A DNA stretch of 64,000 nucleotides from Auanema rhodensis. Taxonomy: Eukaryota; Animalia; Nematoda. The stretch is taken from the NCBI GenBank assembly GCA_964057225.1, contig OZ059899.1:11656001-11720000 (forward strand), read 5' to 3'. Numbering within the stretch: position 1 is the stretch's first letter; every line of letters starts with the position of its first letter. The notes below the pieces were generated by a model, which had not been told where the DNA came from, ran no database searches, and worked only from the letters and a program-made list of their open reading frames with translations. A program made the translations under genes and the position numbers. Shown here piece by piece: positions 1 to 64,000 of the stretch.

Positions 1-3000
1 GCCTTGCTTGATTGGTAAGTAATGCTCGAGTACTCATCATTGAAAAAAAAGTTAACTTTTTGTGAATTAGGTATAATGTATTTTTCCTTTTCTCTTTTTG
101 CTTTTAGTTCTGACTTCAGTCTATCTTCTTCTTATTCACACTTCAAGTATTTGTATCCCTCAAAAAATTTATTTTTTTCTATTTCTCCTGAAATGCATGC
201 TCTTCGAACGGTTGACTAACTCTATCGAAATTAGATCACTTTCTTAGATTTTAATACTGATTACCGGTTTATTTTTTAGTTTTCATATTTATGTTTTCAA
301 TCTTTTCCTCTTGCAGTTCTTGAGGATATTATCAAATTTATGTTTACCATAAATGGTTTCCATCTTATAAAACCAGATACGTCGCGCCTCTTTTTGTCTA
401 TTGTTACATTTGCTTCATACATCCGATTGCCCATCCAGTCATGTAAAAATTTTAATTGAACTAATTTACTGCAATGTTGGAAAGAACTCGTTGTCAGCTC
501 ATGATGACCCAGATTTATACGGTGTTTCGCTTTCCTAAGTTGTTTAAATTAGGAACATTTAAAAGTTTGAATTTTCGGATCTTGTTAGATATTAATTTTG
601 GTTCACTCAAGAAATGTTCTCGTTAGTTGTGATGAATGATTTGATCGTGTAGTGTGGACATTTGGTTTCTCTAGTTTTTGAGCTATACTCGAAGCAAATG
701 CCGGCGATTTATTTCGCACATCACGCTAGCAAGTCACAGGTGTCCCACTAAAAAGATCATATTGATATTCTAGTGTTGTAATTCAAAATCAGCGATTGTT
801 CTTCAATCTTCTCTTTAGAAGTGCTTTGTGTTTTTATTTATATCGTGAACTATAGATCCTCCGCTTTTTCATTATTGATTCAACCTTTTTCAAATAGGTT
901 CATATCAATCATGTTAAGGGTATAGAATACGAAAGCGGTTTAATCACTTTCTATTCGCAATCTTCTCCATCTTTGTTTGCTTTTCTGCTTTGATGTCTTT
1001 TTCACGCATAACCAAGCATACATATATCTTCTATGTAAAAACGGCATTTTGGATCAGTTTTTATCTTTTGTGTAACTAATATAATTTGAATTTTTTTAAA
1101 GAGCCTTATAATCTTCAATATGTATGTTTATGTTCATATCAGGGTTATTTCTTATAATATGATACTATTGGATGTTTATCCCTACGAAATAACAATCAAT
1201 GAACAATCGTTTTCCCAATGACACTTAAAAAGTGCCTAATCCCTCTTATATCCATTTACTTATTCATCCTCAATATCCATTTTCTAATGATATTCAAGGC
1301 AATGTCGGCCTTTATCCTGCTCATCGAATTTGTTCGACAGAATAGAAAAAGAAGATATCTTTATCTAATTTTCATCTTGATATCTAACTCTGCAAAGACT
1401 AAATTTTCAGATTAAAGAGCAGTATCCCTTAATTCCCACTCACTTTGTTTTTTTTTTGAGAGCATGCATCATGTCCTTGACTAACATTCAGTTGCCTTTA
1501 ACTAGAGCGATTTGTACACCTGGTGTATTCTGATGATCGAACGTTACATGAGCTTGTTTTTCGTCTTCTTATGATCTAGCACCGTTTTTAGTATAACAAA
1601 TCCTAAATAATCTAGTATTGCGATCTAGCATCTTAAGAACTTTTGTGTCTTACAACAAGTTTCTTGCCAATCCTTCATGAGTGGCTAAATGGCAATATAA
1701 ATCTGCTGTATACATATATAGCTTGTTTCATCCCTCTGATTTCCTTAAATATTCAAGTATCTTTTTATATTTCGTTCGAAATTTCTCAGTCGTATTGCTC
1801 GATAAAGCGTAATATGAAACTGTCTTTATATTTTTTATTTGCTTTTTACGAAATTACCTAATATCTTAATTCATTTTTTGGAAATTCTTATGAGCCTCAA
1901 TTCTAGTGATCCAGTAGCCCAGATTTCTTAGACCAAACATAGTGTACGCTATAAAATTGAATCTTTCGAGTCTCTGATTCATGTCTCTCTGTGTCATCAG
2001 CCCTAGCGTGCTTGTTTTGATCCCCTTTTTCGAAACCCACAAGACATGTGAAGCCAATTTCATTGATCTTACGATCGCTGTCCACCTAATTTCAAATCCA
2101 CTTATGTTTTCTTGTCATTTTCTTTTTCAACATTCTCTCACATCGCGGACATAGTAACAGTTGTTGATTGCTTGTTTCTAGCATGACTATGCTCTATTCT
2201 TTTTTCTAAAGTTATGACCAACTGGCGGTACTTCGTGATGTCTAGTTGACCCTAAACTAACATTCTAGTTATTTTTACCGAAACAACGTTAATAGTTTCT
2301 CTAAAGTTTCTCAATTACCTCTCTATTCTTTCTACTCTACCGACTGCAATTATCTAGCCCGTAACGTATCTTCACATCCAAAAAACTCCTTTATCTAGCT
2401 GTATTATTCTTTCTTCCAGAAGTTAATTCGTTACTTATTTGGTATGGGGATGACAGCTGAATAGCAGTTGTTTTCTTTTTTAGTCAACACAAATTGTAGA
2501 AAATTCACATATTTCCTCGTTCATTATCATCTAAAATATTTCTTTTTATCGAACACAAATATCATCGCTAATATAAATATGGTGTTTTTGACTAAAATAA
2601 ATCTCGAGAGACCGATTCCGTTCGCTAGATAAACGTTATCCTTTTCAATCTACAGTGAACATAGTTACTATTTCTTCTGAATGTACTCATTTTTATCTTG
2701 TATAACCTGAGAATAACATCTTTTAGCGGTCCTCATATTCTATTTGTAACTTATCGTCTTGTAGCGAATGAAAATGATATCTCGAGATAATCGTACCAAG
2801 GTTATATATCATCTCATAAATGACGTTATATCGTCTGTCAGACTCATTGAAGTGTGGGTCGCGCTGTCATCATAGCGACAAGGGAAAGATCCTTTCTTCC
2901 CAATTTTTATCGGTGAGATATCTCAAACATAAAAAGTAAAGATGACGGTGTCTATACACCCCATCATGCGCATAACCCAAAAATTCCCTCTCACTCAAGT

Positions 3001-6000
3001 GACTCTTTTTTTGGAGAAAAGCCCTTTAATAATAAATTTTCGCATCAATCAATTAAAAATGAGTGTATCTTAGTTCTTCTTTTTGCCACTGCCCTTACAA
3101 AGTTTCGACTCAACCTCATCCTAAGTTATAAGAAATGCGTCTATTTATGTTTATACTTGCCTTCTCTGTATGATGACCAGATGCGAATAGTTTATTTTGA
3201 GCGATTAGTTTCTATTCTTCTCTCACTTCACATCCAGCATTTGGCGTTAATATTCGTTATATTCATAGACATAGCTAATAGTATATTTAGCATTCAATTT
3301 GAATAACCGTTTTTAAGATATTATTTCAAAACTCTTGTTGGAAGAGAAAGAAAGAGAAAGACACAAAGCTTTGTCGATTTTTCTCATTTCTCATTATTTT
3401 CAGTTTTAGATCCTCTTATATATACTATATATGTTTAATATTTCCTGATTACTTACTTAACACTGTGAGTTATTACGCCATAATTACGTACACGGGTCAA
3501 TAGCTTAGTGTAACTAAAAATTATAATAAATGTCATTTCTGCTCTGTTATTCCGTTTTTTTTCTTTTATTTATCTTTATTACATTCACATAAGTTTTCTT
3601 ATCATCTATGTTAAAGATCTTAATTGACTCACATTCCACAGCCCGCTCCTATTGATAAGACGATTTTATTGAAAGTCAGGTCAATATTCATCTCCTCCTC
3701 CAGCACATATACACAAGACCTGTCACAAACCCATATGGTGTCAGTATTTATTACAGTTTTTACTTTTCTTTCAACTTTTTCATAGAAAGTCACTTTTTAT
3801 TATTATTTTTGAACTCATTCAATAGCCATTAATATGGGTAATGATCTTAATGTCTAGAGAGTTGTTTGCTAATTACAACTGGCTGAATTCACTTCCTTTG
3901 AGACCTGGTTTTATCAATCCCGCCTAATTCAAAATGTATACTCGTGTTATCGGATAGGATTGTAATTTAATTCACGGATATCATAATGGATTAATCCAAA
4001 ATTCAAATATCTGTAATTTCATGAGAATTATCATTTTATAATCATCAACTACCCATTTCTTACATAATTCATACATACGATTCAACTGCCGCTTTTCTTT
4101 CAATCGCTTAATCGCTCGTGCGCCGCGTTTCCTTATCTAAACAATTCTTAGTCATTTTTTAGTTGATTGCTTTGATTCATCTCCTTAAATTTCCTACTCA
4201 GTATTTGGAAACTTTCACGAATAGATAACTTTTATTTGTTTTACGCACCTTCTCCGAAAGAAAAAGCTCACTATTTTTTGCATTGATTGCGATAAATGCT
4301 GTTTATTTTTTTCGAATTCATAATCGTATAATTTACACTTTTGAAGAATAAGTTGTTAAAAACACTCATATGTTATCTTCCGCTTTAACGTTATCTATTG
4401 ATTGTTATATTTGAATGTTTTAACTTATCTTTGTTTGATATCACTTTTACCTTATTTTTCACATTTTCATTACTTTTATCAATCGAAAAAAATACTTTTA
4501 TTAAACAATGTATATAGTTTTGGAGGATGCTGACAACGTAAGGTCGTTCTTCATAAGTTCAAACGAAAATGTGTAGTAACTAAAGTTGTTTCTTGCACAT
4601 CTGTCCTATACTAAAGTGTCACATCTTCATGAGTAATAGGTCTAGTAAAACGTTTTGTATATATTCATATGGTCTCGTGGGACCTATTTATTCTTCATCG
4701 CAACAGCTCTCTTTTATCCATCTGGGACTGAAACTTTTAGTTTCACGTCGAGAATATTACATGTGCAAGTATTTCATGCTTAGTAGTTCTCAGATCAATA
4801 CAAACTTCTTCCCATCTTCGCAATGATTCAGCTTCTTCATAAGTACGTAAATGTGCTTTCCTATTATACATCCCACGCTTTATAGGTGGATGGTTGATTG
4901 TGACTCATATCACCACCATTTCTCCGCTTTCATGACACAATTCATTTTCCTTTTAACACAGTGTTGGTGACCAACATTGTTCTATTACATGTACTTAATC
5001 ACATTCTGTTTTTGCATTATAATAACTAGTTATAATTTCATTCCTCAGATTCTATTTTATATTTAAAAGTAGTATTGTTCTTCATTTATGTTATGTAAGT
5101 CTTTTATCTAAGTTTTGGTTACTACTTATTGCTGGTGCCAGTCTCCTCATTGGAAACTAATATAATTGAGCATTGAAAGTCTATCATTATTATTTCTCAT
5201 ATCGCTTCCCTCATAACCTCTCTTGCTGCGACTAATGAAGACAAATTCTTAACGGCTCTTAGCATATATTATGCACAGCTCCTTATTTGAGATCCACGTT
5301 TATGTAAATGCAAGCTACTGCAGTGGTTATTGGGATTTTTGAGTTTTCTTATTTTCTTTTCGCCTCAACAAATCCATTAGTAGTCCACATATAGAGCGTA
5401 ATGGATTGATTCAACCTCTTATTACCTGCACTTTGCTGAGGGGGAGAGATATACATATATAGTGACTCAATGTTATAGCTTGAGTGCTGGTGGGCTATTC
5501 ATTCATTTGTTACCTAAAACGCCCAGTACTCTGAAATTTGAGAACATTTAATCACTAAGCTCAGGATATATAATCCACACCTTTGCTTATTATGCCATTT
5601 AGAATCAAGAATAGTCAGTATAAGTATACTTATGCGCCATTACGCAGGAATCATCTCCGCCCTGTTTTTTTAATTCCCAACATTTGTCATCCTCGAGGTT
5701 TCTGAAAAGACACTTCGTTCAATTCTCGTATAAATGCCAGTGCGTCTATCAACTGCAGTTTAGATGAAGTGACGATTTGATTAGATCGGAAAAAGCGCCT
5801 TCTTTGGTTGTTCTTTCCCTCTTCAATTGTCCTTGTTTTCTTTCATTTTCTATTTTTGATTTTTTTAGATCCGCATTTGCAAATTCCTAATTGCTACTAG
5901 TTTGAGCATATTTATATTTATATTTACATGTTTTTTTATTTTGTTTTCTATATTAGCACTTTTTTGAAATAATCTTTTATAAATTTCTCCTTTCAAACGT

Positions 6001-8008
6001 TTGTCATCGCACATAACCTTATCATGAGTTATGTTGCTTTGATGATTCAGCCTTCTTTTCAAAGCTATTGAACAATACTACCCTATAGCAAGAGCACGTC
6101 TTGAATGTTGCTTGTTTTCTTTCCTTGTAGCAATGTCCAAGTTACATATATCATTTGAAAATTAAATTAAACTACCAAATTACCTATGTATGGTCTACTA
6201 TCCTTATCGCCTGTCCAACTTATTTAGTTAGGATTTCCATATCCTCTTTCTATAATCTTCGTTTTTTTGCGGAACAGCTGTCCGTAACTAGTTTCTTCCC
6301 CAATGTTTTTTCAATCTCCGCATTTTCTTAAAAACTTTATAAATTTTTCATATATTCAACTTGTTCTTCAATTCCATTGGTTTCTTAGTTGCATATCCCA
6401 TCTAAAACATTCAGATATTTTATCTTGATCCTGTCCTTAATCAGAAATTTGCTAATTGGTATTAGCATAGTTTTGCCCATTTTTTATTTCTCTCCTTAAT
6501 AGATTTACCTCATCCCTCGGTTAACCAGCCTTGACCTGTTGCCACATCTCTATACTTTGTTTCAAGTTCATATGTTTTGTAGTGAATAGACAGACCCATT
6601 CCTCCTGAATTCAGCCGTATTTATTTGTTTGTGTTCTTTTTTACCTAATAAAAGAGTTGGGTCATCGTTTAGCTGTTGTTGATTCTGTCTTTTTTTTTCG
6701 GAAACCAACCGCGAACTTGCAATTGATATCTTCCCTCTTTCACGTTTGTTTATGAGCTGCAATATTCCGTACAGCTGAAATGTGGATCGTTTTTGCTTCA
6801 AGTAGTCGTTATAATTGTAGCTGAAGTCCCATTCTATGTTTCTCATTTGAATGAGATCATTTATAAGCTTATCAAAATACTATTTTCATTGTTTTCTAGT
6901 AGAGAATATACCTAGTTTCTCGTGACTGCTCTTCCTTTCGACATTTTCCGTCTTTTGTTCCCTTACCTTCGCCTGTAATTTAAGTCATGAAAAGACTATA
7001 AGGTTTGTAGAGATGACTTCTTGGCGCCAGCTATTATCTAGATGCCGCCTGATCCTCACCTTGATGACCTTTACCAAAACGTCCTAAATGAAAACCTGCT
7101 CAAGTCTCTTAGGCTAGTAGCGTCAGTATTTGTATGCCCTACCTTAGAATAGGGCGTGGTTTGCATCTCATAACACCAACGTGTCTGGACTCTCTGTGAG
7201 TAATACAAGGTTGACCTATCTGTTGTCGAGCGGGGTCTGTTGTCTCCGCCTGCTATACACTCTCTATGAATGTGTATATCTTCCCCCCTATGTCTCTGAC
7301 GGTCACTCTGCAGTTCTTTCTTTCTCTTCCCGGCTCTCTTTCTCGCTCCCCTGCCCGTCCTCTCCATATTTTGTCAGACACCAGCGCAGATCTCCACGCT
7401 CACGTATCCAATTGTCATATAGCTATTATTTCGAATACTTTTTTTTTACGTTGGACCATAAGTTTATTGATTAATAGTATTGCTAGATGCACGAACATCT
7501 ACTCGTTTCTAATTTCCATCTTTGTCCCGATTTTTCAGGGTTTTCCCTGATCCTATTATGACATTTCTGTTTTAGGGGCAACATATCGTTCCTTAACTAC
7601 CTTATGTGCTTATGAAAATCTTATTGTGACTTTGATTCTTGTTTTTGTCCAGATAAATTAGATTTGTGTGCTACTTTTGTCTAGCCGTGTGTTCACGGTC
7701 TTTTTTTGTTATTTAAGTTTTGCTTCTTATTTTTCTCCTATCAAAATGCGTGGTCTATTCGCTTCTAAAGCACTTTTTTCTTATTGTTAAGCTTGTATTT
7801 CTTCTTATTCAACTCTATTTCCAACTCAATTGCTCTATTCTTATTCTTATTTTTCAGAAACTTCTTATCTACTAATCTACGAATATTATTTATTACTATA
7901 CTTATTCACAAAGTTAAAGTTAGCTGCAAAATTGAGTACTCGAGCAACCAATCAAACCTTATATCCTCTAGCCTAGCAAAATTGTAGTTTTATGGCTTTT
8001 CCTTTAAG
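1..8008 (+). other. hmr-1: 3' part of a very large intron of the long (HMR-1B-type) cadherin isoform; probably also holds the promoter/outron of the short isoform
   Basis: No credible exon recognised. T-rich skew on the + strand. Ends at the acceptor TTTAAG (8008) before an exon that starts mid-cadherin repeat (PLDYED), so upstream exons must lie outside the window. Confidence 0.75.
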
Positions 8009-11000
8009 CCTCTCGACTACGAAGATCCGGCCCAAAAGGACGGTTTCAACGTACGCGTCCGTGTCAACGACGGAAAACACGATGCCTACAGCAACATCGT
8101 CATCGCTTTACACGATAGGAACGACCATGCTCCAGAGGTTGAAGGGCCATCTGAGCTCAACATCCCCGAAGATCAACGAATTGGATCAGAGATTGCCAAA
8201 TTCACAATCATTGACCGGGACCATGAAGATTCAAACAGGGCCAGGTAGGCAGGGGTTATTGGGTCTTTGGTTGGTTATGCTCGTTGTATTCCTTATTCCA
8301 AGCCCTGTGCTTGCTAACGATCTGTCGTTGCCTTTCGGGTTAGATCCCTCATTGACAAAATCGCGATTTTCAACCTATGTGGGTCCTAAGGCTCGTGATA
8401 TTCGCGTATTTGTTATGAAAAACATTAGTGAAGATACTTCCATTGGCACTGTGCTTGATACATTCAAAGCACACGACCCGACAATGAATTCGTTTAACTA
8501 TACGTAAGTATTTGATTTTGTTGTTTGTTAAAAAGTTAAATATGAATACACAAATATATATAAAATTTGAAATTGACAGACGTTGAATATCTTTTTTCTT
8601 TAAGATTCCGTATTAATCGTCAGTCTGACCCAAAACGTCAGTTCAGCATCGATCAAGACGGAACTTTGAAAGTGGCACAACGTCTTGATCGTGAAGATAT
8701 TCCTAGTTACAAACTTATTATTGAGGCATATGATGCAGGTTTGAAACATTTTTTGTCTAAGGATATATGTTTCAATTTCTAGCCGATAATGTTGGAACTC
8801 AAATGGTTGCCGTTTATCTACAAGATGTTAATGACAATGGTCCTGAACCATATACTATTCCCAAAACATGCATTTTCATGGAAAATACTCCAGTTAATCA
8901 AATGGGAACATGTGAAATAAGAGCAACTGATAGAGACACTGGGTAAAAATTTATTTTCTCATGTTGCATAATTTGTGGATTTTTAGAGATTATGGACCAC
9001 CCTTCAGCATGCAACTTGATAATAGCTTTAAATATTTGAATTATCTAAGTGTTACATTTGATTCAAGTAAGTTTCTTTTAATGCTGGCTCTTTTTGACGT
9101 TTTGAAGGTCAATTCTGACCGTCTTTTTTTCTTTTTGTATGCTTCCGTTACGGTGATTAATCATTAACCTTTCAGAAGGAGACGAAGGAAACGGTTCTAT
9201 GACAATAAAGCCATTGGTTGAATTTGATCGCGAATCTGAAATTCCTGGAAAAGTAAATAAATAATTCTTTCAGCTGTTTTCATATGTCTGGTTATAGGTA
9301 TTAGAAGTCCCACTTATACTAGCTGACAAAGCTGGAAAGGTCAATCACGCTTCTGTGTATGTCGTCATTGGAGATCAGGTAAATGATAGAAAAATTATAA
9401 ATTTGTCGTTATGTATTTATCTCTTTTCCACCTTTTTGGAATATGATGCTCTTTTGCAATCTATAATAAGGCCCATAGTTGCGCAAAGGATAATCCTCGT
9501 CGGGCTTCTTTTTAGTTCTCGAACCTGTGATTTATAAGTAGGGAACCCGATGCAGTAGTTTTTACCACTTATATAAAAAGTGAAATTAGAGACTGTAGAT
9601 GCTCACTCTGATTTGAATTTAGTATTATATTCTTAATTGAAAAGTGCCATAATCCAAATTTATCCTTGATTACGAAAAAATTTAATTTTTTGTTAATGTT
9701 ACTCATTCCCACGTCCTTGATGAGGGTAAATCGTGTTATATTGTTTTGCTGAGATTGGTAGGGCAGAGTGGGGCCGCGAATTGTTGGGGTCGGCGAAAGG
9801 TATGTTGACCATTCATAGGTCTCCCTTATTATAGTCTACTAGCTAACATAACCATCAACGTTCAATTGTTTGAACAAGAGCCACGGGTCACAAGGAGAGC
9901 AACCTTCTCTGCGCGATAGGCGTTGAAGATTTTCTACACTTGTTATATTCAGCCGAACTCGAGAGGGGTGGATAAAAATTAACAAAAATTGCATTCCTAA
10001 AAAATAAAAAAGAATGAGTTGACAATATAACTGTCGTTGCTTAAAATTATTTTTCGTAATACTTACTACTGGGCTGAAAAGCTAGAGTTTCTAATCTATT
10101 ATAATAAGTAAGTGTGTTACGTATTCAGAACTTATTAATATAATGAGAGTATGTTCATATCTAACAATAGTGCTTATATCAATCTATATAGAGTCAGTTC
10201 TATGACCTAGAATATAGAAGATAATCTCTGTCTTATATGGTTGTTAATTAATTATTTTTTCAGAATGACAATCCTATGCGAGACGGAAGTATGACTATTA
10301 CTGTTAATAGTTACTTGGATAAGCTTGAAAAGACCGTTATTGGACGGGTTTATGTAGATGATTTGGACGATTGGGATCTTGGCGACAAAACTTTCTCCAT
10401 GCAGCAATCCCAACCAGGATTTAGCATATCACCACGTGGTGATATAACTATGGATGCTAACATGCCTCCGGGAACATATAAATTATCTAGCAAGGTTGTT
10501 GATAATGTCCGTAATGAGGAAGCTATTGGATATGTTACCGTTGATGTCATTGTCGTCCCTCAAATAGCATTTGATAATCAAGTTTGTTTGGAAATTTGAA
10601 GGCTCTTCTAATTTTTTTTTCAAAATAGGGGTCGATGCAGTTGCTCATTGCCGAAAACACAAATCTTCAGTACCCTGAAGACTTCATCCGTGTTAATAGT
10701 TCTGGCACAAGTATGATGAAGATCTTTGTGGAGAAAATGGTCAATTACATTGGAGGTTCAGTGTCATTAGATGTATTTTCTGTCCAGGTATACTTTGATT
10801 TCCTCTTCTTCATTCATTTTGTTCTTTTAGTTGGGAATTGCAACTTTGCAAACTCAAAATGTGCCTGTCCTCAATGTTCGTTTCTCTGCTCATGGATCAC
10901 CATATAGGGATCCTGCTCTCATGAACGGTCTTGTGTCTGCTCATCGCGAAGAATTACAATCTTTGATGGGAACAACTATTGTTGGAGTAGGGATTGATAT

Positions 11001-13652
11001 GTGCAAATTCACCACATGCGACGCTGGGTGTCAAACTGTTAATACTGCTGATTTCGAAGGAGTTGTCGTGTCTGCCAATAGCACTGTTTTGGTTGGTGTT
11101 AACACCGTATCTAAAGATGACTGCACCTGTCCTGTCTGGAACCCACCTGCAGAATGTAGATCCGGCTTATGTCACAATGATGGTGTTTGTCATAATACTC
11201 TTCCTGGATTCTTCTGCGAATGTCGAAATGACTTCTTGAAAGGAATGCGCTGTCAGGGAACTACAAGATCATTTAGTGGATCTGGTTTTGCTTGGTACAA
11301 GCCTATGCCTGCTTGTACCAGCCTGAATATTTCCTTGAGCTTCATGACAACTCAGGCGAACGGTCTCATATTCTATAATGGACCCATGGATACCAAGACA
11401 AATGAGCTTCAAATTGAGTATCGTGATTACATTATCATCCAATTGAAGAATGGAAGAGTGAACGTTGAAGTATGTTTGTTATCTTTATTCAAAATGTTAA
11501 ATGCAATTGTTTCAGATATCTATGAATGGTATGGTTCCAGTTGACCTCGAAGTTGCATCAAGCAATGGATTGAATGATGGAAAATGGCATACTCTATTGG
11601 TCACTCAGAACGGAAAGGTACTTCCTTTTACGAGCTATTTTGTAATCTTTCCATGCAAATTAACGTACTGATTTTGCTTTGAGTACATAAGTGCACTTTG
11701 AGTCAATTTACTCGTTACTTCATAGTTTAGTAGACTTAGTGTGTATCCCTTAATTGGCTGATTCTTGTTTGCATATCGTTCAATATGTCTTTACATTAGC
11801 ATAATTACTGGCTTTCCCCTCTCTCTCAATATGAAGAAACTTGCTAATTTAAGAAATGATGTCTCCTAATTAAGAGACTTTAGTACAATAATAGAACATA
11901 TTACATTTATCTATTTTAGCATATCACACTTGTCATCGATGATTGTCGCGACTTCAACGCAAGTACTGGAGAAACCATCTGCCGACACTCTGTTTCCACA
12001 CCAGATGACGACGAGCGTCTCAATATCGTTGCTCCAGTTCAGATTGGAGGATTGGATCCACTTTCTACGGGACAACAATATCCTGCTACTGTTCCTCGCA
12101 CTGGTCTTACTGGGTGTATTCGAAACCTTTATGTAAATGGCGATCAATATGACTTAGCAACTCCAGCTTATGAAAAGAATTCTGAAACAGGATGTAAATT
12201 ATGGGGTAGTGCTTGTGATAGCAACTCTGTCGATACTGTTTCATATTGTGTTCATGGAGATTGTTATGCCAATGCTCCTGGAGAATCACCACCGGTTCCT
12301 AAATGCATTTGTGACCCCGGATGGGGAGGCCTCAGATGTGATCAGCGTATTCAATGGGTGCAGTTCCATGGCGGCTCTATACAATATGAACCCAAAATTG
12401 CATTCTCTAGTCAAGTGAATGACATCGAGCTTCTTTTCATTCCCGGCCGTGTGTCATCATCTGCAGGAACTACTTATGGAACAGATGACCAGAATTACGT
12501 CTCAACATCCTTGGATGTCATCAATGACGTTTTAACACCAAGTGCTAAATTCAATGTTGGATCGCCGACAGCCCAGATTCTACGGGTTCCAGGCATTAAT
12601 TTGAAGGAAAATGGCTCTTACTGGATGCAAATGACTCGTAATCCTACAAGGTAAGTACAGTTGATCTACAATGTATCGATAATTATCTTTATTTCTTTTC
12701 AGAGCTTCGCTTTCTATTGATGGAGCTTATCATAATACAATGTATTTTGATCAGATTTCACCAAGAAATCAAATGAATACTAACCAAATCGTACTCGGAA
12801 GTCAAGATGGCAAAGTTTTCCGTGGTTGTGTAGGAACCTATAGATGGGAACATCAAGATCTCCCTCTTCACAAACCTGTTTCACAAGCCGTTGAAGACAC
12901 TGGCATTGTTTCAATCGTCCAGGCGACTGGTGTTGCCGATGGCTGCTCACTCAGAATCACTTGCGCTGATCTACCATCTGGCTTCTGTAGTGGAGCTTTC
13001 GTATGTGTGGATTTCTGGAAAGGACCCTTCTGTACTTGCGCTGACGGAGCCAACGCTATATTAGGCGATGACGGACAAGTCGTTGGATGTGGAGAAACTC
13101 TTGCTGTTGCTAAGTTGGGAATCAGCAGTCCTGCTATTATCCTTATTCTTGTATCTTTGGCTCTTCTAATAAGTGAGTTTTACATTGAAATTAATTTTCA
13201 TAATTAATGTTTTTTAGTGCTTGTGCTTCTGATGGTTGTTTACACCAGAAGACAGCCAACTGTATTTGATGCTGTTAGGCCAGAAGAAGGTCATAACGGT
13301 AACATGAGACCCTACGACTATGAAGGCGGCGGAGAAGCTGACAATAACGCATATTCCATTGATAACTTGAGAAAGCCTGTTATGCCCCCAGATGGAAACG
13401 GACTAGGTCCCGTGGCTCCTCCAGTATACGGAAGACCAGTTGGTATGTATTTTTATATCCAGATCTTTTAAAGTAAAATTTCTTGCAGATGATCGCCTTA
13501 ACTCACAAATCAATGATCTCGAGGGTGATCAGAATCATGCTCCATACGATGAATTAAGAATATATGATGATGAAAAAGACAATATTTCTGTCGTTACATT
13601 GGAAAGTTTGGAAAGTGCCTCAGGTGCTGCCGCTAACACCAAGTATTGTTAA
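8009..13652 (+). CDS. hmr-1: Classical cadherin, long isoform (HMR-1B-type), 3' partial
   Basis: Exon 8009-8244 reads [78 protein letters not shown], with cadherin motifs LDYE, DxNDHAP, PE and DxD. Donor GTAGGC at 8245 is phase 2 and joins exon 8605 ([14 protein letters not shown]). Confidence 0.88.
8223..13652 (+). CDS. hmr-1: Classical cadherin, short isoform (HMR-1A-type): signal peptide, cadherin repeats, EGF/Laminin-G, TM, catenin-binding tail
   Basis: Starts [31 protein letters not shown] (C. elegans HMR-1A starts MKIRMGPGR, from memory). GT-AG introns traced in frame. [18 protein letters not shown]; cytoplasmic EGGGEADN and [23 protein letters not shown]; TAA at 13650-13652. Confidence 0.97.
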
Positions 13653-14589
13653 TTTGTTGAAAGTCTTGAAACCAACGTTGCATAACATTGATCACTCCAC
13701 TAGTAGATGATCTCTTTTCCATCATGTTATGCTATTCGTGTCATATTTTCTTAATTTGTCCTACTGGTTTTCCCTTTTTATCATAAGTAAAAGTAGCATT
13801 TAAATCAAATTGCAATTATTAGCTACCTTTCTTTGTGGAATCTTGTTTAATTGTGCTGGATAGGCTATTTTATCTCGGTGAACGCATTCAGATTTTTATT
13901 CCACATTTATACTTAAACGGTTTGCTCAGAGTATCCCTTTTCTCTTGGTTTTATCTTTCAGTTTCTGAACTAACCGTGAATTGTAAATGTTCTAATGTTG
14001 CGGGTCCTACAACAAGTTTTATTTATAATTGTTATTTATAATTATTCATTTCCAATCTAAGAATGTGCTCATTTATCTTTTCTTTCTTTCATTCATACAA
14101 CATTATCACTATTCAGGACTTTTCTTAGAGAGTGTTTTACATGCCTTGGTGTCCACATACTTTGATGTTGGCATTTGTATTGCAAATAACCTTAATCTAT
14201 TTTATGAATTAATTCTGAATCAGAAATAAAACTAATTTTAATTAGTATATATGTATATTAACAATGAATGCTTCAATGATGCAACAGCTATAGCCGCAAG
14301 CAGTAATACTATAGTATAGAGTATGTGCTCTTTCACATTTCTAAGTACTCCAAGCTCTCATTGAATTTAATGAAATTAACTTGTGTGGTTGGCCAGTTCT
14401 TTAGCAATTGAATCTGATCGCTAGTAATGGGTATTGCTGCTGTCTTCAACAATGTTTCCTGTTGGACGGCCGTGAGAAAAGGATGAATTAATAGCCCAGC
14501 GGGAGTTGTTTCGGCTCAACGAAAGCGAATGACTACTATTAACATTCTGAGACTAGATCTATAGTTTATGCAGCTTAATTTTAAAATGG

Positions 14590-15779
14590 AGTCAGCGCCT
14601 AATATTTTTTGTCCAACTCCTTTAAGGGACCGATCTGAAAAGACTGGTGCTCTTACTCTGACACTAACGGCCTCCTACATGCTCAAGTGTTCTTGATCGC
14701 AGTCCTTTCATCGTGTTGGTTGAGCACTAGCCTCAGTTCACCCTCTTATACAGTTCAAAACCCTTACGACCAAGAACACTTGAGCTCGTGCCTGATTTGC
14801 TGTCAGATTAGAACGCAACTCTCTATTGTTATGTCCTTTATAATCCCAACAACCTCAACAACATTTTTCCATAAACAACTCGTACTATTTGAAAAACTCG
14901 TCATCGTTGATGACATTTTGGTATTTGAATGCTTCCAATTCCATTCGTCAGATCTACAATTGCAAATTCAAATGTTTCTACTAATATAGGCGGCATATTC
15001 ACCTGTCCATTACAGTCTGTGGTGGTCGTTTTTCCAAAAATGATTCTATTATTACTCTGATCCTTGGCTCAAATTGCTAGATCTGCAATTTAATGCTGTC
15101 GGAATTATAAATGAGGGGGATGACTCGATCACAACACCTGGCTGAAATGTGCCAAAGGTAGTCATTACTGTCATCTATCTTATAATTACCACTCATTCTA
15201 TCTCTCATAGTATAACTTGATGTTCTTTCTCAAATAAATACTAGTCCTTCATCTTAACTTGATTGGGGTATGCTATCGGATGCTCTTCCATGATATCGAA
15301 TAATACCTTTTCATATACGGATATATCATTATATATGATGAATTCAATAGGCTGATACATAACATCATCATAATTTCGTGATGATTTCCATAATTCTTTT
15401 TACGTATTTCGACGATTACCCTCTTGTTGTTTTTCAAATAAAAATTCTTCAAGGTGGACCGTTAGCATGCTAATGTATTGGCTAAATTTCACATGACATT
15501 GTATATCTTCACTGAAAAAGGCGAAAAAAAACTTTTTTTGCAGTGTGATGCATACCCATTTAGTAATACTGACACTAATGTTTTTCAACAATGGTCTAAT
15601 GCCGCAAAAACGTTCGACTTACGAACATGAAGGAACTTAGGAGGCCGCTCATGTTCCACCCCGCTGTCTTCATGATTCAAGGTCGATCATTTACGTAGAT
15701 TTGCATAGATATGACTCATCGTGTCTGACGAAATGACGGCGATCTCAGGGACCTTTTTCGCTATTGACGTACATGACAT
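14590..15779 (-). pseudogene. Decayed spliced gene of unknown family
   Basis: TTTCAG-ATG start (MSCTSIAKKVPEIAVISSDTMSHIYANLRK*STLNHEDSGVEHERPPKFLHV), a GTAAGT donor and TTTTTCAG acceptor, then protein-like frames broken by stops and shifts (KELWKSSRNYDDVMYQPIEFIIYNDISVYEKVLFDIMEEHP; MELEAFKYQNVINDDEFFK*YELF). The 3' limit is approximate. Confidence 0.5.
14681..14785 (-). repeat. Inverted repeat / hairpin, 15-bp perfect arm extendable to ~21 bp
   Basis: GCTCAAGTGTTCTTG(atcgca)...(tacgac)CAAGAACACTTGAGC. The two arm mismatches are G.U pairs on the minus strand. Confidence 0.85.
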
Positions 15780-16070
15780 CTGAAATCTGAAAAGCCATAG
15801 TAACCTCAGGGGTGAGTTATTGGGATTATGAACCTTTGAATAATATTTTTGGGATTATATAAAGCTTGGAATTTTCATTTTTCATTTAACTATATGATAT
15901 AGTTAGAAAGGGAATTGTATTCTCAAATGATCTCTATTGATTTGAAAATTGAAGAGAAACGAAAAGAAAACATTACATGTAAGCATATTTGGTCTGACTA
16001 AATGTATTTTAGTGAGAATGCGACTAGTAGTTTGCGAGGTAAATGGATGACCAAACGAAGTTGTGCTTCG
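15654..16070. repeat. 417-bp direct repeat, copy 1
   Basis: Matches 17509-17925 (offset 1855) except for one substitution seen (GCCATAG vs GCCGTAG). Confidence 0.95.
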
Positions 16071-17508
16071 TACTGGCCATTGACGAGAAAAGGGACTTGG
16101 GTAAGCTGTTCTATTCGCAGATGATTGCTTCGCTAGCCTTTGGGCTTTCTCAAGTGAGCATTGCGTCGATTATGTGAAAGCACTTGGGGATAGGGGCACA
16201 TTTATCCTGGTTAAAACTTGAGCATTTAAAAATCAGTACAGGGATACTACGCCTTATAAGGTACTACTAGTGAATATAATGAAAGACAATAGTTAGTCAA
16301 GCTCATAATTCAATCAAATAGAACTTGCAACTCTTTCTTTTGAGGCGGAAAACACAAAAACTTAAATTTTTCTGGTCAGCGCCATTTTCATGATTACACA
16401 TTTAGCTTATCGCTGTTTGAAACATGTTATCAGTATAGTAACATATTCTCCTCCAAACTATTTAAAAGCTGCTTGAGTAACGTAAAGTAAATGGGGACAT
16501 GATCGTCTTCATAGACATAAAATGAGGTTTGCTGCATTCGCAGCAGGAATGACCTCATTTCTTTGGGTTCAGGTTATTATTGCCTGAAGATCTAAAGATC
16601 AATAACATCTTCTAGATAGCATTCTAAAGATCTTAAAGATCTTGTACTCGAACGATTTTACTTACTCGATACGTAGGCATTAACCTATAACATGCATACA
16701 TTCAGGTAAAAACAACAATCTAGCGGAATATGAAATTGCAAATTGGTTAGGGAACTATGATGCATAAATAGAAATAAAAAGTAATTTCTATAGTAATTCT
16801 GAATTGCATTAAAGGACTGCAGCGTCTACCTTTTCTGGGGGCAAGCTCTGGCAACACAGCATATATTTCGAGAATTTTCTTGAGCATGTTACGAAAATTT
16901 GAGAATATGTGATTGTTCCTTCAAAGCTGTTTAGGAATTTTCTTTGAATCTGCTATCATATGTGCAGCTCTTCACAGTTCATTTACGAACCACGCTATTA
17001 TCTACATCATAGTTTCATTGTCTTTATGTGTTAGTCTTAGAACGAACAACTTTAAGACATAGTGGATTTCCATTTATGCATATTGTTTATAATTCATATT
17101 GTTTGTTAGGCAAAGATGTAACATCTGTCATTGTATGTTGAGGAAAAGACACTATATTAGTATGAGGGAGACGATGGAAGATGTACTTTTACGTAACAAC
17201 CTTGATTAACCAGCTGCTAAATGTGTTCTTTTGATTTGGCATGAAGAAGAAGAAGAAGGGGAGAAAATGAGGCTTGAGCGTGACATCATCATCTCTTGTT
17301 CTCATGCTCTAATCATCTCCGTTATCCTTTAATTGTCATCTGTATTGAGTTCTCGTATTATATGAGGCTTTTAAAATTATTTCAATGGCACTTATTCATT
17401 CTTTTCGAATTTTGAGTTTTCCAACTTCTTTATCCTATCACATTTTATTTTAGATGAGGCTGTTTAAATATTCATTTTCACAAAACCTGTTTCTTGTGCC
17501 TGTAGGTA

Positions 17509-17925
17509 TTCCACCCCGCTGTCTTCATGATTCAAGGTCGATCATTTACGTAGATTTGCATAGATATGACTCATCGTGTCTGACGAAATGACGGCGATCT
17601 CAGGGACCTTTTTCGCTATTGACGTACATGACATCTGAAATCTGAAAAGCCGTAGTAACCTCAGGGGTGAGTTATTGGGATTATGAACCTTTGAATAATA
17701 TTTTTGGGATTATATAAAGCTTGGAATTTTCATTTTTCATTTAACTATATGATATAGTTAGAAAGGGAATTGTATTCTCAAATGATCTCTATTGATTTGA
17801 AAATTGAAGAGAAACGAAAAGAAAACATTACATGTAAGCATATTTGGTCTGACTAAATGTATTTTAGTGAGAATGCGACTAGTAGTTTGCGAGGTAAATG
17901 GATGACCAAACGAAGTTGTGCTTCG
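17509..17925. repeat. 417-bp direct repeat, copy 2
   Basis: Matches copy 1 at 15654-16070. Confidence 0.95.
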
Positions 17926-18122
17926 GACACGTGTGGTGAACGACACATTAATTTAATTTTTGGGATGTCCAAGCTCCAAAGAATTCGCGCATTTTCTATT
18001 CCATGAGGCTGAATTACATGAAATGCAACTTGTTTCAAATACATACTGGAAGGAACAGATGAAATTTTGCAATTTTCAAACATATCAAGGGATAAATATA
18101 ATTTTGGCAATAAGCTCTTCAA
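17926..18122 (-). pseudogene. Coding-like fragment cut off by repeat copy 2
   Basis: Open frame KSLLPKLYLSLDMFENCKISSVPSSMYLKQVAFHVIQPHGIENARILWSLDIPKIKLMCR running into the repeat boundary; family not recognised. Confidence 0.3.
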
Positions 18123-18482
18123 AGCTTTTATGAGGTTGTCTATTCGCTATGAAGGTTTAAGGATCATGTAGTTATAACTTATCCTGAGTACTATATCGCC
18201 AAATTAAGAGTTGAAACATGTTACATCTTTCGATGAGCAACTTTAGATTACGTGCATCCTTCCCATCCCTTTATTTCAACTTCCTCTTCTTCGTTTCCCT
18301 GACCCTTTCTCACTCCAGCTTTTAAGCTTAAAGCTGTAGTTCTGTGAAAATGTCCTAATCTTCAGCATAGTTGGCGAGGCTTTTCGATCATTCTTCATCG
18401 TTCTTTGTTCTCAAATTTTTAGATTTATGTAAAAGAAAATATTATAGAATTAAGTCTTTGTGCTTAGTTCACATCTTCAAGT

Positions 18483-18486
<4 letters not shown>

Positions 18487-18528
<42 letters not shown>
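18487..18528. repeat. (AT)n microsatellite at the left edge of the very AT-rich domain
   Basis: Read directly. Confidence 0.95.
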
Positions 18529-18531
<3 letters not shown>

Positions 18532-19271
18532 TAATAGTATAAGGGATATTCAATATATAATTAAAAACTTTTTAATTATTGAATTTTCTGTGTTGCTAAA
18601 TCCTTATTATAAGCAACACACACACACATATACACAAGCAAATCTCACAGATCTTTACTTTCTGCTTCATCAAGCAGCAATATTAAAGGTTTGTTCATTC
18701 TTTATTTGAACTGAGCATCAGATAATATACCTTGTTTAAGAAGATTCATCATAGATAATTATTATATTTATATGATAAAATAAGTGAAAATTAGAAATTA
18801 TTAGAAATTTTCATCAAAATAGTACTTAACCATATTATATAAATATAAATATAATAAATAATAAATAAAAATAATGTATTCTATAATACTTAAGACAATT
18901 TGAATATTTATTGTTTATTTACGAAAAATTTGAAGAAAAACAACCGATTTGTATGTCTGATCTGTATGCAATTAAGTAAGTATTACTATTCACGTGGAAA
19001 TGACGTGAACATGTTTTCTTTTTTCAGTTGTTGTTGTTGTTGTTGTAAAAAAACAAGTTTGAAATAAGTATTAAGATCCATTCATTCGATGAGGTTGAAT
19101 ATCAACTATGAAAATAGTTAAGAATAATATAGTTATTATAGAAAAGATAATGAATGAGATAGATGAAACAGTTTTAAATTTTCAGAAATTAAAAAATGAT
19201 ATGAAGAATCAACACAAAAATATAATAAATTAAAGAAAATATAATAAAATCTAATAATTATATGGAAATGG

Positions 19272-21356
19272 TTAATGAATGCACCCGTCATCCAGCTCAA
19301 AGTGATCTCGTTCATGATAGTGAATATTGAATGATTCTCCTTCAGTAGATGTATAGATGGATTCAGCATTCTGACATTCTAAACCAGGAGAATCGGGAAA
19401 CTAAAATAATTTTAATTAATATGATATAGTTAAAGAATATAATATACATAACAACGTTCAGGACCAGGACATTTCATTTTGTAATGTAATCCTTGATTAT
19501 GTAATGAATAAAAAGTTTCTTCATAACAATCAGCAATAAGTTGTGAATAGAAGAAAGATGATGGTAATTCTTCCAGTATATTCAAGCCTGCTGTCAAGTT
19601 TTTGAATCTATAAGCCAAGTTTTAAGACAAGCATTACTAATCAGTATGATTATACCTTATAAATTCTTTTTGCATTTCATTACCATCATCTTTAGAAAAG
19701 AGATATTGTGGATTATATCGATAGCCACTATATGGATCATATATTGGAGGCTCATCAGTATGATATGATCTCATTGAATACATAGCTATTTTAATTTTCT
19801 TCAAATGAGTTATGGAATTAATATAAGTTGGTATCTTATAACTAAAAATATATTGATATTTCATATCATTATAAGCATTACAAACTTGAGCATAAGACCA
19901 TCATCAGGCCAATGAATCCAAGTATAATTGATGTTTTGAGGTTTTGTCACCATTTTACCTGTTTCTGTTTGATGGCTATATCGAATTGTCATTAACATAT
20001 GTGTCAAATCAAAGTCTGTCGAATATTTTTCTGCAAAAAAAAAGATTTTTTAATCCAAAATTTGAATTTTTTAAAACTTACGAGCTTGTAATTCAACATT
20101 TTCTTTTGTATAATGTATAAATGATGCATATGGAGCAGAATTAAATAATTTAGTAAACTCTTCCATATATGTTTGTCCCAAACGAGGTATAAGTACATCA
20201 TCAAGATCAACAAATGAAATGAAATTTGCTGATTCCTATTATTTTAAGTTTATAAGTTTGTTTTAAAAAAAATATAAAATGAAAAACCTTGTATTTGAGT
20301 AAACAATCTGTTTGTGCTCCAGCTTGATTTCGAAATTCAACATTAAGATTTGGATTGAACCTTCTTTCAGAAATAGTTGATAACTTGATGCGTAGCCATG
20401 GATCAATAGTCAAATATCCCTAAAATTATTGTGTAAAATTAAAAGTTTTTCAAAAGAATAATTGAAATAAACTTCTTTTTCATAAAGACGTAATAAATCA
20501 AATAATGGAGATATTATACTTCTTATATAAATATGTAAATGTGAACCATAACTATAATAAATAATATATAATATATAATAAATAGAATGTTTTAACTGAT
20601 GATATGTATGAATTGACATTAGAGCAAGTTGCCAATTTTCATTTGCAAATAATGGAGCAATACATGCAACAACATCATGTTTCTGTTGTATTGCTTGTTG
20701 AAAAGGAATCTAAAATATGATATTATTGTCTAATTTTTTCTTTTTCTTTCTTCTTTAAAATCAATAATTTTGTTTGATTATAAACGAACATTAACTCTTG
20801 ATGTTCCAAGATCAAGGGATAGATGAGTCAGATTTGGAAGAAGGACAACACTTGTAAAGATTGGAATCCAACGACATACTTTATGAGGAGGTATACTTAA
20901 TATATTAATTTTATATATAAATTATAATAAAATTTAAATTCAAAACCTATGTAATTCTCCTGCTTGTGTAACAGTTCCTGTTCCATTTTCTCCAATAATA
21001 TTTATTTTACCAATTGTTTCAACAAATTCAAAGTCAGCAGTAAGTAATAAAGCAATTGATCCATTACCAAGACTAAAAATAAAATAAAATTTATAATTAT
21101 AATTATAAATAAAATAAAATATTACCTATTAGATGTATTATAATAATATGCTGATACAAGATAAACTTCATATTTTTCAAATGAAACTAAATTAAATGTT
21201 TCTTTTGCTGCTTCATATTTTAAACTTAAAATATTATAAATATAATAATTATTAATTATAATTAAGTATAAACCTTATTGTTATAGCTGCTAATAGAAAT
21301 ACAGTAAGATAGCCTAATAATGGAATACATCTAACTAAAGTTGAATGAGGAAGCAT
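19272..21356 (-). CDS. Glycosyltransferase family 92 (DUF23) type II membrane protein
   Basis: N-terminal TM (MLPHSTLVRCIPLLGYLTVFLLAAITI), VSAYYY, PHKVCRW, VVACIAPLFANENWQ, EFRNQAGAQTDCLLKYK, DLDDVLIPRLGQTYMEEF (DxD), C-terminal CPGPERC; multi-exon; TAA at 19272-19274. Confidence 0.9.
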
Positions 21357-22350
21357 CGGATCTATCAGTTTAAATTAGATAAATATTGGAAACATTCCAA
21401 TATTATACTATATTTATATAATAATATTATTGATTGATTTCGTCTTTTAATTTATATATTTCTATAATAATTTAAGGAATTACAATTATTTTTATTAAGA
21501 TATACATATTTAGAATTAAAATATTTATTTTTATTTAAAAAAAAAAGAAAAAAAAACAGAAAATTTCAAAGGAAATTTTTGTAAAAATAGAATAGAATAA
21601 GATTTTAAATTGATGACGTATGTATTGAATTTGAATAAGAAAATGAAATTTAGATCCAAACTGTGTCATCCTTAGATAATGATCTTCCGAAACTCAACGT
21701 TTACCCAATATAAATTTGAAATTAATCTATTTAATTCTTTATTTTTACTTATAAAAACCAAAATTATAAATTACAAAGATTATTATAATCAAATATATAT
21801 TATTATAATTATAATTATTATAAATATTTATATATATTTGATGAAAACTCGATTGATTTTGTAATTTTTATGTTTTAAAGAATTCACGATATCTTATTAA
21901 AATCTAAAAGATTTCTTCATTTCACATAAGAAACACTTCTTATTTCAAAAGAAAAAAAAAGGAATGAGAATATATTTCATTAATATTATTTGAATTATTT
22001 GAATTTTATTTTGAATTTTTTAATAATTTTCACATAAAAATACGTGAGTTACATCAACTACATACATACATGAACATGCTTAATCCGTTGAACTTTGTAG
22101 AAATTATTATTTTTTTTCAAAAATGCACATTTAGAATTATTAATTATAACAAAAATGATAAAAAAATGTAAATTTTCATCAAAATCTAGACATGCAACAA
22201 GAAAAAAACACTTGACAAAATAAATTATCACAAAAATGGAGAAAAAGAAAAGAAAAATAATTGATATTAATGGGATGTTTTTTGAAAAAATAGGAAAATT
22301 CGTTAATATTGACTGAAAATGAATAAGAGAGATGTGTGTAAGTGACTAGC

Positions 22351-23261
22351 TTAATGCGAATACATTGGATCTTGAGGAGGAACTGATGAAGCATAGTTAA
22401 GCTCTGTTGCTGCTGCTGGATGCTGCCAATCGTCGTATCCATTATGCATAACGGTCATTGAGGTTGAATTAGTATCTGGTTGATATACATATCCTACAGG
22501 CATATTCTTAAATAGTTAGAATGTATGAATGAATGTTTGTATTTGAACAGTTTCTTACTTCATTAGCTCCATAACCATACCAAGCTTCATAGGATGTGGC
22601 AGATGAGACAGCAGATGGATTCCAAACAGCCGTTGAAGCCAATGTAGGACACGAGAGATAGCCGTTACCGTATGGTACGGTCATCGATAATCCCATAGAT
22701 GGTGATGTTAATGCTACTACAAACAGTTGTTGAAGTTTTCTTTAAAAAACTGAACGAAAATCACTAACCATTAACTGAAGATTGAGGATCTAAGTGAGTC
22801 TTGTCAACACCGTAATCGGTTGATGTTACAACAGCTGCCGTAGGAGTTGATGAATACTCAAACTGAAATAAGATTAATTGCTCAAACTGTCATTAGTGTT
22901 GAAATTTATTTGAACAAATAGTTTATTTAATGATTTGATTACAAGATTTATGATTTTGAGGTAATTCGTATTTCTTAACTATATCATATAATCTCAAAAT
23001 CTAACTAACTTATTCTTTTCTTTTAAAACTGAAGAACAAAACTTTTTTTTGAGCATTTTGAGTTCAATAACAGCTCAATAAGCGATGAAAGCTTTGTTTA
23101 TATAATAATACATCTCGTTGTCTCTCTATTTCAATCAACTCTGTATGAAAATCTCTAAACTTTTCATTCTCCTTTCTCTCTATCTCTCTCTCTCTTTTCT
23201 CTTTTTATCTGACCTCAACCAATTTCATTCTCTCTTTCTCTCTTAACCCTTTTTCACCCCA

Positions 23262-23323
<62 letters not shown>

Positions 23324-24431
23324 ATCTTTTAATCAATCTTTGTCGAAAGCGAACAACAACTAATTGACACCCGATATATGGCAATAAACAAGAAAAAAAG
23401 TTAAATGAAATGACACGACGAACTATCATTTAAATCAAAATAATTATATAATTATTTTATATATAACTATTACTATTTAATATAATAATAAATATAATAT
23501 ATACCTGATCATAACCATTAAAGGTTGGTCTCTTATTTCGAGCTTTATATCCTCGAGGTCTTCTTCGGAATGCTCCTTCATCATACAAAAATTCGCAATT
23601 ATCTGATATTGTCCATTTATGTCCTTTACGTCCTCTGTTAATATATGTATATTTATAGTTAATATAGTTAATATAATATACCTTTCACCAGCATCTTTTG
23701 GTAATTTAACAAAACATTCATTTAAAGATAAATTATGGCGTATACTATTTCTCCATCCAACATATTCTCCTCGGAAAAAATCGAAATTTTCTTGTAAATA
23801 TGTGTAAATTTCAGCCAAAGTTGCTTTACGATCAGGTCGTTTCTATATAAATATATTTATATTTATGTAAATATTTTAATATAATATTAATCTTACATGT
23901 ATAGCCATAGCTATTAATGCTATATAGCTATATGGAGGCTTTTCTTGACGTTTCACATTCCTTCGACGATTTTTCGTCGAAGTATTACTGGAGACAGTTG
24001 TTCGTGGAGATGATGACTGTAAACATAAACATTAACATATAAAGATAGCATAGTTAATATAATTAATATAAAAATGGAAAATAAGTAATTCATACCGGCT
24101 CATCATCCAATAAATCGTCTTGAGAATGTTGTTGATCTACTGTTCCTCCAAGAGCTCCAAGTGAATGAGCAAGAGAAGGATACTGTAGCTCACTGAAACT
24201 TCAACAACTTTTTAATAAAAATAGAAAAAGAAACTTAATAATATAAATTTAAATTAATATAAACAACATATGTAGTATGAATATAATAAAAATTAATTGA
24301 AATTATAATTATGAACATAAAATTCTTTAAAAATTGAAAGAATGAAATGTTGAGACTTGAAATAACATAGTTAAAAACTAAATTATATTATATAATTTTG
24401 AAAATATAATTAATTTTTTAAACACAAATAC

Positions 24432-24473
<42 letters not shown>

Positions 24474-24562
24474 ATTTCACTTGTCAAAGTATTATAAACT
24501 ATATAAAACTTGAAGATTTCTACTTACCTCTTCATATCTAAGAGATTTTCTGATTCCATCAT
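22351..24562 (-). CDS. let-381: Forkhead transcription factor FoxF
   Basis: [87 protein letters not shown]...[11 protein letters not shown] closely matches LET-381 as I recall it. The start is uncertain because the frame stays open upstream of ATG 24562. Confidence 0.93.
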
Positions 24563-26569
24563 TGCTTCTGAATACGGTTCCACTAGTGGACCACCGTAAT
24601 AGGATGAAGATGATAGCTGAATAGTTGAAACCGAATTTAACGGATAAATTGCCGTCCTGATGTTGTTGAACTGGAAGAGCAAATGATGGCAGGAGGAGCT
24701 AAGGGCTTCCCTTACGCTCCACCGTCGGCTCGTGTCCAATGGGGGCGGCGACTACCGTAATCCTGAGTACCAGCTATCCCATTTCTCTCACTCCCTCTCA
24801 TTCTCTCCTTCTCTCTCTCTCAATTTTGCAAACTGTCTGATGTGTTGCTTTCTATGTCTTTCTCTCTCCATTCACTATTTCAACTTTGATGCAATTCCTC
24901 TAAATTCGTTCTACTTCCTCTCTCTATCTCTCTGTGGTTGAGCAGCAAAAATCTTGCGGAATGAAATATGTGAAAATGAGCAATTTGAGTTAATAAAACA
25001 CAAAAAATTTCAAAATTATAATAGAAAATTATATAATTAGTTAAATTATTTATTACTTTTTATTAATTTTTTTTATAAAAATACTATAAACAGTCTATGA
25101 AGAAGTTAGAGCAATGTTTCTCTTTCTCTCTATCTAACTACATCATCAGCATCAGCATCATCATCAGGATTTAGTCTCAATCTGGTGTCCAGACTTCTTT
25201 GACTTAGTCTCCAGATTTCTGTAATTTGATCTAACCATCATCCATTTAAGAACATATAGATCATACAATACATAAGGACAATACAACAAGTTCTTAGTTC
25301 ATATATAACCTTATATGATATAGTTAGTAGTTGTAGTAGTTGTTGTATATATTATGTAATCAAACAATACGTATACAATACCTTAAGTATCACTTAAGAA
25401 ATCAATTTTTTTTATTTTATATTTCTATTTATACATACATACATCCATATAGTTAGTTATCTTTTCAGCAACAGCAGTACAAAAAAGAAAAAAAAACGAA
25501 AAAACGATAGACTACGATGCTTTACTCTCTAGTATAATCCATTTTAAGCCGAAAACGAACAGAACAAAAAAAATATTTCGAATGTTCAAAGTTTTGTTTT
25601 TGAAAATAGTCCGATTTTTCTTCTCAATTCTTCCTATATCTACCCTACAAATTTCTTCTAACTACAGCATGAGGATTGTCGTCCAGCTTGCTGCTGCTAA
25701 GGCTATTTGCTGCTACTGCTGTTGTTCATGAAGTGAAATCAATGTGTCGTCTATATCAAATTCTATATTAATGATGAAGCTTCATATTATTGTATATATT
25801 CCGGTATAGATAGGCTGATACTATCATACAAGTAGCAGATTCCAGCAGAAGAAACAAGAGAATCATTATGAGATGAGTGAGGTGAATGACCGGATCAGAT
25901 AGTGTTACCGGAGATACTAACCGGATAGAGTGTGAGTGGTATATGGCTGGCTGGCCACCACGTACTGAGCAAGTGCCACTATCAAGTTTCAAATTACGCA
26001 AGACTATATATGAAACTTTATCTAATGTTTCTACCTGTTCACCACAATTGATTCACATATCCTTTTCACACAGAACTGTCAACTATAAAAATATCTGAAA
26101 TCTATTAATTATATTATATATTAACTATATGTGATATAGTTAATAACATATGAAAACTTAGTTTTTATTCAAATATTTTCCCTTTAACCCATATGAAAGC
26201 CTTTAGTTTTTTTTTAATCAAAACTATTCATCTCATCTTTCTTATATCTTTCTTTTCATTTTTACTCATCGAAAATTTAGTTCATCAGATAAGAATCATA
26301 TGTGTTAACTATATAGATATAATAAAATTTATATAGTTAATATAGTTTTCTTATAAATTATTAGTTAAAATTATTATTTTCAATAGTTGTTTAACTATTA
26401 TGATGTTGTTGACGATGAGGCCGATGCCGATGATCGTAGTGGTAGTAGTGGTGGTGGTGGTGATGATGAAGATGAAGACGATGACGATGGTGATGAGAAC
26501 TCTAGACACGAAGACATGGCTCAGTTAAAGCACATAGGGTTACGGTAGGGACCAGACTAATCCATCCCA

Positions 26570-26583
26570 GTAAATATAAACAA
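26570..26583. promoter_or_regulatory. Two adjacent forkhead-type sites GTAAATA/TAAACAA, 2 kb upstream of let-381
   Basis: GTAAATATAAACAA fits RYAAAYA twice, inside a locally GC-richer island. Confidence 0.4.
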
Positions 26584-26890
26584 TGAAAAGAAGAAATTGG
26601 TGCAATGTCAGTCATTCAGTCAATTGTCGATGAAAGAGAGAGAAGCAGAACTGAGACGAGAATAATTCCTGAGAGAGGAGGAAGAGGAGGGAGGGGGGGG
26701 GGGGAGAAGAGAGGTGAGAAGGGGAAAATGGATGATGATCACATAAAATAAAAATAAAAATTTCATTTTTATTATATTAATTAAACAAATTTGAAAAAAA
26801 ATATATCTTTATTATAAAGAAGAACTTATCAATCATTAGAATATGCTACAGCAGCCTAAATTTTATTATGATATAACATTTGAAATATAG

Positions 26891-27074
26891 TTAAACACCA
26901 TTAATTTTTCTTTTGAATTTAGGCTTTTGTACTGCATTTACAGGTTGAACAGTTGATGATCGTTGAGTTGTTGCCAAAGTTTGGTCTTGAGTACCAGCTA
27001 CAGATGTCGTTACAGCTGTTGAGAACGTTTTATCAAGCATTAATGTAGGATCCTAAAATAAGAAATAACCAAAA

Positions 27075-27118
<44 letters not shown>

Positions 27119-27472
27119 CTTTACTAACTATATAAACATTTAAATAATAATAATAATAATAATAGCAATAATATTAAAAAAGTAATTGAAGAAAAAGAAA
27201 GAAAAGAAACCTTAACAGTAGTAGCCATACAGGACTTCTTATTTGATCCTTCTTTCCTTAAAAGAATAATTTATCATTATACATATTCTATACTATATAA
27301 TACATTATATATTCATATATTATAACTATATCTATATAACTATATAAATTATATAAAATTACTTTTTATTTTCTTGATCATCAGCAACATCAGATACATC
27401 ACTAAATACCACATCATCATAACCTTTTTTATCTTTATTTCCAGATGCTTCTTTAGCCATATTTTCAATCAT
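26891..27472 (-). CDS. Small orphan protein, 105 aa, 3 coding exons (27472-27363, 27256-27211, 27052-26891)
   Basis: Phase-consistent GT-AG introns. Translation: MIENMAKEASGNKDKKGYDDVVFSDVSDVADDQENKKKEGSNKKSCMATTVKDPTLMLDKTFSTAVTTSVAGTQDQTLATTQRSSTVQPVNAVQKPKFKRKINGV*. Confidence 0.7.
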
Positions 27473-28128
27473 TTTTGAAAAATTTTTCAAATATGAATCA
27501 ACCGGAATCGAAGAAAAATAATTGAAAATGAAAAAATGATTTTCACGTATAGTTCACGTAAAAGTCAATTCCTTATTGTATTTTACCTGATAAAGGAGTC
27601 GTAACCCCTCAATAACTATTTGTATAATTATTCTAATTACTATAAAGAACATTATAAAAACTTAAAACTTAAAAGAGTAATATAAAATTAAAAAGAAGTT
27701 AATTGAGTTAATATTATATATATATACATATATGTACATATATATTATATATTTTAAATATTTTTAATTATACAGTTATATTAAATTATATATTTTATAT
27801 GAAATGATCAAAATAATTTGTGAGTTTTCATCGTTTATTATTTATTAGAATATGATGTATGTTTCACTTTTTTATTAAATCTCGTTACTTTTACATAAGA
27901 GTTGATCAACGGCATAGTAATTTGGGAATATTATATGAAATCAATATAACTATATAAACTAATTAAGTAATTAATTAACCATATACACATAGTTAATAAT
28001 TGTAATCTTAAATATTTAAATGGTATATGTGAATCATTAATAGAAATGATGAAATAAGATAATCTTAAACAATCTTTAAACTATTTTTTTTTAAATATAT
28101 AAAGATATATATGTATTTTTTATATTTT

Positions 28129-28160
<32 letters not shown>

Positions 28161-28381
28161 TATTTCATATATTCTTGTATTATCTTTATTACATTTCATA
28201 TAATTTTGTTAAATAAATTACTTACAAGTAAACTAATTTAATCCACCAATTCGTGAATTCTAATCAAAATTTGATTTTCATTTCTCAGTGGGCGTAACTA
28301 TTTTTCATTCCACAGCCAACTTGGCTCTGAAAAAACTTTTTTTTCTAAACTTCCTCTCTTTCAATAATATTTTTCTTTAAA

Positions 28382-28419
<38 letters not shown>

Positions 28420-28781
28420 AAAATAAGATATATATATATATATATATATATGTTATACAATATTATAACTAAAATTTAATCACCTGTTTGTAATAAGAGT
28501 ATATTTGAAAAAAGTTTTTTTTTGTTTCAAAACGAATCAAATCTCATAAATTATTCTGCTAAAATTTGACGAAGCCTTTACACCTACTGATGCTTCGACG
28601 TAGCTATCTTAATACACATATCTCCATATTTAACTAACTATATGTATATGTTTATAATATATGAATTGAATGAAAATTAATTGATGAAACCCTTAAATAG
28701 ATTATTTCAATTGTTATCAATCTTTGACTATCTTTAAGCATTTTGACAACATGTATCTGACACCACTTTTGTTCCCTGTAA

Positions 28782-28795
28782 GTCGTCATGACAAC
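28782..28795. promoter_or_regulatory. RFX/DAF-19 X-box
   Basis: GTCGTCATGACAAC fits GTHNYY-AT-RRNAAC exactly; 1.8 kb upstream of the DCX/PLAT gene. Confidence 0.55.
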
Positions 28796-30627
28796 CGTTC
28801 ATCGTTGTCGTCGTCCTCGCTGTTCTTTTGCTGTCGCAGGCTTTGTAATGCTAATCAGAAGAATGAACAGACGGAATATAAGACATAACTTTCAGTAGTG
28901 CCAATCCCATTATTTCGAGTATTTGAGTTCTGAATCAACAGCATTTCAATTTTTTCTTATAAATTTCTTATTTAATTCACTATAACACTAACTATATATA
29001 TATATAGTTAAGTTTATAGTTAAATATAAAATAATTTTAATTTGAACAATCATATCATATTCTATTTCTTTAATATTATTATTATTTCTTTTAATTATTA
29101 TATATTATATATAATTATTATTATCATAAATAAACTTTGTTTTGTATTCTCTTATTAGTTAATTATGTGAATTTTTTTGAAATCTAAACAAATCTGTTGA
29201 AATTGGATTTCATAAGAAATTAAGAGATCAATTCTATTTTTAATATTAGATCGTCCAATTAAAACGTTTCCTATGCATCCTCTAAAAACTTAAAAAAAAC
29301 ATAAAATTGCAAAAATTTGAATTTTTTTTAATAATTTCCCTGATTATCTATCACTTTATTCATCCTTTTTTCCAAGTTTTTAACTCTTTTCCTGAAAAAT
29401 GTTTTAGGTTTAAAATCAAAAACAATTTCTTATAAAATTTCAACTTTGTGCATTGTTTTGAAAGTTCGACTCCGCTAGATCTGGAGAACAGGGACGGTGC
29501 TTCAAAACGTCTCAACCTAACTCCAGAAGCGTCTCTTGCGCTTTCGCACAACAGTGTAGGAGCGCGTTGTCATGCAACAACGCTATGCTCCTATTTCTGA
29601 GCTCCTCTTTGGCTTCAATGGCAACATGAAGCCGTCTGAGGTGCTCAGATTAGTATTCCCCATTTATGATTTTTCATAAGGAAAAATCTTACACCGTTTA
29701 CATTCCAGAAAACGGAGGGCAGCGCCTATGTAGGAGTTGCACCGGGTCTCTGACGATCTCCGAGATTCATCTCGCCGGTTTTGAAGCAGGCAACCCACTT
29801 CTTACATGTGCTGTAAGCTGGGGAAGATTCTCCATAAACAGTTTTTATTTTGTGTCATGTTTCTTTAGCAGAAACACCATTGTGACGTGGCGTAGACGAA
29901 TAAGAACAAGACGAAAAAAGAAGAGAGCAAAGAAGTCAAACAAGCTTTTCAGACGAATGAGCGGAGATTAATTAAAAATATTATTTTGTATTCTTTTAAA
30001 TATATTTTAATAAAATATATTTATTTTTATTTGTAAAATTTTTGAAAATTTAACATAATTTTTAAAAAAAAGTTAATAGAGGGCCAAGTTTCAATTGGTC
30101 GACCTAATATATTATAATATATATATATATTTGGATATATAAATATAATATATAAGTAAGTAGGTAGATAAGTATATCCTTTCAAAAAATAAGTGTATGA
30201 TTTTTTATATTTTAATTTGTTTTTGTCTTTCTCAAATATACAGAAAAAAAAATTGATTTCAAATCTTTAAACTATATTTTTTATAATTTATATTTATTAC
30301 TATATTACTCATATATATATATATATATATATTGTATAGAAACTATGTTTTAAATATTTTATTAGAATATAGTTTATATATTCTTTTTATATTTTATCTT
30401 TTTTTATCTTATAAATTTATTTTTTTTTCAAAATATTATATTCATAATGAAATATACACATATGGATATCGTCATACAGCTTATCATATCCTCTGCGAAT
30501 TTTTCACAACTTTTATATAATTTTATCTCTTGAAACTTTCTTTATATCTCATTACTTATTTGTTTAATTTATTATTTATTGTTGTTGTTGTTGTTGTTGT
30601 TTTCTTTCTCTTTTTAGATTTTTTGAA

Positions 30628-31031
30628 ATGCGAATAGCAACTCCACAAACTATGAATCTTCAAACAAGGGAATCAACTAGTGTAAGTTAAGAATTCTAAT
30701 GTTTTTCATCTATTTTTCATTTAAAAAAATAAAAATTATAATATTATTATTAAAGAAAAATTATTTTTTTCTCTTTTGTAAAGAATATCTTAAACAATGA
30801 AATGAAAAAAAACTTTTTATTTTCAATAGAACGCATACATGTATGCATGTAGATGAATATCATATGTATGTATGTATGTATCTCTATGTTTTTCATATTT
30901 ATTTCTGTGATTGAGAGTATTATGAATGAATGAAATCATTAAAAATATATTTATAAAGATAACTATATGTATACATACATACATATGTATATCTAAACAA
31001 TCAAATATCATATCTCTCTCTCTCTTTCTCT

Positions 31032-31078
<47 letters not shown>

Positions 31079-34000
31079 ATTCTTTTTTGATGTTTCTATA
31101 TGAATTAGAGTTTATTTGATGAAAAAAGAAAAATATATGAATAGTATTCTTCGTTTTGAGCTTAATTCAATCATTTCCCGTGTTCGTTATCTGGCAGTTA
31201 ATTTAATATCATTTCTGCACGTTCACCAAAACTCTCAGTTCTCTTATATCAAGTTTACCATATAATATTTTTCTATTTTTTATAAAAATATATATAATAA
31301 ACATGCTTAACTATATATATTTGTAAATAATTATATTTATAATTATTTAAATGTTTTTCAATAATTTAAATTTATAGTTTAAACAAAATTCACTGATATT
31401 CTCCTTTTTATGGATTCTATTCATGAGATGATTTCCGGATGGAAGTCATACTAGTGCTTACGTCATGATCATCATATCTTCTTTCTATATTAACATTTGA
31501 TAGATAGATAGATATATATAATATTTTATAATAGTTAACTAACTATATCATATAATATATGAAAACTAAATACATAATACTCCTTATATCGTCCTATAGT
31601 TCGATAATCTTATTTGTTTCAATGGCTTCCTTTATCAACATGTAGATACATAGATGTATCTACATACAAATAAGGATTCATACATTCATCTATTCACAAG
31701 TTATATTCATTTTTCTTTAATTTATAATATTATATGTTATTTATAATAATTTTGACATTTTTATTTTATATTATTACAACAAAAAAAATCTTCAAATCAT
31801 AGATTATAACAAAGTTTATAACATTTCATTCATTTTTCCCATCAAAACTTAGATTCTTGTAACTTTTTCCGAAACTTTTTTTTCTCCAAAACTTACATAA
31901 CATTAGTTTGTACTTAATCTAAAATCAAAAAGTTTCTTTTTATTACAAAAACTTTTTTTTAATAAAAAGAAACTTTCTAACCTCAATTTTTAATAAAATT
32001 TAACGGAAATAAAAATATTAATTTATATAATATTTATATATAAATATATAAATATTATTAAATTTTAAGATATAACATTTACAAATTATCTTTGCAAAAT
32101 GTTTTGCAAAGGCATTTCAACTATTTTTCTTCTTCCTTTTTTTTTTAAATAATATATAGTATAATATACTATATCATATAATATATCAAGTATATTATAA
32201 TTTTTTTTGATTAAAAAATATTTATATATAATATATTTTATCTATAATAATATTGTATTGATTATAATTATATCTATTAAATAGATCTTCATCAAATATT
32301 TTAAAATTTAATTAAATTAATTTTAAATTATAATTTTTATTAATAATAATATATATTTATTATTTTGATTATTATAGAGCTCTATGAGGTCTTTAATGCT
32401 ACCAAATGTGCCAGTTCAGCCAACTAATGGCATGATAAGAACATATGAAAATCAATCAAGAACATTTACTCGACCATATTCAGCTAAAACTGTATTTTTC
32501 TATAAAGAAGGTGACGAATATTTCTCTGTAAGTTTATTTATTTTATTTATTAAAATAAATTAAATTAATGTATATATGATGTGAAAAATTGAATAAAATA
32601 ACGTTTATGAAGTATGATAACGAAAGATAGTAGGAAATGAGGGTTAGTGTGAGAAATTCAAGTTGAATAAAGAGAAATGGAATCATATACATATACGTAC
32701 TTAAAGAGATCATACAAAATATAGAGAGAGAGAGAGAGAGACAGAGAGAGACAGACAGAGAGAGAGAGAGAGAGAGAAGAGTATCAGATGGAGAGACATG
32801 TGAACAAGTCGAAAATTGATTAAAGAAATACATGAGTATAAAAGAATAGAAGATTGAAGCTGATGAAAAAGAAAAACTAAGCTTTTTGTTGCCGGGGTAA
32901 CAGGAAAACTAGAAATTATCTTAATTTTCATTTATTTCTCATATATATTCCATAAAAATAAATTAGAAATCATGTGATTCAATGTCAAATACATTGAAAT
33001 GTATTCAAAATAGAATATCATATATAAAAGACAAAAAAAAAGGAAGTTGAAAGTAAAATAAATAAGAATATAAATATATAATTCTATATAGAAATATAAG
33101 ATTTCAAATTCTTAGAAGAATATGTATATGAACATTGATTTGAAACAGCTGCATTCTTGAAGTCTTTCAGGGAATTCGTGTTCCAGTATCAAAGCAACGC
33201 TATCGCACAATCGATAGCTTATTGGATGATTTAAACAGAAATATTCAGGTAAATTAAGATTAATACTATCATGTTATAGTTAAATTTCAAATTAATTTCT
33301 CTTCAAAAGGCTATTTTAGATGCCTTTTGGTGTTCGACGCTTAACAACTCCTATGGGACGAACGCCAATTGAAACAGTAGATCAATTAGAACATCTTGGA
33401 AAGTAAGTATATATTTTATTTTTATAATTATTATATTTCAAATATATATATAGTATATATAGTATATAATACTTTTTTTCTAATTAAAAAATTTGATTTT
33501 TATAAATATAATTACATGAGAAATTCGTTTGTCTGACTTTTTCTCGTCATATTATGATGTAAACTTTTAGTTTTTCTTTCCCTAAATCATATGTATAATT
33601 TCTTTTTTTTTTCTTCATTTTCTTTCATTATATTGATTATATATTTTGTATATTATAGTTAGATATATACATATAGTTAGACTACTACTAAACGAGATTA
33701 CTGTAACATTAAAGATTCTACTAATATTTTTGATTATTCCGCCCCTTCTATCTCTTTCATTCATTCAAATCATTACTATTCTTACTCTTCTCTTCATCTC
33801 AAAGCCTAACTGTGTTTGTTTGAACAAAGTTTTCGTTCAAACTTTAGTAGCATTTTCTTGGAAAATGCTTTTACCTCCAATTTCTCAAGCATGTTCATCA
33901 ATACATACTTATTCAAAATCTAATTTTATTGAAACAACATCAATTCATAATAATAATAATAATAATAATGAAACATCATATTCATTATCATATAAACCTA

Positions 34001-34128
34001 TTTATCCATATTCTAAACGACTTCAAAGGATATATGCTTTAGCTATACCTAAATATACACATAGGTAAATATATTTATATTTATATTATTATTATTAATT
34101 TAATTAATTTTTAAAATATAAAAGTTTA

Positions 34129-34180
<52 letters not shown>

Positions 34181-34206
34181 CTATTTCTATATATAGTATA
34201 TAGTAA

Positions 34207-34237
<31 letters not shown>

Positions 34238-34576
34238 CTATTCAAAACTTAAAAATGTAATTTTTTGATTTCTTCTATTACTACTTACTATTATTTCTAA
34301 TATTTCAAATATTATAATTATTAAATAGTAGTATATGCTATAGATCACATATTACTAACTATATATACTAACTATACTAACTATACTATATAATATAATT
34401 TATAATATATTTTCTTTAATAATAATAATAATAATACATAGTTAAGCTATATACTATGCATAGTATGTATGTAATATATAAAATTTTAAAAAAATATCTT
34501 CTATGATACAAATAATTTTCATTTTTAATTAAATATAATTATAATACCTCATTTTACGTATATTAATTAAAAAATA

Positions 34577-34612
<36 letters not shown>

Positions 34613-37600
34613 ATATTATAATTATTTAATTATATCATATAATATATATTATAGTTAATTTGATTTTTCCTCTTTTCTTTCACTTTTTTTTTCAGATACG
34701 TTGCTTCTTCTTCAAAATATTCACGTGGAATTAATTTGTCAGCATTAGAAAGACTTAAAAAGGCACGTATGCTAGCTGAGGAAAATCTCCGTAAAGAGCG
34801 TTCTGGTGGTCAATCATTCTGGGTCTGTTTACAGCACAACAAACAAACAAACAAACAAACACATTATACACTCTGATTTATGTTTATTTTGATTAATTAT
34901 GATGTCATTAAGAATATTTTAGATATTTAACTATACTAAATTATGACGTCATTTTTTAAATGTGTGCTGCTTCTACTTCTTTTCCATAAATTTGATCTTA
35001 AAACCATTTTTGTAGCCAATTTTTACTGTTTTATATTATAATTTAAATTAATACTATAAATATATTTGTATATAGTATATATATATATAGTATATAGTAT
35101 ATATATTATAATAATTTATATTATTTTTAAATTCTATAATTTACATAAATTGGCATGTATATACGAATATGTGAATGTATATGTGTGTGTGTGTGTTGCT
35201 TATATCAGATAGCTGGATAGTTGATTGATTGCTGTGATCACTCTTGTTTCAATTTTTTTTTATTTTTTTACAAGAAAAAAAACTTTTTTTTTTCTCTTTT
35301 TTGTGATATTAACTAATAAAATAGTTATAGATACCAACATCACCATCGTATAAAGCAAAACTTCGATTATCACGAACACTTGGATTCAATGTAATGCCTT
35401 CAAAGCAGGTAATATAGTAATATAATCAATATTAACTATATTAATTATTATTATTATTACTGTAATTTTAGATTTTTTTTGTTTTAAATGGTAAAATGGA
35501 TATATATAGAACATTATTAAATCCTCTACGATTACCAACAATGGAGCAGTTATTAGCAGAAGTTAGTGATGGATTGCAGGTAACATAACATAGCATTTTA
35601 CATATAATATCTTTATTATAATAAAATATAAATGTTAAGGTTGCTATATTTCGATTTTATACAACAGATGGCTTAAGAATATTGAATGTATCTGATATGA
35701 TATCTATTAATCCTCCAAAAATCTATGCGTGTACTCGAAATGAAAAGTTAAATCTGCGACATGATTTAGAGCTGCCATCTATAAACAATGGCAAATATTA
35801 TAATCGCTATAAGAGTGGAACAGGTTGAAATATCATATAGATTATACAGATTATGTATATATATTTATTAATTTTAGAAACATCATCATCTGGAGGTAAT
35901 AATGGTATTGAAAAGCCACGAAGATTTGAAAGCGCTTTACGACGTAATACTAGAAAACGGACTGGCGCTCCTGTTCGACGATTTCCGCGAACATTACCAT
36001 GTTGGAATCTTTACATTGGGATTTTAACTATATATGTATAATTATTTTTTAGCTATAAATGCTTCACAAATAGATCATCGATCCATTGCTCAGAAACGAG
36101 CTTCTTCCATTCCGGATGAGACGGATTCGGGAAAAGCAAATTCGATCAGCAGCAGACAAACTGATAATTCAAGAACAGAAGATGAAGACATATATGCTGC
36201 TGGATCTTCGGTTGTTCCATTAAAAGTAAAAAATATTTTTTTCTATAACTTATATGATATACATTTAGTTAGATATGCTTATATATAGTATATAAATGTA
36301 ACTGGAGCTATATTTAGGTTCGAAAACCAGCAACAAGAGTAGGAGGATTATCACGAATTCCTAATCCAATAGATAAAAGAAAACAGATTAATCCACCACA
36401 AAATACTGCCAGTACCGTGTCTACTTCAACAAACAAAGCTATAGCAGCTGCAACATCAGGAGTAGCAGCAGTAGTTGCTATCTCAAAGAGTTCTGAATCC
36501 AAATTAGAAGAGGAAGAAGAACGAGAAGATATAATTAATGAAGGAATTGAAGGTAAAATCATTAGAAGACTACTCATTGTCTTCTACTATTTCCATTATT
36601 CAGATGGCTCCGGCGATGAAGACGTCAAAGAAGTTATGGAAACAGATGAGAAAGAGAATGAAAATCATATAGCAACAAATACCAAAGATGATGGGAATGA
36701 TACGGATCAGAGTGAAGAGTTGAATACAACTGATAAAGCTGAAATGATTCGACAGGAAAGTCAACTGAGTCAAGCAACTGACATTGAACAAGATTTGGTT
36801 ATGACTGATGATAGTCGACCATCTAGTTCAACCAACAAACCACATGATATACTAGGTAATCGAATATATAATGAGCATAATAAGCTTTTCAAATATCAAA
36901 ATTTTAGAAGAAGATCTTATAAAAGATGAAGAAGATGATGAAATAACTTTGAAGCCTTCAAATGAAAAAATGGATTTAGCTGAAAACGTATAGAAAAGAA
37001 ATTATTTGATCACTTATTGTTTTCATTTTAGGATAAGAAAAGTTATGAAGAAGCTGAAGATAACGAAGAAATGACAACAATTGAAGAGGAAAGCGAAGTC
37101 ATAACTGAAAAATTGGTTGAAGCTGAGGCTACAGACAACACAGGAGTTGAAGCTCAAGAAGAAGGAGAGATAGATGCTAAGGAGACAACCCAGGAGCCCG
37201 AAGAAGTTTGATATACATACGATATGAAACATACATAAAGGCAATTCAGGATAAATCTCTAGGTGATCGTCAAAACCAAGCTGCAACTGCTATACAAGCA
37301 GCGTTTAGGGGATATAACACTCGAAAATTGTTAAAACCAAGTAAGATACTTAATATAATTTCTTATATAATTAATGAAAAGTTTCAAAAAATGCTGATGT
37401 AGTTAATGAAATAGAGATGCACGATGACTTACCAGCATTAGTTGATGATGAGCCAGCAGATATGAAAGGTTTGAAATTGAATTTATGTATGTATTAGGCT
37501 TGAGAAAATTCTAAAAAATTGTCGACCGTTTGTTGGATTTTGAGAGAAATTAAGCATTTTCCGAATAAGGCGAAATGCAAAAACACACCAATTCTAACAT

Positions 37601-38379
37601 TTCAATTCTAAAATTTGTGAAAATTCTTCAAATTTTCTGAGAAATACGAATAACCAACTGAACTCTGATGTATATTTATATAATTAATATTATATAATAG
37701 TTATAGATCAAGAATTAGATGAGGAACAAACAAATAAAACTCCACCTGATTCAGCTCAAAAAAGTTTGTTATTACATATAGTTAATTATATAATTTATTA
37801 TAATTATAGAATCAATGTATACAATACAAATCAATACTGGTAACCGTTGGGGTTCAGAAACTGAAGCTGATCTGCATATCATGTTGTATGGTGATGATGG
37901 GACTTCATCTAAACTGTCATTACAGCATGAAGTAAGTTTTCCATACGGTGAGCTCGGATATCCGGCAGCCGATGTTTGCATTGACGTAGAAGTACAATGA
38001 GTAGTATTACATGTTGTATATGTAAAGTTTTATGTAATATTCACGTAAAACTTGACGTAAATCCTAATGATGATGACGATGACGATGACGATGATGATGA
38101 TGTTGTTGATCAGAATGAGATTTTTCTGAATTCTGTGTGCGTGTGTGTGACTTTCTGCAACATTTTCTTCAAAAAAACAACTCTTCATAGTCATATTACT
38201 TCATTGATTTTCTGTTGTTTGAACTTCTCTCTCTCTCTCCTTCTTAGATGTTCCACTGTTTGAAAGTAGTTTTTAGAAATTCTAGAACTTTTACCTTCTA
38301 ATAGCTTCTTTAGAATGCAATCTCATATCCATCTCTCTATTGATATTACGAATGTTGCTTAGTATACTTCTCACTCTTG

Positions 38380-38417
<38 letters not shown>

Positions 38418-41322
38418 CTCTCTTTCTCTCTCTATCTCTCTCTATCTCTATATCTCTCCTTCTGTTCTGTTTTGCATCTGCTGCCGATAGCTCCAGGCTC
38501 ACCGTCCAATCTTTTCATTTCTTCCTTATATCACCGTTTGCCTTTTTTAGAATATTCCGTGGTTACAGGCCTCTGATCCACGATTTCAAAGAAATCAAAA
38601 TGATTTCTTTCATCTTGATACACCTTCAGTTGGAACAATCAATAAAATAGTTTTAGGTCATGAACAAAAAGGATATGGTATATATACATATAATTAATAT
38701 AATTAATGAAAATATTATATTAAAGGAGCTGGAATATTCATTGGATATGTGATTGTTACTGAAAACTTATTAGAAGGACGTCAATTCTTCTTTTCTGTGA
38801 ATAAATGGTTTGATAGTGGACAGGTACATTCCCTACAAACAATGCTGTTTGCATTAAAAACTTGAATATAGGTTGATGGAAAGATTGAAAGACCCATACC
38901 TGTAGCAGCTTTTTACTATGTGAATAGTATACCAGATGAAAGTGTTGTTTCACGTATGTCTAAAAAGACATATGACATCATTAGTTAGTTAAAATGATTT
39001 CAGAAGGGAGATGGGAGTTTGTACTTCATAATGGTAATAAGAGTGGTCAAGGTGGAACAACATCTGATATCTTAATCTATGGATATGGTATGGAAGGAAG
39101 CTCAGTTACAAGAGTTGAAAATGATATAACATTGCAAAATATTCCATCAACAACACTTGTTCAAGTAATTATATTAACTATAGGTTTCTATTAAAATAAT
39201 TAATATTTCAGGTTGATTTTGGAGCAATTGGAGATTTGATTAAAGTTCGATTTGAGATAATTCCCGTCGGAGAACAACCAAATTATTTCTTAGAATATGT
39301 TGAATTACGTGATTTAGATACAGAGGAAAGATTAGTTGTTCGGTAAACTTTATGAGAAAATATAATATTATATATAAACGTTTAGAGTAGGAAAATGGCT
39401 GGAAGTTACAAGCGAAAAGAAAAATCCTCAAGCTTTTCGTGAAATTGGAGTTTATAGAGCTGGAGTCGAAGGCTTACATGGTATTTCACAAATATTTTTT
39501 TAAAAATTATCATATTTTTTCTATTTTTAGTTATAAATTATGAAGGAAGAGTTCATGTTGGTGATATGAATTTGCTGGAAAATAATGATCTCTCTGGCCA
39601 GTTAATAGGAACTTTCGATAGCGCAGTATTTCCATTAACTTATAACGAAAATAAAAAAGTAATAGAATATTTAACTTAAATTTTAAAAATATACATAATG
39701 ATTAAGGAATATGTGTTTAAAGTGGAATGTGTGGATTTAGGTCGTGTTTCAAAATTAAAAATAATAGGAAATTTTTCTAAAGAAGGTTAGTTATTGTTAA
39801 GAAATTTTATAAATATGTATATGCTATAGTTTGTATAATTTATATATTTGTAGGAGAAGCTATCATGGAAGGTTTATCAGTTTTACAAGATATATGGGAT
39901 TGCTATGCTCCTGGAATATCAGTAGCTGATCAGGTTAGATCAGTAAGCATGCGAAGATTACGGTATTGAAGCTTTTCAGGTTCTTGCTACTCATGCTTAT
40001 GTTCGAGAATCATCTCATTGTCCATATCGTTATGTACTTAGTCAAGGAAAAGTTGTTGAATTAGATGATACAAAGCCATATTTCAAAACATTAGATTTGA
40101 CAGGTTCAGCATTATTTGCAACTTTAAAACATTATTTTTACAACTTTTAGCAATGGAAGGCTTATCAACAATGTACAAAAAGGATCGTGTACCAGCTGGT
40201 GTTGGATTATGGACCTTAGATGTATCAGTTGAGGTTTAAATATAGCAATTTGTATTTTAAAAAATAAATTTTTCTAGGGAAAAGTTAATAAAACACCAGA
40301 TATATGGTTAGTATCAGGTCATAAAGCTCATTTAATGAAACTGGTTAAAGAAGGTCCAAATGAGTTAACTTTACAAGTTAGTTATATGATATAATTAATT
40401 TATATTTTTATATATTAATTAAGGTTAAATCAAAAGATTTAAAAATTGTTGATAAAGTTCGAATATTTGCTGGTCAATTAGAATCTGATCAAGAACTTGC
40501 AATTCGAAAGGTGAGCCTTCCCTGTTTACGGTATCTGCAATCCCTCTTCCTCTCCCACTCTTCCACGTTCTTCCACTAATTTATATAAATTTTAATATTA
40601 TAGCTTCGTTTATCAAATAGTTTAACTGGACAAGTTGTTCGTTTCCCAAATATTGATACTGAATTCGGATCAAATGATATTTATGAATTCTCAACAGTTT
40701 ATCCAGATGTTTCACCTAAGCCAAGTAATATTTATATTTTATTTTTATATTAATTATACTAATTATACTAATTATATTACATATATTAATTAAAATTATA
40801 GATATTACATTTGAAATAGTTGTTAATACAACAAAATCTACTGGAAGTTTTCTTCCCGTCTTTAATTTATACGGCGAAACTTCGAATTCTGGTGTTCGTC
40901 AATGGGATCCAAAACGAAACATGGAAACTGGGGTATATACCGTTAGCTAACTATATATATATACATATATAGTTATCTACTTTTATGAAAAATAATAATT
41001 TTCAGTTGGAAACATTCGAAATAGATGCTGTTAATCTGGGTGAACTGACAGAATTAGAAATTATAATTTTAGGAGACAAAGTATAAATAATTCTCTTAAC
41101 TATATCATATAATTAAAACATTTTCTAGAAATCACAATGGTATTTCAAGGAAATTTTAATAAAAAATGCGGAAACAATGAAAACATACAGAACGAGTGAA
41201 GGGTAAATACTTTTTAGATCATCCCACCTAAAGCTCTAACATCATTTCATCCTATTTTCAGAACAATTTCCAAAGAAGGTGAAGGAAAACGTTTTCAATT
41301 ACATCAGGTGCTTTCTAATTAA
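30628..41322 (+). CDS. Doublecortin-domain + acidic linker + IQ + multiple PLAT/LH2-domain protein (RP1/LOXHD1-like, probably ciliary)
   Basis: DCX1 AKTVFFYKEGDEYFSGIRVPVSKQRYRTIDSLLDDLNRNIQMPFGVRRLTTPMG; DCX2 KQIFFVLNGK...LLAEVSDGLQVAIFRFYTTDG; IQ AATAIQAAFRGYNTRK; PLAT YTIQINTGNRWGSETEADLHIMLYGDDGTS, FFFCDKWFDSGQVDGKIER, WEFVLHNGNKSGQGGTTSDILIYGYG; TAA at 41320-41322. Confidence 0.88.
32888..32901. promoter_or_regulatory. RFX X-box in intron 2 of the DCX/PLAT gene
   Basis: GTTGCCGGGGTAAC fits GTNRCC-NN-RGYAAC; an isolated GC-rich word in AT-rich sequence. Confidence 0.6.
33865..34064 (+). CDS. Candidate alternative first exon of the DCX/PLAT gene
   Basis: ATG-initiated frame MLLPPISQAC...YPYSKRLQRIYALAIPKYTH(R) ending at AG|GTAAAT. 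Phase 2 matches the exon starting at 34696. GC-box CCGCCCC about 120 nt upstream. Confidence 0.6.
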
Positions 41323-41713
41323 AACAGGTTGTATTATATAAACTATATGTCTTTTGATTATGTTGTCATATTAAACAAATAAAATTATATCATATATTTT
41401 ATTCTGATATCAATGAACGAAGATACAAGAAAATCTATTTTATTATCTTATTATTTCAATCAATAAAAATCTAAATACATAATTAAGTAATTTGTTTATT
41501 TACAAATTCTTAATTAACTTCGAATATTCTTTTTTTCTTTTTTTTTTGTTTAAAGTTCATTGAACTATTTTGAGAAATTGAAATGAAACTAGGTTGTTTG
41601 TTTTTTGATTAAAGTAAGAATATTAAAAAGGAAAAACAAAAATAAAACATTTGGTAAACCGTATTGATGATGATGACGATGTTACATCTCTTCTTAGTAT
41701 CATAGAAATTTCT

Positions 41714-42957
41714 TTATAGAACTCCTGAATAAAGGACAGATGTTTTTCGTATTCCAGCAATTGTTTTCTGAAAATTATAAAATATTAATTATATATTTAT
41801 ATTATAAACATACTTTTATATTATTATTATTATTATTAGTGATGTTATCATCCTTTTTTCGTTTATTTAACTTGAAACGAGATGTAAAATCGCGTTTTCG
41901 AGTTGTTGATAGACAAGCTGCTTCTGCCCAAAGTCGAAATTCAGAAGCTCGTCCACATATGAACATAAGCTCTTGTCCAGTTCGAGATATCATTCGAATA
42001 TCATGGCCACGAACATGAAAACTCTTAATTATATATTTTATTAATTATATTATATAATTAATTATAATTAACCTTAAATTGTTGAATTGTACCATATATC
42101 AATGGACGTTGTTTAATTTCATCTACAACAACCATACTTGAATCCTGAAAATTGTTTATAAAAGATTTTAAAAATAAAAATAAATATACCCTTGTCATTA
42201 TTCGAACTTCTCGTTTTTTTGAAATATCAGTTTTGCGAGGTGATGTGACAAGTTGAGCAAAAAGTCCGGTAGCTAAAGATAAAACATATTAAATCAAAAT
42301 TTATAATAAGCTTAAAGCTCTAAGTTTTAAGCTGTAGAGCTGCATGCTCAAAGATCTGATGATTTACCTCTGGGACGTACACGACTTTCTATCCAAGTAT
42401 TAAATTGATTTAATTGAATAAATGATGAAAAACGAACAGACATTAATCCAGTAGTAAATGAAAAATGAACAATAGGTTTACCAGGTTCTATAATATTTAT
42501 ATTAATTTATATGATATTTAAATATATTTAATATTATTTTACCATATGATATATCCATTAAATTATTTGAATTATGTATTTGATGTTCTCGATGATAATG
42601 TTTGATAAGAAACCAATATGTTGTGTCTATGAGAGATGGACAAACCATCAAATCTCGTATGAAACACTTAAATTTTTAATTTTTTTTACTTCATTTCAAA
42701 AAAAAAAAAGAAAAATCATTACCTTTCGTTCAGATTTCCAAAGAACAGATACTTTATAGGATGAACCACAAGATATTGATTTCATCTTCAAATAAATATA
42801 AAAATAAATAAACAAATAAACAAACAATTACTCTTTTCGGGTTTTTTCCAGCAGCTACACAGAATCGTTTAGCATCTCTGTGATCAAAACCCTCTTTGCT
42901 ATCACTATGCGTCCTTTTTCGTCGAACAACACTCATAACGCTTGATAAAAATTTCAT
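41714..42957 (-). CDS. Uncharacterised ~290-aa protein, 8 exons; possibly tandem PH/PTB-like folds
   Basis: All introns are GT-AG and phase-consistent from MKFLSSVMSVVRRKRT to ...KTSVLYSGVL*. Two beta-rich segments each end in a Trp-containing helix (FIQLNQFNTWIESRV; RASEFRLWAEAAC); the fold is inferred. Confidence 0.75.
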
Positions 42958-44075
42958 TTTCTGAAATAAATAAGATATGAATAAAAATAAAAAGAATAAA
43001 ACTAATTATATAAATAATAATAATAGATAAATAAATATTTTTAATAATAAATTAAATATAAAAATCCCGCTCGTAATTTTTTTTTTTTTTTTGAAATTTG
43101 AACTGTTGATCCCATGGCATGATATATGGAATGGTCTATGATATCCCGCCCACTTGTTTTTTCAAGTTAATTTTAAAAAAAAGAATTATCATTGTATATA
43201 ATATAATAATATAAATATAATATTTTAAGAAAAAAAGGTATTTTTATAAAATTTTAAACCTTTTTGGTTTCGTTTTTGGGATTTTATATCAAAGAAATTG
43301 CTCTAATTTGAATTTCTTGAAGAAGAATTAATAGAAGAAAATGGAGTTATTTCTCTCTTTTTTTTAAAAATAATTATATTTTTGAAAAATATAATAATAT
43401 TATTGATTTTAAGACTAAAAACAGCATTTTCTCTTAGTTTTGAACTTTTTTTGAAAAAAAAAGATCATTTTTCTGATTTAATAATAGAACTTTGTTTGAT
43501 CTCATCGGTTGATGGATAGACTGTTAATTCAATAAATATATGAGGATTTTCTGAATAAAAATCCTCTTAAATTAAAAATTAATAAAATATATTTTTTATT
43601 TTAAAATATATAATTTATATGGATAAGATAAAGCATAGTTATTTCATTTTTCTTAAAGCCACGCAAGGATGACTGACCGGTTTTAATGGTCTCAACCTCT
43701 CTTCTGATCTTTCCTTGTTTGGTTCTGGAGAAGAAGGAGAAGACGCAAGGGGTAACGTCCCATATACGCTTTCAGTCGACTGAAACCCCCCCCCCCACCC
43801 CCTCTTTCTCAACATGATTGAACCTAAAAAGGAAAAGGGAGGTGCGCAAAAACATTTTATAGAGAGTTAGTGGGCTGTTGAAGTTGAAAGTGAGAGAGAG
43901 AGAGAGAGAGAGAGTGGAATGAAGAGACTGAAATATTAGAAAGTTAATGAATAAAGTTATTTATGTGTTGGTATAAGCTTATCTTTACTTCCTTATTTCT
44001 TTTTTTTTCTTTGAAAATTGTTTGTTACGATGTAACAAAGACCTTCATACAACTATATTAAGTTCTGTTTTTTGG

Positions 44076-44314
<239 letters not shown>

Positions 44315-45304
44315 GGTATATTTTCCCTCAAGTCCAATTTTCTTCCTGTTTAATATAACTCAAAAAAGAAATGTTACTTACTTATAATGTTGCTTACTCA
44401 TCGTTTTGATGTTTTTTTGATTCTTTCTTCTTTATCTCTTCTTACGTAACTTCTTTTCTTTGCACATTTTCTTCGCTTTTTATCTAATTCTACTACGAAT
44501 TATTATTAAGTTTATTTAGAAGAAAAATCTACGTAACAAAATATACAAAAAGATGAACGAAAGACCAAATAGAGTCAAAAAATCGGACGAACAACTGCTC
44601 AACAAGATGTAAAGACGATACCGTTGATCAGACCTCACAGTGTCGACGTAGTCTTGAGACGGCACTCCTCATTCGTTTAATTCTCTTCAACGTCCTACGT
44701 TTTCTTCACCTTTTCTCTTTCTCTCTCAATCTACTCAGCCTATCTCTCTTTCTCTCTCAATATCTCTTGACGATCGGCAATGCCTCTCTTTTCATCTAGT
44801 TCTCCCTCTGTGTTGCTTCTTTCTCTTCTAGGCTGTGTGTGCCTCAAAAAACTAGTCCTGTATGTTTGACAATCAGCGCAAATCGATTAATTTCTGCTTC
44901 TGGGCTTAACTACTAACTTGGTCTATCGTTATGAGCGAACGTCGTTCTTACCTTGTCAAGAATCACCATTTGAATTCAATATGATCACAGATCACATTGA
45001 GACGACATGCTGTGATACCAGCTATCGTCCTTAAAGCTCATAATCATTTCAGCTTCTGGATTCCAAAGTTACGAATGCTGTGCCGTAACAATCTCACTGT
45101 ATGCTTATTTCTGTTTTTCGAAAATCATGAAAAATCTTCCTTTTTCATAAAATTTCTTATTTTTACACTGGAAACTTGCATACCAATCGATTATTTTCTT
45201 TTGAACAATCAGTCTATTTGATCGAATCGTCTTCTACCGTCCACAGAGACGATTTCTGTTATCTTCGACCCATGTTCATTACCCCCCCCCTTTCTGTCTC
45301 TCTC

Positions 45305-45347
<43 letters not shown>

Positions 45348-46129
45348 ATGTTTCTTGGAATATCCATTTATATCTCTTTCTTCTTTTCTCACCTCTTCTC
45401 TTTTCTAGTTATGTCTTGTTTCTTTTTTGGATAGTGAAGATAGCCCACGCAAAACCAGATGACCACTAGCTCCAAATCATCATCTCAGTCATCTCCTATC
45501 TGGTTTACGTGCCAACACGATCTCCTATTGATTCATTCATGTACTTGTTGATTCTTCTCACCTCACTATTCCGTAATCCTTCGCAGTTCTGCCTATCGTC
45601 GCTCAACCCCCCCCCCCCCCACCTCGATCCTCTGTCTCGTCGTCGTCCGAGGCTCCTCACCAAATCAGTAATCGTCATCATTATCGCTGTTTCTACGTCA
45701 TCAAACTTTCAATCTCTCTCCCTTTTCTCTTTAAATAAGGATCAATCCAATCTCTTTCTAGTTATGAGTGTATACGTCAATGCATAACCCAATGTTTAAA
45801 ACTCATTTTCCAAAAAAAAACTTTTTTGAATTCATTCAATTGGCTGAATAAATTGTTTTTTCTGTAATTCTTTTTAATTAAATAACTTCTTTACATGACT
45901 ATTCTCTTTTTCTACTACTTGTGACTCATCTAATTTCAATTTACGTTCTTTTTTGCAAGACCTCCTAAGGGTTCTTAAAACTATCGCTTTTCTCGTTTGT
46001 CCTTGATTTTTGGACTAAAATTTTAAAGATTTCACGTGATAATATGTTTTTTTCAATGTTAAGCTTATAAACTCATTCTAATATCAAGTTTCAACTTTAC
46101 AAACTTATTTTCATTTGAAGGGTTTATCA

Positions 46130-49100
46130 ATGTTTGGTGTAGGGCGATCAGATCCACGTATACAGGTTACTTTACAATATGGTAATAATCGTGAAAATAT
46201 AGTTTTGATACGTTCAGATGAACCTGAGGTAAGATTTTTTGAAATATTTTCTGAAATAAATGGTTGAAAATCTAAATTTTAGGTGTTTGAATCGTTATAT
46301 AACCGAGCTAGATCATTGGTTAACCGATATGGTAATCAAAGTTGTGCTGATCTCATAAACATTCATCTTTTTCGTCATAATTATAATTCTCCTATCATGT
46401 TGCAACATATAGCTTCTGTATCACAATTGGTATAATTAATATATTTATAATAATTTATTTATTTATTTATTTATAGGATAATGGATGTGTTATTGAAATA
46501 ATAGTTGCCGATAAGAATGAAGGTCCAACTAAACCACATGTTGTTGAGGTTTTAATGAGAAAAAAATAAGTTTCATCAAGTTTTAATAAAACATTCTTAA
46601 GGGTAATACATACCTCGTTCCAACATTCTGTGATTATTGTGGAGAAATGTTAGCTGGAGTAATTAAACAAGGAGTTCGTTGTTTACATTGTCGGTATGTT
46701 TTATTCATTTTTCTTTATTTTTTTAATAAAATTTAGATTTTTAGATGTAATTTTCATAAAAGATGTTATAATGCTCCAAGAAATAACTGTATATCAACTA
46801 CACCTATCCATTCTACTTCACAAACATCACTTGAAACAGCAAGTAAGCTTCTTTCCTTTCAGTGATTTTCATATAAATTTTTTCAAAATTTCAGCTACAT
46901 CGTCATCAGGTGGTTTACCTCATACATTAGCTGAGCATAATTATAAAAACTTTACTCTTTGTAAAATTTGTAATAATTTACTTGTTGGTATAGTAAAGCA
47001 GGGATTAAAATGTAGAGATTGTGGTGTATGTTATACATATTTTTATAAAATTTTAGTTAAAATAATTATAATTTAAGGTTAATGTTCATAAAAAATGCGC
47101 CAAGGATTTACAAAATAACTGCACATTATCTGATAATTCAATATCAAGAATGAGTATAGCTGAAGTTCCTGGACCTTCGCCAAAGGCAGATGTAATTTTC
47201 TTTTCTTTTTTTTCATAAATTTCGTCTTATTTTTCATTTATTTATTCATTTTTTTCTAGTCAATCGAACAACCAATGGAAGAAGATACAGAAGGAAATGA
47301 TAACATTCCTCTTTTCCGTTTACCAGGTTAGTTTTGGTTATTGCTCTTCATCAATAAGCATCTGAATTCAATATAGGACAAGCATCTTCTCGTGCTACTA
47401 GTCAACCTAAAGTTGAAGGATGGATGATCCATTTTGAACTTTCTGATCCTGAACGTCGTTTAAAGCATTATTGGATATTATCTGATAATTCTATTAATAT
47501 GTATCATGAATATAACGAAGGTTTTATTCATTATTTTGTGTTTAAAGTTCTCAAATTAATTATATTTAGGTGTTGGGGTAAATCCAAATCGACGTTATAA
47601 AATCATTCCTCTTCACGAAATATTAGCCATAACCGAGCATACCGGTCCAGCAATCTTGTCCAAGTATTCTTATAAACTATTCTTATTTTTTTTAAATATT
47701 TTTCATTTAGATTTCCTCCTCATTCATTTGAAATTCGTACAACCTCTAATATTGTGTATTGTATAGGTGAAAATTTATATGCTTATTCTGGAGGAGGACC
47801 TCCCAAGAAAATTCCTCGAAACCTGAGCATACGGCCTCCAAGCAATACTCAGTTGTGGTTCCAAGTCCGATAGCTCTACAAACAAACATATTATCTCAAA
47901 TATTTTATTTTTAGGCTTTGAAAGAAGCATTACAACCTCCAGTTTCATATAATGATCCTCCTAATATGGAGCCAGCATTAGATTTTTCTGCTCTATATCA
48001 GGTAATACTTGTTAGAATATCATCAGTTTTAAGCATTTCTTCATTAGGTATTGAGTGAACGGCCATTAGGATCTGGTCAGTTTGGGACCGTTTACAGTGC
48101 GATTCATCGTAATTCAGGTCAGGAAGTAGCAGTGAAGGTAAGATTCTATTATTTTCTATTTCTAACTACTTAAACTATAATTCAGGTAATATCTAAAGAA
48201 CGTTTTGCTAAAAAAAGCTCCGGTGTTGAATCAATGAGAGCTGAGGTATATAATTATTTAATTTATATAATTTTAAAATAATAATTATACATATTTAAGG
48301 TAGCTATCTTACAACGTACTTGTCATGCTGGAATAGTTCGTCTTGAATTCATGTGTGAAACAAAAGATAAAATTTTTGTAGTAATGGAAAAGCTTAGTGG
48401 AGATATGCTTGAAATGATTTTAAGTCAAGTAAGTATATTCAATATATATAAATATATAATTATAAATAATATTTAGGCTGCTGGTCGTTTGAATGAACGA
48501 ATTACAAAGTTTTTACTTGTTCAAATCTTATCAGCTTTGAAATATTTGCATGATCAAGGAATTGCACACTGTGATTTGAAACCAGAAAATGTACTTTTAT
48601 CAGAAATAAATACAAACTTTCCACAAACAAAAATTTGTGATTTTGGATATGCTAGGTTAGAAATTAAAATTATTATATATATATATGATATTAAAAATAT
48701 TTTAGATTTATTCCTGAAGCTCAATTTCGTAAAACAATTGTTGGAACACCAGCCTATTTACCACCTGAAGTCCTGCAAAAACGAGGTACAAATATGATCT
48801 TTGGATTAATAATCATATAATAATCTTCTTTTTTTTCTTTTAAAGGTTATAATAAATCATTAGATATGTGGTCAGTAGGAGTTATTATTTATGTCACATT
48901 ATCAGGAACATTCCCATTTAATGAAGGAGATGAAGTGAGTTTGTTTTTGTTTATTTCAAATTTTAAAAAATAATTTTCACAGATTGCTGCTCAAATTCAA
49001 AACGCTGATTTTATGTTTCCTTCTGATCCATGGAACGATATTTCACCTCTTGCTATAGATTTAATTCAAAAATTGTTAAGAGTTGAGGTAGATAGTTATC

Positions 49101-49439
49101 ATATCAGAACATTAAAAACAAGAAGAATTGCTTTCTTCATGATAATTATGAATGAAATACATTTTCCATTAAAGTCTATTTGTCGAAAAATGCTCAGTTT
49201 TTCCAATTTTTCAGCTTGATCTACGTTTACCAATTGAGCAATGTTTGGCACACTCTTGGCTTAAAGGTGGTCAGCTCTATATGGATTTAAGAAACTTAGA
49301 ATCTCGGTTGAACTGTACAAGGTATATTACTTAGCTTATTGATTCAAAGACTTTTATAAACTTTTGCAGATACTTGACATCTTCAGCTGATGATGAGATT
49401 TATGCTGATTTTCTTTCTAAACAAGGCCAAATTTCTTAG
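46130..49439 (+). CDS. dkf-1: Protein kinase D (two C1 domains, PH, CAMK-type kinase)
   Basis: [11 protein letters not shown]...CNFHKRC; [21 protein letters not shown]; [10 protein letters not shown]; [13 protein letters not shown]; [30 protein letters not shown] (DKF-1-type activation loop); TAG at 49437-49439. An extra upstream exon is not excluded. Confidence 0.93.
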
Positions 49440-50002
49440 CCTTTGGTTTCAGGGATATCTCGGTTTAATATTTTTCGCCAAGGCTACATTCTCAACGCTT
49501 TAAGTTATTTGCATTTTAATTATTCTTCTTAAAACTAAATGAAGTTCTTAAAGAATAAAAAATACACTTTAATATTATATATATGTATATAACTTAAGTT
49601 GTGTGAGTCTTTTATCAGAGATAGCTTTTTATTTGCCCTATATAAGCAGGTTATTACTTTCTCATTTTATATGTCATGTATATTATGTGATAAATAAATA
49701 TTGATATGTACTTATTTCTCCTCAAAGAAAGTTTTAGTCTTAATTTTAAATTTGGGTTTCATGAACGACCAGTTCAAACTGAAAATGTCACTTAAAAATT
49801 TTAACGTTTATTTGGTTCCTTAACAAGCATGAATGCCGGTTGGTTTTTTAATTTTCATTATCTTGACTCATGTAGTAATAAAATTTTCCATCGTTTCATT
49901 TAAATAGTCCAATTTTATGCTTTCCGTATGAAGAATTAGTTTGATTCCCCCCTCATCAAATTTTAATCAAGTTTTCTGTACGTAATTATGCGTCTGCCCT
50001 TA

Positions 50003-50009
50003 GCGCGAA
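50003..50009 (-). promoter_or_regulatory. E2F-type site TTCGCGC ~100 nt upstream of spdl-1
   Basis: Motif match upstream of a mitotic gene; the motif is short. Confidence 0.4.
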
Positions 50010-50109
50010 TAATATATTTTTAAATAATTATTGGAAAAGCCAATGATTTAAGTTGACTAAATGGAATACTAACATCTTCTAAATTTTATGATAATTTGTA
50101 TAATTTATA

Positions 50110-52340
50110 ATGGATATACCAGATATTGTCAAAAATAAGTTAATTGAATTAGATGCTGAAAATCGGCAGCTTAAATTGGTTAGTTTTACTAAATGTTTCA
50201 ATTATTTCAATTATTAATTTCCAAAAACTTTATAGGATATAGCAAGAAAAGAATCAACATTGAAAAACAGAGATGAGAATCTGGCCGAGCTGGAAGAAGA
50301 AAACAGAAGATTATTAAAAGAAAATGCAGATCATGCGAAGGCTTCAAAAGATGTAACAACATTTGAAAGTAGAATCGGTTTTCTTCAGTCACAGGTATAG
50401 CTGTTTTGTAATTATAATTTTTACCTATTTCTGTAATAGTTAGAAGATACTCAAGAAGACCTCGCAGTTGCAAGAAAAAAATGTGAAGAATTAGAGCTTC
50501 TTCTGAAAGAGCAAGGAGAAATTGTTGATATTAGACCGGAAATCCGCACACCGACACCTACACCTCCAAAAAATATCGAAGACGAAGAGGAATATGTGAT
50601 ACTTTTCTTATTTTGCTATTATTTTTTCAAAATACAAATTTAAGATTCGATTGAAAGAGGAGCTTGAAGATGCCAAATTCGACTTGAACTGTTTTGCTGA
50701 TAAATTACGCTTTGCAGAAGAAGAATGCGAACAACAAAAAGAGTTGTATGATAATTTATGTGAAGAAATCAAACAGTTGCAGCGTGCTTTGAAAGTAACA
50801 ATCGTGTTCTTTTGAAACATACAAATTTAACTTTGCAGGAAATTCGTGATCAAAAAGCTGAGTTAGAAGCCAGGCTCTGTGAATCTCAAAATAATCTTCC
50901 GTTTGCTAGCAAAGGAAATTCAATGTTTGGAGAAGTAAAACAATTTTTTAATATAATTCTCACAATATTTTTGTAGTTTGTTGAAGAACGAAAGCATTTG
51001 GAAGCTGATTTGAAGCAACTTTATGCAGAATGTGAAGGTCTTAGACGAGAAAATCATGATTTGCTGAATCAGCTAGAAGATGCTAGACTTATGGCTCTCC
51101 GAAGAGTAGGCGTTGCGGTAAGTTCGAATTTTGTTTCTGGAATTTATTTTGTTTCAGACAACCGTCCGTTGCCAATGCGAAGATATGCGAGTAGAACTAG
51201 TACGAGTGCGATCCAGACTAGAATCCGCGGAAAACCGTGTTAATACTCTGAACAGTGACAAAATAAAAATGATTGAATCCTTGAAAGGAGGTATAGCAGT
51301 TGATTCCATGCTGAGAGCTCAGTACTCTAGTTTAAAGTTTGTTAACCAATTTTTTTTCTTATTTTCATCTGCATCTGTAGGGGAGAATTGGCCTGGTCGA
51401 ACCAACAATTAAGTGAAATGAAAAAAGAGAGAAACTCTCTTATGGATCAGCTTATTGTAGCAAATGTATTTTCCTTATATTTTAACAATTTGACTTATAA
51501 ATTCTAGGCGAGCTTGAGACGTGCTGAGAATTTAGAGCGAATGGCGAAGGAAGATGTTAGCATTCTTACAAGACAGATAGAGTTGATCAAACAAAGACAA
51601 GCTGATGAACTTCGTATGTTTCCAAACAAGTGTAATGAATATGGCTTCCTGTTTTTTAGGCGGGGAGCTAGATACTACTGAGTTATCAGCTGCGGAAAAA
51701 ATCTCAAATTTAATCAAAGCACCATCGATCATGAATTCCATGATTCCATCTACCCCAGCAGGAAAAGGTTATAAAATACACTGTCGGTCTCTGATCATCA
51801 AATTGTTTTCAGCTATGAAATCAAATTTCAAAACTCCTCTTCCACCCACTGCAAGTAAAACTGATACGAAAACACCTAAGTTAGGCTCTTCTAACATAAC
51901 AACTCCCAACTTCGTAACACCTAGCTCACCTGAACCAAAGATTCCAAGGGTCAGTTCTGCTATCTTCGAGAAAGAAAATGTTAAATTTTAGTTTGCTAAA
52001 GATATATCCAATTCCGAAAATAGGAAAGAAATGATGACAGCCACTGAAAGGAGACTACATCGTCAAAAGGTCCAGGGGCCGAAGCGAGCTGTTCCTTCGA
52101 TCAAGCCCCCTATTAATATACGTAAGGATTTTCATTCTTCTCAACTACAGTTAGCAAACAATTACAGCTACATTCCGGATGGTTGTCGGAACTACAAATG
52201 CAACAGTAGCTCCAAGTGTTCCAAATACTCCTACTCTCAGTGCTCCAAGTGTCCCTGATACCAGTGCTCCAAGTGCTACTGATCCCACTGCTCAAAGTGC
52301 TCCTGATCCCAGTAATGCCGAAAATATTGAAAGTTTGTAA
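50110..52340 (+). CDS. spdl-1: Spindly kinetochore dynein adaptor
   Basis: Long coiled coil with the Spindly motif FASKGNSMFGEFVEER; S/T/P-rich tail. The last intron fits best as 52122-52167, giving ...INIPTFRMVVG...APSVPDTSAPS...ENIESL*. Confidence 0.88.
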
Positions 52341-52885
52341 ATAGATCGTGTTGTCGGAAAAAGGGGGGGGATCGTTCATTACGTAATGATTACATAATTT
52401 AAGTCTAATTTTCATATTTTGATAAATAAAATCAATTCAATTTCATGCCAGCATAGTTCATTAACTCATTTTTTATTTCCCAGTATTAGTTTGTCACCCT
52501 TCTAATACATATATATATATATGTATAAATACTTAATTTAACCCACTTATGTATACAAAGTATAAACATGATGTTTGATAATTGTGTATAAATCCTTATG
52601 TTTAAAATATTATCTATGAATTGTATCTTCTATCTGAATCAAGTAACAGAAGAAAAAATGTGCATATAACGTTTATATTATTGTATTGTCATCATAAAAC
52701 AATTTCTCGAGACTCGTATTATAGTGAAGACAATTTGGATATAGAGTAGAACTTACAATTAACAGAATTTAACACTTATGATCAAGAATTGTCGAACGAT
52801 CATTATCAGAAAATGAAAAACAAATAGTACATAAACATAAAATAAAAGTGGGTAATGCAAATTAATTATGAATTGATATAAAGGG

Positions 52886-55800
52886 TTAAACAGTTGTAAC
52901 AAGCATAGTATTACTATGCATACTTCCTGATTTGGATGACTCTGTTGTCGATTCTTCGTTATCATGCTTAAAAAGAAAATTTGTTAACATATTGTATTCA
53001 TTGTAATAATATACCATAGGTTTTTGATAATTAAATGGAGGGATAACAGCATGGGAATGCAATGGTTTTGGAGCAATTTTAGGTTTTACGGGTACTTGAG
53101 CCTGAAATTATGATTTCTAATGTTTTTTCTTTTACATTAGAGAACTCACCGATCTACAGTTCGAAGATTGTAAAACTTTTGAGGTTGGCATAGGCAGCCG
53201 GGTTTTTCTCGTTGCTGAGTGATTGTCAATAGTACGAGATTGTTTGGGTTTATGAGTTTCGTTAGTAGAAGATGATTCGGATCTTAAAAAAAAGAATTAT
53301 ATTCTTAGGGAAAAATAGCAATATACCTTAACGATGAACAATCAATAGTCATTTGTTCTTCAAGACAATCAAGGGGTAGACTTGTATCTAACACATCGTA
53401 ATCATTTCCAGAGAAGAAGTCATCGCTCTCATCAGAACTGAAAAATAATTCATTACACTAGAAGATGAAGCAACTAGTACCTCACAGAATCCTGCTGAGG
53501 AAGACTATTCTTGGTAGCACCTTCTTGAGAGCCAGAAGCGGTATAGTTTTCGTCTACACATTCAGTATCGAGACGGTGACCGGTTTGAGAAGGGCGGATC
53601 GAACGGGTCACCATAGATATTGGTCCGCCCATCTCGTTTTTTGAAGAAAATCCAGAGTTAGTCTCAGCTGAAGGCATTGCAGATAGAATACATTCGTTCA
53701 ATAGTCTCTCTCTATCTGCAGCTGAAAGAAAATATGTAATATATTCATGAAAACAAATGGGAGTACCAGAGCTATCAACAGATTTTCTGGGAGAAGATGT
53801 TGATATCATAATGTTGTTCATAGTAAAAGCATCGTGATGATTAGGACCATTTTTGAAAGATGACCTAGTGTGTGGTTGGGGATAAGCAGCTTCGATTGAT
53901 CTATCCAGCAGATCAGAATTTCCCTCCAAAACCACATAGTCAGATTCGGCTTCAACGTCGAATCCACCTAAAGAATAATATTTTAAGTCAACTAAATATA
54001 TAATGATAATCGTACCTTTATTCTTAAGCATATCTGTTGTTTTTACAGGCATTGCTGCAGGTAATCTGAATGCAGGGAAAGTAGGAGTGGGTTGATCATC
54101 AATTACAGCAGTAGCAGCATCACTACTTGAAAAGTTCGATTTTTCACCAGAATCCGAATTAACAACATTCACGCGGAGAGGAGTAGAGAGAGTATTATCA
54201 GTCCCTTTTAGCCCTGCATTCATCATCTCTTGCTGACGAACAAGGGTGTAATGAGTAGGGGAATCAGGCAATTCTGACGGGGAAACAGGAGAAAGACGAG
54301 CGCTGTTATTTGCCGTATCCAGCATACTTGTCCAGCCAGATTGATTCTAAAAATATTATTATATTATTGAATAACAAGAATATATAGTACCGTATGCTCA
54401 GTTTCCAGAGATTGCCGACTAGCATTACTACGGTTGCATGTGGCACTCATTGTATCTCTTTCAAACTCTTCCGGAAAATCATCATTATCATCATTCATAA
54501 TATTATTCTGAAAAAAATATTTTTTCTTTTTTACTAAATATAAAAAACATACATGACGAATCTCATCCTCTTTGATTTGCTGCATCATTCTTTCTTGATC
54601 ATCTGAAGCTCCTTGACTAACCGGCGGTGGTATAAAATGAGAAGGAGAAGCATGGGAGGATCTGCAAAACAAATCAGTTATAAATAGAAATTATTCCAAA
54701 TAGTGTTTACCCATGCATTGCTACAGATCCTCCTCTTACGAAATGCCGGGGCAAGCTGCTAGAACGCTGTTCCATGCTTCGCGGTGAAGTGAATGAATGA
54801 AGATTTGTAGCACCTGGAGAAGCTCTCATCGATCTTAAAGGAAGAAGACGACCAGAATCACGGAAAATATCGTAACCAACGCCCATTGAAGTGGACATTT
54901 CTAAAACAAGATAATATTATATAATAACCCGATTAAGCATGTATGCCTACCATTTGATCGCATAAATCCGGAAGTTGGCTGATTTAAATGATTTAAAACA
55001 CTTTTAACAGCGGCTCGAATGTCATCTCTAGCTGAATCACGAAGAGAGTTCAACTGATGCATAGCATTCCCATTGGAACGAATAGAATTCTGAAAATAAA
55101 ATGAATTTTCTCTAACTTTAATATTTTGTTACCTGAAGATGAGGATCCTTGGCAATTAAATTACTTAGTGCACCCAAGGCATTACAAGAAATTGTGAAAG
55201 AAGCGCTAACGAGCAATTGAATAAGGCCAGAAACGAGAACGGATCGTTCTTCTAAGTGAGTTGAGGTAGCAGAAAGATATACAGATGCATATTTCAGTAT
55301 TCCGCTAGCGCTTTCGACAATTACCTGAATTATTCTTTGAATAATATTTTTTAACGAAAATATAATACGGTTTGATTAGTGTTTGGAGTAAGAAGCGATG
55401 CTAACATATGCAAACATCCCGGCTCGTCACAAATAGCTCTTTTGTTCTCCATTGAATGAGAAGCGAGATTCCATAAAGCGGAAAGGGTGGCTCTAACGCA
55501 TCCTGGAAAAATATTATTTTCTCAATAACGCCTGATTTGTAACCTTCATCATTATGTTGACAACCATAAACTGCCGCTCGAACCAATGCTTTTACACAAG
55601 GCGACAGAGCAGCACTCATATCGCTGTCAGCTAACCAGCTTAAATTTCTGATTAAACCAGAATAAACCTGAAAGAAGACATATTTAGCATTAAAATTTTA
55701 AACACAGACTAAGTTAATGTCATTTTGAATATGTTTACGTTTCTTAGTGAAAATCTAATTTTGTCTGCTGAACCTCGAATAAGCATTTATATGTTCACAT

Positions 55801-57149
55801 AAAGACATCGGGCCAGATTATCCATTTTCAGGGACATTCGCATCACGGCCCGTTAGCATCTGTTTATTGATTCTGGACTTAGATATACAAAACATATTTA
55901 GATTGACGCTCTAGTAGAAATTTGAGAAATGATAAGGAACATTGCAAGTTTGTCAAACATGCTGTTACTTATGAGAGCACCATGTTCCCAAAGGAAAACT
56001 TTACAATCCTAAAGGAGCGGAGAGTCCTCGAAAACTCGACTCAAGAAGCACTTCCTCCCCATAAAAGGCATTCCCAAGATGAAAGAAACAGCCTTAGGAG
56101 TTGCTCGTAAACCCTGTTTACAATATCTGTACAGCAACTGCTTTGGCTTAACCCTCAAATTTATCCGATAAATTAGAAGATACCGCAAGATAGATGCATT
56201 TTCAATCTATCAGCAACTGTCAACTAAGTGTGCGGCAAGACTGCGAATCTCACCTTAGGCACATATCTAATTATATTTACAACCAAAATCTAGAGCAACG
56301 AAGAACAGAGAACAAGTCACATCAAAGAAAATAATACAAAACAACAAGATAATATAAGACATAAAAGAAATACTTACTTGAGCTAAATTTCGAGCTTCAT
56401 TAATCAATCGTATGACGGTGTCAAGAAAATCGGGATAAGCACATAGCCGACGTTTGCTTCCAACATGTCCAAAAGTTAAATTAGTAAGTGCATTAGCTAT
56501 TAATTTCCTAATCGATCGATGTTCAGGTAAACGTGGGCCTGAACCAAAAACATAAACTTCCAACACTAGGGTTTCAGCTAAAGCATCAACCAATCCTAGA
56601 ATACAAAAATACAATAATATTATAAAAAACAAAGCATACCTAATAAAATAGCAACTTTCCTATATTCTTCATCAAATGATTCTGCGACAATCAAGCTTAA
56701 CGCTGCCGATAACCGCCGAAAATATGATTGAGAAGGGTTAGAGTTATGAATTATCCTTCTAAGATAATAGACTTGTTCTCTTATACAATTGGATGGTTGT
56801 AAAGCTTTGCGAAGGCGACGGCGTCTTAAAAAATCAAAGTAAGATTAAATCAGAGCCATCGAATATATATACCTCGAATCATCTATTTCCCTGTGTATAA
56901 CATTCTGAATTCGTTCGTGAACAATTCGAAGATTGTCATCATCTTGATCTGATGGCACAACATTCCTATTTTGATCTAAATGCAGTGACGCTAGAAGTGT
57001 ACATATGGCATCATCAACTGTCATCTAAAGCAATAAAATAGAAATTGAGACAAAATCATGCTTCCCACTTCTTCTTCAGGATATTCCCTTGAAGGACCCG
57101 GGAGCACATCATCATCGAAATCATGCTCATCGTCACTTAGAGTATCCAT
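52886..57149 (-). CDS. apr-1: Adenomatous polyposis coli homolog
   Basis: Armadillo repeats (RKLIANALTNLTFGHVGSKRRLC; YSGLIRNLSWLAD; ATLSALWNLASH; CNALGALSNLIAKDP), SAMP repeat LLNECILSAMPS, PPFNYQKP, C-terminal PDZ-binding LVTTV*. Confidence 0.95.
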
Positions 57150-58639
57150 GGACTAAAGAAATGTGTTATAACTTGATAAAAGAATAAGAGAAAATAATGA
57201 AAAATGCAAAAAACTTCGTAAGAATAGAAATCCTGAATACATAATTAAGAATTAAATCCAAAAGCATTTCAGTTAGAGAAAAACAAGCTATTTAAAAACA
57301 TTTAAGAAAAACAAAATCAATGCATTCATTGGTATATTGGATTCCTTTTCGAAAAAGAGAATTGGTAGAATAGGATCTCCTAAACTTGAATTGAAATAAT
57401 ATAATTGCATAGAATGACTTGATATATCAAAGCAGGAATTGAATATCAAATTTCAAAAGCAGCTAGTTCACTTGCCAATAGAAAGAGAATAAAGTAACTG
57501 AGATTCCGTATAAATACAAGGCTATTTCAAATAGAATCTTCATAAATGGATTAAAATATTAGCGGCCAACAATAGGAGTGGGGAAAAGATGTAAAAATGA
57601 CTACAAGTAGAACAGCTGTCAGAGACCAGAATAAGAACAACATCCATCCCTTATCCACATTATACATAAAATTCAGCAATACAACAGCAAACTGATAGAT
57701 TTCATGGTTTCTTGGACCTTAACCACTCAAAACGTATACAAAAAACATAAACCCAACTATTTGGATAAAAACAGAGGCAGTGTAACCCTTGGAGGCCATG
57801 CTAAGTTAATAGATAAAACACTTGATTGATTTCTAAAACCAATGAATAGGAAAACCAGCAGAAATGGGGAAAATTAAAATAAAGAGGGCATCATGCAATT
57901 GATGCGGCCCGAACTAATTGATGGTACAGAGTAATCAGATTTGCAAACGAGCTTCAAAAAATAGGATGTTGAGAAGATGGTTATACAACCCTTTGGTTTT
58001 GGTAAAAGGTTGCCGCTTAGGACGCGACGCGGCCACTCATAGGCGGCCGTTTTTGATCGCATAGTGAGCGTCCATCTAATCAAAAATAGACATAAAAAAT
58101 TCGAATTTTATCCAAATTATTAAAGAAAAAATATATATACAAACATAACAGTTTTGAAAGACAAAAGAGTTGTAGATTAGAGCGAAATCTAATTTCCAGA
58201 CATATATTTGAAAACATGTAAAAATAAATATGTTGAAAATATATGAAAATGTAACAGAAGATAAGAAACAGTTTATTCAAGATATGTCCAAAAAGCAGAT
58301 TGTTTAATATGAACATGAGAGATTTAATTAAAACTAATTGAAGATAAAAAAACACCTTCAACAAAAAAATATACATGAGTGATCTGTTATTTAAAATTAA
58401 AATATAAATAAAAACTCTTATAATATAGAAATATGAGAAAAAATGCAGAATACATTATAGTAAATAAAAATGTATTCTATTTGAATCAATTTGGCATTGA
58501 AGGAGACAATCCACAATGGAGCACGCATTAGTGTTATTGGAGCAAACCAACATTAGTTCTTTTAGCTTAGTTAGCTTCCATTATAATTTATTGTATTGAC
58601 TTTAGATTAATAACTATTTATTATATTATAGATTTTTAG

Positions 58640-60695
58640 ATGATAATTTCTTCGCGATACACACAAACATTTTTTAATCGATTTTTATCTTCAAGTGCCT
58701 CAACTTCTGTAGGTTCACAAACAGATTTTCATCGTGAAGAAGTAAATGGAAAATTACATGTATCTTCTATCAATATACAAACAAAAGAGAGAGCTATTGT
58801 TCAATTAAAAACTGGAGAACATTCTCAGCAAAGTCGTAAATTCACGTGAGTTTTCTCAAATTGATTTTAATTTTTTTCAACTTTTAGAAGAGAATTTTCA
58901 ATACCTCCGAATGCATTATCGGGATTGAAAAATGTGCTTGTTTCATGCTCAAAAACAGCAAAACAGTTACAACATGAAGCGGATCAATTATCAAATATGT
59001 TGGATCAGAGAAGGTTCTTAGTTAGTCAAAAAGTTTTGTTTAATGTATGGGTTTTTGATGTATAGGTTTCCAGCCTCTCCAGATGAAGTTAGGTTAGCAA
59101 GAGAGGAAATACGTAGAAAATTGAGATTAGAACATAAGGAATCCAATGACGTTTTTGATCAAGATGGGATACTTAGTCAAAAAATTGTAAGATTTATTCT
59201 TTTTGTATTGATCAAATCTTTATTTTAGATAGAAGCGAAAGAACAGCAAATCCAACATAAAGTACAACGATATCTTAAAAAAACAAGATATAACTGGAAA
59301 CCTTTAGATTTTGATAGTAGAGATTCAGCTGCTAAATATGCCTTAGCAAGGTGATTCATTCTATTTTCATATCTATATTGTATTATTTTAGATTTGTACC
59401 GAATTATGCTGAAATATCCAGAGTTCTTGAAGAATTAAAAATTACTAGATTCGCCCCTGAAACTGTCTTGGACTTTGGTAGCGGCGCTGGCTCTGGCTTC
59501 TGGGCTGTGAATCAAATGTATGAAAAATCTCTGAAAGAATATTGTTTGGTAGATTTATCGGATGAAATGACTAAGCTATCCATGGACATTATGAGAGTTG
59601 GTGAATTTAACTTGTAACAGCCTAATATTAACTTTTTAGAAGGATGATGGTACTTTGTTATCGAAAAAAGTTTCATTTAGAAGACATTTGTTACCTTCAT
59701 TACAAACTACATATGATTTAGTAATATGTCATAGAACATTGTGTGAAATTGGCTCTCCTGAATCTCGAATTCAAACTATTGAATCATTATGGCGTAGAAC
59801 TAATAAGTGAGTTCATCCAATAAGCATTTTATTCCATAATTATCTCTTTCAGATATTTAGTTCTCATTGAATCCGGACTTGATGATAGTTTCAACGCCAT
59901 ATTAGATGCTCGAGACTATTTATTAACTTCTGGTGTTGATATTAATATCAATGAATTGTTATCTAAAATTAATGAGCAAGGCATTCCTGAACAAGAAGTA
60001 ATAGCTTTATTACATGATCGTCATCTTAGTAACTTTGAAAAATATTCAATTTTGAAAGAAAAGGTTAGAGTTTCAGTTCATCTTTTCAATTATATATATT
60101 TATTTAGTTCCCTAATATGGAAATACCTACTAAATTACCTCATTCTTCTGTATTTGCGCCTTGTCCTCATGATTTGGGATGCCCCCTAAGAAATTCCAAG
60201 TTCGTTTTTGCAATATTTGCTTCACGTTTTGTATACGAATTTTTATTTTATTTTGTTTCACCATTGTGATGTAATTTTTCGTTATAATTCCAGTTCTTGC
60301 TCGTTTTCACTTAGATGGAGAACTCTACGAGCTGACGGCAAGCAAAAAGATAAAACAAAAGATGGAACAGAAACCGGAAATATATCTTTCGTGATTTTGG
60401 AGAAAGGAGCTCGTGGTGTAGATAGAAACCTTCCTAGAATCTTGAAAGTATGATTTGTTTCATTTATTGCTCTAATATCAAGTTTCAGTTGAGAAAGATG
60501 AACGGCCATGTAACGTGTGACGTTTGTACATCATTCAATGGTCTCCAAAGGTTTACTTTATCAAAACGAGGTGGTGAAATGTACAAAAGAATGAAAACCC
60601 GTATTACTGGTGAACTTTCTCCATTCCAAATGGAAACTAAAGCTACTGAAGGTGTCTTCGATCTTTACGATCAAGTTCTTAAAAACATGAAATAG
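58640..60695 (+). CDS. METTL17: Mitochondrial small-subunit assembly methyltransferase-like protein (METTL17/Rsm22)
   Basis: Mitochondrial-type presequence, YNWKPLDF, PETVLDFGSGAGSGFWA, YDLVICHRTLCE, VFAPCPHDLGCP, GHVTCDVCT; TAG at 60693-60695. Confidence 0.93.
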
Positions 60696-61003
60696 AAATT
60701 ATTTTTTAGATTGTTACTAGTTCCGTTGTTAAATTTAATTGTTAAAACATAAAATTTATTTTTTGCACGAATTCTTATTAACAAATATAATTCTACATAC
60801 TCCGTCTTAATATTCTATCAATCATGATAGAAGCAAGTAGATCACAATTCTTGGCTACAACATGAATAAACAACAGAGGTGTATCGGAAAGAGTGAACAA
60901 ACAACAAAAAAATGTGACAAAAGAATAGACAAAGTACACAAACTATAGTAGAACCCGTGAAGAGGAAAAAGCCTAGTTCTGAGATAAATTAACCGTTCTC
61001 CTA

Positions 61004-61099
61004 GTTCAGCTATGACTATATTCCAAAGTACGAAGTACGAACCTATTCCCTTTCTTCTGCTGAAAGTCTAGCAGGCGTTATCGATATCGTTTCCAAACA
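61004..61099. repeat. ~95-bp segment duplicated at 61431-61530
   Basis: GTTCAGC.ATGACTATA.TCCAAAGTACGAAGTAC...TTCTGCTGAAAGTC...GCGTTATCGATATCGTTTCCAAACA in both copies, with several substitutions and one indel. Confidence 0.9.
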
Positions 61100-61139
61100 A
61101 AACGTTGAAACGAAACAATACAACACATTTTCAATAATA

Positions 61140-62029
61140 TTAGGTGTGCGCAAAATTTTCTGGCCCTCTTAAAAATATTCCTCTTCATTTTCCAAAGCTT
61201 TTTCTCAAATTTCAACCAACTTTCTTATACCTTTTTTCAAAATAAAATTTAGGTTTTATATAAAAAAAAATCTAGGTTCCATATCAAAAAAGCAGATCAC
61301 GAAGGCTTTAACCTCCTTTTTGTGTTTGAAGGTTTGAGGGGATCAAAAAATTCTCTCAACAATCGGAAAAAATGATACTCCTATGAAACAAGATCTGAAA
61401 GTGCAGTGGAGATTTTTTGGGTTTTCGAGGGTTCAGCAATGACTATACTCCAAAGTACGAAGTACAAAGCTGTTCCCTTTGTTCTGCTGAAAGTCAGAAG
61501 TAATTGCGTTATCGATATCGTTTCCAAACATTTAACTTTGTTTTTGATAAAAGAAGCCGTTGAATTTGTTCGGCATTGAGCCTACTATTCAACGCCTTAC
61601 CTCAACTCAATAATTCGATATGAACTATTACTCCTTCATTCCGAAAACAACATAACGTCTCCTTTTTGGGGGTTGGTTAGTTTCCAAATCCAAATTGTTA
61701 GATTCAAATCTAACGTACCATGATCTATAGGTACTATAAGAATTTATATATTCATCATAAATGGATTGGAAAAGAAAAGAAGTTTTCAAAGCATTTAAAC
61801 CTTGATTGAAATACAGCTTTACGCATATATGGATGTGTTTATTGTCAAAAGCCATTTCAGAAAAAGAGAGCAAAACCGAAAAAAATCGAAATAAGAAAAT
61901 TGTTTTGAATAATTTAGATTTAAAACAATTTTTTAAATATAATTTTGAATTTGTTTTATGATATTTTCTAATTCTAAAATATTTATTCGTATTTCAATGT
62001 GGATGGCCAGAACTTTTGCGCACACCTGA
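61140..62029 (-). mobile_element. Internally deleted, decayed mariner (Tc1/mariner) transposon, 890 bp
   Basis: TIRs T(T/C)AGGTGTGCGCAAAA..TTCTGGCC flanked by TA on both sides. N-terminal HTH remnant KHIHICVKLYFNQGLNA...YRSWYVRFESNNLDLE; C-terminal remnant GIRKLVEI*EKALENEEEYF*; catalytic core missing. Confidence 0.92.
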
Positions 62030-62086
62030 TAATTTTTGGAAAAAATTGAAAATCTACTATACAGCATCCGAAGGGGAAGCAGCATC

Positions 62087-62946
62087 CTAGCGTGTACTAG
62101 TGTTCCAAGCATGACGAACCTTTTCGCTCATGTCTTGTACTTCTGAACTAAACTTGTCGGATATTTCATTGTATTCTCTTTTCAAATGATCAATCACCCA
62201 TTCGATTCCTTTTCTTCCCTATAACATATACATTGAGAACAATGTTTGAATTGTAGCTAACCTTATTGGCATTGCTGGAATAGACATTCAAAAAGGTTTT
62301 TTCACAATAATCAGCAAAAGCTGGCAAAGTAATAGTCACAATAGCCTCTTGCATTAAAACAGTTCTGCAAGGTAAAAAGAGTTTAAAACAATCATTTTGC
62401 TGATAACGTACTTGCTAGGATCGGAAGTGTGAGGCTGATATGTCAATTTTTCATCACAACGAAGAAAAGAGCTTCCATTCAACTAAAAAATTGTATAATA
62501 AAACGATTAAAAGGTTTAACTAACGTTCCGTGTAGTCAAGGACATGGTTTTACTCTGTGGGTCAATGACACTATATTCATGGGAATATTGGGTACCAGAA
62601 AACCCAGTTAACTAAAACATATAATTAATTAATGAGTAAATTACAGTAATATACTACCTTTGTAGCCCAAGAAGGAATTTGAAAATGTGACTGAATAAGT
62701 CTTTCAGAATGAATAATACCTTAAAATTTTATGATCGTCATGGAAATTAATAAAACGAATGAATACCATCTTCAACTTTCTGCGATACAACATCCATTGC
62801 TGTTACACCACTGTTACAGGGATTTGGATACTTTCTCCAGGCAGCATTCACGACAGTTTGCCAGTCATGCCTGAAACGTTAGAAATTTTGATGATCAAAA
62901 AAAATTTTTCATACTCGAAGACGTGCTCGGAAGTCCAGATTTTCAT
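62087..62946 (-). CDS. PRELI/MSF1-domain mitochondrial lipid transfer protein (PRELID3/slowmo-like)
   Basis: [39 protein letters not shown]...HSERLIQSHFQIPSWA...NANKGRKGIEWVIDHL; TAG at 62087-62089. Confidence 0.93.
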
Positions 62947-63452
62947 TTTTTTTTATTTTTTAAATATAATCTAGAACCGTTTGTTACCTGAAAGTTGATT
63001 GGTAATTATTTCTTAAGAAAATATAAAAATGAATCATTTACAGCGAAGTTAAAAGGTAAAGTACTTCAAAAGTACAGAAAAAAAATCTTATTTTCAAACG
63101 ATATTTAGTGTCACAAGTTTGTTAAAGAGTATGATGGGAAAAGAAAGCTGTTATCACTCAGTAAATATATCGATAAAAGAAATAAAAGAATAGTTTTATG
63201 AGACAGCACAAGAGAATTTTTCGTCACGGCACCGCGCTAAAGGTCCTGGCACGATTTTGAAATTTCAACATTGGCTCACTTCCAGCAATTGGAATATTTT
63301 ATAGTAAAATTTTTACTTATGCTTTTAAATAAAGTTTTTTATTTTTTTAATTAATTTCTTTACAACGAAAATTTATGGATTTAATTATATATAAACAATT
63401 TTATCAACATAACTTAGCATAAATAATTAATTAAAAAATATTAAGGTAAAAA

Positions 63453-64000
63453 ATGTCTTGGTTGTGGGGTGGTTCATCCAGTTCTTCGGAACCTGCACAA
63501 TCTAATAATCTAGATGTATCCAGTTCTGCCATAGACATGAGCGCAGGAATTGATTTCAGCTCATCAACAAGTAATATGAGCGTAAGTTTTTGCTTATTAT
63601 CGTTTTCTATTTTTTAAAATTATTTTAGCAATCACAAGCTGAAACAAGTGATCCATTTTCTACCCCCGTTCTCGCCTTAGACCAGATTAAGCATGCTGGA
63701 GTACCTGTAACTAGACAAATGGCTCCATATTTGCAGGTATATTCAATTATATTATACTCTAGGTTTACGTTATATTATAGATGGATCCTTCAATTTTTGT
63801 TTCATCAGCTCCACAATATGTTATGCCCGACGGCGGTGTAACAGGTTTGCACTATATTTAAAAGTTGACTCTTAAATATATCAAAATTTACAGGAAAAGG
63901 AAAATTTGAGTTTGCATTAGGGCATATAGGTTGGGCTGTTGCTGGTGGTTTTGGAGTAGGATGTGCAAGAGGTGCTTTTGGTGAATTCTTTAATAAAGAA
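63453..64000 (+). CDS. timm-23: Mitochondrial inner membrane translocase Tim23, 5' partial
   Basis: MSWLWGGSSS...RQMAPYLQMDPSIF...QYVMPDGGVTGKGKFEFALGHIGWAVAGGFGVGCARG; runs off the window. Confidence 0.9.

What the first reader, a model, noticed from the sequence alone, without database searches (positions are those of the whole stretch)
37932..38550. GC-rich 28-bp RNA duplex clamps the two ends of a 619-nt intron down to ~58 nt
Seen: ACGGTGAGCTCGGATATCCGGCAGCCGATGT (37945-37975, 13 nt after the donor) is complementary to GCATCTGCTGCCGATAGCTCCAGGCTCACCGT (38474-38505, 45 nt before the acceptor). This gives helices of 10+3+4+6+5 bp, with two G.U pairs that work only on the sense strand. Both arms are GC-rich islands in an otherwise low-complexity intron. 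The unpaired remainder (13+45 = 58 nt) is close to the usual intron size here. Inference: a structural bridge lets a short-intron spliceosome handle a long intron.
Basis: partly seen in the sequence, partly recalled or inferred. Interest (0 to 1): 0.82.

Follow-up and report, generated by a model that had tools for sequence, protein, structure and literature searches.

The report
Conserved helix bridging a long intron
In a nematode gene whose introns are normally about 48 bases long, one 619-base intron has matching sequences at its two ends that can zip together; their core is kept in a sister species, so it is probably a working RNA bridge of a kind already known from yeast, but this is not yet proven.

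Summary
RNA contigs confirm intron 37932-38550 (619 nt, GT..AG). A second acceptor 18 nt downstream is also used. Five neighbouring introns are 46-50 nt. The arms 37945-37975 and 38474-38505 pair at about -43 to -45 kcal/mol. No shuffle of 1000 matched the end-to-end pairing, and it is the strongest same-geometry pair in the window.

New evidence comes from the orthologous intron of Auanema sp. JU1783 (478 nt, L001:6164-6641). It keeps the outer 13-14 bp of the helix almost letter for letter and at the same distances: 13 nt from the donor, 45/46 nt from the acceptor. Fourfold-degenerate sites are near saturation (44% identical, chance 33%). Neutral transposon ends would not survive that. No other copies of the arms turned up.

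Limits:
- The inner 15 bp are specific to this species.
- The main helix shows no two-sided compensatory change.
- Three other long introns of the same gene (508-1293 nt) have no bridge, so a bridge is not a general requirement.

The closest known kind is the yeast zipper stem, and conserved intronic complementarity has already been predicted in nematodes. I file it as a new member of a known kind, of moderate interest. Earlier notes of this scan report similar RNA bridges elsewhere in this genome.

The parts
37932..38550 (+). 619-nt intron (phase 0) between two exons of a PLAT domain, in a gene for a DCX + IQ + tandem-PLAT protein
   Evidence: The RNA contig of run X11 joins 37931 to 38551 with GT..AG ends. 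The gene was identified from P0001 and its Pfam hits.
37810..37931 (+). Upstream exon (translation ends ...SLQHE)
   Evidence: RNA contigs and translation.
38551..38677 (+). Downstream exon. Its first 18 nt (38551-38568, NIPWLQ) are dropped when the distal acceptor is used.
   Evidence: The RNA contigs of X11 and X10 use different acceptors. Translation.
37945..37958 (+). 5' arm, conserved core (helix H1, 13 pairs plus one mismatch). It contains a 5'ss-like G|GTGAGC.
   Evidence: 12 of 14 letters are identical in JU1783 at L001:6177-6190, and it lies 13 nt from the donor in both species.
37959..37975 (+). 5' arm, inner half (helix H2). Specific to this species.
   Evidence: It pairs in the window but is not alignable in JU1783.
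38474..38491 (+). 3' arm, inner half (H2). Specific to this species.
38492..38505 (+). 3' arm, conserved core (H1)
   Evidence: 13 of 14 letters are identical in JU1783 at L001:6582-6595. It lies 45 nt (window) and 46 nt (JU1783) from the acceptor.
38528..38550 (+). Conserved block just upstream of the acceptor. It holds a second TCACCG copy that can also pair with the 5' arm (-13.5 kcal/mol here, -18.1 in JU1783).
38040..38061 (+). Conserved ACGT-core motifs in the looped-out part (TTCACGTAAAA and TGACGTAAA)
   Evidence: Both are shared collinear words with JU1783, which has 6 ACGT within 105 nt.
38067..38110 (+). (ATG/ACG)n microsatellite in the looped-out part
38369..38458 (+). (CT)n microsatellite in the looped-out part

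Best explanation
The two arms form a long-range RNA helix in the pre-mRNA. The helix loops out about 530 nt of an intron that expanded in the Auanema lineage. That leaves 13 nt after the donor and 45 nt before the acceptor single-stranded, 58 nt in all, close to the 46-50 nt introns around it. The helix would work like a yeast zipper stem, bringing the donor near the branch and acceptor region. It also buries a donor-like GGUGAGC that lies 16 nt inside the intron.

Shown: the intron, the complementarity, conservation of the 13-14-bp core and of its distances to the splice sites in a sister species, and the absence of other copies.

Inferred: that the helix forms in vivo and that it helps splicing.

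The looped-out part carries its own conserved blocks, including a cluster of ACGT-core motifs. It is therefore probably kept for a separate, perhaps transcriptional, role. The arms may have begun as the ends of an inserted element and then been retained.
For: - Intron and neighbouring intron sizes come from RNA contigs.
- Helix energy and shuffle statistics.
- The orthologous intron in Auanema sp. JU1783 is also long (478 nt).
- Core arms are 12 of 14 (5') and 13 of 14 (3') identical. Fourfold-degenerate sites of the same gene are only 44% identical against 33% by chance.
- H1 energy is -21.5 kcal/mol here and -22.0 in JU1783.
- The arm substitutions fall on the single internal mismatch (CxA becomes UxU) and on the closing pair (A-U becomes G.U), so every pair is kept.
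- Distances to the splice sites are 13/13 and 45/46 nt.
- Exon-anchored blastn matches run 29 nt (5') and 59 nt (3') into this intron. For two of the gene's other three long introns they run 8-9 nt; past the donor of i3 the match also runs about 30 nt, but through A+T-rich sequence.
- End-to-end pairing is also above shuffles in JU1783 (z = -2.8, 4 of 500).
- Three of the roughly seven collinear conserved blocks belong to one complementarity set.
- The geometry meets the published zipper-stem limits: at least 10 nt from the 5'ss and a total linker of 42-85 nt (PMC12350175).
- Orthologous introns elsewhere are short, 69 nt and about 120 nt.
Against: - Three other long introns of the same gene have no such helix, and long introns are common in this genus. 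The bridge is therefore not generally needed.
- Only half of the window's helix is conserved.
- H1 shows no two-sided compensatory change, so an inverted DNA motif would explain the conservation equally well.
- In JU1783 the probability of H1 falls from 0.4-0.7 to about 0.07 when 100 nt of exon context is added on each side.
- Sense and antisense energies are nearly equal.
- Only two species could be compared.
- No structure probing or mutant data exist.
Confidence: 0.45

Rival explanations
1. The arms and the second TCACCG copy form a regulatory RNA switch rather than a simple length-shortening bridge. The 5' arm would pair either with the 3' arm or with the copy next to the polypyrimidine tract. 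That choice would control use of the two acceptors 18 nt apart, or hide the donor-like GGUGAGC. Alternatively, the helix is the basal stem of a structured RNA hosted in the intron.
For: - Both acceptors are used in RNA contigs from different samples.
- The block ATATCACCG-Y-T-Y-GCC just before the acceptor is conserved.
- The 5' arm pairs with it at -13.5 kcal/mol (window) and -18.1 (JU1783), with an A-U to G-C change at the closing pair.
- In JU1783 this is close to the H1 energy of -22.0.
- Several further conserved blocks lie inside the loop.
Against: - In the window the full arms (-43 kcal/mol) swamp the alternative (-13.5).
- One compensatory change between two saturated sequences carries no weight. 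The whole-intron alifold run showed 'both sides changed' at 14 of 37 mostly spurious pairs.
- No Rfam family matches; the best hit has E = 0.63.
Confidence: 0.25
2. The conserved arms act at the DNA level, as the same roughly 13-bp site in opposite orientations flanking an intronic enhancer. Their RNA complementarity would then be a by-product.
For: - Conservation without covariation fits a protein-binding DNA motif as well as it fits a helix.
- The interior holds a conserved cluster of ACGT-core (bZIP or E-box like) motifs, the densest in the JU1783 locus.
- Sense and antisense pairing energies are equal.
Against: - The exact conservation of distance to donor and acceptor (13/13 and 45/46 nt) has no obvious DNA-level reason.
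- The window species added 15 more complementary bp. JU1783 added about 11 bp of other end-to-end pairing. Both additions point to selection on pairing.
- The two transition differences between the copies give G.U on the sense strand.
Confidence: 0.13
3. The arms are the decaying terminal inverted repeats of an old DNA transposon or MITE that landed in a short intron. They would have no present function.
For: - The pair is an imperfect inverted repeat bounding an insert that is absent from the short orthologous introns of other genera.
- The interior is low-complexity.
Against: - The insertion predates the split from JU1783. Neutral sites are saturated since then, yet the arm cores are nearly identical.
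- There are no other copies in the 64-kb window or in the 10-kb JU1783 locus.
- In DNA contig sets of the same organism at 80% likeness or more, depth over both arms equals the single local contig, while short AT-rich pieces nearby do attract other contigs.
- No clear target-site duplication is seen.
- An origin as transposon ends followed by retention remains possible and is part of the best explanation.
Confidence: 0.07
4. Chance complementarity picked out by scanning.
For: The whole-intron folding z-score is only -1.9. GC-rich coding segments in the window reach -46 kcal/mol in the same test.
Against: - 0 of 1000 shuffles reach the observed energy.
- It is the top of 3170 genomic controls.
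- It is conserved in the orthologous intron.
Confidence: 0.03

Closest known systems
Zipper stems of Saccharomyces cerevisiae introns (RPS17B/RP51B UB1-DB1 pairing; surveys in PMC2536676 and PMC12350175)
   Same: - An intramolecular helix starts a little over 10 nt after the 5' splice site and shortens the effective distance to the branch and 3' region of a long intron, in an organism with a bimodal intron length distribution.
- Here the stem starts 13 nt from the donor and leaves 58 nt of linker, within the published window of 42-85 nt.
- In yeast, too, only part of the long introns have one.
- In yeast, too, structure tends to cover cryptic splice sites.
   Different: - This is an animal (nematode) intron without a defined branch-point consensus, so the stem-to-branch distance cannot be measured.
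- The core sequence is conserved between species here, whereas yeast zipper stems are only 20-30% conserved in sequence.
- No functional or probing data exist here.
Conserved long-range complementary boxes in introns (IRBIS, PMC4174434; earlier Drosophila and mammal surveys cited there)
   Same: These are pairs of conserved, mutually complementary intronic segments hundreds of nt apart. 241 such pairs were predicted in six nematodes.
   Different: - Those surveys used Caenorhabditis, not Auanema, and this gene has no Caenorhabditis hit in my search.
- Most described cases loop out exons to regulate skipping. Here the loop contains only intron.
MITE or DNA-transposon insertion in an intron
   Same: An imperfect inverted repeat bounds an insert inside what was probably a short intron.
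   Different: - It is single-copy as far as could be tested.
- No target-site duplication is seen.
- The arm cores are conserved across a saturated divergence.
Adjacent alternative 3' splice sites of C. elegans (18 nt apart or less; from my own knowledge of Ragle et al. 2015, not checked here)
   Same: Two acceptors 18 nt apart and in frame are both used.
   Different: A link between acceptor choice and the helix is speculation.

Membership tests
Zipper-stem-type intron bridge | [quoted passage not shown] | tested here: met
   13 pairs in the conserved core and 28-31 in the window. The stem is present in both the MFE and the centroid fold.
Zipper-stem-type intron bridge | [quoted passage not shown] | tested here: inconclusive
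   The start is 13 nt from the donor in both species. The linker to the acceptor is 58/59 nt. The branch point is unknown, so the linker to the branch (roughly 35-45 nt if the branch lies 15-25 nt upstream) cannot be fixed.
Zipper-stem-type intron bridge | The helix forms in vivo. | not testable with these tools
   This needs DMS or SHAPE probing of the pre-mRNA.
Zipper-stem-type intron bridge | Disrupting the stem lowers splicing efficiency and compensatory changes restore it. | not testable with these tools
   A genetic or minigene experiment is needed.
Conserved long-range RNA structure | Complementarity is kept in orthologous introns. | tested here: met
   H1 keeps 13 of 14 positions paired in both species, at -21.5 and -22.0 kcal/mol.
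Conserved long-range RNA structure | Compensatory (two-sided) substitutions occur. | tested here: not met
   H1 shows only one one-sided change (A-U to G.U) and a change at the mismatch. Only two species were available.
TIR transposon / MITE | Multiple dispersed copies share the terminal repeats. | tested here: not met
   None in the window or in L001. No extra DNA contigs lie on the arms at 80% likeness or more. Caveat: matches shorter than about 35 nt may escape that tool, and the whole genome was not searched directly.
TIR transposon / MITE | A target-site duplication flanks the repeats. | tested here: inconclusive
   Only a 3-4-nt TCCA/CCA resemblance with a 1-nt offset is seen. After a saturated divergence such a duplication would be erased.
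TIR transposon / MITE | The ends decay neutrally after the element is immobilised. | tested here: not met
   The arm cores are 12 of 14 and 13 of 14 identical, against 44% identity at fourfold-degenerate sites.

The most novel reading that the evidence does not exclude
The intron carries a three-part pairing switch. The 5' arm can pair with the distal 3' arm, giving short-intron geometry with the proximal acceptor free. Or it can pair with the second TCACCG copy that abuts the polypyrimidine tract, masking the proximal acceptor. This would set the ratio of the two isoforms that differ by six residues (NIPWLQ) in a PLAT domain. The TGG-TTA-CAG acceptor motif is kept even in distant nematodes, so the isoform pair would be ancient and the RNA switch an Auanema-lineage addition.
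Probability: 0.1. Interest if true: 0.6.

Novelty: new member of a known kind. Interest (0 to 1): 0.45.

Why it matters
If the helix really works, it is a clean animal example of a zipper-stem-like bridge. It sits in a genome whose introns are mostly at the minimal size (median 47 bp), and a natural comparison is at hand: the same gene has long introns without a bridge.

This makes a concrete question testable: which long introns in short-intron nematodes need their ends tied together, and why? Transgenesis has been reported for Auanema (PMC12100158, seen only in the listing).

It also shows how an insertion into a minimal intron can be tolerated and then fixed. The principle itself is already established in yeast and has been predicted for nematodes, so this would extend what is known rather than overturn it.

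Tried and rejected
1. Rfam search of 37700-38800 at the permissive threshold gave only a chance snoRNA hit, E = 0.63.

2. A search for more sister-species data failed.
- The search for homologous proteins with the ORFs that carry the upstream exon and a downstream exon found nothing.
- The length-matched search with P0001 returned only one Auanema protein.
- P0003, P0025 and P0027 are not on record for DNA.
- L005 starts too late in the gene to hold this intron.

3. A metagenome scan with the two conserved 3' blocks gave over 100 hits. Only ten passed my screen for low GC or a 5'-arm-like motif upstream. None had the WLQ acceptor motif or a PLAT match, so I read the hits as chance.

4. Run X9 (organism C), which I hoped was a relative, is identical over the arms, so it adds no variation.

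5. Whole-intron MAFFT plus RNAalifold misaligned the 5' arm and produced many spurious 'compensatory' pairs. I discarded it as evidence.

6. The strand argument from G.U pairs fails, because the energies are equal on both strands in the window.

7. The weak arm-like inverted pair at 13917-13977 needs 3 mismatches and I treated it as unrelated.

Full report
**What is there**

The window is AT-rich (about 30% GC). On its + strand, at about 32381-41316, it carries a gene for a protein with DCX, IQ and tandem PLAT domains. The closest protein, P0001, is from Auanema sp. JU1783 and is 75% identical over one exon. Earlier notes of this scan name the genome Auanema rhodense. My data agree with an Auanema-like rhabditid, but I did not identify the species independently.

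Spliced contigs of two RNA runs confirm the intron. X11 joins 37931 to 38551, skipping 619 nt with GT..AG ends. X10 joins 37931 to 38569, an in-frame acceptor 18 nt further on. The same contigs remove neighbouring introns of 46, 48, 48, 50 and 47 nt. The published A. rhodensis annotation has a median intron of 47 bp (PMC6469403).

**The helix**

- The arms 37945-37975 and 38474-38505 are an imperfect inverted repeat (pairs I8 and I11).
- RNAduplex pairs 28-31 bp at -43 to -45.5 kcal/mol.
- The MFE and centroid folds of the intron both contain the helix and leave exactly 13 nt at the 5' end and 45 nt at the 3' end unpaired.
- Pair probabilities are 0.86-1.0, also with exon context.
- The first 80 nt against the last 100 nt gives -51.0 kcal/mol. 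Dinucleotide shuffles give -28.8 +/- 3.9, and 0 of 1000 reach the observed value.
- It ranks first among 3170 same-geometry pairs in the window.
- The antisense strand pairs equally well, so the G.U argument for the sense strand carries no energetic weight here.

**Is it a transposon?**

- No further copy of either arm exists in the 64-kb window at up to 3 mismatches, apart from weak chance-level hits.
- I laid DNA contig sets of the same organism on the stretch at 80% likeness or more. The depth over both arms equals that of the single local contig: 363 for 37905-38026 and 231-285 for 38454-38575. Short AT-rich pieces at 38681-38722 do attract contigs from elsewhere.
- That tool may miss matches under about 35 nt, so this argues against a young multi-copy family. 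It does not exclude an ancient origin.

**The sister species**

The JU1783 locus (L001) has an intron at the same phase-0 position, L001:6164-6641, 478 nt long. Fourfold-degenerate sites of the gene are 44% identical, against 33% expected from composition, so neutral sequence is close to saturation. Despite that:

- The outer helix H1 is nearly identical. The 5' arm core has 12 of 14 letters identical and the 3' arm core 13 of 14.
- The changes fall on the one internal mismatch (CxA becomes UxU) and on the closing pair (A-U becomes G.U).
- 13 of 14 positions pair in both species, at -21.5 and -22.0 kcal/mol.
- The core lies 13 nt from the donor in both species and 45/46 nt from the acceptor.
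- Exon-anchored blastn matches run 29 nt and 59 nt into this intron. For two of the gene's other three long introns they run 8-9 nt. Past the donor of i3 the match also runs about 30 nt, through A+T-rich sequence.

Purifying selection on both arms is therefore well supported. A neutral relic is not.

The inner half H2 (about 15 bp) is not conserved. JU1783 instead has extra pairing between its donor region and the block before the acceptor. Its end-to-end duplex energy is -43.3 kcal/mol, z = -2.8. However, the probability of H1 in JU1783 drops to about 0.07 with exon context.

**History**

The orthologous intron is 69 nt in Mesorhabditis spiculigera (L003), about 120 nt in a GC-rich nematode contig (L002) and about 217 nt in Pristionchus pacificus. 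These boundaries are inferred from homology and GT..AG ends. The expansion is thus shared by, and as far as seen restricted to, the two Auanema-like genomes. The unpaired remainder of 58/59 nt is about the size of a short ancestral intron. This fits an insert bounded by the arms. Whether it came from a mobile element cannot be told.

**Against the general claim**

Three other long introns of the same gene show no end-to-end helix. They were inferred from tblastn of P0001 and canonical splice sites.

| Intron | Coordinates | Length (nt) | Duplex energy (kcal/mol) | z vs shuffles |
|---|---|---|---|---|
| i1 | 32528-33170 | 643 | -17.9 | -0.7 |
| i3 | 33403-34695 | 1293 | -21.1 | -2.0 |
| i4 | 34823-35330 | 508 | -11.3 | +0.5 |
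| focal | 37932-38550 | 619 | -51.0 | -5.3 |

Long introns are also common in the published annotation, with a mean of 136 bp and a maximum of 24,877 bp. A bridge is therefore not a requirement of this spliceosome. At most it is a local solution for this intron, whose acceptor is UAG with a competing CAG 18 nt downstream.

**Other conserved content**

This intron is unusually rich in collinear conserved words. Besides the two arm cores they are TTCACGTAAAA, TGACGTAAA, TTGAAAGTAGT, GCTTAGTAT and ATATCACCG. JU1783 has six ACGT cores within 105 nt, the densest cluster in its 10-kb locus. The looped-out part may therefore be an enhancer.

The block before the acceptor holds a second TCACCG. It can pair with the 5' arm at -13.5 kcal/mol here and -18.1 in JU1783, with an A-U to G-C change at the closing pair. 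With two saturated sequences such a change proves nothing, as the many spurious cases show.

The 5' arm contains a donor-like G|GTGAGC that no RNA contig uses. The helix would bury it.

**Comparison with known systems**

The nearest mechanism is the yeast zipper stem. [quoted passage not shown] The start at 13 nt fits, and 58 nt to the acceptor is compatible, but the branch point is unknown.

Conserved complementary intronic boxes have been predicted in nematodes before: 241 pairs in six species (IRBIS, PMC4174434). Other agents of this scan also report RNA bridges elsewhere in this genome.

This is therefore a new member of a known kind.

**Verdict**

| Reading | Probability |
|---|---|
| Splicing-related bridge (best) | 0.45 |
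| Pairing switch or structured intronic RNA | 0.25 |
| DNA-level inverted motif | 0.13 |
| Neutral transposon ends | 0.07 |
| Chance | 0.03 |

I left out any search with a joined, spliced protein model. All protein queries were single exons by reference or proteins returned by the tools.

Noticed in passing
window 38551-38568 (acceptors at 38550/38551 and 38568/38569); L001:6642-6659; L002 about 4655-4672: Two in-frame acceptors 18 nt apart are both used in RNA contigs, adding or dropping NIPWLQ. The TGG-TTA-CAG|G motif that creates the distal acceptor is kept in Auanema sp. JU1783 and in a distant GC-rich nematode. Mesorhabditis has CTGCAG 15 nt downstream instead.
   Followed up: partly
window 38040-38061; L001:6249-6350: A cluster of ACGT-core motifs (TTCACGTAAAA, TGACGTAAA; TCACGTGA-type in JU1783) is conserved inside the looped-out part of the intron. 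JU1783 has six ACGT in 105 nt, the densest cluster of that locus. This may be an intronic enhancer.
   Followed up: partly
window 35203-35222 = L001:3691-3710: A 20-nt block (TATCAGATAGCTGGATAGTT) is identical in both species inside another long intron (i4) of the same gene. It is the only such conserved island in that intron.
   Followed up: no
window 37947-37953: The 5' arm contains a donor-like G|GTGAGC 16 nt after the real donor. Using it would shift the reading frame. No RNA contig uses it, and the helix would mask it.
   Followed up: partly
window 13917-13977: A small inverted repeat (ACGGTTTGCTCAGA / TCTGAACTAACCGT, 33 nt apart) weakly resembles the arm motif, with 3 mismatches. It is probably unrelated.
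   Followed up: no
window 37959-37966; L001:6188-6205: A local palindrome follows the 5' arm core in both species: GGATATCC here and GGATA-cgctt-TATCC in JU1783. It could form a small hairpin that competes with the GGA/UCC end of the long-range helix.
   Followed up: no
window 32528-35330: The 5' half of the gene has three long introns (643, 1293 and 508 nt). They are also long in JU1783 but very AT-rich (19-26% GC), and they have no end-to-end pairing.
   Followed up: yes
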